From assembly GCA_964392445.1 (NCBI GenBank), contig CAYMPD010000003.1, forward strand, positions 29,133 through 93,132: a stretch of DNA of 64,000 nucleotides, read 5' to 3'. The number at the start of each line of letters is the position of its first letter. Position 1 is the first letter of the stretch. Shown here piece after piece: positions 1-64,000 of the stretch. The notes beneath the pieces were generated by a model. That model made no database searches. It was not told the DNA's origin and saw only the letters and a program-made list of their open reading frames with translations. The stretch is from an uncultured archaeon. Lineage in GTDB: Archaea; Aenigmatarchaeota; Aenigmatarchaeia; CG10238-14. The translations under genes and the position numbers were made by a program.

Positions 1-1
1 T

Positions 2-559
2 ACGTTATACATGAGAATAACCACAAAAACATACCTCGAATCTCTTAATTATGTGGAGACAGAGTCATTGATAAGGAAAAGGATAGAGAACTCAGGAGGA
101 GAAGGACTAAAACCTTTTACTTCTGATGCCGTTAAAAGAATATTCGAGATATCGGGTGGATTCCCCCGTGAAGTAATAAAAATATGCGACAGACTTGTGG
201 AGGCCGCCGCAGAAAAAAATATACCTACTATTAATGAAACCTTTGTAAATGAGTCTTACACTACCAAAAAAAAGAAAAAGAAAATTTCGGTACCTAAACG
301 TAAGAAAACCAAAATATCCCTTTCAGATAAACAAAGAAGAATATTGGAAATAATAAATGAAAAATCTGAATTAACACCGGTTGATATTGCGGATGAGATG
401 GAAACAGGCGACTATAAAAGTAAAAATAATGCAGTTCGCTCAATAAACAATATCTTGAGAAGATTGATGGAAGATGACCTAGTTAAAAGACAAAAATCGG
501 GAAATACTTACATTTATTCACTCACCGGGAAGTCCAAGAGCGTTTTCGCCGAGGCATAA
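2..559 (+). CDS. C-terminal part of an AAA+ ATPase with C-terminal winged-helix domain (5'-truncated by window edge)
   Basis: Frame is open to the window start. PFTSDAVKRIFEISGGFPREVIKICD resembles an AAA+ lid (ExeA-like). C-terminal LSDKQRRILEII...LTPVDIA...NILRRLMEDDLVKRQKSGNTYIYSL is a wHTH. Confidence 0.7.
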   Translation, partial: TLYMRITTKTYLESLNYVETESLIRKRIENSGGEGLKPFTSDAVKRIFEISGGFPREVIKICDRLVEAAAEKNIPTINETFVNESYTTKKKKKKISVPKRKKTKISLSDKQRRILEIINEKSELTPVDIADEMETGDYKSKNNAVRSINNILRRLMEDDLVKRQKSGNTYIYSLTGKSKSVFAEA

Positions 560-590
560 ATTTTATACCTTTCACAAACAAATTATTCTT

Positions 591-1142
591 ATGCGGATTT
601 TATGTATTGTTGGTATGCCGGGCTCAGGTAAAACTATTGCGTCTGATAAGGCCAAACAACTTGGTTTACATACATTAACAGTTGATGAAATTATTTTAGA
701 GGAGATACAAAGAAGAGGAATGATTCGCACAAGAAAGAATGAGCGAAGAGTGGCTAATTACTTTCATGAAAATAAAAGAGAAATGATGAGGAGAATCGTA
801 GATAAAATAACAAATGCGAAAAATCCAGATAAAATAGTTATCGAAGGACTAAAATCCGTGGATCAGGTCAAATCTCTTCAGGAAAGGTTAAATGGGGATC
901 AGATGCATATACTCGCTATACACTCTCCGCCCGAGATACGTTGGTCTAGAAGACAAAAATTAATAAAACATAAAACTCATGAGAACATAAAACAGGATGA
1001 TAAGAATGATATCGAAGCTGGTTTACCGGAACTTATATCAATGGCAGATCATATGGTGTTAAATAACGGTGATTTGTTAGGATTTAGACAAACAGTTAAA
1101 GATAAATTAATTGATATTCTTAATATAGATGTAAAGAGGTGA
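591..1142 (+). CDS. Nucleoside monophosphate kinase family / archaeal dephospho-CoA kinase-like P-loop protein
   Basis: N-terminal IVGMPGSGKT Walker A; IVIEGLKS; C-terminal ADHMVLNNGDL. Confidence 0.75.
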   Translation: MRILCIVGMPGSGKTIASDKAKQLGLHTLTVDEIILEEIQRRGMIRTRKNERRVANYFHENKREMMRRIVDKITNAKNPDKIVIEGLKSVDQVKSLQERLNGDQMHILAIHSPPEIRWSRRQKLIKHKTHENIKQDDKNDIEAGLPELISMADHMVLNNGDLLGFRQTVKDKLIDILNIDVKR

Positions 1143-1146
1143 AATT

Positions 1147-1410
1147 ATGGCTGAAAATAGGGTAAGAGCAAAAAATGTTGTTGAAAAAGTAGTCATTAGC
1201 GAAGAAACAGGTAAAAAATTTGGAATGGTAAGTAATGTTGACTTTATCACTGAGAGTGGTGAACTTCTAAATATAGTGGTCGACGGTGCAACAAAGTCTC
1301 TTAGGGAACTTAACCTCAAGACAGACGAGAAGGGAAGAATTCTTGTTCCATTCAGTGCAGTAAAATCCATTGGAGATTTTGTAATAGTAAGTGAGAATGA
1401 ATTGATTTAG
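1147..1410 (+). CDS. PRC-barrel domain protein (CdpB2-like cell-division accessory)
   Basis: 87 aa; VVISEETGKKFGMVSNVDFITESGEL...ILVPFSAVKSIGDFVIV PRC-barrel signature. Confidence 0.8.
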   Translation: MAENRVRAKNVVEKVVISEETGKKFGMVSNVDFITESGELLNIVVDGATKSLRELNLKTDEKGRILVPFSAVKSIGDFVIVSENELI

Positions 1411-2468
1411 AAGTTTATTTTTTCATCTATCTTCAAATTCGGTGATCTATCTACTTTATCCAATTCTTTGACAAATTCATTTCTTTTACTTCTGTAATAA
1501 GCACAAACACCAATCATAGCAGCGTTATCAGTGCATAGTTCTTTGGATGGAGTTATTACTTTAACACCTAACTTTCTCATTGATTTTCTAAATCTTCTTC
1601 TTATGTAAATATTTGAAATCACACCACCACCTAGAATCAATTGTTTAGGATTATATTCTTCAACCGCCTTTTCCACCTTCAGAATCAAGGAATCTGCTAT
1701 TGTTTTTTGGAAGGATGCACAAAAATCTGGAACAATATCACTAAAATCATCTCCATACTTTTTCTTGAGTTTCTTTATCTTAATGACACAAGCGGTCTTT
1801 AAACCAGAATAACTGAAATTATAATCCCTTCTTCTCACCATTGGTATCGGGAGTTCAAATCTTTCTGGGTCACCTTTTTTCGCAAATTCTTCAATCACTG
1901 ATCCACCAGGATAACCGAGCATTAATGGTCTAGCAACCTTATCAAAGGCTTCTCCTACAGCATCATCCAAAGTTCTCCCGATCAGCTTGTATTTACCATG
2001 ATCTTCCATCAGAACTATTTCTGTATGTCCGCCAGACACAAGAACACACATAATTGGAAATTTCAAATCATTTTTCAGATTACCGTAATAATTCCCTTTA
2101 CTGTTCTTTGCGAGATTACTGTAAATATGTCCTTCCATGTGGTTGACGAGGATAAGAGGTTTATTGTATTTTTCTGATAATTCTTTAATTTTCTTTATCC
2201 CGACTTCAAGTGCAATAGCAAGCCCAGGACCAATAGTTACTGTAAAAGCATCTAGGTCTTGGATACCAATTTTCGCTCTTTTCAAAGCCAATTCTATTAC
2301 CGGTTCTATTCTTTCCTTATGCGCTCTTTTGGCTATTATTGGAACTACTCCTCGCCATTTTTTGTGAATATCAACTTGAGAAGAAACAATATTAGAAAGC
2401 ACCCAATCGTTTTTGCAAACCGAGGCACTTGTTTCATCACATGAGGTATCTACTGCTAATATTTTCAT
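1407..2468 (-). CDS. tsaD: tRNA t6A37 threonylcarbamoyltransferase TsaD, bacterial type
   Basis: Likely start MKILAVDTSCDET at 2468. Motifs GVVP..AKRAH, NHMEGH, VSGGHT, DDAVGEAFDKVAR, FSYSGLKTA, CTDNAAMIG. Confidence 0.93.
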   Translation of the reverse strand: MKILAVDTSCDETSASVCKNDWVLSNIVSSQVDIHKKWRGVVPIIAKRAHKERIEPVIELALKRAKIGIQDLDAFTVTIGPGLAIALEVGIKKIKELSEKYNKPLILVNHMEGHIYSNLAKNSKGNYYGNLKNDLKFPIMCVLVSGGHTEIVLMEDHGKYKLIGRTLDDAVGEAFDKVARPLMLGYPGGSVIEEFAKKGDPERFELPIPMVRRRDYNFSYSGLKTACVIKIKKLKKKYGDDFSDIVPDFCASFQKTIADSLILKVEKAVEEYNPKQLILGGGVISNIYIRRRFRKSMRKLGVKVITPSKELCTDNAAMIGVCAYYRSKRNEFVKELDKVDRSPNLKIDEKINF

Positions 2469-2469
2469 T

Positions 2470-3285
2470 TTAATCACTTGTTTTAGAAATGGTTGATAAT
2501 CTTCCACCCGTCAGAATATTTGAGGACCAGTCTCGCTCTTTTCTAATCATTATTCTGAAACCTTTGTCGAGTATTTTTTTAGTGTATAAGTTCTTATCGA
2601 AGTCTTTAATTATCTTACTTATTTTGATTAATGAATCCACGATCTCTTCCTGTTCACTATTTCCCTCAGCCTCAACTTTTATATGAATTGGCGCGAAACA
2701 TTTAGGATCACTATTTTCTAAAATATAACAGCCTTCATAACCCCCAATAATCCTGGATATAGTATCCTTAAGTCCAATTATTTCTTTTTGTGTGAATAGT
2801 AGGTTCTCATCGGGTTTAGCATCTTGGTGAAACGTTTCATCATCTTTATACATCTTACTTGTTTCTACAACCCAAAGATGGAGGTATGCGACCGACATCA
2901 CCACACAATGATTTTTATCACTTGGAGAAATCTTGTCTCTTAGTACATTAATGAACATTATAAGGTCATTCGAATCGAGATTATTTAATGTGGTTCTTAT
3001 CATATCTCTGAGTAATTCTAATTGTTCTTCGTTTTCTGGATCGAATTTAAGAAACGAGACTAATTTATGTTGTTTGAGAAAATAGTTGTTCGGGACTATT
3101 AAATCCGCTTTTGACTCCTCACCTTTAACTATTGAAGGCCTGTTGATGTTCGGGAATCCCGTGCAAATATTACCTTTGTACAATCCAGGAACTTCTTTAT
3201 TTTTATACTGATAATCCCAAAAAGCTTTTTCAGCTGGTCCTAAGGATATTCCTAAGTTCTCGTAAAAATCTTCTATTTCTCTCAC
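2470..3285 (-). CDS. Hypothetical protein between tsaC-tsaE and tsaD
   Basis: 271-aa ORF tightly coupled to both neighbours (4-nt overlap upstream, 1-nt gap downstream); no motif recognised. Confidence 0.7.
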   Translation of the reverse strand: MREIEDFYENLGISLGPAEKAFWDYQYKNKEVPGLYKGNICTGFPNINRPSIVKGEESKADLIVPNNYFLKQHKLVSFLKFDPENEEQLELLRDMIRTTLNNLDSNDLIMFINVLRDKISPSDKNHCVVMSVAYLHLWVVETSKMYKDDETFHQDAKPDENLLFTQKEIIGLKDTISRIIGGYEGCYILENSDPKCFAPIHIKVEAEGNSEQEEIVDSLIKISKIIKDFDKNLYTKKILDKGFRIMIRKERDWSSNILTGGRLSTISKTSD

Positions 3286-4358
3286 AATATCTCCTCGCTA
3301 TATTCTATTCTCCTAACATTATCTTTTTTCTGATAATAAAACTTAATCCAGATTAGATTGTAAGAATTTTTTAGTTCCTTTAATTTTTTAGACATCTTTT
3401 CAGCCCATTCTATCGCTATTATATTTGAACCTTTAATCATATTTTCAAAGCCTAATTCTACAAATTCTTCTTTTGGATCAAACATTCTATAAGTATCAAC
3501 ATGGAAAAACTTACCATCATTCCTTTTCAAATTGTATTCTCTTACTAAAACAAATGTAGGTGAAAGAATGGTTTCATCTATACTTAGAGCTTCTGCTAAT
3601 CCCTTTGTGAAAACAGTCTTACCCGTGCCTAGTTCTCCTTGGAGTGCAAATAATATAGGTTTATCGTCATTTTTTTTCTCTTCCATGAGCCTTTTTGCTA
3701 GTTCACGTGTTCCACGTTCGGAATGTGAAGTAAATACCTCAGGTGATTTTAGGTTCACATCACCTTCACGCAGGATTTTAGGTTCGTTTAATGTAGTGTT
3801 AATGACAGTTGAAGGTTTGTTTTTGGGAAGTTCGCCCGCATCTATGATTAGATCTATTAGATTTTGTTGTTTTTTGGATATATTATCAAGAATATCTTTG
3901 ATCGTGTAGGGAGTTTTTTTGTAGGACATATTTGCCGAAGTAGCAGTGATAGGCTTTCCAAATTCTTTGATTATTCTTAGAACTAAATCATATTTCGGTA
4001 TTCTTACTCCTAGTGTCCCATCTTCCCCCTCAACCTTATCCGCTAATTTATGCTTGCCTCGAGAAACCACTGTCATTGGGCCAGGTAAATAATTATCATA
4101 GATATTCTCTGAAGTCTCATTCAATTCTACATATTTTCTTGCCATTTTTTTACTATCTACAGCCACTGATAGCGCTTTACCAAATCTTTTCGATTTGTAG
4201 TCAAGGAGTTTATTCACGGATTTCTGGTTTGTAACATCTGCACCTATACCATAACAAGTTTCGGTCGGATAAACAACTAAACCGTCCGATCTTAGAATAT
4301 TAACTGCTAAATCTATAACCTCTTTTTCATTATTTGACGTTAATTTCAATATTTTCAT
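3282..4358 (-). CDS. tsaC-tsaE: TsaC (YrdC/Sua5-type threonylcarbamoyl-AMP synthase) - TsaE (ATPase) fusion
   Basis: N-half VVYPTETCYGIG, K..R...K.L, PGPMT, GVRIP, TSANMS, STV. C-half ALQGELGTGKT, SPTFVLVREY, HVDTYR, IEWAE. Confidence 0.92.
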   Translation of the reverse strand: MKILKLTSNNEKEVIDLAVNILRSDGLVVYPTETCYGIGADVTNQKSVNKLLDYKSKRFGKALSVAVDSKKMARKYVELNETSENIYDNYLPGPMTVVSRGKHKLADKVEGEDGTLGVRIPKYDLVLRIIKEFGKPITATSANMSYKKTPYTIKDILDNISKKQQNLIDLIIDAGELPKNKPSTVINTTLNEPKILREGDVNLKSPEVFTSHSERGTRELAKRLMEEKKNDDKPILFALQGELGTGKTVFTKGLAEALSIDETILSPTFVLVREYNLKRNDGKFFHVDTYRMFDPKEEFVELGFENMIKGSNIIAIEWAEKMSKKLKELKNSYNLIWIKFYYQKKDNVRRIEYSEEIL

Positions 4359-4379
4359 TCACATAACCTCAGAAACAAT

Positions 4380-4706
4380 TCATTTACCGAATATTTCTTT
4401 ATCCAGTCTATTGGATAAATAACTTTTTTTGATTAACTCATCCATTGATAGTTTTTCTAAACCTTTTTTCAACCGAATTAAGTAAACTTGAAGACGGAAG
4501 GATTCGAAGCTAGAACCTTCTTTAACATCTAATAGACTATCTAGGCGTTTAATAGAGCGGGAAACAGCCATAGGATAAATATTGAGAGTTCTAGATATTT
4601 CTCTGACAGTTAATCTAGCTTCTGGTGTTTTTGAAACTTCTTTTAGCAATTTTAGTACCATTAAATCATATTTTCTTTGTTTTTTAGAGACTTTTTTCTT
4701 TGTCAT
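4380..4706 (-). CDS. Winged-helix DNA-binding protein
   Basis: LTVREISRTLNIYPMAVSRSIKRL HTH pattern. Confidence 0.65.
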   Translation of the reverse strand: MTKKKVSKKQRKYDLMVLKLLKEVSKTPEARLTVREISRTLNIYPMAVSRSIKRLDSLLDVKEGSSFESFRLQVYLIRLKKGLEKLSMDELIKKSYLSNRLDKEIFGK

Positions 4707-4852
4707 AAAGAACCCTCACTTATGTTCAAGTTACACCTGTAACATATTGAAATTAGTCGTTAAACTTTAAATAACCACTATTCTTTTGATTCGGATTTAA
4801 AGTTCCAATAAAACTTAAAAACATCAATTGTTAATAATACGTAAGTGTTCTT

Positions 4853-5395
4853 ATGAGCAGATGCCAACTATGTAACCGTAAGTTAAATAAGAGATGGAAT
4901 TACTGTCCAAGGTGTGGGGCCGAAGTAAACAAAAAAATCAATGTGTTCAATCTACTTCGAAGACAGATGGATATTTTGCGGGGATTAATGTTCAATGATG
5001 AATTTCAAGAGGGTGGGAACCAAAAACCTAAATCGGGCATAACTATCCGTATAGATTCTAGAGGATCACATCAACCTCATGTACGAGTTTTCCCTGGAAA
5101 TCCAAAATCAAAACCTAAAAAACCCAAAAGACCCAAGTTAAGAAAATTCTCAGGTAACATCATTGAACCAAAAGTCGAGAAAAAAAGATTGGCAGACCAA
5201 CTAGTCTTCACAATACCATTACCAAATGTTAAATCCGAGAAGAATGTTGAGTTAAGTCGTTTACACAATTCTATTGAACTTAGAGCATTTGCTGGTGATA
5301 AGGGTTATTTCAAAATTCTGAATGTTCCTAGAAATCATAGATTGGTTGATAAGAGTTTGGATGATGGGACGCTGAGTTTGAAGTTTAGTATTTAA
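4853..5395 (+). CDS. Zinc-ribbon plus Hsp20/alpha-crystallin-like domain protein
   Basis: N-terminal CQLC...CPRCG; C-terminal LVFTIPLPNVKSEKNVEL...SIELRA...YFKIL...GTLSLKF Hsp20-like fold. Confidence 0.65.
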   Translation: MSRCQLCNRKLNKRWNYCPRCGAEVNKKINVFNLLRRQMDILRGLMFNDEFQEGGNQKPKSGITIRIDSRGSHQPHVRVFPGNPKSKPKKPKRPKLRKFSGNIIEPKVEKKRLADQLVFTIPLPNVKSEKNVELSRLHNSIELRAFAGDKGYFKILNVPRNHRLVDKSLDDGTLSLKFSI

Positions 5396-5429
5396 TCAAT
5401 CTTATAACTATAAGTCACGAATTTATTTT

Positions 5430-6308
5430 ATGGTAACCGAACTTCAGATAGCATTAATTTCTGGTATATCTGCAATGGTAGGTTGGGGGTTAGCAGATTT
5501 CTTTACCAAAAAGACGGTTGATAAAATTGATGATTTTAGAACATATTTTTGGACGAACATTATTGGAATGATACCTTTAGTAGCCTATTTAATATTTAAT
5601 TTTCAAATCCCAGACTTGAATCTTCTTACAGTTCTATATGTTTTATTACTTAGTTTTTTACCGACTTTTGGTATACTTTTGTATTTCCGAGGACTGAGTA
5701 AAGGGAAAGCTAGTGTTATATCCCCAGTTTACTCTACTTATGCCGCTTTTGCAGTTTTAATATCTTTTCTGATTTTTAATGAAGCTATTGTTGGTATAAC
5801 TTGGCTGGGATTGGGGATAATTTTTCTTGGGACTCTTTTAGCCTCATTCGATTATAACGAATTCAAAAAAATAGACTTCGAAGCTAGAGATCTAACTAAG
5901 GGAGTCAAAGAAACTTTGATAGCTGCACTAATAATTGGTATTTATTTTCCCCTTTGGGATCAGTTCTTAGCCAATGATGGTTGGGGTTTCTTTCTTCTTC
6001 TAACTTACGTATTCCCTGTTTTCATATTGTTAAGTTTTTCTAAACTCAAGAAAAAGAAAATTAGAGTCAAAAATAAATCTCTTTGGAAGTGGTTATTAAT
6101 TATTGGTATCCTTAACACAGTCGCATTCCTTTTTTTGATATGGGGGTTTGAGAAAACAAAATTCACAAGTATTATATCTGTCATCTCCGCAACATCACCA
6201 ATCATAACTATCTCACTTGCTAGAATATTCTTGAAAGAAGAGATATCACTCACTCAAAAAATAGGAATAGTATTAGTTCTCGTTGGTTTAGTAATAATAT
6301 CAATTTAA
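5430..6308 (+). CDS. EamA/DMT family transporter
   Basis: About 10 hydrophobic segments in two repeats; GKASVISPVYS and LARIFLKEEIS..QKIG. Confidence 0.85.
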   Translation: MVTELQIALISGISAMVGWGLADFFTKKTVDKIDDFRTYFWTNIIGMIPLVAYLIFNFQIPDLNLLTVLYVLLLSFLPTFGILLYFRGLSKGKASVISPVYSTYAAFAVLISFLIFNEAIVGITWLGLGIIFLGTLLASFDYNEFKKIDFEARDLTKGVKETLIAALIIGIYFPLWDQFLANDGWGFFLLLTYVFPVFILLSFSKLKKKKIRVKNKSLWKWLLIIGILNTVAFLFLIWGFEKTKFTSIISVISATSPIITISLARIFLKEEISLTQKIGIVLVLVGLVIISI

Positions 6309-6344
6309 CCCTAACCAATTAATTCTTCCGATAGTAATCTAAAT

Positions 6345-8534
6345 GTGAATAAAATGAAAATAGACTCACTCCAAAAATATGATATACCAAACGAATTTAT
6401 CGAGAAGTTCAAAGAACAAGGAATTGAAAAATTATATGAGCCACAAAAAAAATCACTGAAAAAAGGTTTGTTAGATTTCAAAAATCAAATAATCGCAGCA
6501 CCAACAGCTTCAGGAAAAACACTCATCGCAACATTAGCAGCGATAAAAAAAATGAAAAAAGAGAGATCAAAAGTAATTTATCTAGTTCCACTTATTGCTT
6601 TGGCCGGTGAGAAATGGAATTACTACAGAGAATTGTTCAAGGGAACTGGGTTTCGAGTTGCCATATCTACAGGTGATCTTGACTCTACCAGTGATTGGTT
6701 AGCTAATTACGATTTAATCATCATGACCACCGAGAAATGCGATTCTTTGATGCGGCATGGTGCTAGGTGGATTAATAATGTGGGACTGATTATTGCTGAC
6801 GAAATTCATTTGCTTAACGATTCTTCACGTGGCCCAACACTTGAAATTACTTTAACAAGACTTCGTGAGACTGTTCCTAATGCTCAGATTCTTGGACTAT
6901 CAGCAACTATCTCCAATGTTGATGAAATATCAGAATGGTTGGAAGCTGTGTCTGTGAAATCGGATTTTCGTCCGGTTGAACTACATGAAGGGGTATACTT
7001 TGACAACAAAATCCAGTTTTTTGGAAGGGATGATTACGAACTTAAAGAAAGTTTGCCGCCTGAAAAAGCGATACTTGACAACACTGTGAACTTAAGGAAG
7101 CAGTCCTTATATTTTCTTTCAACACGGAGAAACACTGAATCCCTTGCGAGAAGGTTGGGTAACTTTAACAAAAAATTATTGAAGAAAAATGAGAAGGAAC
7201 AATTGGAAAAATTATCTGAGGAAATTTTAAATGTACTCGAAAAACCGACAAGACAGTGTAAAAAGTTAGCAAGATATATCAAAAATGGAATCGCTTTTCA
7301 TCATGCTGGAATTCTAAATCGGCAGAAGTCTTTGATAGAGGATAATTTCCGAAAAGGTTTAATCAGATCAATCTGTGCTACTCCAACCTTGGCAATGGGA
7401 GTTTCGCTTCCGGCATTTCGCGTAATAATCCGAGATATTCAAAGATATTATTCTGGTCACGGGATGAAATACATACCTATTATTGAATACAAACAGTTTG
7501 CTGGGCGCGCAGGTAGACCAGAGTATGATGAATTTGGAGAATCAATATTGGTTGCAAAAAGTGAAACCGATGCCCATAGACTTACTGAGACTTATATTTT
7601 TGGTGAACCCGAGGACGTTTATTCCAAACTTTCACTTGAACCGATTCTTCGTATGCATACTCTTGCTCTTATAGCCTCAGGTTTTATCGACTCCAGAGAG
7701 GGACTAATGGAATTTTTTGAAAAAACTTTTTATGCTTACCAGTATGGCGAGATGACTGATATAGAACTCATATTAGATAAAATTCTAGAATTACTCTTCA
7801 AGTTTAAATTCCTTCAGCAAAAGAAAGACAAAATCGTCCCGACAAGAATTGGTAAGAGAGTATCAGAATTATACTTGGATCCAATAACTGCTCACCATTT
7901 CATAAAATCCCTTAGAAAAGCCAATGAGTCCACATCTTTATTCTCTTTCATCCATACCATGGCTAACACACTAGAAATGAGGCCTTTACTTAGAATCAGA
8001 AAAAAAGATTATGATGAGATAAATGATAAAATAGTGAGCTCAGTTTTCTTGGAAAAAATACCCGAAGAGTGGGATTTGGAATATGATACTTTTATGAAAA
8101 GTGTTAAGACATCAATGTTATTCGAATTGTGGATTAACGAGGAAACCGAAGATAAAATACTTTCGAAGTTTCGAGTAGCACCAGGAGACTTATATTACAA
8201 ACTGAAGAATGCTGATTGGTTGCTTTACTCTTTGAATGAACTAACTTTGTTGTTGGGAAAGAAAAAAGTACTTGGTAAGATTCGGAAGTTGAGGGTGAGG
8301 ATGAAGTATGGGGTAAGAGAGGAATTATTACCTTTGGTTAGACTCAAGAAAATAGGTAGAGTTAGGGCGAGGAGATTATATGACCATAATCTCAAATCAG
8401 TATCGGATTTAAGAAAAATACCTTTATCAAGTCTTTCAAAAATTATAGGACCTAAAATTGCTAACTCAATTAAAAAACAGTTGGGGGAAGATCATAAGGA
8501 GATTAAAGAACAAAAACAATTGACTTTGGGGTAA
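6345..8534 (+). CDS. hel308: Ski2-like SF2 DNA helicase Hel308/Hjm
   Basis: APTASGKT, DEIH, GLSAT, HHAG, ATPTLAMGVSLPA, QFAGRAGRP, C-terminal HhH (IGRVRARRLY). Confidence 0.93.
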   Translation: MNKMKIDSLQKYDIPNEFIEKFKEQGIEKLYEPQKKSLKKGLLDFKNQIIAAPTASGKTLIATLAAIKKMKKERSKVIYLVPLIALAGEKWNYYRELFKGTGFRVAISTGDLDSTSDWLANYDLIIMTTEKCDSLMRHGARWINNVGLIIADEIHLLNDSSRGPTLEITLTRLRETVPNAQILGLSATISNVDEISEWLEAVSVKSDFRPVELHEGVYFDNKIQFFGRDDYELKESLPPEKAILDNTVNLRKQSLYFLSTRRNTESLARRLGNFNKKLLKKNEKEQLEKLSEEILNVLEKPTRQCKKLARYIKNGIAFHHAGILNRQKSLIEDNFRKGLIRSICATPTLAMGVSLPAFRVIIRDIQRYYSGHGMKYIPIIEYKQFAGRAGRPEYDEFGESILVAKSETDAHRLTETYIFGEPEDVYSKLSLEPILRMHTLALIASGFIDSREGLMEFFEKTFYAYQYGEMTDIELILDKILELLFKFKFLQQKKDKIVPTRIGKRVSELYLDPITAHHFIKSLRKANESTSLFSFIHTMANTLEMRPLLRIRKKDYDEINDKIVSSVFLEKIPEEWDLEYDTFMKSVKTSMLFELWINEETEDKILSKFRVAPGDLYYKLKNADWLLYSLNELTLLLGKKKVLGKIRKLRVRMKYGVREELLPLVRLKKIGRVRARRLYDHNLKSVSDLRKIPLSSLSKIIGPKIANSIKKQLGEDHKEIKEQKQLTLG

Positions 8535-8601
8535 TGGGCTAATTTGGCTATACTTCGAGCTTCGGGGGTTCGCGATCTGGGTTCAAATCCCAGTTACCCC
8601 A
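8528..8601 (+). tRNA. tRNA-Pro(CGG), no intron, CCA not encoded
   Basis: Acceptor GGGGTAA/TTACCCC, anticodon arm CGAGC-TTCGGGG-GTTCG, T arm CTGGG-TTCAAAT-CCCAG. D stem is weak (C12:A23). Overlaps the hel308 stop codon. Confidence 0.9.
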
Positions 8602-8647
8602 CTAGAATAAAACCTACCTAAAAATACGAAAAAAAGAAAAAATCAAC

Positions 8648-8737
8648 TTAAAGCAAAAATTGCCATACTAACAATACCAATACAACAACTAAAACAACCC
8701 AAACAATTTTGTTCTTGAGTAGTCCTTTGAAATCCAT
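8648..8737 (-). CDS. Small single-pass membrane protein (29 aa), not in the ORF track
   Basis: MDFKGLLKNKIVWVVLVVVLVLLVWQFLL*; AGGTG SD upstream; T-rich tract downstream. Confidence 0.7.
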   Translation of the reverse strand: MDFKGLLKNKIVWVVLVVVLVLLVWQFLL

Positions 8738-8803
8738 ATCTACACCTTAATATCTTATTTTCGTTTCCCAGTTTATAACCTTGCTGTTACCCGAGAGAAG
8801 TAG

Positions 8804-9376
8804 TTATTTTCTACCAAAACTCAACCATCCCGTGTGCATCAAACCTTGACTCTTCGGTCGGGTAAAACCATATTCACTTTGCCATTCACGGATGATGTTC
8901 TCAATACATTGGATATTCTTAAAACCCACTCTTTTCATTGCTTCTAAAACTTCTTCTACTTGTTCCACATATGGTGAATAAACAACTAACCATCCACCTT
9001 TCTTCAACTTCTTGTAACCATCAGGAATAACCTTCTCACAGTTTTTCATGTCCAAAGTGATTAGATCCAAATTATCCTCATCAATACCTTTGAGTATATC
9101 CTTGTTCTTGACTTCAATGTTCTTTAACCCAGATTTCTCTATATTCTTCTCCACGACTTTAGCGAACTGTTTCCTCTTCTCGTAGGTTACAACTTTACCA
9201 TTAGGACAGTACCAGGCTAGAAATATTGCTAAGAAACCAGATCCTGATCCTGCGTCAACTATTTTTGAATCTGTTGGTATTCCTGTTTTGGTTAGGATCA
9301 TCGAAGCGTCTTCAGGCATGACTATTTGTGGGACTCGCTTGAGTTTATTTAGGATATCGTTAAGATTTTTCTCCAT
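8804..9376 (-). CDS. trmI: tRNA (adenine57/58-N1)-methyltransferase TrmI, lacking the N-terminal beta domain
   Basis: PQIVMPED, IVDAGSGSG SAM motif, VVTYEKR, LDM, VVYSPYVEQV, TRP...MHTGWLSFGRK. Confidence 0.88.
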   Translation of the reverse strand: MEKNLNDILNKLKRVPQIVMPEDASMILTKTGIPTDSKIVDAGSGSGFLAIFLAWYCPNGKVVTYEKRKQFAKVVEKNIEKSGLKNIEVKNKDILKGIDEDNLDLITLDMKNCEKVIPDGYKKLKKGGWLVVYSPYVEQVEEVLEAMKRVGFKNIQCIENIIREWQSEYGFTRPKSQGLMHTGWLSFGRK

Positions 9377-9416
9377 GTTAACACTTTTTAGAAATACTTG
9401 TAGAGATTTAAATAAA

Positions 9417-10310
9417 TCACATATTCCTCAATCTTTCAATACGTTCATCAATAGGTGGATGTGTGGAAAAGAGGTTACTAGTTTTAAAATTACCAAATGG
9501 ATTAGCAATAAACAATGGTGCAGCAGCTTTATTCACCCTCATTTTACCTTTATTATGTTTCTTTATCTTTTCTAGTGCCGAGGCAAGACCCTCAGGATAC
9601 CTTGTCAAAAATCCTCCGCTCGAATCTGCCAAATACTCCCTTTTTCTGGAAATAGCCAACTGAACAAGCTTAACAAATATTGGAGCGAGAATAGAGAAAA
9701 CAAGACCAAGAATTAAGAGTACACCCCCTCCTTTTTTCCGATCCCTATCTCTTCCACCACTAAACCACATACTTCTCCTAAAAACATGAGCAACAATAAC
9801 TACCATCCCAACCATAACCGCAACTAATGTGGCAAAACGAACATCATAATTCTTAATATGGGACATTTCATGAGCAATAACACCTTCCAGCTCTGCTCTG
9901 TCAAGAAGTTCAATCATACCTGTAGTAACACAAATAATCCCCTTTTCAGGATTCCTGCCCGTCGCAAAAGCATTAATTTCAGGAGAATCTATCACATAAA
10001 TCCTTGGCGTAGGTATGCCCGCGGCTATTGCTAACTCCTCAACAACATTAACCAAGTATCTATGTTCCTTCTTGGTCGCAGGACGTGCATTGACCGACGC
10101 CAAAACCATCTTATCACTGTAATAGTATGAGAAAAACGTGAAAAGTATCGAAAATATACCTGCAATGATCACGAAACTATATGCTAATGATGGATTGTAT
10201 ATCTGTCCGATGGTATAACCAATAAAAATAAGGGAAAGAAAAACAACTAACATCAATCCTACGGACTTAATCTTATTTCTGGTTATCTCGTCTTGTATGT
10301 TTCTTTTCAT
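9417..10310 (-). CDS. htpX: M48 zinc metalloprotease HtpX
   Basis: INAFATG, AHEMSH (HExxH), REYLAD, LFSTHPP; TM segments. Confidence 0.92.
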   Translation of the reverse strand: MKRNIQDEITRNKIKSVGLMLVVFLSLIFIGYTIGQIYNPSLAYSFVIIAGIFSILFTFFSYYYSDKMVLASVNARPATKKEHRYLVNVVEELAIAAGIPTPRIYVIDSPEINAFATGRNPEKGIICVTTGMIELLDRAELEGVIAHEMSHIKNYDVRFATLVAVMVGMVVIVAHVFRRSMWFSGGRDRDRKKGGGVLLILGLVFSILAPIFVKLVQLAISRKREYLADSSGGFLTRYPEGLASALEKIKKHNKGKMRVNKAAAPLFIANPFGNFKTSNLFSTHPPIDERIERLRNM

Positions 10311-10318
10311 CTAACCAA

Positions 10319-10861
10319 CTAAAAATCAACTTTAACTGGTTTTCTCTCTGTGGCTTCTATTTCTAAGTGTTTTTTCTTACCTTTTCCTAACAGACCCGCA
10401 AAAATTACTCCTGGAAAAGTTGTAACTAGATTATTGTAGGTCAAAATTGAGTCATTGTAAAATTGTCTGGCATAAGCGATCTTATTTTCAACCGCTGACA
10501 ACTCCTCCTGAAGCATCATGAAATTTTCATTTGCTCTCAATTTTGGATAATTTTCTGCAAGTGCGAAGATTGTTTTTAGTGCCCCTGCCATCTGATTATT
10601 TGCTTTCACTTTTTCTTCATCACTCCCCGCTTTCATCATTTTCTGCCTTGCTGTTGTAACTGCCTTTATTGCGTCTTTTTCGTGTTTCATGTAACCTTTT
10701 ACTGTTTCAACCAAATTTGGAACTAGATCAACTCTTTTTTTCAGTTGTACGTCTATCTGTGACCAAGCATTGTCCACTCTATTCCCAAGTATAATTATCC
10801 TGTTGGCATAGTAAACTACCACTATAACAACCAAGACAACCAGCCCTATTAACCAAAGCAT
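10319..10861 (-). CDS. lemA: LemA family protein
   Basis: NAWSQIDVQLKKRVDLVPNLV, ENYPKLRANENF, KIAYARQFYN; upstream of htpX. Confidence 0.93.
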   Translation of the reverse strand: MLWLIGLVVLVVIVVVYYANRIIILGNRVDNAWSQIDVQLKKRVDLVPNLVETVKGYMKHEKDAIKAVTTARQKMMKAGSDEEKVKANNQMAGALKTIFALAENYPKLRANENFMMLQEELSAVENKIAYARQFYNDSILTYNNLVTTFPGVIFAGLLGKGKKKHLEIEATERKPVKVDF

Positions 10862-10994
10862 GTTTTATCACACCCTCTTAATTATAACTAATTGATTTAA
10901 TAAGTATATTAAGAATTGTTTTTTGTTCTTATTTTGAGTTTTCGTCCCTATAGGATATGCCGTAGGCAGAAGTTTAAAAATTTTACTTGTTCCT

Positions 10995-11585
10995 CTAATT
11001 CCCACTATCAACCAAAAACTCATCAGGTTTATAATCGAACTTTTTCTCTCCCCTTTCCTTCATTATCTCTCTAGCGAGCAACCAATAAAGAAGAGCAATA
11101 GATTTTCTACCTTTATTATTAGAAGGAATAACCAATTCAATGTTCTTAGTACTGTTAAAAGTATCACAAAAAGCAACAATTGGTATTCTTGAATTAACAG
11201 CTTCTTTCACCGACTGTCTGTCAGATAAAGGATCCGTGACTAAAATCACATCAGGTTCTAAGAAATTATTATAATTAGGGTTTGTTAAGGTTCCAGGCAT
11301 AAATCTGCCAACAATAGTCTCAGCACCGATTATCTCTGCAAACCTTTTAACAGCTTTATGGGCATTAGTTTTCTTCCCAACAACAAGTATTTTGTCATGT
11401 CTTGCGAGAAACTTTGCTGCAATCCCAACTCTTTTGTCAACTAATTTAAGATTAAGAACAGATAATCCATCCCCCCTAACCTTGTAAATGAACTTTTTCA
11501 TACTAGCAGTTTTCGACTTCATCCCTATATGGGTTCCTGCGGATAGATAATCCTCTTTGGGTATAAGAAACTTCTCTTCGGCCAT
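10995..11585 (-). CDS. rps2: 30S ribosomal protein uS2 (archaeal type)
   Basis: YLSAGTHIG, GRFMPGTLTNP, VTDP..D.Q, PSNNKGRKSIALLYWLLAREI. Confidence 0.96.
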   Translation of the reverse strand: MAEEKFLIPKEDYLSAGTHIGMKSKTASMKKFIYKVRGDGLSVLNLKLVDKRVGIAAKFLARHDKILVVGKKTNAHKAVKRFAEIIGAETIVGRFMPGTLTNPNYNNFLEPDVILVTDPLSDRQSVKEAVNSRIPIVAFCDTFNSTKNIELVIPSNNKGRKSIALLYWLLAREIMKERGEKKFDYKPDEFLVDSGN

Positions 11586-11589
11586 TCAA

Positions 11590-12393
11590 TCAACCTATAT
11601 ACTTTAACTCCTCTCCACCTGCTTCCTTTGGTACTTTTTCTGCAAGCATCTGTGATAATGCTTTTGATTGTACTTTTTGTATCTTTTTCATGAACTTTTT
11701 CATCTCTTTTATTTTATCTTGCAACTCTTCCATATTAATTTCAATATTTAATATCTTCAGTAAAACTTTTAAGATTACCTCTGCAGTCTTTGGATCTGGA
11801 ATTTCTGGCATTCCTGCGGTTTGACCGAGTAAACATAAACCTTCCATGTCTCTATAACGCCCTAAACCCAAAAATAAACCAGAGGCACCAATTATCGTTC
11901 CTACTTTACTTCCAGCATCAAAATCTATATCATGCCCTTTGTATTTTTCAATAACCTTTGGATCACTCACAGCTCCAATAACCTTTGGTTTCTCATCTAA
12001 GTCCTGAACGCTTAGGCCGGCTGTGGTGATTAAGTCCTTAACACCCAATTCTTCCAAAAAGTCCAGTACAGTCTCCACAATATCATAATGTCCTATCGGG
12101 TCCACGCTTTGACTATCACCGATTAGGAATATAATATCTCTTCCATCCGGCTTCTCGTTTTTCCAATAGTAAAATTCATTTTTAAGTACATGAACGGCTG
12201 AGCTTTGGTGTATAAGCACAAAAGGCATAAAGTGAGAAGACATTAATTCCGCAAACTTCTCCGCACCTAACTCTTCAAGTAAGTACCCAACCGCTATTCT
12301 ACCAACGTTTCCAACACCTGGTAGACCCTCGATAAAAATTGGGTCATTCAATTCTGGTAATTCTTTTAAAACTTTAATCTTTGCTCCTTCCAT
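11590..12393 (-). CDS. Proteasome assembly chaperone (PAC2) family protein
   Basis: FIEGLPGVGNVGRIA, IGDSQ, IIGASGLFLG, PDPKTA. Confidence 0.88.
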   Translation of the reverse strand: MEGAKIKVLKELPELNDPIFIEGLPGVGNVGRIAVGYLLEELGAEKFAELMSSHFMPFVLIHQSSAVHVLKNEFYYWKNEKPDGRDIIFLIGDSQSVDPIGHYDIVETVLDFLEELGVKDLITTAGLSVQDLDEKPKVIGAVSDPKVIEKYKGHDIDFDAGSKVGTIIGASGLFLGLGRYRDMEGLCLLGQTAGMPEIPDPKTAEVILKVLLKILNIEINMEELQDKIKEMKKFMKKIQKVQSKALSQMLAEKVPKEAGGEELKYIG

Positions 12394-12395
12394 TC

Positions 12396-13166
12396 TTATC
12401 CTCCTCCTATTTTGTAGCTTGCAGCACCATCTTTTATTTTTGATATTTCTTTTTCAAGATTTTTCCTAAATTTCTTCTCTGCTTTTTTAGGGTCTTTTGT
12501 GGTTATTTGTATGCTATATTTTGGTGCACTAATATATTTTATCTCCCATTTATATTTGTCATTTAAACTATTAAGGAATTCCTTTACTCTGTCAACCCCA
12601 TTCCCAGTGAAAAATTTGAGATTAAGTGCGGCTTTTATTTCAACCTCTTTCTTTTGAATTTTATCCTTTGCTATTTCTGCCATTATTTTTACGTACTTTT
12701 CATCAATACCTCTCCTGACCAATTGATCAGGGTCTTCTAAGGATAAACTGAAAGCGTTGAACATGTCGCCAAAAGTATCTTGGATATCATAACCTATTTT
12801 TTCGTAGGCCTCTTCAAGTGACAATTTCAATTCTTTTGCCATAAACTCAAGCATCTTTTCAGCTCTTTCCTCTTGTTTGTATTCTTGAAGTTTTCTTTCT
12901 TTACTTTTTTTAGAAACTCTTTTAAGACTGAGGTTAATATACCCTTTTCCTTCATCTACTCGGGTTACTTTTGCGATGTAGTCTTTCCCCGTTTTAACAA
13001 AGTTTCTGATATCTCTAACCCACCTTCCAGAGACTTCTGATACATGTATCATACCTTCTTTTCCAGGGTATTCCTTCAACCGACACAAAGCCGAGTAAGG
13101 GGTGATATTTTTAACAGTAACTAAAACTACTTCTCCTTCTGAGGGAAACCCTTTTCGTTTGACCAT
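12396..13166 (-). CDS. eif2a: Translation initiation factor aIF2 alpha
   Basis: FPSEGEVV S1 domain, EGMIHVSEVSGRWVRDI, KGYINLSLKRV, YISAPKY. Confidence 0.95.
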   Translation of the reverse strand: MVKRKGFPSEGEVVLVTVKNITPYSALCRLKEYPGKEGMIHVSEVSGRWVRDIRNFVKTGKDYIAKVTRVDEGKGYINLSLKRVSKKSKERKLQEYKQEERAEKMLEFMAKELKLSLEEAYEKIGYDIQDTFGDMFNAFSLSLEDPDQLVRRGIDEKYVKIMAEIAKDKIQKKEVEIKAALNLKFFTGNGVDRVKEFLNSLNDKYKWEIKYISAPKYSIQITTKDPKKAEKKFRKNLEKEISKIKDGAASYKIGGG

Positions 13167-13220
13167 ATTATCTACAATAAGTGGGAATTAAAACTTTAAA
13201 AGGATTAATGATGTGAGAAA

Positions 13221-13310
13221 TCAGATTACGTTGACTATTATGAACTCGTAGATTATCCAACCAATGACTAGGATGAACGCCAATTGCAGGATTATTTTTG
13301 GTAGCTTCAT
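13221..13310 (-). CDS. Putative small membrane protein (29 aa)
   Basis: MKLPKIILQLAFILVIGWIIYEFIIVNVI*; a single hydrophobic helix, no clear SD. Confidence 0.5.
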   Translation of the reverse strand: MKLPKIILQLAFILVIGWIIYEFIIVNVI

Positions 13311-13446
13311 TATTAGTATAAAATTGAATGGAATAAAATGAATTTATGTGGAGGAGTTGAGAAATTTATTTAAAAATGTGGACTTGGTTTGGATTTTTGA
13401 TAGATAAAATAGTAAAGGACTTGGTTTTTAATTTTGTTTGGGTTTA

Positions 13447-13626
13447 TTACTTACAAATTGCTGGAGGATTATATGACTGTCCTGTATACCCTTGAATAAA
13501 ACCAGTTACCCCGCAATAACCCCATGTCACTATATTTTGGAGTGGTTTACCTCGAAGAACACCGATCAAACCTATTACCAAATAGATTACAACCAAAATT
13601 AGAGCTAACTTCATTAATTTTTTCAT
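13447..13626 (-). CDS. Putative small exported/membrane-anchored protein (59 aa)
   Basis: MKKLMKLALILVVIYLVIGLIGVLRGKPLQNIVTWGYCGVTGFIQGYTGQSYNPPAICK*; signal-like N-terminus and two Cys. Confidence 0.6.
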   Translation of the reverse strand: MKKLMKLALILVVIYLVIGLIGVLRGKPLQNIVTWGYCGVTGFIQGYTGQSYNPPAICK

Positions 13627-13683
13627 AAGATAATATTGAATTTTGCCGATAAAAACTTACTAAAACTTGATGAAGAAGAACCA

Positions 13684-13789
13684 TGCAGGGGGTGAGATTC
13701 GAACTCACGAACCGACTAACGGACAGAGTCCTAAGCATCGCAAACCTTTTCGATTTCCTGCGCCTTTGACCAGACTTGGCGACCCCTGC
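13684..13789 (-). tRNA. tRNA-Leu(TAG) with a 20-nt non-canonical intron at position 30/31 (13737-13756)
   Basis: Acceptor GCAGGGG/CCCCTGC, long variable arm, T arm GTGAG-TTCGAAT-CTCAC. Removing AAATCGAAAAGGTTTGCGAT gives anticodon arm CAGGG-CTTAGGA-CTCTG. BHB central helix CGCA:TGCG. Confidence 0.9.
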
Positions 13790-14491
13790 TTATAATTTCA
13801 AAGATACAAATGGAAATGTATTTTTAAATCTATTTGCATCCTCCTCTTTCCCAATTATCACATCAAAGATGGGTTTTTTAGATACGTTGTGCTTCCAGCT
13901 AGATGTAAATGGAGAAATATTAAATCTATTTAATGCTTTTTTGATATCAGAGGAGAGAGCTTCACTTGAAGACGTGAATGAAATTCTACCGTTCTTATTC
14001 CCTCCATCGGCTAAGAAAAGACCAGACAGGAAGAATTTCAAACAACCCATGTTCTTCTTTATATAATCTGGGATTTTTACTTTATCGCTTTTTTTACCAC
14101 ATGGTATCTCGAAAATTTTGTTGAATAAGGTCCAAACAGCTTTATTATCAAACTCAATTTTCCATCTAATTTTCCTATTCTCTCTTGTGTCTAGTTTTTT
14201 CTTTAGTTTAAGATCAAGTTTGAAAGTTTTATTAAATTTTAACATCACAAGTTTCATCAATCCTCTATTGGCCATTTCTATAGTTATTCTAAATCTACCA
14301 TCCTTTGTTAAATGACCATCTCCGATAATGATTCCGGAAAGAAAGGACAAATCAGGAGTTACATTTATAGGTATTTCTCTAATATTTTTACCCCAGAAAT
14401 TTGATTTACACCAAATTTTTTCCGAATTTTTCTTAACAACTGCTATTCTAGTATCCTTTTCTATTTCTTTGACAAATTCGTTGAAATTCAT
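13790..14491 (-). CDS. Free-standing two-motif LAGLIDADG homing endonuclease-like protein
   Basis: SFLSGIIIGDGHL and FFLSGLFLADGG motifs, then ISFTSSSEALSSDIKKALNRFNI. No intein ends. Stop codon directly abuts tRNA-Leu G1. Confidence 0.88.
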   Translation of the reverse strand: MNFNEFVKEIEKDTRIAVVKKNSEKIWCKSNFWGKNIREIPINVTPDLSFLSGIIIGDGHLTKDGRFRITIEMANRGLMKLVMLKFNKTFKLDLKLKKKLDTRENRKIRWKIEFDNKAVWTLFNKIFEIPCGKKSDKVKIPDYIKKNMGCLKFFLSGLFLADGGNKNGRISFTSSSEALSSDIKKALNRFNISPFTSSWKHNVSKKPIFDVIIGKEEDANRFKNTFPFVSLKL

Positions 14492-14745
14492 TTATATAAC
14501 CTTTAAATTATTTTTATAATATCTTCAATCATAACTAATTTTAAACCTATTTTTCTTCTTCAATTTCTATCTTTACCCTTTATATAATGGTTTTCTTGGA
14601 CTTTAAATTAAGATCTATTTTTAATAAAATCAAAAAGCCTAAAACCATCTTCAGACACATTTTTTCCACTTTTTGAGGCATAAATATTAAAACTTAATTG
14701 TATAATCTATTAATATATATTAGTAACTGCGTTCGAGTGATAAAA

Positions 14746-15282
14746 ATGAGACCAAGAATTACAAGAAAGCACAGAAAATCATTTGTTCTGGCAGCAATAA
14801 CTCTTTTAATTAGTCTACTCGCCGCGCTATTTTTTCGTAACATACTCATTTTTTTCTTACTCATAGGTTTTAACGCCTTACTGAATCTTTACCAAGCATC
14901 AACAGGTTTACCATTTGACATGACACCTACAATACCACTGGTTGTTATATTTTCGATGAAATTTGGATTTTGGTTTGGGCTTATTTTCTTGTTCCTGAGT
15001 TCTATCATTCCCACTATCATTGTTTCAGCATTAACTACGCCCAATGTTTTTTTCTCTTTGTTCGTTGGTTTATTGATAGGTTACTTATCAACGGCAGGAT
15101 TAACTGATAATGCTTTTGTTTATGGGCTGATTTTGATTGTGTTTGAAGGACTGATTGGTCTAGTTATTGCTAGTCTTGCTTCTGTTGAGACTATGCCTCC
15201 GTTTTTTGTATTTTTGGCTTCGGGTGTGAACTTGTTTTACTTTGTTATATTTTATAATTTTCTGAGTTATATTTTACTTTGA
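14746..15282 (+). CDS. Multi-pass membrane protein of unknown function
   Basis: About 6 hydrophobic helices; start refined to ATG 14746 after a GAGTGA SD. Confidence 0.7.
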   Translation: MRPRITRKHRKSFVLAAITLLISLLAALFFRNILIFFLLIGFNALLNLYQASTGLPFDMTPTIPLVVIFSMKFGFWFGLIFLFLSSIIPTIIVSALTTPNVFFSLFVGLLIGYLSTAGLTDNAFVYGLILIVFEGLIGLVIASLASVETMPPFFVFLASGVNLFYFVIFYNFLSYILL

Positions 15283-15301
15283 GTTGTTTTTAGGAATTAA
15301 G

Positions 15302-15389
15302 TGCTCCCGACGGGATTCGAACCCGTGTCCTCGGCTATCTTCCAGAAGTCGAAAGGCCGATATCCTTGGCCGGACTAGACTACGGGAGC
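15302..15389 (-). tRNA. tRNA-Glu(TTC) with a 13-nt canonical 37/38 intron (15337-15349)
   Basis: Acceptor GCTCCCG/CGGGAGC, anticodon stem TCGGC/GCCGA, loop CTTTCG|A, intron ACTTCTGGAAGAT with CTTT:GAAG central helix. Confidence 0.9.
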
Positions 15390-15394
15390 TTGAG

Positions 15395-15483
15395 TGGGCC
15401 GAACAGGATTTGAACCTGTGATTTCTGCCATTTTGATTCGAAAATCGTCAAGGCAGCGTCTTAACCAACTGGACCATCGGCCC
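15395..15483 (-). tRNA. tRNA-Val(GAC) with a 15-nt canonical 37/38 intron (15431-15445)
   Basis: Acceptor GGGCCGA/TCGGCCC, stem CTGCC/GGCAG, intron ATTTTCGAATCAAAA with TTGA:TCAA central helix and TT-TTCG-AA hairpin. Confidence 0.9.
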
Positions 15484-15525
15484 TTGCTAACTAATAATGA
15501 CAATAATAATTTAAATTCGTTTATG

Positions 15526-15541
15526 ACGCTGAGGGTGGAAT
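15526..15541 (+). repeat. att-like copy of the tRNA-Ser(GCT) 3' end
   Basis: ACGCTGAGGGTGGAAT vs ACGCTGAGGGTGGGAT at 19665-19680 (15/16 identical, first 13 exact). Confidence 0.8.
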
Positions 15542-15644
15542 AGAAAGCTTAAGTATAACCCAAGTGGCTGACTAGTGCCATTATAGCTACCTGTGCTTAT
15601 ATAGTTTTTTACTATTTATGATTTTAGTGTAAGGTGCGGTTTTG

Positions 15645-15794
15645 ATGGTAAAACTACAATAAGTAAAAAATAGATACTCAATTACAATTCCAAAGGAGTA
15701 TGTTAAACTCAAGAAATGGGAGAAAGGACAGGAGCTAGTTGTAGGTTTAATGGGGACTGTGATAGATGTAAACTGTGAGTTAGAGAACATCTAG
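15645..15794 (+). pseudogene. AbrB/MazE-like DNA-binding protein pseudogene
   Basis: After an AAGGTG SD: MVKLQ*VKNRYSITIPKEYVKLKKWEKGQELVVG...; in-frame TAA at codon 6. Confidence 0.65.
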
Positions 15795-15950
15795 TTAGTA
15801 AAAAAATGGAAATAAAGAATAAAGTTACGCATTGAAATCCACTAAAAAAGGAGTTGTTTCTTTGTAATACAGGCAATTCCTATAAGTATCAGATATTTAA
15901 AATTATTTATCATAATTGAATCAGACAGGATTTAATGATTCATCGATAAG

Positions 15951-17246
15951 ATGATAATGATTCAAATGCAAAATCAAATCCCCTATCAGGAAGTAGAAGA
16001 ATGTAGAGTATGTGGGGGTACGGATTTCACACCATATCTGGATTTAGGAGAAATGCCTTTGGTTAATAGACTTTTAACAGACCCAAACGATCCTGATCCA
16101 AAATTTCCTTTAGAAGTACTCTACTGTAATGATTGTTCAAATTCTCAGTTAAGTGTAGTAGTAGACCCATCCATTCTTTTCAGAGATTATGTATATCGTT
16201 CCTCAATGTCACAAACTTATATGGATCATTGTGCCCGTATGGCTCGATTATCAGAAAGGGAATTGGATATGTCAGAGGGCGATCTTGTAGTAGATATAGC
16301 GTCTAATGATGGAGCTCTTCTTCAACAATTTAAACCATATAATGTTAGAGTACTCGGGATTGACCCAGCAACTAATCTTGCTAAAATTGCGACTGAAGAA
16401 GGAATACCGACAATCGCAGAATTTTGGCCGGGTGATTTACCAGAAAGAATAATTGAAGAGTATGGTCCAGCTAAAATAATTACTGCAACTAATGTATTTG
16501 CTCATGTGGGTGATATCCAAGGATTTGCAAGGGGGGTTTATGATCTACTTGATGAAGAGGGAACCTTTATGGTTGAATTTCCATATATGGTAGATTTGAT
16601 TCAAAATGGTTGTTTTGATACAATTTATCATGAACATCTATCATATTTTTTAGTTTCTCCCCTAGTAGAACTTTTTAGAAGAGTTGGTTTAGATATAGCT
16701 CGGGTCGATAGATTACCAATACATGGTGGGAGCGTAAGACTTTATGTAAGAAAAGACGGTTCTATAGAAACTTCTGTGGAAGAAAATCTTTTAATGGAGG
16801 AGGAAATGGGATACCATGATATTAGTAGATATTTAGGATTTGCAGAAAAAACAGATGAAGTTAGAGAAGATTTATTAGATCTACTAGAACAAAAACAGAC
16901 TAGGGGAGAAAGTGTGGCAGCTTTTGGCGCAGCTGCCAAGGGGACTATTTTATTAAATTATTGTGATATTGGACCAGAAATCATTCCGTATATTGTAGAT
17001 GATACACCTGAAAAACAAGGAAAATATATACCTGGGATGCATATACCTGTGGTCTCTAGAGATAGATTGACCAGATCAATACCTGATAATCTCTTAATCT
17101 TACCATGGAACTTTTTAACAGAAATTCTATCAAATACAGCATCTTTTAGATCTACAGGGGGTTCGTATATAGCTGCTATACCTCGTGTCCGTGTAATAAA
17201 ACCTGAGAGAATCAAAACGGATAGAGTACCTGTAGCCCAGATTTAA
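15951..17246 (+). CDS. NDP-sugar C-methyltransferase (Zn-binding N-domain, class I SAM domain, C-methyltransferase C-domain)
   Basis: CRVCGG..YLDLGEMPLVN, FPLEVLYCNDCSNSQL, VVDIASNDG, DTIYHEHLSYF, HGGSVR, FGAAAKG, ILPWNF. Confidence 0.9.
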   Translation: MIMIQMQNQIPYQEVEECRVCGGTDFTPYLDLGEMPLVNRLLTDPNDPDPKFPLEVLYCNDCSNSQLSVVVDPSILFRDYVYRSSMSQTYMDHCARMARLSERELDMSEGDLVVDIASNDGALLQQFKPYNVRVLGIDPATNLAKIATEEGIPTIAEFWPGDLPERIIEEYGPAKIITATNVFAHVGDIQGFARGVYDLLDEEGTFMVEFPYMVDLIQNGCFDTIYHEHLSYFLVSPLVELFRRVGLDIARVDRLPIHGGSVRLYVRKDGSIETSVEENLLMEEEMGYHDISRYLGFAEKTDEVREDLLDLLEQKQTRGESVAAFGAAAKGTILLNYCDIGPEIIPYIVDDTPEKQGKYIPGMHIPVVSRDRLTRSIPDNLLILPWNFLTEILSNTASFRSTGGSYIAAIPRVRVIKPERIKTDRVPVAQI

Positions 17247-17559
17247 TGAATTATTAGTAAAAAATCTCCCGAACCATCAATAACTAAACTTAACACTGTA
17301 ATTATTTACACCCATGACTCCCGCATACACGCACATCCCTCTTGTCCAAAACAACTCACACGTTCTAAATTAATCCTTCCCGCTTCGCAGTAACTCTTAT
17401 TATGGACCTTCCGTGTGTGTCCTCCCAGAGGTGATGTGCTATGCAAAGTGTAAATAGAACTGTTAGAAGAGTTAATGAAGAGCTGTTTGGTTTCGGAGAT
17501 TTCTGGGTTGATAGAGATTGAGAGGTCTCCTTGCTTTATATTCTCCTATTCAGATACTT

Positions 17560-17940
17560 TTATGCCAATATTTCAACGACTCTCTCACAAGAACTTTTAT
17601 AAAAAATATGTTCGTATCCAGAAAAAGATTCTTCACGAATCTCATCTAAGTGTGAGCTTAATCTACCTGTAATACCTATCATTGTAGGGAGAGTTGCATA
17701 ATGTCTTCTCGCCACTTCTAAAACATCTTGTGGTCCATTACTTCTATACCTCCTTGCTCCTTTTCTTGAGAGGCCACTAATCCCAGCATCCACTATGATA
17801 GCATCATATGAACTCTCAAAAATTCTATCTCTAGCTTGAGTAGCATTATGAGCTACATCAACTTCGTATCCTCTACGAGATAAAAATCCTCCATAACCGT
17901 CTCTGAAAGAATGATCATCTTCTACTAACAAAATTTTCAT
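17560..17940 (-). CDS. Stand-alone response-regulator receiver domain
   Basis: Likely start MKILLVEDD at 17940; YEVDVAHN, YDAIIVD phospho-acceptor, IGITG, FYK. Confidence 0.75.
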   Translation of the reverse strand: MKILLVEDDHSFRDGYGGFLSRRGYEVDVAHNATQARDRIFESSYDAIIVDAGISGLSRKGARRYRSNGPQDVLEVARRHYATLPTMIGITGRLSSHLDEIREESFSGYEHIFYKSSCERVVEILA

Positions 17941-18249
17941 AACTAAAACTAGATGGTTAGATATAAAAAAGTGATTTTCTCTGCCCATGATAACTAGGTC
18001 TTCTACCATGCAAACAGTCGAATTAAACCCGATTATGCAAGTCATGTTCTCCCGAGGAATAGTATCGCTTGTATCTACGGGTTATTAGTAGTAGCTTTCA
18101 TTCTCCTGACATCCCATTTCGGTTTAAAGACGACGAAATGTACTAGAACCTATCACGTCCTTTACTGGTTGCTTGCTAGCGTGTTCTTGATTAACTTTGT
18201 TAGGGAGTTGATTTTGTTTTGAATGGGTTGAGAAAGTCTTATTTAATAA

Positions 18250-18555
18250 CTATCCTGTTGTAACATACCTCATAGCTGGTCTCTCAACTCTTTCTATATA
18301 ACCCCTGTGCTCTCTTCGTAATGCAAGACTAATTTCGTCTTCTTGGTCCACTGGGACTCTAACTCTGTATGTTCGACTAAGTGCTCTTACTCGTGGGTCT
18401 TGAAAACCTTCTGCTAATTCAAACGGGCGGTCATATTCAAATCCTGTAAGTATTTCTTGAATTTGAGTTTCTTCGGTACCTTCAACAAAAGTAACCAGCA
18501 ATCTTCCAGAAGAAGTAACAGGCCTACCTTGGTCATCAGTATCCCGATCAATCAT
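18250..18555 (-). CDS. Hypothetical protein, possibly ferredoxin-like (S8 propeptide-like) fold
   Basis: LLVTFVEG...TYRVRVPVDQEDEISLAL...IERVERP pattern; weak. Confidence 0.5.
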   Translation of the reverse strand: MIDRDTDDQGRPVTSSGRLLVTFVEGTEETQIQEILTGFEYDRPFELAEGFQDPRVRALSRTYRVRVPVDQEDEISLALRREHRGYIERVERPAMRYVTTG

Positions 18556-18679
18556 AGTATATTATTAAGTAAGAACATTATTAATATCGACTTTTATACT
18601 TCGTAGAAATTAAAAACCCAAAAGTCCTAAATTTGGAATTCAATTTTTCTATTTGAGATGAAAGATTAGAGATAAAAGA

Positions 18680-19051
18680 TTGCATGTCCAACTAATTAAT
18701 ATGACTGGAGGAGTTGGAGAAGAACCCCTTGGAACTGAAAGTGCAAATATAGTCCGAGTAACGGAAAAATGGCAAACTGATGAAAAGGGAGATAGATACT
18801 CTGATACTTCCGCTTTTTATCAATTCGCTCAAGGCGATGGTTATGGTAACAATCATAGCGATCCCTTTACGGCATTGAATTATGCACTACTTAACGCAGA
18901 AACAAATAGGAAAGGACGGGTCCCAGAATCTATCAAAGCTATAATTGAATTATTACCTGTAAGTAGAAGACTTAGACCCGCGATGGAAATAAGACTTGAA
19001 GAGCACGCTAGATCGCTAGGAGTTCCAGTTGATGTTAAATACATAAGGTAA
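18680..19051 (+). CDS. Hypothetical protein
   Basis: 123-aa ORF, no overlapping competing gene. Confidence 0.6.
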   Translation: MHVQLINMTGGVGEEPLGTESANIVRVTEKWQTDEKGDRYSDTSAFYQFAQGDGYGNNHSDPFTALNYALLNAETNRKGRVPESIKAIIELLPVSRRLRPAMEIRLEEHARSLGVPVDVKYIR

Positions 19052-19184
19052 TCTTGTGTAAATATTCGCTAAAACATAAGCCTATTTCAAGTATCCTAGG
19101 ATATATTAACTCATTCACTAACACCGAAATTTTTTCTATTTACACCAAAAATAACTATAATAAATTCAGTTGGCATTACTATCC

Positions 19185-19517
19185 TCACAATATTTCTTTC
19201 AAGGCCCCCTGACTTCTTAACCTATCTCTCATAGTAGTATAAATCTCATCTATTGTTATCTGCCTCTCTGCTTCAGTTCTAGGAAAATATAGTATATTTC
19301 CATCTGGATCTAGTTCCATCAGATAAATAGAACCTGAAGTGAATTTGGAATCTCCCGTCAAAAATGTAAATCGCCATCTATAACCACGTTCTTCTGATTC
19401 CCAATCCCATGCCCAATCATTTGCTTTCTTAATACAAGCTCTAGGATCCACTTCCCGACTTACTCTTCTATATGCACTATTAGCTTCTCTTTTTACTTCA
19501 TCCAAATCGTATGGCAT
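19185..19517 (-). CDS. Hypothetical protein
   Basis: 110-aa ATG-started ORF, no motif recognised. Confidence 0.6.
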   Translation of the reverse strand: MPYDLDEVKREANSAYRRVSREVDPRACIKKANDWAWDWESEERGYRWRFTFLTGDSKFTSGSIYLMELDPDGNILYFPRTEAERQITIDEIYTTMRDRLRSQGALKEIL

Positions 19518-19665
19518 GAAATAAATATGAGGGTGAAATTTAAATAATCAATTATACCCCTAAAAGACCGAGTTAATCCCAGATTCCTATCTTATCTCCC
19601 GCTCGCCTTATACTTGAACTCACATCCCCGTCAAAGACCCCTCCAAAGTTATACTTAAACTCTAA

Positions 19666-19748
19666 CGCTGAGGGTGGGATTTGAACCCACAAGCCACAAG
19701 GGCGCTAGTTTAGCAGACTAGTGCGATACCAGATTACGCGACCTCAGC
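19666..19748 (-). tRNA. tRNA-Ser(GCT), no intron
   Basis: Acceptor GCTGAGG/CCTCAGC, discriminator G, anticodon arm CTAGT-CTGCTAA-ACTAG, long variable arm, T arm GTGGG-TTCAAAT-CCCAC. Confidence 0.92.
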
Positions 19749-19836
19749 ACACACCATAGTTCACAGTTAAATTATTAATCTATTAAAACTTAATAAATTC
19801 AATAGTCTATAATTATTGTTAAGGAGGTTAAAAAAT

Positions 19837-20115
19837 ATGCCAATTACAGTAAAAGATATTTCCGATATGTTTAGTAAAGATGTCTTCACAGACAAAGGAT
19901 TTTATTGCGGGAAAGTTTCTGATATAGAATTCGACCTTTCCAGATTCAAAGTAAGATCTGTAATTATAGAAGCAGCGAAAGGAACCTTTCTTGGTAAAAT
20001 AGTTGGTGGAAAAAAAGGAATAATCGTTCCCTACCAAATGGTTCAATCGATCGGCGACATAGTTATAATCAAACACATAAGCACACCAATTCCAGAGGAA
20101 GGAGAAGCACAGTGA
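19837..20115 (+). CDS. PRC-barrel domain protein (CdpB1-like)
   Basis: AGGAGGT SD, then MPITVKDISDMFSKDVFTDKGFYCGKVSDIEFDL...IIVPYQMVQSIGDIVII. Confidence 0.82.
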   Translation: MPITVKDISDMFSKDVFTDKGFYCGKVSDIEFDLSRFKVRSVIIEAAKGTFLGKIVGGKKGIIVPYQMVQSIGDIVIIKHISTPIPEEGEAQ

Positions 20116-20375
20116 AATTACCAAAAAAAACTAAGGAAATGTCATGGACTCGTGTTGGAAATGCTTATGTTCTTGTAGATCCTGAGACCAAAAAGAATGT
20201 CACAATCGATCCTATTGCTTTTATGGTTTGGGTCCAATGTGATGGAGAAACTAATCTTGAAAGTATGACTGATGTTTTTTCTGTTGATGGTAATAGGGAT
20301 ATAGTTATGGCCGCTTTGAAAGGGATACTCGAGAAACTTGAAGATTCTGGGTTAATTGAGTGGAAAGATAATTAG
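20112..20375 (+). CDS. PqqD-like (RiPP recognition element fold) protein
   Basis: Three beta strands then IAFMVWVQCDGETNLESM...ILEKLEDSGLIE; GTG start overlaps the previous stop. Confidence 0.7.
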   Translation: MKLPKKTKEMSWTRVGNAYVLVDPETKKNVTIDPIAFMVWVQCDGETNLESMTDVFSVDGNRDIVMAALKGILEKLEDSGLIEWKDN

Positions 20376-20389
20376 GAAATAATTAATAT

Positions 20390-20773
20390 CTACTTAGGAC
20401 TTTCTAATGTTCTAGTACCTTCTATCTCATAATACATTATCTCTTGTCCAGAATCCAATTTACCTTTCATGCTTTTGGGTATATCCAATTCAAATGTCGA
20501 ATAGTCAGTCAGATCCATCAACTGGACCTTATCTCCAACTATCGCAAGAACTTGTGCTTGTTTTTTGTTAAGAATAGGAACTGGTACTTTAGCATCTGCC
20601 GGTTTAATTATACTTCTTCTTCTATTATCAAACATTCCCATCCCTTCAACTCTAGCCTTAGCAGCACCATGTTTACCAGATTTAGATATATTCACAGCAA
20701 CTACCTTACAGGGAACATCATCAATAAGTACAAACCCACCTTTCTTTAAATTTTTAATTACAGTATCTGCCAT
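20390..20773 (-). CDS. eif5a: Translation factor aIF5A
   Basis: SKSGKHGAAKA hypusine motif. Confidence 0.96.
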   Translation of the reverse strand: MADTVIKNLKKGGFVLIDDVPCKVVAVNISKSGKHGAAKARVEGMGMFDNRRRSIIKPADAKVPVPILNKKQAQVLAIVGDKVQLMDLTDYSTFELDIPKSMKGKLDSGQEIMYYEIEGTRTLESPK

Positions 20774-20795
20774 TTATTCACCTTCAAAAAAGTAA

Positions 20796-20999
20796 TTATC
20801 GGCAAGCGATCTTAATATCACTTGCTTTAACAGTGACTCTGCCTGCATGATGTGAAGCCGCTACAGCATCCACCGCTATCGCATCTGCCGCATCTAAAAC
20901 AGCATCTTTAAGCGCATTTACAGCCGACTCAGAAACCCTCTCAGCTCCAGCTTTTCTTGCTATCCTTTCTAAGGGAGCAAGCGGAAAATCTCTTACCAT
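20796..20999 (-). CDS. Archaeal histone (HMf-like)
   Basis: FPLAPLERIARKAGAERVSESA...HAGRVTVKASDI; GGAGGTG SD before ATG 20999. Confidence 0.93.
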   Translation of the reverse strand: MVRDFPLAPLERIARKAGAERVSESAVNALKDAVLDAADAIAVDAVAASHHAGRVTVKASDIKIACR

Positions 21000-21168
21000 T
21001 AACACACCTCCATATTCTAAATAAACTTATCTTGTAGATTATTTAAGCATTTGCCAAAAGGGACCATTTTAGTCTTTATTCACAATACAGGAAAGATTTA
21101 AAAACATGTAAAATAAAAAAGAAATCCGATTATTAATAACAAAATTTTATTAGGTTTAAATACTTGAA

Positions 21169-21184
21169 CCGAAAACTTTAAATA
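21169..21184 (+). promoter_or_regulatory. BRE-TATA promoter of tfb
   Basis: CCGAAAAC-TTTAAATA about 30 nt upstream of the tfb ATG. Confidence 0.6.
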
Positions 21185-21213
21185 CTTTATTATATTTACT
21201 TATAAGTGATTAT

Positions 21214-22164
21214 ATGGCAGACGAAAAAGGAAAAAAGAAGGCTATGTCAGGTAAGAAATGCCCTGAATGCGGCGGAACTGTATTTGTTGAAGATAAAAAT
21301 CGTGGAGAAACTGTTTGTGCCAAATGTGGATTAGTGTTAAAAGAAGATTTTATTGATAGAGGCCAAGAATGGAGAGCTTTTGATTCTGAGCAAGCTTCAA
21401 AGCGTGCAAGAGGAGGAGCACCATTAACTTACACAAAACATGATAAAGGATTAACCACAGAGATAGGGAAGGGTTTAGGTGAATTGTACAAGGTACCTGG
21501 AAAGAAAAGGGCCCAGTATTACAGGCTTAAAAAATGGCACAAAAGATTAATCGAGTCAAAGGATAGAAACTTATCATTTGCTCTTTCAGAACTTCAAAGA
21601 ATAATTTCATTTCTAAATTTACCAAAATCAGTTCATGAAAAAGTTGGTAGATATTATGAGGAAGCAGTCGATAAAGGGCTTGTAAGAGGAAGATCAATCG
21701 AGTCAGTTATCGCGGCTTTGGTCTATGCTGTTTCAAGGCAATTTGAGACCCCAAGAACGTTGGACGAAATTGCAGAGGCATCTGGACTAGAGAAAAGAGA
21801 TATAGGAAGAACTTACAGATACATAGCAAGACAATTGGGAATAAGAATTTTACCTGCGGATCCAAAGAACTATGTTCCAAGGTTCTGTTCAATGCTCAAT
21901 TTAAGTGATAAAGTTCAAGCAGGTGCGATTGAAATTCTAAGGAAAGCGAAGAAATTACAGATTACAAGCGGGAAAGGTCCGACAGGGGTTGCTGCAGCCG
22001 CTATTTACATCTCTTGCGTGCTAAACGGAGAGAAGAGGACTCAAAGAGAGGTAGCATCGGTTGTTAATGTCACTGAGGTCACAATCCGTAACAGATACAA
22101 GGAATTAGTCGAAAAACTTGGATTAGAGAAAGATGTAGAGGAAAAGATAAAAGAAGAGAGCTAA
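21214..22164 (+). CDS. tfb: Transcription initiation factor IIB
   Basis: Zn ribbon CPEC...CAKC, EWRAF B-reader, two cyclin folds, EVTIRNRYKEL. Confidence 0.96.
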   Translation: MADEKGKKKAMSGKKCPECGGTVFVEDKNRGETVCAKCGLVLKEDFIDRGQEWRAFDSEQASKRARGGAPLTYTKHDKGLTTEIGKGLGELYKVPGKKRAQYYRLKKWHKRLIESKDRNLSFALSELQRIISFLNLPKSVHEKVGRYYEEAVDKGLVRGRSIESVIAALVYAVSRQFETPRTLDEIAEASGLEKRDIGRTYRYIARQLGIRILPADPKNYVPRFCSMLNLSDKVQAGAIEILRKAKKLQITSGKGPTGVAAAAIYISCVLNGEKRTQREVASVVNVTEVTIRNRYKELVEKLGLEKDVEEKIKEES

Positions 22165-22324
22165 TTTAAGGAAAATATAACTTTTCCTGCCCTTTTGATT
22201 TAAAAATTTTTTTCCATCGTTTGTAATTCCCCATGTAACTTTTTTACTTTTTACTTTCAGTAGTAGATAGGATTTATGACTAGAAATAAAGACTCTAATA
22301 ACGTAAAAAAATCAAGTTGAGGAT

Positions 22325-22717
22325 TCAGAGGTTAAAATAATTTTTAATTAATCCTCTTAAGGTTTCTAAGCCATCGAAATCATCGCTTTCCATCTTTAAA
22401 AATTCCTCAGGAGTTACCCACCTATATCTAAAAATATTTTCCTCTTCGTCGGGATTTTGATTAATATCGATTTCTTCTGTTAATGGTTTACAGTGATAAG
22501 TTATACAGACAACTTGATCTCCATCAGATCTAAAGAAATACCAAGTCCCGATGATTTTTTCTATTTTTACATCAAGATAGACCTCTTCTTTGATTTCTTT
22601 AATTAAATTTTCTTGAGGAGATAAACCATATTCTATCCTCCCACCAGGCAGGTCCAAATATTCTTTTCCCTGAAATCTCTGTTTAATAACTAGGAATTTA
22701 CCATCTTTTACGATCAA
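22325..22717 (-). CDS. NUDIX hydrolase (true start uncertain)
   Basis: LPGGRIEYGLSPQENLIKEIKEE Nudix box; frame stays open about 12 codons further upstream without an ATG. Confidence 0.82.
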   Translation of the reverse strand: MIVKDGKFLVIKQRFQGKEYLDLPGGRIEYGLSPQENLIKEIKEEVYLDVKIEKIIGTWYFFRSDGDQVVCITYHCKPLTEEIDINQNPDEEENIFRYRWVTPEEFLKMESDDFDGLETLRGLIKNYFNL

Positions 22718-22751
22718 TCCTTTTGTTGCACATTGTACTTTTGGTATAATA

Positions 22752-23276
22752 TCATCTCAATAACTTTTCCTCATACTCCTCCAACCAATCAATCTCCCCA
22801 ACCTCATAACCTTCAGTACCACCAGTAATTATTCCAACAATTTCATCAACAAAGTCTCCTTCACTAGTATCCACTTCATAAACTTGATCATTTTTCTCAA
22901 CGGCTTCAGAAGTTATAACACCAAGTATCTCCGCATCCAGATTCTCTTTGACTTTTTCGGGTTTATCTGGATATCTTTTTTTCAACCTTTTTTCGAGGAC
23001 ATTGGGATTACATCTTAGAACGATAACAACATCGCAATCAACCTCATGAGCAGTATGACCTTCGATTATAACATCTTCTTCAACATTAGCAAGATGGTCG
23101 TTGATTTTTACCATGTCTAATATTTTTGCTTTCCTCTCGGTATCTTCACCCAAGTAAGCATCCAGTTCTTCCGCAGCATCATTAAGACCGATTAATTTCC
23201 AACCCAGTATCTTTGAAAGTTTTTTTGAGATTGTTGTTTTTCCTGTCCCAGGTGTTCCGGTTATACATAGTTTCAT
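22752..23276 (-). CDS. Archaeal adenylate kinase (AK6/Fap7 family)
   Basis: ITGTPGTGKTT, IIEGH, VLRCNP..LEKRL, EN..AE. Confidence 0.88.
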   Translation of the reverse strand: MKLCITGTPGTGKTTISKKLSKILGWKLIGLNDAAEELDAYLGEDTERKAKILDMVKINDHLANVEEDVIIEGHTAHEVDCDVVIVLRCNPNVLEKRLKKRYPDKPEKVKENLDAEILGVITSEAVEKNDQVYEVDTSEGDFVDEIVGIITGGTEGYEVGEIDWLEEYEEKLLR

Positions 23277-23334
23277 AATAAGACATTATCTTTTTGTTTT
23301 AAATATCTAAATTCAAAGATTATTATGTGATTCA

Positions 23335-24279
23335 ATGGAACTTCAAATATGGACAGAAAAATACAGGCCGCACAGTTTAGAAGATTTAATCAATCAAAAA
23401 CATGCAGTCGGCCGATTAAAAGCGTTTGTTAAAGATAAATCAATTCCTCACATGCTATTTGCAGGTCCCCCAGGAACGGGTAAAACTGCATCTGCTATTG
23501 CTGTTGCGAAGGACTTATTTGGCAAAAATTGGAGAAATAATTTTCAAGAGACCAATGCGAGTGATAGCAGAGGGATAGATGTCGTGAGGACAAGAATAAA
23601 GAACTTTGCGAGGGTTAAACCCTTAAATGCCCCATTCAAAATTGTATTTCTGGACGAAAGTGATGCATTAACATCAGCAGCTCAACATGCTTTAAGAAGA
23701 ACAATAGAACGTTATTCGACAGTTTGCCGTTTCATTTTATCATGTAATTATTCCTCAAAGATTATTTCAGCTTTGCAGTCAAGGTGCGTGGTTTTCCGAT
23801 TTACTAATTTATCAAAAGATGACGTTTTTGAGTATATGAAAAGGATAATTAAGGGAGAAAAATTGGATGTTGACAAGTCGGCATTAGAAGCGATTTACGA
23901 ATTGAGTGAGGGAGATCTAAGAAAAGCCACGAACATTCTTCAAGCATCCTCTTCTCTTGGAGAAAAAATAACCGCAGATGTGATTTATAATGTCACAAGC
24001 CAGGCCAGACCTCAGGACGTAAAAGAAATGATGGGATTTATTTTAAAGAAAGATTTCAAGTCGACAAGGAAAAAGTTGCATGATATGATCATCAAACAAG
24101 GTCTAGCCGGTCAGGATGTGATTAAGGCTTGCCATAAAGAGATATTTAATTTGGACATTCCCGACAAGAAAAAGCTGGAGATGATAAGATATGTGGGAGA
24201 ATACGATTTCAGGATTTCTGAGGGAGGAGATCCATTGATACAATTAGAATCCATGTTAGCACAGATGATGATAGAATAA
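23335..24279 (+). CDS. rfcS: Replication factor C small subunit
   Basis: WTEKYRP, GPPGTGKT, NASDSRGID, LDESD, SRC; no intein. Confidence 0.95.
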   Translation: MELQIWTEKYRPHSLEDLINQKHAVGRLKAFVKDKSIPHMLFAGPPGTGKTASAIAVAKDLFGKNWRNNFQETNASDSRGIDVVRTRIKNFARVKPLNAPFKIVFLDESDALTSAAQHALRRTIERYSTVCRFILSCNYSSKIISALQSRCVVFRFTNLSKDDVFEYMKRIIKGEKLDVDKSALEAIYELSEGDLRKATNILQASSSLGEKITADVIYNVTSQARPQDVKEMMGFILKKDFKSTRKKLHDMIIKQGLAGQDVIKACHKEIFNLDIPDKKKLEMIRYVGEYDFRISEGGDPLIQLESMLAQMMIE

Positions 24280-24334
24280 ATTGGGTTTTCTTTAATCTAA
24301 TATAAATTTTAAGTTTCAGATAAATAGTGTTAAC

Positions 24335-25480
24335 ATGAATTGGACAGATAAGTACTCACCAAAAAAAGTTTCAGAAGTTGTGGGTCAAAATAAACCCGTA
24401 AATAAATTTCTAAGATGGTATCAAAATTGGAAACCCGGGAAAAAAGCGGCTCTACTTGTTGGGAATCCCGGTGTTGGTAAAACTTCTTTGGTTGAGGCTC
24501 TTGGGAATGAGAGAAATCTTGAGATAATAGAATTAAATGCTTCTGACTATAGAACTGCGTCCCAAATAAAAGAGGTCATGGGACAATCCGTAAAACAACA
24601 TTCACTTTTCAAAAAAGGTAAGATTTTTCTTATTGACGAAGTAGATGGTTTATCGGGGAGGAAAGATAGAGGCGGAACAGGAGAAATGAAAAAAATAATA
24701 GAAGAATCCCATTTTCCGGTTGTTCTAACTGCTAATGATCAATGGAGTAGAAAGATGTCGAGACTTAAATCGAGTTGCACACTTATCAAATTCGGTAAAG
24801 TTCATTTCTGGAGAATGGTTAAGAGGTTGGAAAAAATTTGTGAGGAAGAGGGCATTAAATGTGGTAAAAAAGTGATAAAACAGATAGCAAAGAGATCAGA
24901 GGGTGATATGAGGTCAGCTATAAATGACTTGGAAACGTTGTCAAGAGGAAAAAAAGTAATAAAAGTCAGTGACCTTGAAAATCTAAGTTACAGACAAAGA
25001 GACGAAAATATTTTTGATACTTTGAAAATAATCTTTAAAACTAATTCTTTGGTTGCTGCAAGGAGATCCATTGATGATGTGGGTAAAGACCCCGACGAAA
25101 TCTTTTGGTGGATAGAGCAGAACATTGTTAATGAGTATGAGAAACCCAAAGAGATAGCGGAAGCTTATGAGATGTTAGCAATAGCAAATATGTTTCGAAG
25201 TAGAATAAGGAGGAGACAGTACTGGAAATTACTGAAGTACATGATCGATTTTATGACCGGTGGCGTGGCCCTATCAAAGGATGAAATGTACAGGAAATTT
25301 TCAAGATACCAATATCCAGACAAGATAAAATACTTGGGAAGAACAAAAGCAAAACGAAGAAAAGAGAACGAACAACTATTAGAATTATCAGAAAAATTAC
25401 ATTGTTCAACTCAGAAAATCAAACAAGAGTTCTTACCTTATTTCAGCTTAGGGGAATTGATTCGGAAAAGCCAGTACTAA
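24335..25480 (+). CDS. rfcL: Replication factor C large subunit
   Basis: WTDKYSP, GNPGVGKT, ELNASD, IDEVD, GDMRSAINDL. Confidence 0.93.
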   Translation: MNWTDKYSPKKVSEVVGQNKPVNKFLRWYQNWKPGKKAALLVGNPGVGKTSLVEALGNERNLEIIELNASDYRTASQIKEVMGQSVKQHSLFKKGKIFLIDEVDGLSGRKDRGGTGEMKKIIEESHFPVVLTANDQWSRKMSRLKSSCTLIKFGKVHFWRMVKRLEKICEEEGIKCGKKVIKQIAKRSEGDMRSAINDLETLSRGKKVIKVSDLENLSYRQRDENIFDTLKIIFKTNSLVAARRSIDDVGKDPDEIFWWIEQNIVNEYEKPKEIAEAYEMLAIANMFRSRIRRRQYWKLLKYMIDFMTGGVALSKDEMYRKFSRYQYPDKIKYLGRTKAKRRKENEQLLELSEKLHCSTQKIKQEFLPYFSLGELIRKSQY

Positions 25481-25844
25481 GTGTGTATTTCTCAGACATC
25501 AAACTTATGTTGAATGTTGCAAGTGGTACCCCTAGATCAACAGTGTAGTTAAAAGCAAGTCTATAACCTCTATCAGCAGCTATTTCCTCAACAAAATCTG
25601 AGTATGTAGATAAACGGGTTTGAATGTTTGTCACGTTACTTATTTGAACAGTTTTGTTGGCTTTATCCACAATATTCTCGAACATGAAAACCTCTGCACC
25701 TGATACCGCTTCTGAAGTGTCGATAAAGGAATGTTGACTGATGTACTTACTAAGTGTGAAAAAAACCCCGACTATAATTACCGCGGTTAAGATAAAGAAC
25801 TGAGCCTTTTTACTTGACAAATTGTGCATGTGGTACATCCCCAA
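25443..25844 (-). CDS. Pilin-like protein with class III signal peptide
   Basis: SSKKAQ|FFILTAVIIVGVFF, a basic-A-Q prepilin cleavage pattern followed by a hydrophobic helix. Confidence 0.6.
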   Translation of the reverse strand: MGMYHMHNLSSKKAQFFILTAVIIVGVFFTLSKYISQHSFIDTSEAVSGAEVFMFENIVDKANKTVQISNVTNIQTRLSTYSDFVEEIAADRGYRLAFNYTVDLGVPLATFNISLMSEKYTLSTGFSESIPLS

Positions 25845-26124
25845 TTAAAATAACGTTTTTCTGTGTAATAAACTTTTTTTTCAACGCTAATTTTACTATT
25901 TTTTCTCCGACGATGTTTCCTATTGTACAATTTTTCATGAGAATGAGGATTTTCTCCTCCCCACACTCTTTTTTTCCATAAAATTTCTCGTCCACTCTGA
26001 ATACAGGGTCTTCTCTCAATACTTTCCCGACTAGTTCTTTATCACACACACCTAGAACTAACTCATACTTTTCCGAACGACTTCTATGGGTTTTGTAGCA
26101 AAACATCTCATTCTTCAACATCAA
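25810..26124 (-). CDS. DUF424 family protein
   Basis: VLGVCDKELVGK...FYG...NIVGEKIV...IGDVPHAQ. Confidence 0.8.
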   Translation of the reverse strand: MMLKNEMFCYKTHRSRSEKYELVLGVCDKELVGKVLREDPVFRVDEKFYGKKECGEEKILILMKNCTIGNIVGEKIVKLALKKKFITQKNVILIGDVPHAQFVK

Positions 26125-26461
26125 ATTTATGGTCTAAATCCCTCATTAAGGAATCACAGTCTAGTTTGATTTTTTGCAATGCTAGAACAATTCTTTCCTT
26201 TTCTTTCTTGAGTTCTTCAATATCCTCGTACTTTTGGATTGCTTGTCTGAACATTGGAAGACCTATAGTTGTGTAAGGACTCTTGTTCATTTCTTGACTT
26301 ACACTCGCACACATCTCTCCTAACCATATGTTCATCTGTTCCTTGACCTGCCTTCTCACTAATTTGTGCTCATCAAGATTATCTTTGATAACTCTTACAA
26401 TTGGTGCTAAAGGAAATGGTAATTCAACTTCTTCCTCTTCTTGTTTTTTTTCTTCTGCCAA
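26108..26461 (-). CDS. Non-canonical histone-fold protein with C-terminal coiled coil
   Basis: LPFPLAPIVRVIK...VRRQVKEQMNIWL...TTI histone fold plus heptad tail IEELKKEKERIVLALQKIKLDCDSL; TTG start after AGGTGA. Confidence 0.72.
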   Translation of the reverse strand: MAEEKKQEEEEVELPFPLAPIVRVIKDNLDEHKLVRRQVKEQMNIWLGEMCASVSQEMNKSPYTTIGLPMFRQAIQKYEDIEELKKEKERIVLALQKIKLDCDSLMRDLDHKFDVEE

Positions 26462-26858
26462 AGTATCACCTCGAATTTAACTTACATAAATTTGGTTTTT
26501 TAGATATTTAATTATTGTTAGAATGGTTTTTGTTGAATTTTTTGAGTGCTTTCCCCATCATTCGTTCCTTCTAGTCACTCATACTCGCTATTATCCATCC
26601 CCGCTTAAAATTCTATTTTATCCATTCTACTCTATAATATTTTGTAATGTTTATGTAGCAGCGCCAAAATTTAGTACATCTTCTTCCGAAAATGGTTCTC
26701 CTTTTCTATCATTTTTAACATAAGATACAACCATGCATATTCAACCTCATAGGTTCTTATGTAACAATTACAAATAATACTCTATTTTCTCTTCTGCCAG
26801 TCCCCATTAACTAAACTCACCGAATATTTTACCATTTTCCCACTCTATTTTTCATTTC

Positions 26859-27125
26859 TCACCACCTAAGATAATCCTTAATTTTATCGAGCAGCCCTTC
26901 TCTTCTCTCACGAGCACCACTAATTAATCTAGCATTGTAAAAACCACCGTTTCCCCCCTCTCGATACCTGGTTATCTTAACCATCACCTCATCGCCCACA
27001 TCGAGACGACCAAAAACACCACCGCTAACATAAATCTCATTCCCTTCATATGTGGCAATCGGAAGATGGAAATCTTCGCCAAATCTTTCTATACGGACAG
27101 TAACCTGTTCACCAACCTTCATCAT
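26859..27125 (-). CDS. Single TRAM-domain (OB-like) protein
   Basis: KVGEQVTVRIERFG...IATYEGNEIYVSG...VGDEVMVKITR. Confidence 0.6.
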   Translation of the reverse strand: MMKVGEQVTVRIERFGEDFHLPIATYEGNEIYVSGGVFGRLDVGDEVMVKITRYREGGNGGFYNARLISGARERREGLLDKIKDYLRW

Positions 27126-27410
27126 TTTTCACCTCCTTGGTTTGGATTATTTTAATTATTAATGGATATTGGGCAGATTAATTTTTTAAATGTCAATCCT
27201 CATATTCTACAATCGAAAATAGAAAATTTCCTTCTACCAAATATAAGAGTCTTATTTACATCAACTATGGATATCCACCTTCATAGTACTCTTATCATTA
27301 TTGGGGATTCAATCACTACAAAACTAAAAAAATTACCTAGTTAGTAGAAAGAAGAACTATTTCTTTAACTACCAGAAAAATTAAACACATTAACACCCAA
27401 TTAACTACAC

Positions 27411-28637
27411 ATGAAATCCATATGTTTACCATGCAAGGGAAGGAACTGGTGTGGTGTTTCCAGATGCCCTGTCTTAGACAGTATGCGAGCGAAAATTAAA
27501 CTTAAAGAAACAATCAAAAAACCAGAGATATTTGGTTCTAGCCCCCCAGCAACATTCATCGGTAGATTTGGTTATCCTAAAGTCAATGTAGGAATATTAT
27601 TACCGTCAGAAAGAGGGGATACAAAATTAATGAACTCACCAAGAGACTGGCATAAAAACAGGATAGACATAGGTCAGGTGTTGGAATTCCGGGCATCTTT
27701 GATCAATTCCCGACAGAAAAACATTGTCGATGCGACAAAACCAGGCAGATTTTTGGATACTGTTCAAGAGGTTGCTTTATCGTCAAAACCAGTCGACACC
27801 GAGGTTATTCTTAGGAAGATTCCCAAGTTCTCAATGAGTTTTAATTTTAATGCTTCACCCTTTGGACCTTCTGGAGATGTAAAAAAAGCGATGTTAACCG
27901 AGAACCCGAGTGTTGATAAAAGAGTCGATTATATTACTTCCGATGTTGATTTTAAAGCTACTAAGGCGATGGTCGACTTGTATGACCACGGTCAGGATGT
28001 TTATGATTTGTCGAGATTGTTGTCGGTTGGGCTTTTAGGATTGAAAAAACAAAGGAAACTGGTCCCGACAAGATGGTCTATTACAGCCGCTGATTCGATT
28101 ATTGCTGAAAATCTTCTGAAAGAGGTTAAGGATTATCCTGTGATCAATGACTATCTTCTGTTTGAGTCGAATTATATTGGTAATTACTTCGAGGTCTTGT
28201 TAATGCCTTATTCCTGGATGTTTGAACAGGTTGAAATGGCTGTTCCTGGGGGTTTATGGTCGAGAGGACTGAAAGAACCCAATGTTATCAGTGATCATGA
28301 ATTCTATTGGGGAAGGAAAAAGTATGCTAAGAATGTTGCTGGTGCTTATTACTCGGGAAAGTTGGCGGTTTTGGAGTACTTGAAAAAAATTAAAAGACAG
28401 GCGACTGTTTTAATAGTCCGTGAGATAAGACCAGAATATTTCTCGGAAGTGGGTGTTTGGAAGGTTAGAGAAGCTATCCGTGAAGCCATGACCAAAAAAC
28501 CCCTGAAGTTCGAGTCTTTGGAGTATGCGTTGAAGAGGATTAATATCATGTTAGAGATTCATAGTGATACTTGGTCGAAAAAGAGTAAGATTTTGGATAA
28601 TTTAAGAAATCAGAGAAGGATAGTGGATTATTTTTGA
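27411..28637 (+). CDS. nreA: Nre family DNA repair protein
   Basis: CLPCKGRNWCG..CP Zn finger, GSSPP.TFIGRFGYPKV, RKLVPTRWSITAAD, VGVWKVRE, C-terminal PIP-like QRRIVDYF. Confidence 0.92.
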   Translation: MKSICLPCKGRNWCGVSRCPVLDSMRAKIKLKETIKKPEIFGSSPPATFIGRFGYPKVNVGILLPSERGDTKLMNSPRDWHKNRIDIGQVLEFRASLINSRQKNIVDATKPGRFLDTVQEVALSSKPVDTEVILRKIPKFSMSFNFNASPFGPSGDVKKAMLTENPSVDKRVDYITSDVDFKATKAMVDLYDHGQDVYDLSRLLSVGLLGLKKQRKLVPTRWSITAADSIIAENLLKEVKDYPVINDYLLFESNYIGNYFEVLLMPYSWMFEQVEMAVPGGLWSRGLKEPNVISDHEFYWGRKKYAKNVAGAYYSGKLAVLEYLKKIKRQATVLIVREIRPEYFSEVGVWKVREAIREAMTKKPLKFESLEYALKRINIMLEIHSDTWSKKSKILDNLRNQRRIVDYF

Positions 28638-28650
28638 AATTTGATTATTT

Positions 28651-29139
28651 TTAGACTATCCTTTCAGAAGGAATATCAAGAATTTCGCTCATTATCTGAT
28701 CAGCAAATAAATCGTTCATTATACCAAGTTTACCCCCATTTTCAAGGTATAACTTAACTATTTTGGAAGATTTCCTAGCTCTTCTGTCAGCTTTATTAAA
28801 ACTCCTCCTAAATCGGGAAGAAAAAGGCTGAAGATACGTCCTATCAATAAAATCTAACCCGGTCCTTGTGGTTCTTGTTAGCCTTTTTATCTGGGGTTCG
28901 TAATGATAACGATAATGTTCACATGCAATAAGTATACCACCGCTTAAGTGAAGTCTTAGAAAATTTAACAAAGGGTTTACATCCACGCTCCCAGGATTAC
29001 CACACATTGAAAGGTACCTGAATTGGTATTTTCCATCCCTAGATTGTATTGCAAGTGCATGTTGGTAAAGTCTTATTCTCTTTCCATTGAATCCAACATT
29101 TCTTCCTGAATCGTCTAAAAAATATAGATGAGTTATCAT
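28651..29139 (-). CDS. Hypothetical protein
   Basis: 162-aa ORF, no motif recognised. Confidence 0.6.
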   Translation of the reverse strand: MITHLYFLDDSGRNVGFNGKRIRLYQHALAIQSRDGKYQFRYLSMCGNPGSVDVNPLLNFLRLHLSGGILIACEHYRYHYEPQIKRLTRTTRTGLDFIDRTYLQPFSSRFRRSFNKADRRARKSSKIVKLYLENGGKLGIMNDLFADQIMSEILDIPSERIV

Positions 29140-29393
29140 CCACTCACTCGTTTCATTCCATTTCTTCTACCTGTTAACATATCAGGTCTCTGTTCTAAAC
29201 GGGGACCAGTTTCTCCATCGGGTAAATATGTTCCTGATACATATCCAGAGCAATTAACTGGACATTTTCGATTAGTTTGACGTTTACAATTCCTACCATA
29301 CCGAATACAATCATAATGATACATATTACTCATATTTACCAACAAAAAAATTTCTATTACATTTTTTTCACAAATAAATCTCTCAAAAACCAA
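29136..29393 (-). CDS. Hypothetical Cys-containing small protein (start uncertain)
   Basis: C..YGRNC...C...C cluster; overlaps the next gene by 4 nt. Confidence 0.5.
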   Translation of the reverse strand: MVFERFICEKNVIEIFLLVNMSNMYHYDCIRYGRNCKRQTNRKCPVNCSGYVSGTYLPDGETGPRLEQRPDMLTGRRNGMKRVSG

Positions 29394-29439
29394 TAATTAA
29401 TTTGGTTTCAGAGAACAGATTGTAAAATTTTCTCCTGAC

Positions 29440-29715
29440 TTAAGGTAACCTTAATTCCATAGAATGAGTACCGAGACCATTTGGTCGCATCATTCTTCTT
29501 AAATCTGGCAAGTTTTCTGGGAAATTACCATCAAAGCAAATTGAAAAATGTTCTCTCACATAACCTTTCAAATCTCCCCAAGGTTTTATTACCATTGCTG
29601 AAGTTGAGCCATAAGAAGTTGACCAAAGAGTGACATTTCCATCCCTCTCTATAGAAAGATGATATCTATAATTTCCTAATCTCCATTGTTCTAAGCCGTA
29701 CGCTTCCTTGAACAT
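29440..29715 (-). CDS. Hypothetical protein
   Basis: 91-aa ORF. Confidence 0.55.
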   Translation of the reverse strand: MFKEAYGLEQWRLGNYRYHLSIERDGNVTLWSTSYGSTSAMVIKPWGDLKGYVREHFSICFDGNFPENLPDLRRMMRPNGLGTHSMELRLP

Positions 29716-29836
29716 TACTAAAATAATAGGAATAGTTGATTATTAAAAATAACGGTGTTTTGTGGATATTTTTACCGAGGAATTGAGTCATATTAATTCT
29801 TAAAAACTCCCGCGAAAATAATTATGGAGTGATAGT

Positions 29837-30043
29837 ATGGCAAAAACGAAAAGACTTTATCGGTCAGGTAAAAACAAAATAATAGCCGGAGTTTGTGGTG
29901 GTATTGGAGAATATTTCAACGTAGATCCAGTGATAATAAGGCTCGTGTGGATTTTGTTCTCATTAGCTTATGGCTCTGGAATATTGGCCTACATTATTGC
30001 TTGGATAATAATTCCTAAAAACCCTAAACATGATTGGGGTTAA
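29837..30043 (+). CDS. pspC: PspC domain protein
   Basis: KRLYRSGKNKIIAGVCGGIGEYFNVDPVIIRL...YIIAWIIIP. Confidence 0.92.
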   Translation: MAKTKRLYRSGKNKIIAGVCGGIGEYFNVDPVIIRLVWILFSLAYGSGILAYIIAWIIIPKNPKHDWG

Positions 30044-30056
30044 GGTGTTGGAGTAA

Positions 30057-30260
30057 ATGTTAGAGCAAATAACCTATTACCGGATCTTGGGATTACCACT
30101 GATAGTTTACCTGGGAATTCTAACTTTACTGTCGGCCTTAGCAACCGCATATACGGGTTACAAAAGAAAACCGATTAATGTGCATATGAACTTGGCTAGA
30201 ATTACCATAACATTAGCTTTGGTGCATGGCTTGTTAGGTTTGTTGGTTTATTTAGGTTAG
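30057..30260 (+). CDS. Small two-TM membrane protein
   Basis: Two hydrophobic helices with H residues (VHMNLA, LVHG); AGGTG SD. Confidence 0.7.
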   Translation: MLEQITYYRILGLPLIVYLGILTLLSALATAYTGYKRKPINVHMNLARITITLALVHGLLGLLVYLG

Positions 30261-30301
30261 TTTACAGTTTAGCCTATTTTAATCGTAAATTATTTTTTTC
30301 T

Positions 30302-30931
30302 TTAGAATTTTCTCTTGGAAAATATCTTGAAAATTAATATACCAGCGGTTGTTGATAATGAGATTATCAAAACAACAAAAGCGTATATCATTAAAGTCAT
30401 GTTTCGTGATATTTCTGGGTTTGTTAATAGAGGATTTAGACCTTTAATAAATACTACTAGAACACACATCATCAAAAAGACCAAAAGTCCATTAGTTAGT
30501 AAAATCGGTTTCATGCTTTTCTTCTCTTCTTTCAAAACCATCCGGTAAATGTAGGACGCCATCCTTGGTTCGTTTGAGACTATATCTGTCTCGGTAACTA
30601 TTCCAGCTAGTTTTCCTTTATCTAAAACTGGAAGTTTTTTGATGTGTTCTTTCTTCATTATTTTACAAGCTTTATCTAAACTGCTTTTAGCATCAATAGT
30701 TATTACATTCTCCGACATTATATTGGAGATATTGGTTTTGGTTGTACTCTTTCCTGGAGAGACAACTTTTCTAATTACATCTCTTTCTGTGATTATTCCT
30801 GCTAGTTTCTCGCCCTTCATTATTATCAGGGATCCTATGTCATTCTTTTTCATTACCATTGAAGCCTTTTTCACACTGGTATCAGGAGATACAGTGATCA
30901 CAGATTTTGTCATCACATCTTTTACAATCAT
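30302..30931 (-). CDS. CBS-pair protein with two C-terminal TM helices
   Basis: VKDVMT...IGSLII...GIITERD...IKKLPV...GIVTETD, then two hydrophobic segments. Confidence 0.85.
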   Translation of the reverse strand: MIVKDVMTKSVITVSPDTSVKKASMVMKKNDIGSLIIMKGEKLAGIITERDVIRKVVSPGKSTTKTNISNIMSENVITIDAKSSLDKACKIMKKEHIKKLPVLDKGKLAGIVTETDIVSNEPRMASYIYRMVLKEEKKSMKPILLTNGLLVFLMMCVLVVFIKGLNPLLTNPEISRNMTLMIYAFVVLIISLSTTAGILIFKIFSKRKF

Positions 30932-31211
30932 GACTATTTTTTTTGTTTTTAGAATTTAAAAATGAAAGCAGATTTTAAGATAAGTAGTACTGAGGCTTTC
31001 TTTGATTTTTTAGTCCGTGGAGTTTCGAATATTATTTTTGAAAAGTTCAGAAAAACACTCACGAGTATTTGGATATAAGGGTTACTAAAAAATTCTTGGC
31101 ATCGTTGAACCAAACTGGAATTAAGATTCATTAAGGAAGAGAAATGTTGTACGTTGTCTTGGTACTTCCTTTAGTAGTTAATAAACAGAAAATGAATATT
31201 TAATTGTTTCT

Positions 31212-31454
31212 TTATAAACCATATCTCCTAAAAAAGTCAGAGTCCTCGACGAGTTCCCGTTCTAATTCTATCTCGAAATCAGAATCTCCTTGCATTGTTA
31301 ATAAATAGCTAGAATTCACTTCTTCTGTCCTTTTCGGAAGATCGAGAACTTCATAAAGGACATCTACAGATATTTCTGAGTACCCAGGTGGTTGTCTTAC
31401 ACATTCAAGTGAAGTCCGTCTACAGTAAAGGGGTTCTCCGTCCATATTTTTCAC
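31212..31454 (-). CDS. Hypothetical protein
   Basis: 80-aa acidic ORF. Confidence 0.5.
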   Translation of the reverse strand: MKNMDGEPLYCRRTSLECVRQPPGYSEISVDVLYEVLDLPKRTEEVNSSYLLTMQGDSDFEIELERELVEDSDFFRRYGL

Positions 31455-31527
31455 TTAATATTCTTTCTAATCTGTTAATTATTAATAGTTTAACCTTTAC
31501 TCGAGCTTCCATCCTAGAACTTACCTT

Positions 31528-31577
31528 GTCAAAGTTTGGTTCTGATATTACTTAGATCTAATCCTTGGTTTTTGAGT
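31528..31577 (+). repeat. 50-bp direct repeat, copy A
   Basis: GTCAAAGTTTGGTTCTGATATTACTTAGATCTAATCCTTGGTTTTTGAGT; 45/50 identical to 32624-32673. Confidence 0.9.
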
Positions 31578-31589
31578 AGCTAGAAAATC

Positions 31590-32519
31590 CTAGATATAAT
31601 CAACTTCTTTGATATATTTCACAATAAGTTTTACAAAAGGTTTTAGATTACCTTCATTCGCTTTGTTTAGAGCTAAAAAATACCTTCTTTTATCCCTATT
31701 TTTGATATCGATCATCGGATAACCCTTCTTCTTCAGAATAAAATTTAGTATTAGTCTTCCTGTTCTACCATTACCATCTATAAAGGGATGAATGTTTTCG
31801 AAAACAGAGTGAAAATATGCTGCTACAACAACTGGATGATATTTGCTTTTATTGTAACCATACCATCTCATTAGTTTTGTGAATTCTTCGTTGACTTTAT
31901 CTGGTTTAGGTGGGATTACGTTTGATCCAGCGATGAAAACTTGGACATCTCTGAAAACCCCTGCTTTTTCTTTGAGTATATTATGCATAAGTTTCTTATG
32001 GATATTTAAAATGAATTTCCTTGTGAGATTACCTTTATAATTTATCATGTAGTCAAATGCATCTTTGTGGTTCTTAATCCAATCTATTTCCCAAAGTTCT
32101 TTTCCTTTTGGTGTGGTATTTTCGAATAACACTAATTTTGTCTCAATTAGATTTAATGTAGAACCTTCTATTGCGTTTGTGTTGTAGGTGAATTTTGTTA
32201 GGAACCATTCATAGTATTTTTCCCACCCAGCTTTTCCAAGTTTTTTAAGGTATTTGGAGTATTCTTTTTTAATTTCTTCTAATTTTCCAAGTTCTTTCTG
32301 TTTTAAGATACCCATCAAAGGATCGTTTGATTTGAGGAAGTTAGTGACTTTATTTTGGAGTTTTTTCTTGTTCTTTTTTGTTAATTTTTTTATTTCTTTC
32401 TCAGTTTTCTCGCCCTTTCCAAGATAAACTCTGATCTTCTTCCATTTTTTCCCATTTCTTATATTTTCAGTTAAATAGTGGTACTTATTCCCTTTTTTTT
32501 CAATAACCTCGTGATACAT
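31590..32519 (-). CDS. Fic family AMPylase
   Basis: TYNTNAIEGSTL and the complete HPFIDGNGRTGR motif; likely start MYHEVIEKKG at 32519. Confidence 0.92.
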   Translation of the reverse strand: MYHEVIEKKGNKYHYLTENIRNGKKWKKIRVYLGKGEKTEKEIKKLTKKNKKKLQNKVTNFLKSNDPLMGILKQKELGKLEEIKKEYSKYLKKLGKAGWEKYYEWFLTKFTYNTNAIEGSTLNLIETKLVLFENTTPKGKELWEIDWIKNHKDAFDYMINYKGNLTRKFILNIHKKLMHNILKEKAGVFRDVQVFIAGSNVIPPKPDKVNEEFTKLMRWYGYNKSKYHPVVVAAYFHSVFENIHPFIDGNGRTGRLILNFILKKKGYPMIDIKNRDKRRYFLALNKANEGNLKPFVKLIVKYIKEVDYI

Positions 32520-32623
32520 AATAATAGTTTGGGCACACTTATTTAAATAATTATCATCAATTGTGCACAAACTAATGCTTCATATCTTTTAGTCAATTAA
32601 ACAATTTTTACCATAATCGACTC

Positions 32624-32673
32624 GTCAAAGTTTGGTCTCGATATTACTTAGATCTAATCCTTGTTGTTTGAGT
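32624..32673 (+). repeat. 50-bp direct repeat, copy B
   Basis: GTCAAAGTTTGGTCTCGATATTACTTAGATCTAATCCTTGTTGTTTGAGT. Confidence 0.9.
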
Positions 32674-32798
32674 CTTAGGATAAAAAATTATTGGTATGGT
32701 ACGTCAAGGGGGTTTAAGGAAAAGGAAATTATATTACCAATTTTAATTCCTTTGAAGGAAAGTTAAATATTTAAATATTTTCACCTATTATAATAGAT

Positions 32799-33071
32799 AT
32801 GGAAATTGATAAAAAGGATGAGAAAAAATCAAAAATGGAAAACAGTGAAAGTTCGAGGGAGAGATTTAAAAGACTTGCGATGGCCAGAACTAATACTGTA
32901 CTTAAAAAATTAGATGTTCTTGGAAATTGTGCAAATCGATATGTTTATGAATACACCCAAGAAGATATACAAAAAATTTTCGATACTATTAATAAAAAGA
33001 TAAAAGAAACGAAATTACTTTTTGATTCTGGTTTGGTGTCTAAGAAAAGGGAGGTTGAGTTTAAACTCTAG
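32799..33071 (+). CDS. Small helical protein (RERFKRLA..RTN.VL..L..LGN.AN..YEY type)
   Basis: 90-aa ORF; I recognise the pattern as a conserved hypothetical family; first gene of the operon. Confidence 0.75.
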   Translation: MEIDKKDEKKSKMENSESSRERFKRLAMARTNTVLKKLDVLGNCANRYVYEYTQEDIQKIFDTINKKIKETKLLFDSGLVSKKREVEFKL

Positions 33072-33081
33072 GTTGATCAAT

Positions 33082-33663
33082 ATGGGAGATAGAATTGATT
33101 TTAGTAAGCAAAATTTATGGAGACTCCCCGATGATATTAAAAAACGTGTAGTTAAGCATAAGACCCCATCTTCAAAAGAGGAGGGTGAAATAAGTAAATG
33201 GATCGCAATAGCCTTAGCTAGATTAGATACCCATGATGAAATGAGAGACATTGCAAAACAAATCCATCCTTCTACTGAATATAAACCTTTTAATAAAGCT
33301 ATCACGGCTTACAAAAAGACTTCTGAAGATACCAAAAAAGATGTAAGGGAAGGAAAAATTCCTATAATGAGATTAATAAGAAATGGAACTGAAAATAAAA
33401 GAATATCAAAAGAGGATCAAGAGAATTGGATTTTATATAAGAACGCGAAAAAGGTACAGGATCAATTGAATTTATTTTATAAAAATTTGAAAGTTTTTTT
33501 AGATGGGACACCCGAAGATAGAAAATATCTTAAAGAGTTTCTGAAACCTCAAAAAATCCATTATATAGCTTCTTTGTTATCCTGTATAAGGAATGAGGAA
33601 CTTCTGAAATCTTTTAAAAAGCAACAGGGAATTAAATCTTTAGAGGAATTTAGGGGTGAGTAA
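33082..33663 (+). CDS. Hypothetical protein (193 aa)
   Basis: ATG 33082 lies 10 nt after the previous stop; stop is 2 nt before the next ATG. Confidence 0.7.
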   Translation: MGDRIDFSKQNLWRLPDDIKKRVVKHKTPSSKEEGEISKWIAIALARLDTHDEMRDIAKQIHPSTEYKPFNKAITAYKKTSEDTKKDVREGKIPIMRLIRNGTENKRISKEDQENWILYKNAKKVQDQLNLFYKNLKVFLDGTPEDRKYLKEFLKPQKIHYIASLLSCIRNEELLKSFKKQQGIKSLEEFRGE

Positions 33664-33665
33664 AA

Positions 33666-35435
33666 ATGAGTAAAGAGTATCTCGGAAAATTGAAAATTCC
33701 CGAGGATCAAATGGATTGGGTTATAAGTCAACTGGGAAAAACTTTCAGATATCCTTTTCATGCTTTTAGGCAATATATTGATAATGCAAAAGATTCTGTT
33801 AAAATAAGAAAAATGTACGATAATTCTTTTTCTGAAGAAGAAAAATTAATAAAAATAGAACTCATGCGTAGTAAGAATAGGGATGAAAGAAAAATAAGAA
33901 TTGTGGATTTCGGGACTGGTATTACACCTAAAGAGGCTGTGTGGGAAACTCCTCAAGGAGATATAATAAGGGATGAAAAAGGAGAGAAGATTCCTTACAT
34001 AAATAGTTTTAGATACATGAAAAATAATGTTGCAAATTCTGTTAAGAGGGCTCAAAAAGAAGTTACAGGAGAAAAAGCTGTAGGAATGTTGGCTTTCCTA
34101 AAATTAAATTGCAAAAAATTAAAATTCATAAGTAAAGTTTCCTCAACAGGGGAAACATATACTTATAGTATTAACGAAAATCTCGAGTGCCATTGGGAAA
34201 GGGGCGGGGATAAAAAATTCAAAGAGTCAGGGACTGAAGTTATTTTAGAAGGGATGCACGGTAAAACATTTGAAAATTATTTTAATCCTCGTAGGTTAAA
34301 ACTAAATTTACGTAAAATATATCACCAGGATCTCTTGAGAGACATTATTAAAATTTCAGTAGAATATATAATCGCTGATAAAAAAGTAAAAGGAAGAGGA
34401 AGGAAGAGAGAGAGCCCTTTTTTTGAGATAAAACCAATGAAAATCACGGGTGAGCAGTTTGAGCCAACACAAATTAAGACAAAAACAGGAAAACTTGTAA
34501 GTATCAATTTAAAATTAACGGATAAACCAAGGAAAGATCCTTTCATAAGAATCAATAATAGAGGTACTGGGGGGGTTCCAGCTGAAACAGTCTTTTATAA
34601 CCCAATTTGGGAGAATGAATATACCCAAGGTTTTATTGATGTTGATTTTCTAAATTTTGCAGGTCATGACAAGAGCAGTTTTGAACAGGATAAAACTTTG
34701 GAAGAATTGGAAAATGCATTAGAAGAAAAAGTAGTCCCAAAACTTGCTGAAAATATCAGTGAAATAAAGAAGAGAAAGTCTCAAAGAAATATAATGGATA
34801 CAATAGAAATTCTGAAGGTAGCCCTTTCTAGAACTATTAAAAATTTAGACATTCGGATAGAAGGTACGGTCGAGAGAACAAAAACATGTCCTCAATGTGG
34901 GAAAAAATTATCTTATAATCATAAGTTTTGTCCTGATTGCGGTTATGAATTCCCTCGAGCGACTAAACATTGTAGATTTTGTGACGAAGAAATACCTTCC
35001 AATGCTAAAACTTGCCCTAAGTGTGGTAAAAATCTGATAGAAAAAATAAAATGTAAATATTGTGGTGAATTAATACCAGAATTAAGTAGAGTCTGTCCAG
35101 AATGTGGAGAAAGGTTAAGATCTAAAAGAAAGGAACCGAAGGGCAAGACACCAGATATATTTCCTCAACCTTTAGGTCCAGAAGGTCCCCGAAGTGCTAT
35201 TGATAAAGAAAATGGGCATCTAAGGGTTATTCAGATAAACCAGGATCACAGTGATTATCAAAGGGCTCTAGAAGAGGGTTATGATAAGCTTTATATGTCC
35301 ATTCTGACCTCCAAAGAAATTGCAAAATTTATGTATGGAGAGGAGAAATCTGATTATACGGAGGATCTTTTGGAAATATTTTTAGAGATATTTAATGAGT
35401 TAATAACTATAAAATCAATAGACTATAGAGAGTGA
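33666..35435 (+). CDS. MORC-like GHKL ATPase-fold protein with six CxxC zinc-ribbon knuckles
   Basis: HAFRQYIDNAKDS (N box), IVDFGTGI (G1), GEKAVGMLAF (G2), GTEVIL; S5-like GFIDVDFL; CPQC, CPDC, CRFC, CPKC, CKYC, CPEC; C-terminal IQINQDH. Confidence 0.78.
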   Translation: MSKEYLGKLKIPEDQMDWVISQLGKTFRYPFHAFRQYIDNAKDSVKIRKMYDNSFSEEEKLIKIELMRSKNRDERKIRIVDFGTGITPKEAVWETPQGDIIRDEKGEKIPYINSFRYMKNNVANSVKRAQKEVTGEKAVGMLAFLKLNCKKLKFISKVSSTGETYTYSINENLECHWERGGDKKFKESGTEVILEGMHGKTFENYFNPRRLKLNLRKIYHQDLLRDIIKISVEYIIADKKVKGRGRKRESPFFEIKPMKITGEQFEPTQIKTKTGKLVSINLKLTDKPRKDPFIRINNRGTGGVPAETVFYNPIWENEYTQGFIDVDFLNFAGHDKSSFEQDKTLEELENALEEKVVPKLAENISEIKKRKSQRNIMDTIEILKVALSRTIKNLDIRIEGTVERTKTCPQCGKKLSYNHKFCPDCGYEFPRATKHCRFCDEEIPSNAKTCPKCGKNLIEKIKCKYCGELIPELSRVCPECGERLRSKRKEPKGKTPDIFPQPLGPEGPRSAIDKENGHLRVIQINQDHSDYQRALEEGYDKLYMSILTSKEIAKFMYGEEKSDYTEDLLEIFLEIFNELITIKSIDYRE

Positions 35436-35581
35436 TGCTGTATATCTTCATTAATACTATTAATTATTTTGATAGAGTAATTTATTTCCCCTCCCCTCTA
35501 ATCCCTTTTAATAACTTTCTGTAATATCAACCCGAATTAAATTACCGATCTTTTTATCTCCACACCCGAATTAATTAACTA

Positions 35582-36160
35582 ATGAAAGATGTTAATCCGT
35601 TTAAAATTGAAGAAAAAATGGTATTAGAAATTATTCGTGATTCTTCTAAACATATGAAGGGACTGATGAAATACCTTCAAGAGATAGATGTGGATTTGAA
35701 AAGTAAGTTGAAATCAGAGATATTTAGTAAGCTCGTGGAAATAAACAGTGCAAAAATATTTTCTAAATATCTAGGATATGAAGTCATAGCTGCAAAATCT
35801 GACAGGGACCCAGACCTATACTTTACCAAATTAGAAAAGCCTCTGGAGGTGAAAATTACAGTCACGAAAGGTACTTGGACGGGGGGCGAATTCAGTAAAA
35901 GAACTTCTCATTATTTACTTATTTCCCGTAGTCGTAATTTTGATAAATTTTTTGTAACTTTAGTTTTTTTGAAAGAGGATGAATGGGAATCCAGTATGGA
36001 AAAAGGATATAATTTCTATGGGCCACGTCTCTCTAAAAAATATCTATATGGTAAAGATGAAAAAATTATCTTCCTGGGGGGTTTAGTAAAAGAGGAAAAT
36101 AGGAAAACTCCTACATTGATTAGGGAGAGTATAAATTCTAAAAACCTATCCGAATTTTAG
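35582..36160 (+). CDS. Putative type II restriction endonuclease (PD-(D/E)xK)
   Basis: DPDLYFTKLEKPLEVK catalytic motif; convergent with an MTase. Confidence 0.7.
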   Translation: MKDVNPFKIEEKMVLEIIRDSSKHMKGLMKYLQEIDVDLKSKLKSEIFSKLVEINSAKIFSKYLGYEVIAAKSDRDPDLYFTKLEKPLEVKITVTKGTWTGGEFSKRTSHYLLISRSRNFDKFFVTLVFLKEDEWESSMEKGYNFYGPRLSKKYLYGKDEKIIFLGGLVKEENRKTPTLIRESINSKNLSEF

Positions 36161-36164
36161 ACAC

Positions 36165-38000
36165 CTATTTCTCAAAAATTAGTACACTCTCCTTTTTAAT
36201 ATTCCCATAACTCGTCTTTTGCAACTCTCTTCTTATCAACTTATCTTGCTTGAATCCCAAGTTCTTCCCAATATCAGCCAACACCTTACTATTTGGTATT
36301 TCCACAAAGTCTCCATTTACTTTGAAATGATTATTTCCTATAATAACCGCAGCTTTACTACCTTTTTTCATAACCCTTTTCATCTCCTTAAACGAATAGA
36401 ACATATCTATGAAGAATTTGTAAACCCTCAAAGCCGCATTTTTCCTTCCATTGTTAAGAAGTAATTCAACGTATTTATGAGCTAATTTTGATATTTTGAG
36501 TGGATCTTTTTCTTCATCCTCAATCATTTCCAGTAATTCTTCCTTGTCATAATTTATCCTAGGATTACCCATCATATTCTGTTCCAGATCCTCCTTGGAA
36601 TCTACGAGTTTTAACATTCTCAATTGAGGATAGTCATTTTTAATATAATCCAAAGCCGTTGAATAAGGTGGAGAATTTACAATGCCATTAATTTGTCCAG
36701 GATTAATCACATCCATAGCTCTGGTGTCAGTACAGTGAGTTTCTGAAGCACCGGGTTTTATTTTCAGTAAATCATTTAATTCATGGAAAAGGAATAATCT
36801 CAAATAGATATCATTTAAACGATCTTCAAAAACACTATAAAACTCATTCTTAGTTCTTCTAGCCACATCGCTTATTGAACCAGATAAAGCTAATAAAAAG
36901 AACTCCTTAATTGGACCTTCTTTCATTTTTTTAATCAATTCTCTTGCTATTATAATCTTTTTTACAACATCTACACTATTCCTAAACTTTGCAAAGTCCG
37001 TAACATCCTTATATAATTCTTCAGCCTCTTTTTCGACTTCCTCAAACTCAATTCCATTGTTCCCTAGAGTTTCTTGTCCCCTTACGTTGGTCTCAAATAT
37101 TTTTATCTTCCTTTTCAATTCAACTAAATACTCATCAATATTTTTTTTCAATTCTTTTGGTTCAATTTTTAGAGAATTACATTTCACATTAGACATCAAA
37201 ACCGATAAAGGGTTTATTTCGACTCCTCTACTATCCAATTCAATATGTGATGCTTCTAGAAGTAAAGTACCACTACCTGCGAAATTATCTAATACTACAC
37301 CTTCACTCTTAGGATAAACATAATTCAATAACGCACGTACCATTTTTGGATGGAACTTTCCCTTGTAAGGATGAATGTAGTGATTAAGATATAATGAAGG
37401 CTCTTCGCGAATAGCAAAATAGTCTTCTAGTCTTTTCCCTATTGATAATGTGGAAGATGCAGGTATCCAATTAACCTTTTTTATCAGGTGTGAAGTTAGA
37501 GTTTGAACATTTCTTTTTACTTCTTCTTCATTCCGACTTAATTTGGATATGTATTGAGATTTTTCTAAAAAATATTGATTCGTAATAAACCTAAAAAGAA
37601 TGTGATCCTTTTCTTCAAAGTATTGTACATTTCTACCAAGAACTCCATCTGCAAAAAGCTTTTTGAGTGTTTTATTGATACTATCTTTTTTTTCCACAAC
37701 TACGAATATCTCTCGAGTATAACCAAGTCTTTTTATGAGTTTTGTTATATTTTCTATATCCGATTTTTTAATATAATAACCTTGAATTTTTCCGTAGGGT
37801 AATTCATGGGTGATTATGTCTTGGATCCTCGTTGGTTTTTTTGTGAACATCTTCAAGGGATTTTTAACGAGTACATCGTGGAAATTCTTTATTGGCTTTA
37901 CATCTCCGAAGAGCCCATTCAACTCTAACTTAGCGAATTCTTCAGCTTCATGATCACTTTTAATGTTGTTAAAAAGTTTGAAGTAATAGTATGTGCTCAT
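36165..38000 (-). CDS. DNA amino-methyltransferase, probably N4-cytosine, alpha class, with long N-terminal extension
   Basis: HPYKGKFHP, VLDNFAGSGT (motif I), GVEINP, NSPPY (motif IV), IIGNN; motif I precedes motif IV. Confidence 0.88.
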   Translation of the reverse strand: MSTYYYFKLFNNIKSDHEAEEFAKLELNGLFGDVKPIKNFHDVLVKNPLKMFTKKPTRIQDIITHELPYGKIQGYYIKKSDIENITKLIKRLGYTREIFVVVEKKDSINKTLKKLFADGVLGRNVQYFEEKDHILFRFITNQYFLEKSQYISKLSRNEEEVKRNVQTLTSHLIKKVNWIPASSTLSIGKRLEDYFAIREEPSLYLNHYIHPYKGKFHPKMVRALLNYVYPKSEGVVLDNFAGSGTLLLEASHIELDSRGVEINPLSVLMSNVKCNSLKIEPKELKKNIDEYLVELKRKIKIFETNVRGQETLGNNGIEFEEVEKEAEELYKDVTDFAKFRNSVDVVKKIIIARELIKKMKEGPIKEFFLLALSGSISDVARRTKNEFYSVFEDRLNDIYLRLFLFHELNDLLKIKPGASETHCTDTRAMDVINPGQINGIVNSPPYSTALDYIKNDYPQLRMLKLVDSKEDLEQNMMGNPRINYDKEELLEMIEDEEKDPLKISKLAHKYVELLLNNGRKNAALRVYKFFIDMFYSFKEMKRVMKKGSKAAVIIGNNHFKVNGDFVEIPNSKVLADIGKNLGFKQDKLIRRELQKTSYGNIKKESVLIFEK

Positions 38001-38047
38001 GATCCTTACCTACACTTAATTTTACTTCTATAAATTTATTCTTCATG

Positions 38048-38185
38048 TCATTTTTCTGAAAGTTTCATTATTTCTCGTGCTTGTCTAAATATCGTAGGTT
38101 CTGGCTCATCCCCATCCAACAAACCATCTATTTCATGCATTATTTCCATAGCTAATTCATTTATTTTTTCCAATCTTTTATCCAT
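38048..38185 (-). CDS. Small acidic helical protein (45 aa), not in the ORF track
   Basis: AAGGTGA SD; MDKRLEKINELAMEIMHEIDGLLDGDEPEPTIFRQAREIMKLSEK*. Confidence 0.6.
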   Translation of the reverse strand: MDKRLEKINELAMEIMHEIDGLLDGDEPEPTIFRQAREIMKLSEK

Positions 38186-38267
38186 TTCATCACCTTATTT
38201 ACGTAGTTTTTTACGTATAGTAGATATATATTTTTCGATATTTAAATGTTACGTAGGTGTTGACGTA

Positions 38268-38420
38268 GTGTTAAAAAAGAAACTTGTAAAGCAAGGATCA
38301 GGTGTATATACAATAACAATACCAAAACATATAGTGAAAGCTAAAGGATGGGAAAATACCGAATTTACATTGGAACTAAAAGAAGATAAAATAATACTAA
38401 CAGAATCCAATGGCGATTAA
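38268..38420 (+). CDS. AbrB/MazE-type DNA-binding protein (50 aa), not in the ORF track
   Basis: AGGTG SD, GTG start; KLVKQGSGVYTITIPKHIVKAKGWENTEFTLELKEDKIIL. Confidence 0.72.
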   Translation: MLKKKLVKQGSGVYTITIPKHIVKAKGWENTEFTLELKEDKIILTESNGD

Positions 38421-38579
38421 ATTTTTTAACACTCAAAATTAACTCTATTATTTTTTATATTTTAATAAAATTATTGAGTAAGTCCTTAAGTCCCCGTTTT
38501 TATTGTAATAATATCTATTTTATCTCTATCGTATAAAAAAATTAAACAAGTGTATACAAAATTTAATCAATATCGAATA

Positions 38580-39998
38580 TCAAGAAAGTAATTTCCTAAC
38601 CATTTCTGGATGCTCAGTATGAACAGGAACAATCTCGCGAGGATCAACCTTCTCCACGAAATTTTTCAACTGAGGACCAGAGGCATGACCAGAAACATGT
38701 GTCCTATGAATATCCAAACCGAAATGGTCGAGCCAGTGCTTAATCCTTTCCCAATTAAGTTCCATCTCCGCATCAAAAGGCTCACAAACTGATTTCAAAT
38801 AAACAGATCCTTTAACTGGTTTAATATCAATCAATTCCTGAAGATCATAATTAGTGCAAAAAAACATATACTCCTCCTGATTACCACTAACATCCTTGTA
38901 ACAGATAGCTTGGTCCAGGTAGGGTTTCTCCCATTTATCGTAATCTTGCATGAGGATCCTATAGTCGCATTTACTCCCGATTAAACCCCATGATTTCCGC
39001 GAAGCATAAAGCTGGACAGTATCATCATCCAGACTAGGAACATCAGCATCCTTGCAATCCTTCAGAAGTTCAATCAAATAAGCCTGTTTAAGACTTATCG
39101 CTAGTTTTTTACCAATATCTTTAGTAGCATTAACAAACGACATCATCCTGTCAGTGTCTCTTACCGGCCAGTTACAGACCGTCAGGCCCTTTTTGGAGCA
39201 ATAATTACCCACTTCCTTTTCAACATCCTTTTCCGTCCTGAATCTTTTCTCATCAATCCTTGTTCCCTCGATTATGAGCTTATCCACATCCTCGTTTGCA
39301 CATACTTGCATAAATTCTTTTGTTTTTTCTCCTCTGCGGCCGTGAAATCGGAAGTCTCCAGTGTAAACAATAGTCCCAGAAGAGGTACGAATGATAAATC
39401 CTGTAGCTCCGGGAAGACTGTGATCAACGTTAAACGGAACAATCTCAAGTGAATCTATCTTGAACTTTTTACCAAAGTCGAATATCTCGAATTCTCTTGG
39501 TTTAAGAATTTCCGGATGAGTTCTTGTTGTTTTTCTACTTTTTGTCCCTTTGGTGTTGGTGTATGTTTCAAAACTCCTCCTTATTTCCGTTAATTCATTA
39601 AATCCTGTCCTGGAAGTGTCGTTAAGAGCTTTAAGAATGCAGTAAGTTGGTTTTGAACAGTGAATTGGAATATCCTGGCGAAGGTGATGAATGTATGCAA
39701 CATGATCAGCATGAGCGTGTGTTAAAAGAACACCCTGGAATTCGGTATCTTCAGGTTTTCTTCCCATATGTTTAAGATAATCCCGCCGGTACAATCCTTT
39801 GATATCAGGTAATAACCCCAATTCCAAAAAATCCCCTATACCATTACATTTACGTGGCTGTAAAAATTCCGAGAAGTATTTACCAGTCTGTCCAAAACTC
39901 ATTCCAAAGTCCAGGAATATCTTTGTTCCCTCATCTTCCAGAAGTATTTTATTCCCACCAATCTCATTCAGTCCGCCAAGGACTTTTATCTGGACCAT
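38580..39998 (-). CDS. Metallo-beta-lactamase / beta-CASP nuclease (RNase J-like)
   Basis: GGLNEIGGN, LDFG, THAHADH, VDHS, YTGDFR, HVSGH, PVHTEH. Confidence 0.85.
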   Translation of the reverse strand: MVQIKVLGGLNEIGGNKILLEDEGTKIFLDFGMSFGQTGKYFSEFLQPRKCNGIGDFLELGLLPDIKGLYRRDYLKHMGRKPEDTEFQGVLLTHAHADHVAYIHHLRQDIPIHCSKPTYCILKALNDTSRTGFNELTEIRRSFETYTNTKGTKSRKTTRTHPEILKPREFEIFDFGKKFKIDSLEIVPFNVDHSLPGATGFIIRTSSGTIVYTGDFRFHGRRGEKTKEFMQVCANEDVDKLIIEGTRIDEKRFRTEKDVEKEVGNYCSKKGLTVCNWPVRDTDRMMSFVNATKDIGKKLAISLKQAYLIELLKDCKDADVPSLDDDTVQLYASRKSWGLIGSKCDYRILMQDYDKWEKPYLDQAICYKDVSGNQEEYMFFCTNYDLQELIDIKPVKGSVYLKSVCEPFDAEMELNWERIKHWLDHFGLDIHRTHVSGHASGPQLKNFVEKVDPREIVPVHTEHPEMVRKLLS

Positions 39999-40054
39999 AT
40001 GTTATTATTCGAGAATTAGAGTTAATAATGTAATTCTGATGAGATGGACTATTT

Positions 40055-40453
40055 TTAATGGAGTCTGTAGTTCATCGTTCTTCTTAATTTCGAAATTGAG
40101 TCCCTTGGTATCTCTAAATGGTCTTCCATATAATCATCTGCTCCTTGTTCTGATTGTTTTACTTTCCAAAAACCCAACTCTTCAATTTCCCTTTTGAGTC
40201 TTGTTGGTATCCAAACTCCTCCAGAAAACATATAAGCGCTATGATATTCAACCAAAGATGTCGCCGCTATTCTATTTTTTCGAGGATTATAACCGAGAAC
40301 AACTAACTCCGACGAGCCAAAAATAGGATCATAAATTAATTTAGTCGTTGCTATCAATAAATCTCCCTTCCTAGCCGGGATCCATTCTGGTAGTTCACTT
40401 AGTCCTAGATAAGCATTCAGTACTTGTCGTTTATTTAATCTGGATGCACTCAT
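40055..40453 (-). CDS. Hypothetical protein
   Basis: 132-aa ORF. Confidence 0.6.
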   Translation of the reverse strand: MSASRLNKRQVLNAYLGLSELPEWIPARKGDLLIATTKLIYDPIFGSSELVVLGYNPRKNRIAATSLVEYHSAYMFSGGVWIPTRLKREIEELGFWKVKQSEQGADDYMEDHLEIPRDSISKLRRTMNYRLH

Positions 40454-40524
40454 ACAAATCTTACAACTAAAAAAGAATGCAACATATTTAAACCCTAATG
40501 TACCATATTCTTGGGACGATTATT

Positions 40525-40818
40525 ATGAACAAATCAAAACTCAATTACTTCGTCGACCTACTCATGGCTATAGCATTCATAATCACATCCATATCAGGAT
40601 TAGTTCTATTTTTCTTTCTACCGGAAGGACGTGGAAGAGCTGGAGACACATATTTTTTAGGATTAGTAAGACATGATTGGCGATTAATTCACGACTGGTC
40701 TGGTATAGCTATGGTAGTCCTGGTTTTGCTTCATTTGGTTTTACACTGGCAATGGATAGTTTGTATGACAAAAAACTTCCTTGGTAGGGAGATTAAGAAT
40801 ATCAAAAGAGAAAAATAA
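40525..40818 (+). CDS. DUF4405-like small membrane protein
   Basis: SISGLVLFF...W..IHDWSGI...HLVLHWQWI. Confidence 0.82.
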   Translation: MNKSKLNYFVDLLMAIAFIITSISGLVLFFFLPEGRGRAGDTYFLGLVRHDWRLIHDWSGIAMVVLVLLHLVLHWQWIVCMTKNFLGREIKNIKREK

Positions 40819-40859
40819 TCTCTCATAAAGTATTAATTCAATCGAAAATCCAAATAAAA

Positions 40860-41576
40860 TTATAAAATTTCCCCTTGTAATACCCTTTCGGTGTCTTCTC
40901 TCCACTCAACTTCATGTAATGTCTCTCTCTCTGGATACCTGATATCTCTAACTACTTCTTCAAATTTTTCTTTTTCTACAATTGGGAGTCCATATCTAAT
41001 TATACTCTCACTTACTGTATCCCCTTTTTCTAAGCCATCTAAAAATTGATCTACTGAGCGGTAGGCTATGTGAAGAGGGATACCATCACGCATTACACTA
41101 ACTCCAGTTGGGCCGTATGTTGTCCTCTCTGTTTTTACTGCAGCAAAAACCACTTTGCTACCATAACCCCAAGGAACTCTTTCTGGAAATATCCTCTTAT
41201 CTTCACTAGGGCCCTCTTCTGTAATTACCATAAGATCGAAATCTTCAGGTATATCTCTAGTTTCTATTGTTTCCCCTTCAACTTCTGGCCCAAATAAATA
41301 CCATTTCTTCCTTGTTCTTGTTATTTCCTTTGGAGGAAAATGTCTGTATAAAACACTTCCATAAACAACCATCGTGTCAATATCTTCTGGTCTCACTTGG
41401 TATTCGAAGAATTCTAAACCAGTTGCACTTCTATAGAGTTGAACCAAATCTACTGAAACTGTACCACAATGAGGAATTTCTATCGATAAATTTCCAAGCC
41501 TACCCGATTGAAAATATTTTTCCATTAATTCAGGAGTTATACTTTTTCTCATAGTATTTGTATAAAAAGCGTACAT
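40860..41576 (-). CDS. Putative Pol-beta-fold nucleotidyltransferase
   Basis: VVYGSV...(insert)...EDFDLMVI GS/DxD signature. Confidence 0.6.
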   Translation of the reverse strand: MYAFYTNTMRKSITPELMEKYFQSGRLGNLSIEIPHCGTVSVDLVQLYRSATGLEFFEYQVRPEDIDTMVVYGSVLYRHFPPKEITRTRKKWYLFGPEVEGETIETRDIPEDFDLMVITEEGPSEDKRIFPERVPWGYGSKVVFAAVKTERTTYGPTGVSVMRDGIPLHIAYRSVDQFLDGLEKGDTVSESIIRYGLPIVEKEKFEEVVRDIRYPERETLHEVEWREDTERVLQGEIL

Positions 41577-41648
41577 TTTTATATCTATCTTTTGTTAGTA
41601 CTTTTCAATTGTTAATATTAAATATGGGATAGATTCATCCATTTTAAT

Positions 41649-42992
41649 TTAATCCCCAAGTATAGCTCTTCTCACAAAATGTTCCGCCCTCATATATTCA
41701 TCAGTTTTCCAAAGATCTGCGGGCCAATCATACCCAGGATCCCTATAATAGTCCGCTATCAATCCTATAACTTCAGGATAGCTAAATCCCTTATCCATCA
41801 ATTCATGTGTCAAATGTCTTATCTGATGAGGCCTCAATAAATTATCCATTGGATATCTCAGAATTTCTTGGGATCTATCTGTTAATTGCTGAGAATCCAA
41901 TTTGCGTTTCAATTCTTCCTGATCGGGTAGTCCCCAGGAAATATCATCTTCATTTATACCGCAACTAGATCTCCTTACTCTATCTACATCTGCTTGAAAA
42001 TCAGGTTCATCTCTATATCTTTGACCTTCCAACTGATTTCTTAATTCCCGATGTTTTGCATACATATCAGATTCTTTATAGGAATCAATTAAAGATAATA
42101 GATTGCCCCTCGGAGGTACGGCGGAAGTTGTCCTTGCAATTTCTGCGGCTGCACTATAACCATGTCGTTCATCCTGACGCATTCCTACAAGATCAAAAAG
42201 AGAAATACCTGAAACTAAAGGTAAAGTTATTATTGGAGGACCCCCATGTTGATATTTTGGATACATAAAATGCTTTTGGTGTGTAGAGTACATTGATCTA
42301 GTAGCTCTTCTGTGTATAAGATAAGCATGTTGAGTGATATCAACAATTGCTATTTCTTCATCTTCTCCAAATACATCCGATGTTCTTAAAGGTAATTCAC
42401 CTTCTCCTTTAAGTTCTTCAAAAATAAAATCAGATATCCTACCAAGGGCAGCAAAGATTATATTATCTTGTAACATCTGTGTACCACGATATCTTTCTTT
42501 TCCTTCAATTTGATCTATTCTAGAAATCGCGGTCCAAGGTAAAACTTTTAATTCAACCCCTAAATCTAATAATCTATCATAACTCTCAGTTTGCCGACCT
42601 ATATGTGTCATAAGATGAGCACCCTGACCAGTAATTTGTCTTTTGTGATAAACATGCTCGTCTCTTAAAAATCTCTCCAAAACTCTTATCGTAGGCATTA
42701 ATCTCCTAAATGTAGAAAGGGGATCTTCAAATATTCTTGAAGGGTCTCTTAAGTTTCCATATTCTAAGTCAAAAATCCACAGTAAACCTTTCTCATCTTG
42801 CACAGCTCTATGAATATCCCAACCCTCCCGCAAGAGATCTCCCAAATGCACTTTCCAATACCTTTTTTCCACATAATTGGGGTCTGGGTTACCACCTCTA
42901 ATATAAGCGGCATTTCCCACATATTCCCAGATTCTATCCCTTACTTCAGGCTTCTGGTACCATTGCAATACCATTTCATGATAATTATCCAT
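41649..42992 (-). CDS. Archaeo-eukaryotic primase (AEP)-like protein with helical C-terminal domain
   Basis: WIFDLEY (motif I), ITGQGAHL (motif II), IVDIT (motif III); C-terminal LLRPHQIRHLTHELMDKG. Confidence 0.62.
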   Translation of the reverse strand: MDNYHEMVLQWYQKPEVRDRIWEYVGNAAYIRGGNPDPNYVEKRYWKVHLGDLLREGWDIHRAVQDEKGLLWIFDLEYGNLRDPSRIFEDPLSTFRRLMPTIRVLERFLRDEHVYHKRQITGQGAHLMTHIGRQTESYDRLLDLGVELKVLPWTAISRIDQIEGKERYRGTQMLQDNIIFAALGRISDFIFEELKGEGELPLRTSDVFGEDEEIAIVDITQHAYLIHRRATRSMYSTHQKHFMYPKYQHGGPPIITLPLVSGISLFDLVGMRQDERHGYSAAAEIARTTSAVPPRGNLLSLIDSYKESDMYAKHRELRNQLEGQRYRDEPDFQADVDRVRRSSCGINEDDISWGLPDQEELKRKLDSQQLTDRSQEILRYPMDNLLRPHQIRHLTHELMDKGFSYPEVIGLIADYYRDPGYDWPADLWKTDEYMRAEHFVRRAILGD

Positions 42993-43893
42993 AGCCTCCC
43001 CTTTTTAGAACGTCAATGAATCTTTCTCTAGACCTCTTTAAAGCTTCTAAATCTTCATTTTGAATTTCCAATATAACCGGCTTATCCCCGAGATAAGGTA
43101 TAATCCTCCTTAAATCCTGATTGATGTAAACCCCCAAAGGACCATCGGTTCTAGCATTAGTTGAGCGGTAATTGGCAACATGATAATGTGTGATATTTTC
43201 CCCAAAATCGTCTATGAAACTAGCCACATCTCCTACAACACTCCTTTCCTTTCTCGGGTATCCTAATATATCGTCTCTTAGATGGGAATTCCTTTTTTCC
43301 CTCAAAATACTGTAACTGTGGAGGATATGTGGGATATCTAGAACCATATAAGTGTATTCTGGATAATAATCAGTACATTCTCTGGTAAGTCTAGCTGTCT
43401 CTTCTAGTGTAGAGGGACCACCACTGTACTCCAGATTCTCAATTCCCAATCCATAAGAATGTTCATTTTCTCTATGATAAGGAACTAAATGTTCCCTAAA
43501 AACATCACCAAAAATACCAAACCTCTCTATTCTTTGTCCTGGTGTCAGAAATTCTTCTAGTGGTTGTTGTATCGGGTGTAAAACTAATACTTTTGCACCT
43601 ACATCATCGGTTAAATCCATCCTTTTCTGGTACATTTCTATACTTTTTCTTCTAACCTCCTCATCTGGTGAAGATATATCAACTCCGTTTTGTGTAGGTG
43701 TGTGAACAGAAAGAAAATCAACTCTATTTAATATATTACGTTCCAATTTACCATATTTCCATATTCCTTTTTCAGGTTGTAGTTCTATCGCTATGTCTGA
43801 AAAGTGGGGGAAACCTAATCTAAATAAGGTTGTGGATAATCTTCTTTGTCCCTTCGCACAATCGGATATAGCATAACCTACTGGTGAACTCAT
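42985..43893 (-). CDS. Xylose-isomerase-like / AP endonuclease 2 TIM-barrel protein
   Basis: SVHTP, DISSPDEEVRRKS, VLHP, GIENL, LDIPH, HYHV, ILEI. Confidence 0.82.
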   Translation of the reverse strand: MSSPVGYAISDCAKGQRRLSTTLFRLGFPHFSDIAIELQPEKGIWKYGKLERNILNRVDFLSVHTPTQNGVDISSPDEEVRRKSIEMYQKRMDLTDDVGAKVLVLHPIQQPLEEFLTPGQRIERFGIFGDVFREHLVPYHRENEHSYGLGIENLEYSGGPSTLEETARLTRECTDYYPEYTYMVLDIPHILHSYSILREKRNSHLRDDILGYPRKERSVVGDVASFIDDFGENITHYHVANYRSTNARTDGPLGVYINQDLRRIIPYLGDKPVILEIQNEDLEALKRSRERFIDVLKRGGYG

Positions 43894-43998
43894 TTTTAAC
43901 TCTCCTCGTGAAACCGATCTCTGAAATTTATCTTATTTAACGTTTAAAAGGGAAAATTAGTCTTCTTTAAAAGCTTTTATAAATTTTAATCAGAATTT

Positions 43999-44229
43999 TC
44001 ATATATCCATCCAGTTTTCAATCTCTTCCTTAGTTTCTTTCACCGGTTTCATTTCTTGTTTCACTTCCACTTCAGTCGATGTTCTCTTATACAATTCTTT
44101 TCTTATTTTTTCCAGATTATCCTTAATAAACCGTCTATACTCATCAAATCTGTCTTTTGGATATTCGTGCTTATTAAACATCATCTCTTTTACCATTTTG
44201 AAGGTCATGTCAACTTCTTTTTCTTTCAT
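43999..44229 (-). CDS. Hypothetical charged protein
   Basis: 76 aa with GGTGGA SD. Confidence 0.6.
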   Translation of the reverse strand: MKEKEVDMTFKMVKEMMFNKHEYPKDRFDEYRRFIKDNLEKIRKELYKRTSTEVEVKQEMKPVKETKEEIENWMDI

Positions 44230-44339
44230 TAATTTTCCACCAAAAATTTCAATTAAATTATTCTCTTTAACAGTTATAAATTTCTTTGGATTTTTAACCT
44301 AACCATCGATTTTAAAAGTTTTACTACCAATTTACATGC

Positions 44340-44612
44340 ATGTCTCAGGACAAAGAACCTTATGGTTTTTGGCACGGGCCCGTAATTCTACCCACTGATT
44401 TCCCGGAAGGCTACAGTAGAATAACCAGAAGTGAAGTTCCAAAGGCAGATAATATTTATGGCGATTTTACTTTTTACACAGACGGTAGACGCTTCTTCGG
44501 GCGTTCAGAAGATGTATCAATCACATGGCAGCCAACACAAAGAGAACTTACAATCGAAGAAAGTGCGGGAAGAGTAAGAACCCATACTAAATTGCAAGCA
44601 AGAAGAAATTAA
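44340..44612 (+). CDS. Hypothetical protein
   Basis: 90-aa ORF. Confidence 0.55.
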   Translation: MSQDKEPYGFWHGPVILPTDFPEGYSRITRSEVPKADNIYGDFTFYTDGRRFFGRSEDVSITWQPTQRELTIEESAGRVRTHTKLQARRN

Positions 44613-44660
44613 TTACCACGTTCTTATATTTTAGTCCAAAAAACTAGTTATATACTAACG

Positions 44661-45089
44661 GTGAAGAACATGCAAACAATCGAGGAATACGAAAAATCCC
44701 AGGATTCATGGGAAAAATTACTTAAACCAAAGAGAAGAGTAATGGGAATTCTACCGAAACAAGGATTACCAACACAATTGATGAGAAAAATAAATCAAGA
44801 GCCCTATTTACTCGCCGAGAGAGAGGTCTCTCAACTCTTTGAGCTTAGTGATATGATTAACCCCGATAACGAAGACCTGATGAAAGTACAGAGTGCTAGA
44901 GAAAGATTTGAATCAGAATTAAAAGAAATCTATCCTTCATTAGATTGGGATCAGGGCAGAAATGAAAAAGGACTAAAGTTAAAATCAGAAAGATTAGGAA
45001 ACCTTAAAGGTATGAGTAGAGTCTTCCCAAAAATCGGTAAAGAAAGAAAAGAAAAATCTAAACTGGAAAGAGACCAAAATAAATCCTAA
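44661..45089 (+). CDS. Hypothetical protein
   Basis: 142-aa charged ORF. Confidence 0.55.
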   Translation: MKNMQTIEEYEKSQDSWEKLLKPKRRVMGILPKQGLPTQLMRKINQEPYLLAEREVSQLFELSDMINPDNEDLMKVQSARERFESELKEIYPSLDWDQGRNEKGLKLKSERLGNLKGMSRVFPKIGKERKEKSKLERDQNKS

Positions 45090-45346
45090 AATTCCACAAC
45101 TCCTGGGTATAATTGACCATTTTCTTGAAGTATAGTGCCCATCATATAGTCCTGGACTTTTTCATATGGTAAACCGGTTCTCCTAGCCACTTCGTCAGAT
45201 TCCATTACCTTCACATAATTTTGAGGATCTTGAGAAAATATTTCAAAATTTGCTTGACTTGCATTTGGACCAACTAGAAATTCTTCATTTTCCTGAACTA
45301 AATGTTTAGAGACCAATAGCCATCTACAGCATCTCACATAAAGCAT
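45086..45346 (-). CDS. Hypothetical protein
   Basis: 86-aa ORF with GGTGA SD. Confidence 0.55.
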   Translation of the reverse strand: MLYVRCCRWLLVSKHLVQENEEFLVGPNASQANFEIFSQDPQNYVKVMESDEVARRTGLPYEKVQDYMMGTILQENGQLYPGVVEF

Positions 45347-45445
45347 TCTTATTCACCATTGATTTTTTCTAACATTTAATCTTAAATTTCTATCCTTCCG
45401 AATAACTCCCCAATTCTATTTATTTTTCAATTAACAACTACTCCT

Positions 45446-47425
45446 ATGGATTACTGGTTTCCTTACAAAGAACAAAGAAAGTACCAAAAAAGAATGATGG
45501 ACTTAGTTTATGATTCACTTCTACAGAAAAAACACTGCGTGATAAGAGCACCAACAGGTATAGGTAAAACCGTTTCAGTCTTAGCATCAACCTTAAAATT
45601 CGCCAAGGAAAGGGGACTAAAAGTCTTATACCTCACCAACAAATTAAGTGCCCAGATCCAACCCCTCAAAGAGTTCAAGGAAATCCAGCAGAAAGTTGAC
45701 GATTACCAATTGTACGGCGGCAGAATCATCTCAAAGAGAGACTTATGCATATTCAAGGCAATCAAAGACCTAGACACAGAATCCTTTTACAATGTCTGCA
45801 AGAGAACCAGGGATGAGGAATGCAAATACTACAAATCTTACAGGAAAAAAATACTGAAAAAACCAAGTAAACTCAAAGAAATCTTTGGTGAGGACGTTTC
45901 AAGTTTCATGAACATCTTCGCGCTCAGGGATAGCATTGAAGACTTTTGTCCCTATTATTCCATTAAGGCCTACCTCAAGGATTACGCTGACTTAATAATT
46001 CTCGATTACAATTATGTTCTTAGTCCTCACATTCGGAAAGGGTTTTTCGAAGCATTCGACCCAGGTAAATGCATAGTGATTTTTGATGAGTGTCATTCTC
46101 TTCCAGACAAGTGCCAACAGTTGAGTTCTTTCAACGTCTCAACCAGCATTTTTGTTGCGTGCATAGACGAAATAAATGATTATCGGGAAAAGTATGTGGA
46201 GGAGAAAGTAAGTGAGAAAGATGAAGAACAAATAAACAAGGAAATAGATGAAACCATCCAGTTATTGACAAGTTTTACCAAAGTAACTCAAAATCTGGTA
46301 AGAACAAGAAGACAAAATGAAGTTCCGTTCAACTTAGACAGAATCAAAGAATTGTCCAGAAACACAGAATTAGAAATTAATAAGAGAGAAATCAAGTACG
46401 CAATTGATGTCTTATCCTACTTTGCTGAAATAATTTTGGAAGATAAGCAGAGAACAAGATGTTTAACCCTGACAAACTTTTTGAAATTACTTTTGGAGAT
46501 ACAAAAAGACGAGAGATTCATTCAATTTTTGGAGGTCAAGAAATACAACGACAAACTATTTTCCTATCTCAACATCCATTGCTTAGATCCATCTTACCTT
46601 TTCAAGGACATACTCGAATCCTCTTACAATGTTATAGCTTTTAGTGGGACACTATTCCTGGAAGAATTCAAAAAATTAATGGGATTTCCTGAAGATACAC
46701 TTTCTGAAGATATACCTTCTCCATTTTCAAGCGACCAGAGAAAAGTTTTGGTTTATCCCAAACAGTATGCTAACTTCACACTTAAAACTCGGAACAAGAA
46801 TGTCGAATTCAAAGCAAACCAGATTACCAAAATTATCAATTCCATGAAAGGCAATGTGTTAGTGGTTTTTCCTTCAACTGACGTCTTCAATATTTATGTC
46901 CCCAGGATCAAAGACCAGCTCAAGAAAACCATTTACTTAAGACCATTTCCTGAGGACTATTTCGACAGTGATGATTACAGGATTATGAGGGAAGATGTTT
47001 TGAAGAGTTTTAAGGACGAGAATAATGCAGTTCTATTTTCAATCGCTTTTGGTTCTTATAATGAGGGTGTTGATTTTATCGGTTGTTTGCAGAATGTCCT
47101 AGTGGTAGGATTTCCTTACCCAGGCATCAATTACCAGAGAAGAAAACTTGAAGATTACTTCACAAAAAAATTCGAGAACAAGGATTATGCTCGATTTCTG
47201 ACATCCATGCTACCTGGTTTGGAGAAAAGCATTCAGTCCGCTGGTAGACCGATTAGGAGTTTTGATGATAAGGCTGTGGTTGTTTTTTATGGTAAACAAT
47301 TTGGCCCTGGTGCATGGAGGTATCATAAATTCCTTGATCTATTCCCAGATGATTTGAAACGGGACTGTGTAATTCCAACTGACTTCGATGAGGTTTTGGA
47401 GGAAATCAAAAGTTTCAGTTATTGA
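45446..47425 (+). CDS. xpd: XPD/Rad3 family Fe-S SF2 helicase
   Basis: Q motif RKYQ, APTGIGKT, four Cys (LCIF, VCK, CKYY, FCPYY), DYNY, DECH, SGT, EGVDF, QSAGRPIR. Confidence 0.9.
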   Translation: MDYWFPYKEQRKYQKRMMDLVYDSLLQKKHCVIRAPTGIGKTVSVLASTLKFAKERGLKVLYLTNKLSAQIQPLKEFKEIQQKVDDYQLYGGRIISKRDLCIFKAIKDLDTESFYNVCKRTRDEECKYYKSYRKKILKKPSKLKEIFGEDVSSFMNIFALRDSIEDFCPYYSIKAYLKDYADLIILDYNYVLSPHIRKGFFEAFDPGKCIVIFDECHSLPDKCQQLSSFNVSTSIFVACIDEINDYREKYVEEKVSEKDEEQINKEIDETIQLLTSFTKVTQNLVRTRRQNEVPFNLDRIKELSRNTELEINKREIKYAIDVLSYFAEIILEDKQRTRCLTLTNFLKLLLEIQKDERFIQFLEVKKYNDKLFSYLNIHCLDPSYLFKDILESSYNVIAFSGTLFLEEFKKLMGFPEDTLSEDIPSPFSSDQRKVLVYPKQYANFTLKTRNKNVEFKANQITKIINSMKGNVLVVFPSTDVFNIYVPRIKDQLKKTIYLRPFPEDYFDSDDYRIMREDVLKSFKDENNAVLFSIAFGSYNEGVDFIGCLQNVLVVGFPYPGINYQRRKLEDYFTKKFENKDYARFLTSMLPGLEKSIQSAGRPIRSFDDKAVVVFYGKQFGPGAWRYHKFLDLFPDDLKRDCVIPTDFDEVLEEIKSFSY

Positions 47426-47477
47426 AACCCTTCTAATTATGACGATTTTATAAGTTTAACATGTTTTAAATAGAGGT

Positions 47478-47846
47478 ATGAATAAGGGCAAATTGGATCC
47501 AAGAGTGCTGATAGAAGCAATTAAAATATATTACGAAATAGCATGGGGAGAATTACCTGATGACGATCTTATACTCCGTAGAAATGCTAATTATTTGTCA
47601 TCTCGAAGAGGTTTTAGTAATAGTTCTTCTTCTAGATTGGGGCGATCTGGTTATATAGATATGAAACTTGTAGTTCATTATATTCAAGATATGAGGGCGA
47701 TTTGGGCCCCAGACCAGGAATATTCACTTTCTGTTTTTACAAACGACAGAGGTATTCGACAAGATGTCAAAGACGAAAACCAAAGACTAAAAGAACAAAT
47801 AGAATCTGCTTGGAGAGAAGCAGGTTATCCAGTAAGACCCCAATGA
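47478..47846 (+). CDS. Hypothetical protein
   Basis: 122-aa ORF with AGAGGT SD. Confidence 0.6.
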   Translation: MNKGKLDPRVLIEAIKIYYEIAWGELPDDDLILRRNANYLSSRRGFSNSSSSRLGRSGYIDMKLVVHYIQDMRAIWAPDQEYSLSVFTNDRGIRQDVKDENQRLKEQIESAWREAGYPVRPQ

Positions 47847-47874
47847 AGAAACTTTAATTTACTGAAAACAATTA

Positions 47875-48303
47875 ATGAGTATGACCAACTTGAGAAAACT
47901 TTACATCTACACTGACGGTGGTGCAAGAGGCAATCCTGGTCCTGGTGCAATCGGTATTCTAATTTGTGACAGTAAAAAAAGATATCTTTACAAAGGAGGA
48001 GACTATATCGGTGAAACAACTAACAACCGAGCCGAGTATACTGCACTAATAGAAGCATTGAAGAAGGCAAGGAAATATTCCAAAGGCGAAGTTGAATGTT
48101 TTTCTGACAGTAAATTAATGGTCAAGCAACTCCAAGGCGAATACAAGGTCAAGAATTACTTCCTGAAGGAATTATATCAAAAAATCAAAGAATTAGAAAA
48201 GAATTTCAAAAGGGTTAATTATCACCATGTCAGACGAGAAGATACAGGAATACAGATTGTTGATGAGTTGTTGAATAAAGTTCTGGATGACAATGGGAAA
48301 TGA
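47875..48303 (+). CDS. rnhA: Ribonuclease HI
   Basis: YTDGGARGNPGP, TNNRAEY, FSDSKL, HVRRE...VDEL. Confidence 0.92.
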   Translation: MSMTNLRKLYIYTDGGARGNPGPGAIGILICDSKKRYLYKGGDYIGETTNNRAEYTALIEALKKARKYSKGEVECFSDSKLMVKQLQGEYKVKNYFLKELYQKIKELEKNFKRVNYHHVRREDTGIQIVDELLNKVLDDNGK

Positions 48304-48310
48304 ATTTTTA

Positions 48311-48442
48311 CTAACCCTTTCTATGCAAGACAACCATGAATAAAACGAAAATTAGGAATACCAGAATGATAGATATTAATGAGAATTTAATAGCACTAGT
48401 TTCCCAAGTCAGTCCTTTTGTGGCGTTAAGTAAATCATTCAT
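48311..48442 (-). CDS. Small membrane protein (43 aa)
   Basis: ATG overlaps the PLD gene stop; MNDLLNATKGLTWETSAIKFSLISIILVFLIFVLFMVVLHRKG*. Confidence 0.55.
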   Translation of the reverse strand: MNDLLNATKGLTWETSAIKFSLISIILVFLIFVLFMVVLHRKG

Positions 48443-49802
48443 AGTAAATCCACTCCTCCTCACAATTGATCCTATCATAACTCTTCCTAGAAATAGTCTC
48501 ACCAGTACTAACTTCCAACCCCCATTCATCTTCCCAGTTGACATAATCAACCCAATAACCAGCTTTACTAAGAATAACATAACCCCCAGTATTAGGGAGA
48601 GAAAATTTAGAATAAAATTTCTTTTTCTCACCGCTAGGAATCACACCATTCAATCTTTGATTGTATTTTTCACGAGAAATAAAATAATACCCCAGATCAA
48701 CATCACTACTAGTAGGATTGTAAACTTCAACATACTCTTCTTCACTATCTTTACCAGCACAATCATAATAAACTTCTGAAATCACAACATCGTCAGCAGG
48801 TAAACATTCACCAATCTCTCCACCATCATAATTCCATACTCGTTCGAATTCCTCCAAAAACTTGTCAGCAACATCTTTGTCATGGATTATTAATACATTC
48901 TCGTCATTCCTCTTATTCCCAGACACAGTCGGATTATATGACCCAGTAATAACTGTTTCATTATCTACAATAAAAACCTTGTGATGTAAATTATACTTAT
49001 TTTTATCTAATTTAACCTCAATACCAGCATCTTTCAACCTATGGTATTCTGAATATTCACTCATACCAGCGCTCTCAAAAATACCTTTAACCTCAATCTC
49101 ATCATCCCAATTCCTTATCAACATATTCCCGACATCATTATCCGTGAAACTAAATGTCATAAAATATATTTCGGTTTTTGTATTTGCTAAAATATCTATT
49201 ACATGACCAGAACAATCGTCCTCAGGACAAAAATAATTCTCGACTTTACTGTCTTCCAAGTAAACTATTGGATATTCAACTTCATTCCCACTAGAAAATG
49301 TTTCTTCGTATAACTCTTTGAATTCCTCTTCATAGTTTCTAGCAAGATATTCCGATTCGATTATCAACATATTATTATTATTGTAAAAATTCCCCCTTTC
49401 AGTAGGGTTAAATGACCCAGTAAAGAATTTCTTTCCATCCATCACACAGAATTTATTATGCATTAACTGGTTCCCGGGATTTGTGATAGGGTTTAATTCT
49501 TTACACGCATCCTCGTTTTTAATATCTGTAACCAACTTGACCTCAATTTCATCTCTTTTCAATTCATCTTTAATATCATCTAAATCCAGATCAAATAATG
49601 CACAGTGAATCGATTTCTCAGCTTCAGAAAGAAGTTCAACTAACTTCTCTTGGCATCCATCTTGAGGACAAAAATAAATTTCCAGATTTTTTTCATCTTC
49701 CCTAACAATTTTCGGAGCTTTTGTGACCTGACCGCTTGGACTAAGTGTCGTACAGCCGCTGAGTAGAAGAATTAGTAAAACAAGAACAATTATCTTTTTC
49801 AT
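48435..49802 (-). CDS. Lipoprotein with two PLD (HKD) domains and a C-terminal lamin-tail-like domain
   Basis: Lipobox LLSGC; HNKFCVMD and HHKVFIVD; GSFNPT/GSYNPT; VVISEVYYD...EEYVEVYNP. Confidence 0.85.
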   Translation of the reverse strand: MKKIIVLVLLILLLSGCTTLSPSGQVTKAPKIVREDEKNLEIYFCPQDGCQEKLVELLSEAEKSIHCALFDLDLDDIKDELKRDEIEVKLVTDIKNEDACKELNPITNPGNQLMHNKFCVMDGKKFFTGSFNPTERGNFYNNNNMLIIESEYLARNYEEEFKELYEETFSSGNEVEYPIVYLEDSKVENYFCPEDDCSGHVIDILANTKTEIYFMTFSFTDNDVGNMLIRNWDDEIEVKGIFESAGMSEYSEYHRLKDAGIEVKLDKNKYNLHHKVFIVDNETVITGSYNPTVSGNKRNDENVLIIHDKDVADKFLEEFERVWNYDGGEIGECLPADDVVISEVYYDCAGKDSEEEYVEVYNPTSSDVDLGYYFISREKYNQRLNGVIPSGEKKKFYSKFSLPNTGGYVILSKAGYWVDYVNWEDEWGLEVSTGETISRKSYDRINCEEEWIYYE

Positions 49803-49824
49803 AGGTAATTTATTCGAGATGGTT

Positions 49825-50232
49825 TCATATATCTCTTACGGCTTGCCTAGCACCACATGCCTCACAAACCATAATCATAATCCTACCTTCTTTCACAAGT
49901 TTAGTATCTGGTCTATCACATTCTTTACAGTAAATAAATTCTCTGATGTAGGATTTCAATTTCTTTTCAATCAATCTTCTAGAAACCTTACCTTGAAGAA
50001 CTAAACTCTTACCTTTCATATGCCCAGGCTTTGCTAACTCATGAAACAGAAATTTAGCAAGATGTTTTGGATCCCTTCTCATAGTGTCAGTCATATCCTG
50101 AAAATTGGTGATAAAGGTCTGATTTCCTTGAATCATTAGCTTAGGTCTAGGTATTTTCAGCCTCTTTTTCTTAGTTGTATTATCCGGTAACTTTTCTTTC
50201 GCTTCTTTGAGCATATCTTCATAATTCTTCAC
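49825..50232 (-). CDS. eif2b: Translation initiation factor aIF2 beta
   Basis: YEDML, TFITNF, RDPKHLAKFL, CKECDRPDT, CEACGA. Confidence 0.95.
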   Translation of the reverse strand: MKNYEDMLKEAKEKLPDNTTKKKRLKIPRPKLMIQGNQTFITNFQDMTDTMRRDPKHLAKFLFHELAKPGHMKGKSLVLQGKVSRRLIEKKLKSYIREFIYCKECDRPDTKLVKEGRIMIMVCEACGARQAVRDI

Positions 50233-50241
50233 GCAAACACC

Positions 50242-50979
50242 CTAAACTTTCTTTATAACACCTGGTTTTGGCTCATAACATATTCCTTCTGTCAACAATT
50301 CATTTGCTGTTTCTTGGAAAAGACTGTCTTCCATACCAGATTCTTTTAGTAATTCTTTGAACGTAACTCCTTCTCCCTTATCCATATCTTTGATTAGTTC
50401 TAGCAACAAAGGTTTATAATCCTTTTCCTTTTCCTTTACTTTATCCCCTAAATTCTCAAGAACGGATTCAATATCCTCCTCATTAAATCCATGCTTCTTT
50501 ACCATGTACTTTTTCAATTCTTGTAAATCCGAGAACTTATCTTGACTTTTCTTAACCATTTCATTAATCTTTTTCTTTTCTGTAATCCTTTTTAGAACTT
50601 TTAATTTATGATAACTCTCATAATCATTGCCTGCCCTTTTCAGAACTTCAGGAATAATATAATTCTCGTCATTATATTCCCTTACCTTACCAATCAGCAT
50701 CACATGATCTCCAATATTAAAATCGTCAAAAAAATCAGAATCCTCTTGAAAGGCCTTAGTCCTTATAGCATCAGTATCATCATCAATTGTAACAGAAGAA
50801 TAATTCCCATCATCACTCATGAATTTATCAACAATCGTACCAACAATCTTTGTCCGAGCTATTCTCTCGCCAAGACTTGTCAGAACATAACTAGGTTCCA
50901 TTCCTTCCTTTTTTACAAATGTTCCATTAACTATGTCAGAAATTCTTGCTACTTTTGTTGTTTGTCTTAGTGTTTCCAT
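50242..50979 (-). CDS. Replication protein A, RPA32-like subunit (OB fold plus wHTH)
   Basis: ARTKIVGTIV, IDDDT, IGKVREY; C-terminal GICYEPKPG wHTH. Confidence 0.82.
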   Translation of the reverse strand: METLRQTTKVARISDIVNGTFVKKEGMEPSYVLTSLGERIARTKIVGTIVDKFMSDDGNYSSVTIDDDTDAIRTKAFQEDSDFFDDFNIGDHVMLIGKVREYNDENYIIPEVLKRAGNDYESYHKLKVLKRITEKKKINEMVKKSQDKFSDLQELKKYMVKKHGFNEEDIESVLENLGDKVKEKEKDYKPLLLELIKDMDKGEGVTFKELLKESGMEDSLFQETANELLTEGICYEPKPGVIKKV

Positions 50980-51016
50980 GTCTTTTATTATATGAGATTA
51001 AACTTTTATGGTTTGG

Positions 51017-53542
51017 TTAGACCTTCTGAATTACTCTTGGTTTAGGTTCAAACACCAAACCTTCCTCTTTCATCTTCTTGATTATATCACTAGGCCTCTC
51101 AACACCCTCTTCCTTGGCTCTTCTTGTTATTTCCTCAACAGGAATATTCTTTCCTATAGTATTATGTAACTCGTCAATCACATCAAGCATAATTCTTATC
51201 TTACTTCTCTGTGAACTAGTCGCCATCGCACCCTCAGCACGATCAATATCAATCAAACCAGTTTCAGGGTCAAAACCGAATTGTCGCAAAGAATATTTCA
51301 ACACTTCAATAGCTCTTTCTGCATCTTCTTCCTCAACTTTTTCACTTAATCTTACCTTTGCACTAGCTTCAGATAGCCTTATCAATCCCTCATATTGTCT
51401 TAATGTTATTGGAACAGGGGATTCTTCGCTTGTGGATTTACTTCTGAGATTAATGTAGAAATCTTTGAGTTTTTTCCCTGCCGGTTCGGTTAATTTTGGT
51501 TGACAATTTAGTTTTGTGTAAGCTATGTATTTTTTCAGGAAGGGAGTAGCAATCTTTGGAGCTATCTCGTCGGTCTTAAAATGTCTGGAATCGAGGATAT
51601 GATCAACTATCTTCTCATCTTTTTGAACATCTGGAACATCTCTTAAAGCAAACTTAAGATCAAACCTTGACAGTAAAGTTTCTGGGATATTAATTTGTTC
51701 TCTAATTGGAATGTACGGATCGAATCTACTTAATTTAGGATTAGCACCTGCAAGAATAGAAGTTTTGGACGGTAATGTTGCTACAATTGAAGCCTTTGCT
51801 ATTGATACCGTCTGAAGACTTAATGCCTCGTGCATTGCTACTTGGTCTTCTTTGTTCACTTTTTCGAATTCGTCTATAGATACGAGTGACTTGTTGGCTA
51901 GTACTAAAGCACCCGCTTCTAAAACCCATCCTCCCATGAATTGTTCATCCTTCACTACTGAGGCGGTATTATGGACTATCACCCCATTAACCATGAAACT
52001 ATGGGTACCTTCTATTGTTAGATCATAAACAAAATCTTCTGAATCATTTTCAACAATCTCAACCTTTTCAATTTCATCCCAAAATATATCAGAATTAGCT
52101 AGTTTTTCAGATATTTTTCTTACTGTAGCCACACTATCTTTTTCACTCAGACTATCAGCCGTCTTCCAAAAAATACCCCCATCCTCAATGGTAGGTATAG
52201 GATTATCAAGTGTACATTCAACAGTTTTACCAGATCTTGTTGTTATCTTCACCATTTTCTTCGGTGCGGGTATTTTCCAATATTGTGATATTTCCAGAGG
52301 CTTTATTTTCATGTCTTCTTCATCAAGAGAGATTATTTTTTGTTTTTTAGGATTTTTAGCAACGATTATACCATTTTCTTTTTCTAATTCCCCTTTCTTT
52401 AATTCTCTTTCAACCAAATCTCTTATTTCTAAAATCTTTCCATCCCCAAGAAACACTTTAGAATCCCCTTTAACACATAAACCAGCTCCCGTCACTCCCT
52501 TTCCACTCACATACTTTCCACGTGGCATCATATCCGAAGCTAATTTCAACAACCTCGATTTACCTGTAGAAGGGTCACCTATCAATAAAATATGAATATC
52601 ACCCCTAATCCTAGTCCCATCTTTAAGTTCATGTGGAGTTCCACCAAACAACTGAAGTACAATAGAAAGTTTAATCGGCTCTAGACCATACATTGTTGGG
52701 GCCAAAGAAGCAGTGAGTTTTTCATATATTTTAGGATCTTTTGCAAATTCCTTGATCTTCTTTTCTTCCTCAGGATCAATCTCAATTTCTTCCCACTCTT
52801 CTTCCGATACCTCAAAATTGTTAGCATGAATCAATATATCCATCTGTCTGGTTCTTTTACCGCGTGAAGTCGTCCTAGGAATTTCTTCTAAAACACCAAA
52901 AACTTTTATCCTGTTCCCAGGTTCAGACCTATTTCTCATTTTTGGTGATACCAAATCTTCTTTCAAATAAACCATTATTTCAGACGGTCTTTCCCCAGTA
53001 GTTATCTCAAAAGGCTCTTCGACTGCTATCCATCTTGCATCATACAATTTTTCCTTGATTATCTTGAAATTCCTTCTATTACCACAATCACATTTAACCG
53101 GATATTTGACCTTCTTTGATTTTTTGTCTTGTATAATTTTTAATCTCTGTCCACATTCCTGACATTCAAAGACTATCTCTGAAATTTCTGGTCTTACTTC
53201 CGAAGCTCGCTTAACAATACCGTCTATTGTGAGAAAATTGCCTATATGTTCTGCTCGAAGATTTCTTATTCGGATAGCCGTACTTTCGGGGAGATTAAAG
53301 AATCTTATGTTAACGGGTTGTTTTTTAGGGAAATCAATTTCCTCAACCGACTTATTTATCAGCTCCAAATTCTCAGCTGGGTTTTCAAGTATAGCATCTG
53401 CGAGCGCAGGATTGAATTTATCTAGTTCTTGAAAGTCAATCCGAAGACTATTATTCCCTAAACTAACAGCTTGGGCTAAGTCCTTGTAATATTTCTCCCT
53501 AAGAAATTCAGTGAATTGATCAGCAATATCATTCTTTTTCAT
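51017..53542 (-). CDS. mcm: MCM replicative helicase containing a mini-intein
   Basis: Zn finger CQEC/CDC, GDPSTGKS, IDEFEK, ANP, LLSRFD, ITLRQ. Confidence 0.95.
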   Translation of the reverse strand: MKKNDIADQFTEFLREKYYKDLAQAVSLGNNSLRIDFQELDKFNPALADAILENPAENLELINKSVEEIDFPKKQPVNIRFFNLPESTAIRIRNLRAEHIGNFLTIDGIVKRASEVRPEISEIVFECQECGQRLKIIQDKKSKKVKYPVKCDCGNRRNFKIIKEKLYDARWIAVEEPFEITTGERPSEIMVYLKEDLVSPKMRNRSEPGNRIKVFGVLEEIPRTTSRGKRTRQMDILIHANNFEVSEEEWEEIEIDPEEEKKIKEFAKDPKIYEKLTASLAPTMYGLEPIKLSIVLQLFGGTPHELKDGTRIRGDIHILLIGDPSTGKSRLLKLASDMMPRGKYVSGKGVTGAGLCVKGDSKVFLGDGKILEIRDLVERELKKGELEKENGIIVAKNPKKQKIISLDEEDMKIKPLEISQYWKIPAPKKMVKITTRSGKTVECTLDNPIPTIEDGGIFWKTADSLSEKDSVATVRKISEKLANSDIFWDEIEKVEIVENDSEDFVYDLTIEGTHSFMVNGVIVHNTASVVKDEQFMGGWVLEAGALVLANKSLVSIDEFEKVNKEDQVAMHEALSLQTVSIAKASIVATLPSKTSILAGANPKLSRFDPYIPIREQINIPETLLSRFDLKFALRDVPDVQKDEKIVDHILDSRHFKTDEIAPKIATPFLKKYIAYTKLNCQPKLTEPAGKKLKDFYINLRSKSTSEESPVPITLRQYEGLIRLSEASAKVRLSEKVEEEDAERAIEVLKYSLRQFGFDPETGLIDIDRAEGAMATSSQRSKIRIMLDVIDELHNTIGKNIPVEEITRRAKEEGVERPSDIIKKMKEEGLVFEPKPRVIQKV
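51968..52477 (-). mobile_element. 170-aa mini-intein in MCM (C356-N525), no endonuclease domain
   Basis: GAGL|CVKGDSKV...VYDLTIEGTHSFMVNGVIVHN|TAS; Cys1, His-Asn end, Thr+1; block B reads TLDNP. Confidence 0.93.
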
Positions 53543-53544
53543 AA

Positions 53545-54111
53545 TTAATATTTCGTGATTGCATTTATACTCTTTAATTTCTTTGATAATTCATTGACGG
53601 CATATTCCACGTCTTCGACCTTCCTAGCACCTGTACACACGATTTTACCAGAACTGAAAAGTAAGAATGCAACTTTAGGATCTTTCATCCTGTAAACCAA
53701 TCCTGGAAATTGTTCAGGCTCATATTCAGATTGTACGAGCTCAAAAGCTATATTATCCAGATTCAATCTACCGTCAAGTTTTGATGAAGCAACAATATTT
53801 TGAATTTCAATCTTGTACTTTTTTGGGGGACCTATTTTTTGATTTTTTAAGACCTCTACGACCTTTTTAATCACAGTTTTAACGTCCTCAACACTTCTTG
53901 CCCCAGTACAAACAATTTTACCAGACGAAAATATCAGTGTAGCAGCCTTAGGATCTTTCATCCTGTAAACCAACCCGGGAAACTGCTCGGGTTCATATTC
54001 TGTTCCCTCAAGATGTCGAACCAAAGACTCAAGAGGTATTCTTACACCTAAAGCAACTGAAGCCACAATATTTTCCACTTTGATATCAAATTTTTTTGCC
54101 ATAATTATCAC
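53545..54111 (-). CDS. tbp: TATA-box binding protein
   Basis: Two repeats of NIVAS...YEPEQFPGLVYR...LIFSSGKIVCTGA. Confidence 0.97.
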   Translation of the reverse strand: MIIMAKKFDIKVENIVASVALGVRIPLESLVRHLEGTEYEPEQFPGLVYRMKDPKAATLIFSSGKIVCTGARSVEDVKTVIKKVVEVLKNQKIGPPKKYKIEIQNIVASSKLDGRLNLDNIAFELVQSEYEPEQFPGLVYRMKDPKVAFLLFSSGKIVCTGARKVEDVEYAVNELSKKLKSINAITKY

Positions 54112-54151
54112 TTACATTATTATCTTAATTGACATATTTAAATGGTTTTAT

Positions 54152-54631
54152 TTAACTGTATTTACTGATATTAAGTAAAAACTCGTTTAACTTCCATATC
54201 GGAACTACGAGTGTATTACTGTGTTCCACTAGATTTTCCTCATACCATGTTACAACCATAGGTTTAAATACCTGATTTTTGTCCAGTTTTAGCTTGTTTT
54301 TAGCGATTGGGTTGGTTTTTATGAATTTTTGGAACTCTTCTAATCTCTCTTCTTGGTCCTCAATAGCGTATTTCAAAGCGGATTTCTTGTATCTACCAGT
54401 AGACCACTGTTTACAGTCTATTAGAAGTGTTTTGTTGCCTTTTGTGGCTACTAAATCGATTTCGTACCGTCTTTTTGTCTTGAATCTGAAGTTACTTTGA
54501 ATTTTGAATTCGTGTTTTTCTAGGATACTCGAGACTAATTCCTCGAAATCTTGCCAGGTGATATCTTCTACTATTTCCTCTATTTGTTTTCCTTCTTGGA
54601 GTTTTTGTTTGATTTTGTTAAGTGAGATCAT
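54152..54631 (-). CDS. Mrr-like PD-(D/E)xK nuclease-fold protein
   Basis: WQDFEELV, EIDLVA...LLIDCKQW. Confidence 0.78.
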   Translation of the reverse strand: MISLNKIKQKLQEGKQIEEIVEDITWQDFEELVSSILEKHEFKIQSNFRFKTKRRYEIDLVATKGNKTLLIDCKQWSTGRYKKSALKYAIEDQEERLEEFQKFIKTNPIAKNKLKLDKNQVFKPMVVTWYEENLVEHSNTLVVPIWKLNEFLLNISKYS

Positions 54632-54686
54632 AGTTGTCGTTCCAAATTATTTTAGTTAAGAAATAAAAGTTATTGAAAAATAGTTT

Positions 54687-55697
54687 TTAACCCCAAATAC
54701 CAACTAGTTCCTCCCCACATTTAGGGCATTTACCATCTTCAATTTTATTTTCAAGCATAGAACACCCATATCGTGTTATCAACAATTCTCCACAATTAGG
54801 ACAATAGGTATTATTCATGGGGTTCCCTGGATCACGGCCACTATAAGCATAAACGTATTTCAAGTGTTTCTTACCAATATCCCAACATTTCTTTAAAGTT
54901 TTTACACGAGTATAAGGAATATCTTTGCACTGATAGCTAGGAAAGAACCCAATAAACTGAATAGGAATATTTTCACTAAGATTGTTTTTTATCCACTTTA
55001 CTAATTCTTTGACCTTTTCTAAATCATCTCCGACTTCAGGGACAATCAGATCCGTCACTTCAACATGTACACCATTCTCATGATAAAGCTTCATCGTTTC
55101 AAGTATCTTCTCGCCATCAGGAACAGAACAATAGTCCTTAAGAAATTTCTTATCCAATGAACCTTTTACATCAACAACAGCAGCATCAAGGTACTTGGAA
55201 ATCTTCTTAGCAGGTTTAGTTGAAATATAACCATTGGTTACAAATACATTGTAAAGTCCTTCTTTCTTTGCCAACTTAGCAGTATCATGAGCATATTCAA
55301 AAAATATAGTGGGTTCTGTGTAAGTGTAAGCAATCCCATCACATCCCTTTTCAAGGGCAATGTCAATGATTTCATTAGGTGAAACCTTCTTTCCCCTAAT
55401 CTCTTTTGCCTGAGATATGTGCGGATTGCAACAAAATTTACATCTAAAATTACATCCAACTGTCGCGATCGAGAGTGACCGAGAACCAGGATGAAAATGG
55501 AAAAATGGTTTCTTTTCAATTGGATCAACTTGAATACTATTTAATTTCTCATAAACTAGGGAGTGTAGTTTACCATCAATATTCTTCCTAACATTACAAA
55601 AACCAGTCTTATCTTCTGATATTTTACATTCCCAAGGACAAAGGTGACACTTTACCTTCTTACCTTCCAATTTCTCATAAAACATAGCTTTTTTCAT
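54687..55697 (-). CDS. AmmeMemoRadiSam-type radical SAM enzyme
   Basis: Start MKKAMFYEKL; CHLCPWEC, DPIEKKP, GCNFRCKFC, YTYTEPT, TNG, CPNCG, CPKCG. Confidence 0.9.
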   Translation of the reverse strand: MKKAMFYEKLEGKKVKCHLCPWECKISEDKTGFCNVRKNIDGKLHSLVYEKLNSIQVDPIEKKPFFHFHPGSRSLSIATVGCNFRCKFCCNPHISQAKEIRGKKVSPNEIIDIALEKGCDGIAYTYTEPTIFFEYAHDTAKLAKKEGLYNVFVTNGYISTKPAKKISKYLDAAVVDVKGSLDKKFLKDYCSVPDGEKILETMKLYHENGVHVEVTDLIVPEVGDDLEKVKELVKWIKNNLSENIPIQFIGFFPSYQCKDIPYTRVKTLKKCWDIGKKHLKYVYAYSGRDPGNPMNNTYCPNCGELLITRYGCSMLENKIEDGKCPKCGEELVGIWG

Positions 55698-55755
55698 GCT
55701 ACCTAAATATATTACTTTAAAACAAATAATTAATAATCCAGTAAGGGGTGAGAAT

Positions 55756-56091
55756 ATGGTAAAAAAGAAAATCAACGTGAATATAGATCACAGCGAATCA
55801 GGATTTTTAGCAGATTATTTGGTAGTTTCCCATAATCAAAAGAAATTTGTCCTTGATTTCGTTCAGGTAACACCAAGGTTTGATAGAGTTGGTGATGAAA
55901 TGAAACAGTCTCTATCATACAAACATAAGACATTAATAGTAGACCCTGAAACAGCTAAAGGTATTCTTGAAATCTTGGGAGATAATATCAAAAAGTACGA
56001 GAAAAGATTCGATAAAATAAAAACTCAGAAAGGTAAACCTAAAAGTGAACCAGCAGGATATTCAGAAGAGGCGACAAGATATATTGGTTAA
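55756..56091 (+). CDS. DUF3467-like protein
   Basis: GGGGTGA SD; VSHNQKKFVLDF...IVDPETAK...L.DNIKKYEKRF. Confidence 0.7.
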   Translation: MVKKKINVNIDHSESGFLADYLVVSHNQKKFVLDFVQVTPRFDRVGDEMKQSLSYKHKTLIVDPETAKGILEILGDNIKKYEKRFDKIKTQKGKPKSEPAGYSEEATRYIG

Positions 56092-56108
56092 ATGGGAGGA
56101 GATATAAT

Positions 56109-56826
56109 TTGATAATAATGGGTATAGACGAGGCTGGTAGAAAACATCGAGTCCAATGATTCATGTTTACCAAGAGGCCCAGTCTTAGGTCCGATGGTTC
56201 TGTGCGGTTTAGCAGTAAGTGAAGAACAAGAGAAGGAATTAAGAAAAATCAAGGTAAAAGATTCCAAGATGCTGACCGCGGAAAAAAGAGAAGAACTTTC
56301 TGGAAAAATTGAAAAGATAGCGACACATACCGTAGTGATCAGAGTTCCTGCACATAAAATAGACACGAACAGGAAAAGAGGAGTTAATCTTAATCAGATC
56401 GAAGCCCTAAAAATGGCAGAAATTATCAACATGGTTAGACCGGACAAGGTTTACATTGATTCGCCCAGTTACAATAGTCATAAATTTACTGATTACTTGT
56501 TCTCAAAATTAGAAAATAAAAACACCGAGATAATTGCCGAGAATTACGCAGACAAAAAATATCCGGTCGTTTCTGCAGCTTCAATTATAGCAAAGGTTGA
56601 TAGAGATGGGCAGATTAAAAAATTAGAGAAGGAGTTAGGAGAACCCATTGGAATTGGCTATCCACATGACCAAATAACCATTCAACACTTGGAAAAATTA
56701 GCAAGAAAGAACAAGGGTAAGATGCCGAGGTATGTAAGATGTAGTTGGGATACTACTAGACAAATAATTAGGAAATATGAACAGAAGGGGTTAGGTGGAT
56801 TCTTCAAAAAAATTACTAAAAATTAA
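56109..56826 (+). CDS. rnhB: Ribonuclease HII, two exons (56109-56140 and 56175-56826), 227 aa after splicing
   Basis: GGGAGGA SD, TTG start. Spliced N-terminus MIIMGIDEAGRGPVLGPMV; also VKDSK, YIDS, ADKKYPVVSAASIIAKV, GYP, VRCSW. Confidence 0.9.
56141..56174 (+). other. 34-nt bulge-helix-bulge intron in rnhB mRNA
   Basis: TGGT-AG|A-AAACAT-C-GAGTC-CAAT-GATTC-ATGTTT-ACCA-AG|A: 4-bp central helix, two AGA bulges, 11-bp inner hairpin; excision restores the frame. Confidence 0.85.
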
Positions 56827-56847
56827 TCAAAAAAAAGGTTATTAACT

Positions 56848-57402
56848 ATGGAAGATGGCGAATTTTTAAAAAACAATATCGCTAATTTCATCACTTCAGT
56901 AAGAATATTATTTTCTTTTCTTTTTATTTATCTTGCATCAAAAGATCAAAGAATGGCATTTTTAGTATTGTATCTTATTTTGTATTTGAGTGACATTATT
57001 GATGGTAACCTAGCAAGGAAATTAAATATCGTATCAGAAAAAGGAAGAAAACTTGATGCAGTAGCTGATTATATTTTCCACAGTTTAACTGTTCTTTGTT
57101 TCGTTTATATTTTTAAGCAAGATATTTTTGACAATCTAATCTTTTTTTTAATTCCAATATTAAACTTCTTTATTCCCAAGATTTTCCACTTATTCGTGTT
57201 TAAAAAATATCCAATTGTAAGGATGAAAGGTTGGTTTTATACTTCATATGCGTTGGTTTTATTTCTGGTAATCTCTTTGGGTTTCGGTTTTAATAGATTT
57301 TTATTATTTTTCTTAATTTTATTTTCTTTTTTTGGATTAATCGAAGAAACAATCACTTATGTTAAAAAGTATAACTACTTAACTTCAAAAAAAGTCAACT
57401 AA
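56848..57402 (+). CDS. CDP-alcohol phosphatidyltransferase family protein
   Basis: ANFITSVR, SDIIDGNLARKLN...GRKLDAVAD signature. Confidence 0.88.
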   Translation: MEDGEFLKNNIANFITSVRILFSFLFIYLASKDQRMAFLVLYLILYLSDIIDGNLARKLNIVSEKGRKLDAVADYIFHSLTVLCFVYIFKQDIFDNLIFFLIPILNFFIPKIFHLFVFKKYPIVRMKGWFYTSYALVLFLVISLGFGFNRFLLFFLILFSFFGLIEETITYVKKYNYLTSKKVN

Positions 57403-57484
57403 AAGATTTTCAAAAATTTTATTATTCATTTTAGAAAGTTGAATTTCTATCAAAATATTTATTTTGTTTCCAGTAAAGTAATTC

Positions 57485-58231
57485 ATGGAATTAAAAATAT
57501 TGAGTTTAAACTGTTGGCTTCTACCACCACCCTTTTCAGTGAATAATAAAAAAAGACTATCTCAAATAATTAACCTAATTAAAGGAAACAGTCCAAAGAT
57601 AATAGCTCTTCAGGAAGTATGGTCGAGCAAAAATGTAGAGAAAATTAAATATAGTTTAAAGGAGTATTTTTTTATTAAATCAAGTTCTACTTTATTCAAT
57701 AAGAGTGGCCTTCTGACGGGCTATTTAAAAAATATTTCTCATTTTGAAATTAATCATTTTCCAATCACAAAAAAATATAATTTATTAGAAAAAGTAGTAG
57801 GAAAAGGTTACCATGTTTTGGGATTGAGTGATAATCTATTTTTTGTTAACACCCATCTATACAATCCAATAAATAGTTCTGAGAAATCTATTAATAAGTT
57901 ACAATTCAAAACACTCCAAAGGTTAAAACCATCTAAAGAATTGATTATCGTGGGCGATTTAAACCTGAATGAGGGTGATTTGATAAAATTAAACAAAAGA
58001 TTCAACTATGACAACTCACATGGTTTTACTGTTTCTAGTTCAAATAAATTAACTAAAACAGGGTTCAATAAATTTGGTGATTCGGATCTAAAAATAGATT
58101 ATCATCTTGCTACTAAAAAAATTTCCAATTCAATAGTAACCAAATGCGTTAAAAAACCAATTGTTTCAGACCATTACATGTTGATTTCGAATATCAAGAT
58201 TGATAAGGAAGGCACCATCAATACAAAGTAA
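57485..58231 (+). CDS. Endonuclease/exonuclease/phosphatase protein, neutral-sphingomyelinase-like
   Basis: SLNCW, ALQEVW, NTHL, GDLN, IDY, SDH. Confidence 0.8.
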   Translation: MELKILSLNCWLLPPPFSVNNKKRLSQIINLIKGNSPKIIALQEVWSSKNVEKIKYSLKEYFFIKSSSTLFNKSGLLTGYLKNISHFEINHFPITKKYNLLEKVVGKGYHVLGLSDNLFFVNTHLYNPINSSEKSINKLQFKTLQRLKPSKELIIVGDLNLNEGDLIKLNKRFNYDNSHGFTVSSSNKLTKTGFNKFGDSDLKIDYHLATKKISNSIVTKCVKKPIVSDHYMLISNIKIDKEGTINTK

Positions 58232-58238
58232 ATTTTTA

Positions 58239-58736
58239 TTAATGGGATTCTTTTTTCAATTTAAGGGAATACCAAAAAAGGTTCAATGCCTTTGATAGAG
58301 GGATAGAGGAAATTACAATGAAAATTGCTTGAGAAAAAGTGATGTCCAGCATATTAAAGATATAGGCGAGGGTTAAACCAACGATACTAAAAGGAACGGT
58401 ATCTAGTAATAAATTATGTTCACCGGGTTTAAGGGAACATCTTCTTTTGATGAAACTCCCTAGGAGATCACCAATTAATGAGCCTCCCCCTAAAACAATA
58501 CCTAACCAAGGACCTTTTCGCTGAATTAAAGAGAGAATAATAGCTGATAAAGTACCTAAAAAGATACCCCGCCAAGTTTTATGATCTCCAAATAGTCTTC
58601 TATCTTTAATTTTTTTGTTAAAATCAACTGGATAATCAAGGAAGTTAATTTTGCTAACCAAAATGGGAATAGTATTGGCCACCACTGCCGGTAAAAAGAA
58701 CCAATAAGCTTCTAGAACGTATCTAACTAATACCAT
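58239..58736 (-). CDS. carS: CDP-archaeol synthase (CarS/DUF46 family)
   Basis: FLPAVVAN..P...PVD...R.FGDHKTWRG...GDLLGSFIKRR. Confidence 0.82.
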   Translation of the reverse strand: MVLVRYVLEAYWFFLPAVVANTIPILVSKINFLDYPVDFNKKIKDRRLFGDHKTWRGIFLGTLSAIILSLIQRKGPWLGIVLGGGSLIGDLLGSFIKRRCSLKPGEHNLLLDTVPFSIVGLTLAYIFNMLDITFSQAIFIVISSIPLSKALNLFWYSLKLKKESH

Positions 58737-58774
58737 TTATAATATATTAAAAGCTCAATTTATAAGGTATATTT

Positions 58775-59083
58775 ATGAAAGATGATATCCTAATAGGTTA
58801 CTGTGGTATTTGTTGCTCTATTTGTAATTCTTACAAGACTAAAAGATGTCCTGGTTGCCCTGAATTAGATTGTGAAATATCAGTTTGTGCGAGGTCTAAA
58901 GGTACTTACTGCTTTTCATGCGAGGAATTTCCATGTAAAATACATGAAGAAGGATCTGAGGTAGATATGGATGAAATAAAGGAATTTAAGGATTTGAATC
59001 TTGGAAAAGTCAAGTGGAAGCCATATAGTAAGATATCGATAAAAGTATCAAAACTTTTGAAAGAAAAACATAACAAAGACTAA
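58775..59083 (+). CDS. DUF3795-like Cys-rich protein
   Basis: GYCGICCSIC...CPGC...CEISVCA...CFSCEEFPC. Confidence 0.78.
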   Translation: MKDDILIGYCGICCSICNSYKTKRCPGCPELDCEISVCARSKGTYCFSCEEFPCKIHEEGSEVDMDEIKEFKDLNLGKVKWKPYSKISIKVSKLLKEKHNKD

Positions 59084-60118
59084 CTACTTCTTAACCCATT
59101 CAGTAAGTGTAAACTGCGTACCTGACTTTTTAGCATCAATTAATCTATCAACTCCCTTTTCTATCCTATCCTCCGAGAAATCGTGCTCATCAACAAGTAT
59201 CTTCATTATTTTTTCTTTATTCGGCTCTTTCCATTCTATTTCATATTCCTCTTTCACAGGTGGATTCAAAAAGAATTCGTAAATTTTTTCTGGGCCAGTA
59301 TCAAATTTCCATTCAACTCCTTCCAAAATACCTTTCAAACTAGGCTTCTCTTTAACCAAATCCAATCCGGTCTTAGGACCAATACCTTCTATTCCCCCAG
59401 GATTATAATCTGTCCCAACTAAAATCCCAAGTAAAATCAATTGTTCTTTTGTTAATTCTAATTCCGACAAAACCTTATCTAGTTCTATTAACTCAGGTTT
59501 AATTTCAACCCATCTTTGCTGGTTAGGAATTTTCCTTTTTCCTGTGATTGAAAGATTTCTCACCATTCTTGGAGATCCGAATAGAATTGAGTCGATATCT
59601 TGAGAACCTATTGCATAAGCATCCCCTTTTTGAACTATTAAAGCCGCTTGTGCTTCTCCCTCTGATGGCGCATGTAGAGACGGTATTCCCATTGCATCCA
59701 AAACTCTAGCTGCTTCATTTACCATGTCGACGGTAACTTCGAAAGCACTTTGTGCGTAAGTCATTATCTTTTCTTTCTCACCCCTTCTAACAGCTTCTTT
59801 CCAGTTTTCTTTAGCTTCTGCTCTGGCATTTTTTCTTTCTTTCAAAGTTTTTCTCTTAAAATCGGGCGGAGGACCATCTATGACAAAAATAGGCTTAATT
59901 CCAGTTTCAACTAACCTAATAGTCCTATAAAAAACTCCAGAAAGATGAGATGTTATTCTACCTTTAGAATCCCTTAAAGGGTCTCCAGTGTCTCTATGTC
60001 TAATAATACTTAGGAACTGAAAAAGAGTATTGTAAGCATCAATGGCTATTTTTTTCCCTGATAAAGTCTCTAATTCTATTTCAGTTTTTGGGATAATCCC
60101 AGATATTTGAACTCCCAT
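59084..60118 (-). CDS. fen: Flap endonuclease 1
   Basis: IDAYNTLFQFL, SHLSG, EGEAQAA, SQDIDSILFG, GTDYNPGGIEGIGPK, PIP box QFTLTEW. Confidence 0.96.
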   Translation of the reverse strand: MGVQISGIIPKTEIELETLSGKKIAIDAYNTLFQFLSIIRHRDTGDPLRDSKGRITSHLSGVFYRTIRLVETGIKPIFVIDGPPPDFKRKTLKERKNARAEAKENWKEAVRRGEKEKIMTYAQSAFEVTVDMVNEAARVLDAMGIPSLHAPSEGEAQAALIVQKGDAYAIGSQDIDSILFGSPRMVRNLSITGKRKIPNQQRWVEIKPELIELDKVLSELELTKEQLILLGILVGTDYNPGGIEGIGPKTGLDLVKEKPSLKGILEGVEWKFDTGPEKIYEFFLNPPVKEEYEIEWKEPNKEKIMKILVDEHDFSEDRIEKGVDRLIDAKKSGTQFTLTEWVKK

Positions 60119-60150
60119 AATTAAAATTTACTGTTCTGTATATAAAGCTA

Positions 60151-60507
60151 TTATTTCTTTTTCTTGGATTTCTTTTTAGTTTTCTTCTTTTTCTTTTTAG
60201 TTCTCTCTTCCTTCTCTTCTTCTTTTTCCTCTTCCTCTTCTTCCTTCTTTAGTTCTCTCTCTATCCTTAGCTCGTCGAGTTCTAACCAGACAATGAACAA
60301 TCCTATAAGGAACACAAAACCTGGTACAGAACCTACTAGTAATGTTATCAATGATTCCCACATGTACACTGTTCCAAGCACTGGTAGATAGATTCCTTGC
60401 GCAACTCCGTTTATCAATTCATATGCATACATCCCTAGTGGTACTACTAACAACAGAACTCCAATTAGAAGCTTAGTCATCGTATTCATTTCTACACCAC
60501 CCTCCAT
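60151..60507 (-). CDS. Membrane protein with highly charged C-terminal tail
   Basis: Two TM helices, then an E-rich and K-rich tail. Confidence 0.7.
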   Translation of the reverse strand: MEGGVEMNTMTKLLIGVLLLVVPLGMYAYELINGVAQGIYLPVLGTVYMWESLITLLVGSVPGFVFLIGLFIVWLELDELRIERELKKEEEEEEKEEEKEERTKKKKKKTKKKSKKKK

Positions 60508-60566
60508 TTAATGGAACTAATATTCACTTTTACGTATTTAAATTTTGCAAAAATCATATTTAAAGT

Positions 60567-61451
60567 ATGGTTGATACAACTATGTTTATTGGTAATGTTT
60601 CTCTCGGAGAATTCCTACTATTTATTTTTCTTTTCATAGTCACCATATTCGTTTCCAATATTCTATCAGAGTTAATCACGAGGCTTCTAAAAGGTAAGTT
60701 AAAGGGTTCAAGTTATAAGATACCGGGTAGAATTTTGCAATACATCCTAATTTTTTCCGTGACTTACTATGGTTTATCTAATATCCTTGGTTTTGATCTT
60801 ACCGCCTTTTTTGCAGCTTTTGGTATAATGGGTATTGTGGTTGCGTTTTCAGCTCAACAAACTATCCAGAACGTTCTCGGAGGAGTTTTTATACTTCTCG
60901 GCGGTTTAATCAAGCTTGATGATTGGATAGAGGCTTCTGGTCTTCCACACACAAATATGGCTCAGGTAAAAGATATAGGACTTACAAGAACAACATTGAG
61001 AGAAATTAATGGGAGGGTTATAACATTACCCAATTCATTGTTTGTTTCAAATAAACTAGTAAAATATCCGCGCGGAGATTTTTTTAGAGCGTCTTTTGAT
61101 TTAAGGGTTTCTTCGAAAACTAAGATGGAGGAGGTAAACGATATCGTTAATGAGATATGCAGTAAAAATGAAAAAATACTTCCTAACATTCCTAGAAGAC
61201 AAAAAAGAGGCTTAAGGAAATTATTGGAAACTTTACCTGCTGGCCATGAAGAGCTATTAGGATTTTTAGAGAGAAAAGTTGATACTGAAAGATTTGAACC
61301 AAAGGTTTTGATAAAGGATATCAGTAAAGAGGGTTTAACTCTGAATATTTGTATATGGATATGGGAAATTGAGAATAAGGAGAAAATAATATCAAGTTTA
61401 ATGGATGAGATTAGATCAGAATTGCCTAAAAAAGGCGTTAAATTAGTTTAG
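60567..61451 (+). CDS. mscS: Small-conductance mechanosensitive channel
   Basis: Three TMs, FSAQQTIQNVLGG, DDWIE, IGLTRT, TLPNS. Confidence 0.9.
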   Translation: MVDTTMFIGNVSLGEFLLFIFLFIVTIFVSNILSELITRLLKGKLKGSSYKIPGRILQYILIFSVTYYGLSNILGFDLTAFFAAFGIMGIVVAFSAQQTIQNVLGGVFILLGGLIKLDDWIEASGLPHTNMAQVKDIGLTRTTLREINGRVITLPNSLFVSNKLVKYPRGDFFRASFDLRVSSKTKMEEVNDIVNEICSKNEKILPNIPRRQKRGLRKLLETLPAGHEELLGFLERKVDTERFEPKVLIKDISKEGLTLNICIWIWEIENKEKIISSLMDEIRSELPKKGVKLV

Positions 61452-61744
61452 AACTTGAATAGAACTTTTTTGAAATTTTGGATTTTACCGCCTTTAGTTT
61501 TTACCCCTTCTTTTTCTAGAAGTTTAATTTTATTTTCCACTCCACTTCTAAAACCACCTATTCTCCCATCACTATTAACAACTCTATGACAAGCGGCTTC
61601 TGGAGCGTAAGGATTATTATGGCAAGCATTACCCACGGCACGGTAAGCTTTCGTACCTAATTTCTCGGCTATTATTTTGTAGGTAGTTACTTTACCTCTT
61701 GGTATTTGTTTTAGTAGTTGCCATACTTTTTGTTGGAAGGACAT
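61448..61744 (-). CDS. ogt: O6-alkylguanine-DNA alkyltransferase (MGMT), C-terminal domain only
   Basis: IPRGKVTTY..IA, RAVG, ACHRVV with the active Cys, K..LL..EG. Confidence 0.88.
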   Translation of the reverse strand: MSFQQKVWQLLKQIPRGKVTTYKIIAEKLGTKAYRAVGNACHNNPYAPEAACHRVVNSDGRIGGFRSGVENKIKLLEKEGVKTKGGKIQNFKKVLFKF

Positions 61745-61840
61745 ACTAATTACTTATTTTTCTGAAAGTGAAATAATTTATCCAAGAGCGATAATATTTA
61801 AATCTTGCGATATAAACAGTTAAGGAATAGGTGTATTTGA

Positions 61841-62374
61841 ATGGTTAGTGGTCTTTACAAAAATATAAGAGAATTATGGAAAAAACCTAAATCAGAGACT
61901 ATGAAACCTTTAACAAAATCTAGGCTGATAAAGTGGAGAAAAGAACCAAGATTTGTGAAGGTTAATAAACCAACAAGGCTTGATAAAGCCCGAAATTTAG
62001 GTTATAGAGCAAAAAAAGGCTTTGTAATTATTAGAGGAAGGATTAAACGAGGAGGCAGAAATAGGCCAGTTTATGGTAGAAGAGGGAGAAAGCCATCAAA
62101 AGCAGGTATAACTGGTTTCACACCAAAGAAATCCTTGCAGTGGATAATGGAAGAGAGAATCCAGAAGAAACATCCTAACCTTGAAGTCCTTGGTAGTTAT
62201 GAAGTAGGGAAGGATGGAAGATACAAGTGGTTTGAGGTAGTTCTTGTTGATCCCATGGTTCCAGAGATTAAAAAAGATAAAAATTTGAAATGGATTACAA
62301 AAGGTAAAAATAGACGAAGAGTTCACAGAGGCTTGACTAAATCTGGGAAAAAATCTCGTGGATTGAAGGGTTAA
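61841..62374 (+). CDS. rpl15e: 50S ribosomal protein eL15
   Basis: PTRLDKARNLGYRAKKG, EERIQKKHPNLEVLGSY, YKWFEVVLVDP, RRVHRGLT. Confidence 0.96.
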   Translation: MVSGLYKNIRELWKKPKSETMKPLTKSRLIKWRKEPRFVKVNKPTRLDKARNLGYRAKKGFVIIRGRIKRGGRNRPVYGRRGRKPSKAGITGFTPKKSLQWIMEERIQKKHPNLEVLGSYEVGKDGRYKWFEVVLVDPMVPEIKKDKNLKWITKGKNRRRVHRGLTKSGKKSRGLKG

Positions 62375-62382
62375 TTAATTAC

Positions 62383-62553
62383 TCATCTTATTATATTGTA
62401 AGCGACATTAATCAAAATTAGGGTAATTAGGAATGCTGTTGTTTGACCCTCTAATGGATAACATCTCTTTATCTCTTCAACGACTTCTTCATAAAATCTA
62501 GGTCTATTATCTCTTGATCCTATGTTATCCCTTATTTGGTCCGAATAAACCAT
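62383..62553 (-). CDS. Putative small protein with C-terminal TM helix (56 aa)
   Basis: MVYSDQIRDNIGSRDNRPRFYEEVVEEIKRCYPLEGQTTAFLITLILINVAYNIIR*; fills the rpl15e-rpp30 gap. Confidence 0.45.
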   Translation of the reverse strand: MVYSDQIRDNIGSRDNRPRFYEEVVEEIKRCYPLEGQTTAFLITLILINVAYNIIR

Positions 62554-62629
62554 GTTAATTTACAGGTTAGATGGATATTTAAATCCTAATGTAAGGCTTA
62601 ATTTCTTAATTATTCAAAACAAATCTTAA

Positions 62630-63355
62630 TTGGTTAAGATGAACTACTACGATTTTCACGTCAGATCAGAATTTTCCGAAGGAGAATCATCTATTCAGGA
62701 TTTTGCCGAAAGAGCTAAAATTTTGGGCTACAATGGTATTTGTATTTCCGAATTTTTCCAATCAAAAAAACAAATAGAGAAATTAAGAAGGGAATGTCAA
62801 AAAATAAACAAAAATTTAGGCGTAGAAATTTTTCTGGGATTCCAGGCAAAAACCTCAAAAGAACTTAGGAAATTAACTGAGATAAGAAGAGATTATGATG
62901 TTTTATTGGTCACAGGAGGGAAACTTAATCTTAACCGAAAGGCAGTTGAAACTCCAGAGGTAGATGTTCTACTCCACCCCGAGTTTGAAAGACGAGATTC
63001 AGGTCTTAACCACACAATGGCGAAGTTGGCAAGAGAAAATAATGTAGCAATAGAAATTGGTTTTAGAGAAACACTACTCTCTTCCAAGAACACAAGATCA
63101 CATATAATTCATAATCTCTCGAACAATATTAAGCTCTGCAAAAAGTTCAAAGTACCAATTATTCTCTGCTCAGGTTCATTTTCACATCTTCAGATGAAAG
63201 ACCCCAAAGTTCTGATATCAATGGGAAAACTGCTTGGGTTAGAGTTGAGTGAGGCTAAAAAAGCTTTATCAGAAGTACCTGAGAATATCATTAAGATGAT
63301 TAAAGAAAGGCAAGGTGAAAATTGGGTTAGACCCGGAGTTAAGGTGGTTAAATGA
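62630..63355 (+). CDS. rnp3: RNase P protein Rpp30
   Basis: PHP-like YDFHV, NRKAVE...DVLLHP, LNHTMAKLA, AIEI, SGS...MKDP. Confidence 0.88.
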   Translation: MVKMNYYDFHVRSEFSEGESSIQDFAERAKILGYNGICISEFFQSKKQIEKLRRECQKINKNLGVEIFLGFQAKTSKELRKLTEIRRDYDVLLVTGGKLNLNRKAVETPEVDVLLHPEFERRDSGLNHTMAKLARENNVAIEIGFRETLLSSKNTRSHIIHNLSNNIKLCKKFKVPIILCSGSFSHLQMKDPKVLISMGKLLGLELSEAKKALSEVPENIIKMIKERQGENWVRPGVKVVK

Positions 63356-63750
63356 AAACAATCAAAAAAATTGGTGGAATAATAGTTAACGACAAAAAAA
63401 TGTTGGTAGTTAGAAAAAAGGGGACGAGTGTTTACATTATGCCAGGTGGTGGACCTGAAGGAGATGAAACACATCAAGAGACTCTCGAGAGAGAATTAGA
63501 CGAGGAATTGAACCTTTTCCCTTCCAATTTTAAATACTTTGGTAATTTTCAAGAAAAAGCTATGTTTGAAGACGCTGATGTTGATATGTGCGTTTACTTT
63601 GTTGATGTTAAGGGCGACATGAAACCAGATTCAGAGATTGTTGAACTAAAGTGGATAGATAGTGATTATAAGAATCAAGACATAAAATTGGGATCAGTCA
63701 TAGAAAAACATACTTTACCCGTTTTGATTAAGAGAGGATTGGTTAATTGA
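63352..63750 (+). CDS. NUDIX hydrolase
   Basis: MPGGGPEGDETHQETLERELDEE Nudix box. Confidence 0.85.
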   Translation: MKTIKKIGGIIVNDKKMLVVRKKGTSVYIMPGGGPEGDETHQETLERELDEELNLFPSNFKYFGNFQEKAMFEDADVDMCVYFVDVKGDMKPDSEIVELKWIDSDYKNQDIKLGSVIEKHTLPVLIKRGLVN

Positions 63751-64000
63751 AAAATCTAAAAATACTGCCACCAACCTTGAGAGAGAAAAGACGTTACATA
63801 GCGTTTAAGATAATCCCTGAGGGAAAAGAGGAATTTACTTACTCGGATTTAGAAGCTGCTATCTGGAACACAACTTTAGACTTTTTAGGAGAAATTGGGG
63901 TTGTAGAGACATCAATGTGGATACTTAAGGACAGATGGAATCCTAGGAAAAAAACCGGTGTTATTAGATGCAATCATAGAAGTACGGAAAAAATCATAGC
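63747..64000 (+). CDS. rnp2: RNase P protein Pop5 (runs off the window end)
   Basis: TTG start; KILPPTLREKRRYIAF...LDFLGE...GVIRCNH. Confidence 0.88.
   Translation, partial: MKNLKILPPTLREKRRYIAFKIIPEGKEEFTYSDLEAAIWNTTLDFLGEIGVVETSMWILKDRWNPRKKTGVIRCNHRSTEKII

Follow-up and report, generated by a model that had tools for sequence, protein, structure and literature searches.

How can an archaeon make t6A when the genes found where relatives keep their kae1-tsaC pair are bacterial? Kae1/TsaD and Sua5/TsaC are among the roughly 60 proteins common to all cells, and Kae1 is used as a marker of vertical descent. According to reviews, Kae1 and Bud32 are found in all Archaea, and TsaB and TsaE are said to have no homologues there (PMC4615747). 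The question is raised by an operon in the window (the whole stretch of DNA that was analysed, 64,000 nucleotides), which comes from a MAG of Aenigmarchaeota (DPANN) that is 94.9% complete. The answer that we consider highly probable is that a tsaCE-tsaD cassette derived from ultra-small bacteria of the Candidate Phyla Radiation (CPR) is the sole t6A pathway of this archaeon, having displaced kae1-tsaC in situ with loss of bud32 and pcc1 from other loci, and that its presence in a second genus reflects a separate event. The distribution of t6A genes was surveyed in 40 relatives and that of TsaE in 371 genomes of the phylum. Two genera carry the cassette: g1, the genus of the source genome (five genomes, including the source genome, labelled G000, and G003), and g9 (three genomes, including G019).

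The Operon and Its Native Surroundings

The operon is read from the minus strand. Its first gene (4380..4706) encodes a winged-helix (wHTH) protein of 108 aa (Pfam HTH_24, E 2.7e-7), and a candidate archaeal TATA box, TTATTTAAAG (4765..4774, minus strand), recognised from the letters alone, lies 59-68 nt 5' of the wHTH start codon. The protein is 54-69% identical to the product of the gene 5' of kae1 in relatives and 5' of tsaCE in G003. The gene is native to the archaeon, and in relatives it precedes kae1-tsaC. The wHTH stop is separated by a 21 nt gap containing GAGGT from the ATG of a tsaC-tsaE fusion gene of the CPR type (tsaCE, 3282..4358, minus strand, 358 aa). The orphan gene that follows (2470..3285, minus strand, 271 aa) has a GTG start overlapping the tsaCE stop (GTGA), and its own stop lies 1 nt before the ATG of tsaD (1407..2468, minus strand, 353 aa), a bacterial (CPR-type) threonylcarbamoyltransferase. 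The orphan gene falls within the span described in an earlier, sequence-only reading of this DNA but is absent from that account. The conserved start of tsaD is ATG 2468, where all seven orthologues start, and not GTG 2507.

Native genes border the operon on both sides. Downstream is a convergent PRC-barrel gene (1147..1410, plus strand; Pfam PRC), whose counterparts in relatives, at 68-76% identity, adjoin tsaC of the kae1-tsaC pair. Upstream, the Hel308 helicase gene (6345..8534, plus strand; NF002654, 771 bits; Pfam archaeal helicase domain 4) is syntenic in every relative examined, and further archaeal flanking genes encode MCM with an intein, the RFC large subunit and NreA. The sequence-only reading was right that the flanking genes are archaeal, but not that they are coupled to the cassette: the overlap at 1407-1410 consists of the stop codons of two convergent genes meeting tail to tail, and so reflects tight packing, not translational coupling.

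This setting bears on the concern, raised already in the sequence-only reading, that the segment might be chimeric, with bacterial DNA either assembled or binned together with that of an archaeon. CPR contigs can occur in MAGs of this phylum. In G163 the TsaE match was rejected as bin contamination, the contig carrying bacterial PolA-like, YebC-like and GltX-like genes. No further credible TsaE was found in the 371 genomes of the phylum. The cassette studied here, however, is embedded 30 kb deep in a contig spanning at least 93 kb. Its neighbours on either side keep their synteny with relatives, at 50-76% identity, the GC content is uniform, and cassette genes overlap or abut native genes. Moreover, the arrangement recurs, with identical junctions, in five independently obtained g1 MAGs. 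An assembly or binning artefact is hardly conceivable under these circumstances.

A Bacterial TsaD

The motifs on which the sequence-only reading had based its identification of a bacterial TsaD (DTSCDET, GVVP, NHMEGH, DDAVGEAFDK and FSYSGLKT) are all present in the translation of 1407-2507 (minus strand), and profile searches give the same identity. The protein scores 367.6 bits on the bacterial equivalog TIGR03723 (cut-off 296.1) and 174.4 bits on arch_KAE1 (cut-off 375). Against solved structures, bacterial TsaDs match at 211-244 bits and Kae1s at 95-133 bits. A Qri7-like affinity was ruled out by the same comparison, in which Qri7 reaches 104 bits. The metal ligands H110, H114 and D314 align with H111, H115 and D300 of E. 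coli and are invariant in the seven orthologues. The nearest TsaDs outside the archaea, at 53-57% identity, are from CPR-type MAGs.

TsaC and TsaE in One Polypeptide

A TsaE ATPase domain is present, as was first recognised from the sequence; it spans aa 212-344 of the ORF at 3282-4358 (3327..3725, minus strand) and forms the C-terminal half of the fusion. The N-terminal half is a TsaC domain, the threonylcarbamoyl-AMP (TC-AMP) synthase (aa 8-203; 3750..4337, minus strand). Both halves are recognised by Pfam (Sua5_yciO_yrdC, 1.2e-45; TsaE, 4.1e-30) and exceed the equivalog cut-offs (TIGR00057, 172.9 bits against 123.2; TIGR00150, 88.1 bits against 60.1), and PDB TsaE chains match the TsaE domain at 1e-11 to 1e-16. 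The TsaC domain shares 55-66% identity with its counterparts in CPR fusions versus 30-39% with the native TsaC/Sua5 of relatives. Fusion in a single ORF is seen in 59 of 82 related loci; among bacterial loci the count is 53 of 76, mostly with the fusion directly 5' of tsaD. The sequence-only reading overlooked that TsaC had been replaced and fused to TsaE, and likewise the CPR/Patescibacteria donors and the lack of TsaB.

The catalytic motifs of the fusion are largely intact. The TsaC family is characterised by a KxR/SxN tetrad (PMC10321239), and among 60 fused proteins the corresponding K55, S141 and N143 do not vary. At the arginine position of KxR, 41 of the 60 have R, and the source genome has K57, followed by R58. 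In the TsaE domain, the Walker A motif GELGTGKT at 241, SPTF at 266 and HVDTYR at 286 are kept in at least 90% of the 60 fusions.

Could the cassette nevertheless have ceased to make t6A, either as a decaying remnant or through adoption for some other use? Symbionts might do without the modification, and Sua5/TsaC is wholly missing in some obligate DPANN symbionts (PMC10321239). Decay is at odds, however, with the presence of intact ORFs in seven genomes (68-79% identity), with a TsaD alignment in which 132 columns, those of the metal ligands among them, are invariant, and with the retention of the TsaC and TsaE motifs. The substrate determinants are also kept: one study gives 36-UAA-38 as the requirement for a t6A substrate (PMC13276492), and all nine ANN-decoding tRNAs found carry U36-A37-A38. 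We therefore regard loss of t6A synthesis as very improbable.

Searches for KEOPS and TsaB

That the cassette might stand in for KEOPS was suggested in the sequence-only reading, and genome searches are in accord with it. Kae1, Bud32 and Pcc1 are undetectable by HMM searches in all eight genomes of g1 and g9 and are present in relatives. In the source genome, the Kae1 model (TIGR03722, cut-off 375 bits) matches nothing but the TsaD gene, at 174 bits, whereas the Kae1 of relatives scores 429-481 bits and is above the cut-off in 30 genomes outside g1 and g9. The best Bud32 match there (TIGR03724, cut-off 125 bits) reaches 35.9 bits and comes from a paralogous kinase shared with relatives, in 30 of which true Bud32 is found at 194-244 bits. 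For Pcc1 (PF09341), the best match in the source genome has an E of 0.3, and the protein was found in 19 of the 33 other genomes versus none of the eight from the carrier genera. Cgi121 (PF08617) has no match in the source genome but essentially none order-wide either, and its HMM may fail to recognise the protein in these lineages. Conversely, TsaD and TsaE are above their cut-offs among the 40 relatives only in g1 (5 of 5) and g9 (2 of 3). No sampled genome holds both KEOPS and the bacterial cassette, and one, G016, is without either.

KEOPS might still be present but missed, being unassembled or divergent, in which case the cassette would be an addition and not a replacement. All genomes compared are MAGs, with completeness of 80 to 97%, and G016 lacks both systems. 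The order-wide failure to detect Cgi121 shows that HMMs can miss small subunits. But it is Kae1 and Bud32, which score so strongly in 30 relatives, that are missing from eight out of eight g1 and g9 genomes, and the native kae1-tsaC slot is filled in g1 and empty in g9. We consider it very improbable that KEOPS was missed. Apparently, an archaeon can live without KEOPS.

The source genome has a single PF01300 gene and a single PF00814 gene, and no second TsaC/Sua5 was found in it. HMM searches for TsaB there (TIGR03725 and PF00814, at E up to 1 and 10) match TsaD only. TsaB is similarly above the cut-off in none of 40 bacterial genomes with this type of TsaD, a set biased to the subtype through its retrieval by the motifs DTSCDETS and V[ND]HMEGH, versus 10 of 10 bacterial controls.

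Origin and Spread of the Cassette

Horizontal acquisition, proposed in the sequence-only reading, is borne out by the trees, in which both TsaD and TsaC nest in CPR/Patescibacteria and TsaD does not fall within Kae1. These are 'quick' searches with SH-aLRT as the only branch support; other bacteria are represented by E. coli and three nominally non-CPR sequences only, and several labels of comparator MAGs look wrong ('Gammaproteobacteria' at 0.6-1.8 Mb). The seven archaeal TsaDs are monophyletic (SH-aLRT 99) within a CPR clade (95) and are split from the Kae1 of relatives with a support of 100. The tree of TsaC agrees with this picture (97, 95 and 98). In both trees, the archaeal clade excludes all the sampled bacterial sequences of the same type (48 in the case of TsaD).

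In g1 the cassette occupies the slot that kae1-tsaC has in relatives. In g9 the cassette is at another locus, and the slot stands empty. The two genera are on opposite sides of a branch with 98/92 support (SH-aLRT). A single ancestral gain in sister genera was rejected: none of 200 bootstrap trees recovered g1 and g9 as one clan, and the AU test gave p = 5.7e-5. Since the genera are not sisters, a second event is required, and the cassette of g9 is explained most simply by transfer from archaeon to archaeon. The displacement in situ in g1 and the separate positions of the carrier genera had both gone unnoticed in the sequence-only reading.

Two other histories have to be weighed against such a transfer. 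The cassette could have been gained once, in the ancestor of the family, and have coexisted for long with KEOPS before differential loss, with no second transfer. The monophyly of archaeal TsaD and TsaC and the placement of g1 and g9 across a well-supported branch are compatible with this history, and TsaD and Kae1 do occur together in eukaryotes. It would require, however, at least three to four independent losses of the cassette and two of KEOPS, and the two systems coexist in no sampled genome. The loci of the cassette differ between the genera. The distances also fit poorly: measured from G000, g9 and G003 are practically equidistant in the TsaD tree (0.57 versus 0.55), whereas in linked native genes the distance of g9 is roughly double that of G003. 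We judge an ancient gain to be unlikely. Somewhat less likely again is that the archaea acquired the cassette twice, independently, from CPR donors that were close relatives of each other. The different insertion sites would be accounted for; CPR and DPANN live in common habitats, and the sampling of donors is sparse. Against two gains are the clade of the seven archaeal TsaDs, into which none of the 48 bacterial TsaDs intrudes, the like result for TsaC, and the presence of the rare orphan ORF in an identical slot in G000 and G019. The history that we prefer is replacement in g1 and a separate event, most simply a transfer between archaea, for g9.

An Orphan Reading Frame in the Operon

The orphan ORF at 2470-3285 belongs to a family of nine members. 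The one relative that has it is G019, in the identical operon slot, and it is missing from four of the five g1 genomes. No family match at the sequence level was found in Pfam, NCBIfam, PHROGs or a PDB profile search, and the ESM Atlas gave sub-threshold leads only. The best Foldseek matches of a structure model (pLDDT 60.9, pTM 0.68) are GalT-like, DUF4931 and HINT proteins (E 0.008-0.03), and VIA-align gives Z 9.0 for DUF4931 and 7.6 for a GalT-like protein. The family has invariant YLHLW and FAPIHI motifs. From the model, the protein possibly has a HIT-like fold, perhaps in tandem. Its identity as TsaB was ruled out by the lack of an ASKHA signal and of profile matches. The protein is one candidate for a very divergent or non-homologous partner of TsaD, though it is missing from most g1 genomes.

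How the Pathway Might Work

The domains of the two cassette proteins suggest the following course. The TsaC domain would make TC-AMP, and TsaD would move the threonylcarbamoyl group onto A37 of archaeal ANN-decoding tRNAs. Because there is no TsaB, TsaD is probably a homodimer, like mitochondrial Qri7. The TsaE domain would bind the interface of the TsaD dimer and use ATP to restore TsaD each time a turnover is complete. The tethering of TsaC to TsaE would bring the labile TC-AMP close to the active site of TsaD while TsaD is being reset. A broader proposal is that CPR and these archaea share a third t6A architecture, in which a TsaB-independent TsaD works with one TsaC-TsaE polypeptide linking the synthesis of TC-AMP to the ATPase reset. 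Such an architecture would be small enough to pass between domains and capable of replacing all of KEOPS, and in some genomes a HIT-like enzyme would control the adenylate intermediate. We offer it tentatively, our confidence falling slightly short of an even balance.

The replacement matters in several respects. Bacterial xenologues have taken the place of both universal genes, and all the KEOPS subunits that can be detected have been lost. In Saccharolobus islandicus, by comparison, no KEOPS gene could be deleted even with a bacterial t6A system present, which was read as indicating a second essential function of KEOPS (PMC10989989). The archaea described here are a natural counter-example to that function, or else show that it is lineage-specific. 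If the third-architecture proposal is true, these Aenigmarchaeota would provide a natural KEOPS knock-out that bears on an essential role of KEOPS beyond t6A. The analysis also exposes a TsaB-less, TsaC-TsaE-fused pathway in CPR, which offers a two-protein system for the study of TsaB-free TsaD and TC-AMP channelling, and it adds a clear case of CPR-to-DPANN transfer of an informational gene set.

Comparison with Known t6A Systems

The closest counterpart is the tsaCE-tsaD operon of CPR/Patescibacteria, to which the archaeal cassette is alike in the fusion, the gene order, the absence of TsaB and the identity of TsaD (53-57%) and TsaC (55-66%). The archaeal copy differs in its location, as it follows a native wHTH gene and sits in the slot formerly held by kae1-tsaC. 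The CPR operon is visible in databases only and is uncharacterised; our literature search found no description of a bacterial t6A system in DPANN, of a TsaC-TsaE fusion or of TsaB loss in CPR. With the TsaC plus TsaBDE system of E. coli, B. subtilis and T. maritima, the cassette shares TsaD, TsaE and TsaC above NCBIfam equivalog cut-offs, as well as the metal ligands, the P-loop and SxN. Unlike that system, it has no detectable TsaB, its TsaC and TsaE are one polypeptide, and its host is an archaeon. TsaB has been described as missing, together with TsaE, only in two Mycoplasma species (PMC4615747).

The mitochondrial Sua5 plus Qri7 system likewise has an enzyme of bacterial origin and TsaD lineage working in a non-bacterial host without TsaB, which makes the homodimer the obvious model. 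However, Qri7 needs no TsaE, and a Qri7-type system is without both TsaB and TsaE, whereas here TsaE is kept, conserved and fused. Archaeal KEOPS (Kae1, Bud32, Pcc1, Pcc2 and Cgi121) carries out the reaction proposed for the cassette, on the same tRNAs, and a KEOPS gene held the same slot in relatives; no KEOPS subunit is detectable here, and the P-loop protein TsaE appears to stand in for the non-homologous ATPase Bud32. Fusion of t6A modules has a parallel in Pandoravirus TsaN, a TsaD-TsaC-SUA5-TcdA fusion found in genomes where no TsaB, TsaE or KEOPS partners were found (PMC10484737). In the present case TsaC is joined to TsaE, not to TsaD, and the host is cellular.

Finally, the locus resembles in-situ xenologous displacement, in that resident genes have given way to a foreign set of equivalent function while the flanks stayed as they were. 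Displacement of this kind in operons was reportedly described by Omelchenko et al. in Genome Biol in 2003. What sets the present case apart is that the displaced pair comes from the roughly 60 universal proteins, that the gene order is inverted (from kae1-tsaC to tsaCE-tsaD), and that the incoming set brings an extra ATPase domain.

A Bacterial-Type t6A Operon

In the window genome, the universal t6A pathway has been replaced by a xenologous, TsaB-less CPR variant, and the replacement is real and lineage-specific. The genes belong to a tightly packed set of four on the minus strand (1407-4706), and GC content is even throughout the cassette region. The set opens with a winged-helix gene of 108 aa (4380-4706), and 21 nt 3' of it starts a tsaC-tsaE fusion ORF of 358 aa (tsaCE, 3282-4358), preceded by GAGGT. 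An orphan ORF of 271 aa (2470-3285) sits between tsaCE and tsaD and is translationally coupled, its GTG start overlapping the tsaCE stop (GTGA); tsaD (1407-2468) begins with an ATG one base past the orphan stop. A PRC-barrel gene (1147-1410) is convergent with tsaD, and the two stop codons overlap. Elsewhere in the window, the MCM gene (51017-53542, minus strand) carries an intein, whose N-terminal splicing region matches aa 356-449.

The tsaD product passes the bacterial TsaD equivalog model (367.6 bits; cut-off, 296.1) but fails arch_KAE1 (174.4 bits; cut-off, 375). Against solved structures it scores 211-244 bits with bacterial TsaDs, 95-133 with Kae1s and 104 with Qri7, and it is 37% identical to E. 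coli TsaD and about 30% to Kae1 of relatives. In the alignment its H110, H114 and D314 fall on H111, H115 and D300, the metal ligands of the E. coli enzyme. In the fusion protein, the TsaC domain spans aa 8-203 (TIGR00057, 172.9 bits) and the TsaE domain aa 212-344 (TIGR00150, 88.1 bits). The Walker A, SPTF and HxDxYR motifs of TsaE are all conserved, as are K55, S141 and N143 of TsaC; the arginine position of the TsaC KxR motif is K57 in the window genome.

Loss of KEOPS

No Kae1, Pcc1 or Cgi121 was found in the window genome assembly (1.2 Mb, 54 contigs, 94.9% complete), nor was TsaB, and the sole Bud32 match there is a weak, paralogous kinase. The genome has one PF00814 gene and one PF01300 gene. 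Each of the nine ANN-decoding tRNAs found has U36-A37-A38, which PMC13276492 describes as the determinant for the bacterial enzyme. Two tRNA calls in the window vary with the method: a tRNA-Pro(CGG) at 8528-8602, overlapping the end of the Hel308 ORF, is called by ARAGORN and is not reported by Rfam at gathering score, and at 15302-15483 Rfam places two adjacent tRNAs (15302-15389 and 15395-15483) and ARAGORN just one.

The lineage, Candidatus Aenigmarchaeota, is a DPANN group. Among 40 relatives searched, TsaD and TsaE exceed their cut-offs in only two genera, that of the window genome (g1, 5/5) and g9 (2/3). Kae1 is above cut-off in 30 genomes outside these genera, Bud32 likewise in 30, and Pcc1 was detected in 19 of 33 other genomes as against none of eight from g1 and g9; Cgi121 is undetectable order-wide, and its model may not reach these lineages. 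The native TsaC of relatives is either a stand-alone protein of 203-220 aa, often encoded beside kae1, or a Sua5 of 351-364 aa. In 371 genomes from the phylum only one further TsaE was seen, stand-alone, in a 58%-complete MAG (G163) on contig C6 (locus L162) with bacterial PolA-like, YebC-like, GltX-like and SOD-like genes. These bacterial neighbours mark C6 as likely bin contamination.

Origin and Spread of the Cassette

The nearest non-archaeal TsaDs (53-57% identity) come from MAGs of CPR3, Microgenomates, Saccharibacteria, Dojkabacteria, Roizmanbacteria and Kerfeldbacteria, with others from 0.6-1.8 Mb MAGs labelled Gammaproteobacteria, a doubtful label, and one from the planctomycete Uabimicrobium. 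A single ORF of about 360 aa encodes TsaC and TsaE together in 53 of 76 bacterial loci, in most of which it lies directly 5' of tsaD. In a maximum likelihood tree of 71 TsaDs, the seven archaeal TsaDs are monophyletic (SH-aLRT 99), nested in a CPR clade (95) and apart from Kae1 of relatives (100). The TsaC-domain tree (maximum likelihood, 48 sequences) agrees: fused archaeal TsaC (97) is nested in a fused CPR clade (95) and apart from native archaeal TsaC/Sua5 (98). Since both trees nest the archaeal genes in CPR, the whole two-gene cassette came to the archaea from CPR bacteria. The MAGs titled 'uncultured Gammaproteobacteria' or 'Pseudomonadales bacterium' (L033, L034, L036, L037, L039 and other loci; 0.6-1.8 Mb) group with CPR sequences in both trees, and their labels are probably wrong.

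In relatives the gene order is Hel308 (minus); wHTH, kae1, tsaC (plus); PRC-barrel and ATPase-wHTH (minus). The window genome and its congener G003 have the same flanks, with wHTH, tsaCE, the orphan ORF where present, and tsaD between them; in g1 the cassette displaced native kae1-tsaC in situ. The small winged-helix gene (window 4380-4706, minus strand; loci L136-L143), conserved immediately 5' of kae1-tsaC in relatives, is retained 5' of the foreign cassette in g1 and may regulate the t6A operon. In g9 genomes the cassette lies at another locus, and the native slot, empty of t6A genes, reads PRC-barrel, an ORF of 95-105 aa, one of 180 aa, then Hel308.

A tree of four concatenated native neighbourhood genes (1173 columns), a locus tree rather than a genome tree because the genes are linked, groups g1 with g2, g3, g7 and g10, and g9 with g4 and g5 (98/92, the second value SH-aLRT). 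No bootstrap tree out of 200 joins g1 and g9 as one clan, a grouping that the AU test also rejects (p = 5.7e-5). In the TsaD tree g9 and G003 lie about equally far from the window genome (0.57 and 0.55); across the native genes the distance of g9 is roughly double that of G003. The best fit is one gain by an archaeon from CPR, with later passage from one of the two archaeal lineages to the other; two independent gains are possible, as is long coexistence of the cassette with KEOPS followed by differential loss. The g9 genome G019 holds two diverged copies of the entire cassette, on contigs C20 and C18 (L145 and L146), probably reflecting two strains in one bin, given 6% contamination.

The Orphan Protein

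What lies in the slot between tsaCE and tsaD varies (L030 3544-3960, L032 3487-3960, L031 3179-4000). Four g1 genomes have no gene in it, the window genome and one G019 contig have a 271-273-aa ORF, and unrelated ORFs of 138 and 157 aa occupy it in genome G012 and the other G019 contig. An additional ORF is likewise present at this point in several CPR loci. Among relatives the orphan ORF occurs only in G019, in the identical slot, and its family comprises nine proteins of 270-275 aa, 50-86% identical, with invariant YLHLW and FAPIHI motifs. Its predicted model is of medium quality (pLDDT 60.9, pTM 0.68), and two independent searches matched it to folds of the HIT superfamily: Foldseek ranked GalT-like, DUF4931 and HINT proteins at the top (E 0.008-0.03), and VIA-align scored DUF4931 at Z 9.0 and a GalT-like protein at Z 7.6. 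Both results suggest a fold of tandem HIT-like type (GalT/DUF4931), in which the two motifs could be degenerate HIT motifs; sequence searches of the protein lent the assignment no support. Since HIT enzymes have nucleotidyl and acyl-adenylate compounds as substrates, the protein could conceivably act on TC-AMP, the adenylate intermediate, though this is speculative.

Lack of TsaB and Comparison with Known Systems

TsaB (TIGR03725) was above cut-off in none of 40 bacterial genomes with the same TsaD type, the sole match in each being TsaD itself, and was present in all ten bacterial controls. One of the 40, the unpublished G382 (locus L054), adds a single genome to this count and one row per tree, and no claim hinges on it. 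The same TsaD subtype is encoded by the large, complete 9.3 Mb chromosome of the planctomycete Candidatus Uabimicrobium (L038/L157), where TsaB is also below the model cut-off; TsaB independence may therefore not be restricted to reduced genomes.

In the bacterial complex, the TsaD-TsaB interface is contested by TsaE and tRNA, and TsaE hydrolyses ATP to reset TsaD (PMC10484737). For the TsaB-less cassette we infer a scheme in which TsaC would synthesize TC-AMP and TsaD would pass the threonylcarbamoyl group to A37, the simplest model being that TsaD pairs with itself in a homodimer like that of Qri7. Tethered to TsaE, TsaC could make TC-AMP beside the TsaD active site during the reset.

As far as the literature search reached, the TsaB-less CPR variant is undescribed: no paper was found that describes a t6A system of bacterial type in DPANN, a naturally occurring fusion of TsaC to TsaE or TsaB loss in CPR, although coverage was incomplete and novelty is not thereby proven. 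Kae1 and Bud32 are stated to be present in all Archaea, and TsaB and TsaE to be without archaeal homologues; TsaB loss is stated for just two Mycoplasma species, in which TsaE is missing too (PMC4615747). In S. islandicus, the KEOPS genes are reported to remain essential despite the presence of a bacterial t6A system (PMC10989989).

What the first reader, a model, noticed from the sequence alone, without database searches (positions are those of the whole stretch)
56109..56826. tRNA-type BHB intron inside the RNase HII (rnhB) protein-coding gene
Seen: the ORF track starts RNase HII at 56194 without its catalytic N-terminus. A GGGAGGA SD and TTG at 56109 give MIIMGIDEAGR, then a 34-nt insert (56141-56174) containing an in-frame TGA at 56157, then GPVLGPMV. 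The insert folds as a BHB: central helix TGGT:ACCA, two AGA bulges, inner helix AAACAT:ATGTTT plus GAGTC:GATTC. Cutting after the second base of each bulge (AG|A), the rule for archaeal splicing endonucleases, gives GGT AGA GGC = G-R-G and a complete 227-aa enzyme. The outer helix is weak. Established: archaeal EndA/RtcB splice BHB introns, and the well-characterised mRNA case is cbf5 in Crenarchaeota; DEAGRG holds metal-binding residues and the GRG element of RNase HII. Inference: ribonucleotide excision repair here depends on tRNA-type mRNA splicing, a possible regulatory switch. I cannot check whether rnhB introns have been reported.
Basis: partly seen in the sequence, partly recalled or inferred. 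Interest (0 to 1): 0.93.

Follow-up and report, generated by a model that had tools for sequence, protein, structure and literature searches.

The report
tRNA-type intron splitting RNase HII gene
The only RNase HII (DNA-repair) gene of this tiny Aenigmatarchaeota archaeon is broken inside its active-site codons by a 34-base insert shaped like a tRNA intron; the same insert sits at the same spot in at least eight archaeal phyla, so the message almost certainly has to be cut and rejoined, something the papers I could search report inside a coding sequence for only one other archaeal gene (cbf5).

Summary
At 56141-56174 a 34-nt insert with an in-frame TGA splits rnhB inside the Arg codon of DEAGRG. 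It has the bulge-helix-bulge (BHB) core: helix TGGT:ACCA, two AGA bulges and an 11-bp inner hairpin. The outer helix is weak. Removing it gives a 227-aa enzyme whose junction matches intron-less relatives letter for letter.

Comparative evidence is decisive. The same site carries a 24-47 nt insert in 12 of 118 genomes of the order and 18 of 371 of the phylum. In all I found 67 distinct rnhB genes with it, in Aenigmatarchaeota, Woesearchaeota/Nanoarchaeota, Micrarchaeota, Altiarchaeota, Asgard, Thermoplasmatota, Bathyarchaeia and Nitrososphaerota.
- The central helix is 95.5% paired and follows the synonymous third base of the Gly codon.
- All six inner pairs show compensatory changes.
- Insert lengths show no preference for multiples of three, and every such insert carries a stop.
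- Only the canonical AG|A cut restores Arg in all 67.

The genome has one rnhB, one EndA, one RtcB and many tRNA introns.

No RNA data exist, so splicing itself is inferred. I found no paper reporting an rnhB intron. This scan has already found the same intron at least eight times on other genomes; those notes are not independent support.

The parts
56094..56100 (+). Shine-Dalgarno-like GGGAGGA, 8 nt before the TTG start
   Evidence: Read directly. Same-genus relatives keep a GGTG box followed by TTG at the equivalent place.
56109..56140 (+). rnhB exon 1: TTG start, MIIMGIDEAG, and the first two bases (AG) of the Arg codon. It carries the catalytic Asp-Glu of DEAGRG.
   Evidence: Translation. 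The intron-less orthologue of G001 aligns to Pfam RNase_HII profile positions 1-199, while exon 2 alone starts at profile position 9.
56135..56138 (+). 5' strand of the 4-bp central BHB helix (TGGT: third base of the Ala codon plus the Gly codon). It pairs with 56169-56172.
   Evidence: This helix is 95.5% paired across 67 genes, and its two variable pairs change on both sides in 34 and 44 sequences.
56139..56141 (+). 5' three-base bulge AGA; predicted cut after 56140
   Evidence: Geometry. The 5' bulge is AGA, AGT or AGC in all 67 genes.
56141..56174 (+). 34-nt BHB intron with in-frame TGA at 56157-59. Inner hairpin: 56142-47 pairs with 56163-68, 56149-53 pairs with 56158-62, loop 56154-57.
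   Evidence: All six inner-helix pairs show compensatory changes across 67 genes. No similar copy exists elsewhere in the genome.
56169..56172 (+). 3' strand of the central helix (ACCA), lying inside the intron
56173..56175 (+). 3' three-base bulge AGA; predicted cut after 56174. Its last A completes the Arg codon.
   Evidence: The 3' bulge is AAA or AGA in all 67 genes, partly forced by the search pattern.
56175..56826 (+). rnhB exon 2: last base of the Arg codon, then GPVLGPMV... to the TAA stop at 56824-26
   Evidence: Translation P0001, Pfam RNase_HII E = 1e-39. dN is 0.10 and 0.20 against two congeners with dS saturated, which indicates purifying selection.
56782..56805 (+). C-terminal QKGLGGFF, which fits the PCNA-binding PIP-box pattern Qxx[LIVM]xx[FY][FY]
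   Evidence: Read from the translation. The pattern is from my own knowledge of archaeal RNase HII and was not tested.

Best explanation
Positions 56141-56174 are a genuine archaeal bulge-helix-bulge (BHB) intron inside the coding sequence of the genome's only RNase HII gene.

Proposed mechanism:
1. The primary transcript folds so that the last bases of exon 1 (TGGT) pair with the 3' end of the intron (ACCA).
2. This presents two 3-nt bulges on opposite strands, 4 bp apart, on top of an intron hairpin.
3. The tRNA-splicing endonuclease EndA cuts after the second base of each bulge.
4. The RNA ligase RtcB joins the exons (GGT AG + A GGC gives Gly-Arg-Gly) and probably circularises the 34-nt intron.
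5. Only the spliced mRNA encodes the 227-aa enzyme with the catalytic Asp-Glu and the GRG element.
6. The unspliced mRNA gives a 16-residue peptide, or at best a dead protein started at Met 56194.

Shown here: the structure, its conservation and covariation, the exact junction, and the presence of the enzymes. Inferred: the cleavage and ligation themselves, and any regulatory use.
For: 1. Anatomy: the 4-bp helix, two 3-nt bulges and an 11-bp inner hairpin; fold z = -3.1.

2. Same-site inserts: 7 of the first 30 relatives, 12 of 118 genomes of the order and 18 of 371 of the phylum, with no reversed-pattern matches. In all, 67 distinct rnhB genes from at least eight archaeal phyla.

3. Covariation: central helix 95.5% paired; inner helix 90.8% paired with compensatory changes at all six pairs; covariation score 0.457 against 0.155 in shuffles (0 of 500 as high) and at most 0.118 in slid registers. 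All four Gly codons are matched by the intron (G:C 21, U:G 20, A:U 11, C:G 10, U:A 3). The 42 G:U pairs mean the structure exists on the RNA strand.

4. Non-coding behaviour: insert lengths mod 3 are 24/23/21, and all 21 inserts of 3n length carry in-frame stops.

5. Junction: an AG|A cut gives Arg in all 67. The spliced N-terminus GIDEAGRGPVLGPMVLCGLAV equals that of a 92%-identical uninterrupted homologue (P0003). The DNA junction GGTAGAGGCCCAGT equals that of the intron-less congener G001.

6. Selection: exon 2 is intact and under purifying selection. There is a single rnhB copy.

7. Machinery: EndA of 180 aa with both Pfam domains at G000:C6:35369-35908, RtcB at G000:C23:3012-4316, and 20 of 48 ARAGORN tRNA predictions with introns.

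8. The insert is present in an independently assembled contig.
Against: The helix on the exon side of the 3' bulge is weak everywhere (1-3 bp). The motif is therefore relaxed (bulge-helix-loop-like) and needs a tolerant endonuclease. I found only one EndA subunit (alpha4-like architecture), a type classically held to be strict. PMC5829648 does link loop-bearing alpha4 enzymes of DPANN archaea to disrupted tRNA genes.

Most relatives lack the intron, so it is dispensable and may have no function of its own.

The search pattern fixed the site and the bulge letters. It therefore says nothing about other sites, and it inflates bulge conservation.

One relative (G070) pairs only 2 of 4 in the central helix.
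Confidence: 0.9

Rival explanations
1. Translational bypassing (hopping) as in phage T4 gene 60. The ribosome takes off at AGA 56139-41, skips the hairpin and lands at AGA 56173-75, with no RNA splicing.
For: In this window the two bulges are identical AGA codons 34 nt apart. A hairpin and a nearby stop lie between them.
Against: Only 18 of 67 genes have matching AGA/AGA. In 23 the take-off codon would be Ser (AGT or AGC), and in 48 the landing codon would be Lys (AAA). The residue needed is the invariant Arg, which only the RNA cut AG|A gives. The covarying exon-intron 4-bp helix has no role in hopping.
Confidence: 0.02
2. A decaying gene: a frameshifting insertion has made rnhB a pseudogene.
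For: The frame is broken and gene callers report only a truncated 210-aa product. Most relatives have no insert.
Against: It is the sole rnhB copy. Exon 2 is intact, with dN of 0.10-0.20 and saturated dS. The insert sits at one exact site in 67 genes of many phyla and keeps a covarying structure. Random lesions would not do this.
Confidence: 0.02
3. EndA cuts the motif but the halves are not rejoined, so the site acts as an mRNA decay or shut-off site, like tRNA-endonuclease-initiated decay in yeast.
For: Yeast TSEN cleaves mRNAs without ligation (PMC10485636). The weak outer helix might hinder ligation geometry.
Against: The gene could then never make active enzyme, yet its exons are conserved, the junction restores the active site exactly, and RtcB is present.
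Confidence: 0.03
4. A DNA-level element (a miniature mobile insertion or its remnant) that happens to fold, with no RNA processing.
For: The insert is short, patchily distributed and flanked by a 3-nt AGA repeat in this genome.
Against: The genome holds no other copy. The flanking repeat is absent in most relatives (AGT...AAA). The G:U pairs and the pairing with exon bases are RNA-strand features. The rnhB tree groups intron-bearing genes by phylum, which fits vertical descent rather than spread of one element.
Confidence: 0.02

Closest known systems
cbf5 (aCBF5 pseudouridine synthase) pre-mRNA intron of Desulfurococcales and Sulfolobales (Watanabe 2002; Yoshinari 2006; Yokobori 2009, PMC2738675)
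   Same: Both are short introns inside an archaeal coding sequence with a relaxed BHB motif, removed by the tRNA-splicing endonuclease and a ligase. Both have a patchy distribution with gain and loss, and both are mis-annotated as frameshifts or truncated genes.
   Different: The host gene is different and unrelated. The cbf5 intron is confined to two crenarchaeal orders with heterotetrameric EndA and its splicing is experimentally shown. The rnhB intron is spread over at least eight phyla, here alongside a single-subunit EndA, and has no RNA evidence yet.
BHB introns of archaeal tRNA and rRNA genes, including hairpin mini-introns
   Same: The geometry is the same: exon bases pair with the intron's 3' end, there are two 3-nt bulges 4 bp apart and an inner hairpin, and the cut falls after the second bulge base. 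The size range (24-47 nt) matches, and so, presumably, do the enzymes. This genome is rich in tRNA introns.
   Different: Here the host RNA is an mRNA. The reading frame and an active-site codon depend on exact joining, and ribosomes may compete with folding, because the motif starts 18 nt after the start codon.
BHB intron of Haloferax volcanii HVO_1309 mRNA (Schwarz 2020, PMC7714728; discussed in PMC10485636)
   Same: It is an archaeal mRNA cut by the splicing endonuclease and found spliced in RNA-seq.
   Different: It involves a different gene and lineage.
HAC1/XBP1 unconventional mRNA splicing (IRE1 endonuclease plus tRNA ligase or RtcB)
   Same: It is spliceosome-independent, protein-catalysed removal of a short intron from a coding mRNA. 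It changes the reading frame and uses the tRNA ligase.
   Different: The endonuclease and the recognition hairpins are different, it occurs in eukaryotes, and it has a proven regulatory role. This is an analogy only.

Membership tests
Archaeal BHB (splicing-endonuclease) intron | Two 3-nt bulges on opposite strands separated by a 4-bp helix | tested here: met
   TGGT 56135-38 pairs with ACCA 56169-72; the bulges are 56139-41 and 56173-75. The helix is 95.5% paired in 67 genes.
Archaeal BHB (splicing-endonuclease) intron | Inner helix (h') within the intron next to the 5' bulge | tested here: met
   The stem has 6 + 5 bp. It is 90.8% paired, with compensatory changes at all six tested pairs.
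Archaeal BHB (splicing-endonuclease) intron | Outer exon-exon helix (h) next to the 3' bulge, required for the strict hBHBh' form | tested here: not met
   Only 1 bp in strict register, or 3 bp with a 4-nt bulge, here and in nearly all 67 genes. A distal 10-position exon helix is 82% paired but largely fixed by the codons. The motif is therefore the relaxed form, not the strict one.
Archaeal BHB (splicing-endonuclease) intron | Cuts after the second base of each bulge give a functional mature RNA | tested here: met
   The cut restores Gly-Arg-Gly and the frame, and gives Arg in 67 of 67 genes. The junction is identical to those of intron-less orthologues.
Archaeal BHB (splicing-endonuclease) intron | EndA and an RtcB-type ligase are encoded by the organism | tested here: met
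   PF01974 and PF02778 match in one 180-aa gene, and PF01139 (RtcB) matches at E = 2.8e-175.
Archaeal BHB (splicing-endonuclease) intron | Cleavage and ligation observed in RNA | not testable with these tools
   No RNA run is listed for this DNA.
RNase HII (Pfam PF01351) | Full-length match to the family profile, including the N-terminal DEAGRG block | tested here: met
   Exon 2 matches profile positions 9-199 (E = 1e-39). Exon 1 supplies GIDEAGR. The intron-less orthologue covers positions 1-199.
cbf5 pre-mRNA intron family | Located in the cbf5 gene of Crenarchaeota | tested here: not met
   The host gene is rnhB in an Aenigmatarchaeota genome. It works like the cbf5 intron but is not a member of that family.

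The most novel reading that the evidence does not exclude
The rnhB intron may be ancient, already present before the major archaeal phyla diverged and since lost many times. Where it survives, it may be kept because it gates RNase HII synthesis. The BHB begins 18 nt after the start codon, so splicing has to win a race against the first ribosomes. Enzyme output would then follow the spare capacity of EndA and RtcB. Unspliced messages could yield a catalytically dead product that still carries the PIP box and competes for PCNA.
Probability: 0.15. Interest if true: 0.9.

Novelty: new member of a known kind. Interest (0 to 1): 0.8.

Why it matters
Reviews up to 2023-2025 name cbf5 as the archaeal coding-sequence intron, add one Haloferax mRNA, and say more probably remain to be found. 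An intron in a core replication and repair gene, at one site, in DPANN, Asgard, TACK-type and Thermoplasmatota lineages would make mRNA splicing by the tRNA machinery a general archaeal trait rather than a crenarchaeal oddity.

It gives a clean natural substrate for asking how relaxed BHB motifs are recognised outside tRNA. It also bears on how introns are gained and precisely lost without a spliceosome.

There is a practical consequence. Gene callers truncate these genes at an internal Met: this gene is recorded as 210 aa, and so are several relatives. Databases therefore hold catalytically headless RNase HII entries.

Tried and rejected
- RNA evidence: no RNA holder is listed for window 55000-58000. 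Only DNA contigs could be laid.
- Genome-wide search for further coding-sequence introns in the window's own genome. The first script timed out. The vectorised scan gave 27,457 BHB cores. An ORF-junction filter left 458 candidates, mostly ordinary gene boundaries. rnhB was recovered, and the five best-looking others read as false positives. This crude scan says nothing about absence.
- Copies of the intron elsewhere in the genome: none.
- A second intron site suggested by 'one TGA inside' rnhB matches of three relatives: the TGA is simply the stop codon, and the genes are intact.
- Translational bypass, pseudogene, decay-site and DNA-element readings were considered and set aside (see rivals).
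- A second EndA subunit was sought by phmmer over all ORFs and not found. A divergent beta subunit could escape this search.
- Literature: seven searches found no rnhB intron. Subscription-only papers are not covered.
- Cross-phylum homology of the intron sequences could not be decided, because the inner hairpins are too short and too variable.

Full report
**What is in the sequence**

The ORF list starts RNase HII at ATG 56194, giving 210 aa. Upstream, a GGGAGGA box (56094-56100) and TTG 56109 open MIIMGIDEAGR, which runs into TGA at 56157-59. From 56176, in the +1 frame, GPVLGPMV... continues to the stop at 56824-26. This part matches Pfam RNase_HII from profile position 9 onward (E = 1e-39).

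Between the two parts lie 34 nt. [quoted passage not shown]
- TGGT (56135-38, exon) pairs with ACCA (56169-72, intron).
- AGA bulges lie at 56139-41 and 56173-75.
- The inner hairpin is AAACAT:ATGTTT plus GAGTC:GATTC.

The fold is better than 199 of 200 shuffles (z = -3.1). The minimum-energy fold slides the central helix by one base.

Cutting after the second base of each bulge gives GGT-AGA-GGC and a 227-aa protein. An independently assembled public contig carries the insert unchanged.

**Relatives**

All 41 genomes first searched have one rnhB match. Of the 30 loci fetched, 23 read GIDEAGRG without interruption. Seven have an insert inside the same Arg codon, each with its own sequence. The closest listed congener (G001, 84% identical) has the uninterrupted DNA GGTAGAGGCCCAGT, which is exactly the predicted ligation product. 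A 92%-identical public protein begins MGIDEAGRGPVLGPMVLCGLAV.

A pattern for the interrupted form finds 12 of 118 genomes of the order and 18 of 371 of the phylum. The reversed control pattern finds none.

The same pattern run over one genome per prokaryotic species gave 91 stretches, of which 80 were returned. About 60 of those are rnhB genes with an exon-2 frame of about 200-220 aa. Their record titles name Aenigmatarchaeota, Woesearchaeota/Nanoarchaeota, Micrarchaeota, Altiarchaeota, Promethearchaeota (Asgard), Thermoplasmatota, Bathyarchaeia and Nitrososphaerota. The bacterial matches are other genes, mostly with 0-1 central-helix pairs, and serve as a chance control.

The window's genome belongs to Aenigmatarchaeota. 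Loci of its family and order are identical to MAG records so named.

**Structure statistics on 67 distinct genes**

| Measure | Result |
|---|---|
| Central helix | 95.5% paired |
| Inner helix | 90.8% paired, compensatory changes at all six pairs |
| Covariation score | 0.457, against 0.155 +/- 0.009 in shuffles (0 of 500 as high) and at most 0.118 in slid registers |
| Central-helix G:U pairs | 42 |
| Insert length | 24-47 nt; residues mod 3 are 24/23/21 |
| Inserts of 3n length | all 21 contain in-frame stops |

The third base of the Gly codon is matched by the intron for all four codons. The intron therefore follows synonymous changes in the exon. The 42 G:U pairs show that the structure belongs to the RNA of this strand.

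The AG|A cut gives Arg in all 67. With AGT or AGC in the 5' bulge (23 genes), no other cut does, and a ribosomal hop would give Ser or Lys.

The helix on the exon side of the 3' bulge is weak everywhere, so the motif is the relaxed form. A distal exon-exon pairing (the Asp-Glu codons with the Val-Ile codons) is partly forced by the protein motif. It is somewhat fuller in carriers (0.80-0.82) than in 23 intron-less genes of the order (0.69). This comparison is not controlled for kinship and is only a hint.

**Machinery and context**

The genome has one EndA gene of 180 aa with both Pfam domains, and no detectable second subunit. It has one RtcB. ARAGORN in intron mode gives 20 of 48 tRNA predictions an intron. 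PMC5829648 reports that loop-bearing alpha4-type EndAs of DPANN archaea go with disrupted tRNA genes. I did not test whether this enzyme has that loop.

Exon 2 is under purifying selection (dN 0.10 and 0.20, dS saturated). The protein ends in QKGLGGFF, which fits the PIP-box pattern. An RNase HI-type gene lies at 47875-48303. From general knowledge, that type does not incise at single embedded ribonucleotides, so ribonucleotide excision should still depend on rnhB.

**History**

On an rnhB tree, intron-bearing genes group by phylum. This argues against recent spread of one intron-bearing allele. Within the order, carriers and non-carriers are interleaved: at least 7 changes of state occur among 35 genes, and this genome is sister to an intron-less one.

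The introns of this genome, of G003 and of G023 (another family) share AAAACA...TGTTT and a similar hairpin. This suggests descent from the order's ancestor followed by repeated precise loss. Whether the introns of different phyla are homologous, or arose repeatedly at a favourable site, cannot be told from such short sequences.

**Known or new**

The 2009 cbf5 paper states that no pre-mRNA splicing was confirmed for genes other than cbf5. A 2023 review counts cbf5 and HVO_1309 and expects more. A 2025 structural paper cites only the cbf5 work. No searchable paper links RNase HII to a BHB intron.

The kind of element is therefore known, and this gene family is a new and unusually widespread member. 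This scan's own earlier notes describe the same intron on at least eight other genomes. I reached the reading before seeing them and tested it independently, so they are not extra evidence.

**Verdict**

This is a real BHB intron in rnhB (confidence 0.9). Splicing is inferred, not observed. A regulatory role is open.

Noticed in passing
window 47875-48303 (+): An RNase HI-type gene (Pfam RNase_H E = 2.7e-15, RVT_3 E = 4.7e-18). The cell therefore has a second RNase H of the other type, 8 kb upstream of rnhB.
   Followed up: partly
window 56782-56805 (+): The C-terminus of RNase HII reads QKGLGGFF, which fits the PCNA-interacting PIP-box pattern. A product started at the internal Met 56194 would keep it while lacking the catalytic Asp-Glu.
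   Followed up: no
window 13684-13789 (-), 15301-15389 (-), 15394-15483 (-): ARAGORN in intron mode reads three intron-bearing tRNA genes here: Pro with a 22-nt intron, Glu(ttc) with 13 nt, and Val(gac) with 15 nt. In default mode the middle one was called tRNA-Arg(tcg), and the other two (the Pro and Val genes) were missed.
   Followed up: partly
P0002, P0013, P0018, P0020, P0021 (public protein clusters): This gene and several 78-80% identical relatives are on record as 210-aa products. The three whose sequences I read or know (P0002, P0013, P0018) begin at the same internal Met (MVLCGL...). Gene callers therefore appear to truncate intron-bearing rnhB in a systematic way.
   Followed up: partly
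L041 (G070:C47:1962-2027), L114: One relative pairs only 2 of 4 in the central helix (GGGG against ACCA), although its hairpin and exon 2 are intact. This may be a tolerated mismatch or an intron on its way to failure.
   Followed up: no
alignment A1, columns 2-11 with 76-85: The codons for Gly-Ile-Asp-Glu and Val-Ile-Gly-Pro on either side of the intron are mutually complementary. Pairing is 82% in carriers and 69% in 23 intron-less genes. The site may be predisposed to host a BHB intron.
   Followed up: partly
L052, L053, L065, L081, L096, L104, L110 (Photobacterium, Vibrio, Oceanimonas): These bacterial pattern matches, each with a constant 43-nt gap, fall in a conserved gene whose downstream translation reads G-x-IIGP-x-RSG...HIL. 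This looks like the peptidyl-prolyl isomerase SurA, which I recall from memory and did not test. They have no or weak BHB pairing (0-1 of 4 central-helix pairs in five, 3 of 4 but no inner helix in the two Oceanimonas) and served as chance controls.
   Followed up: no
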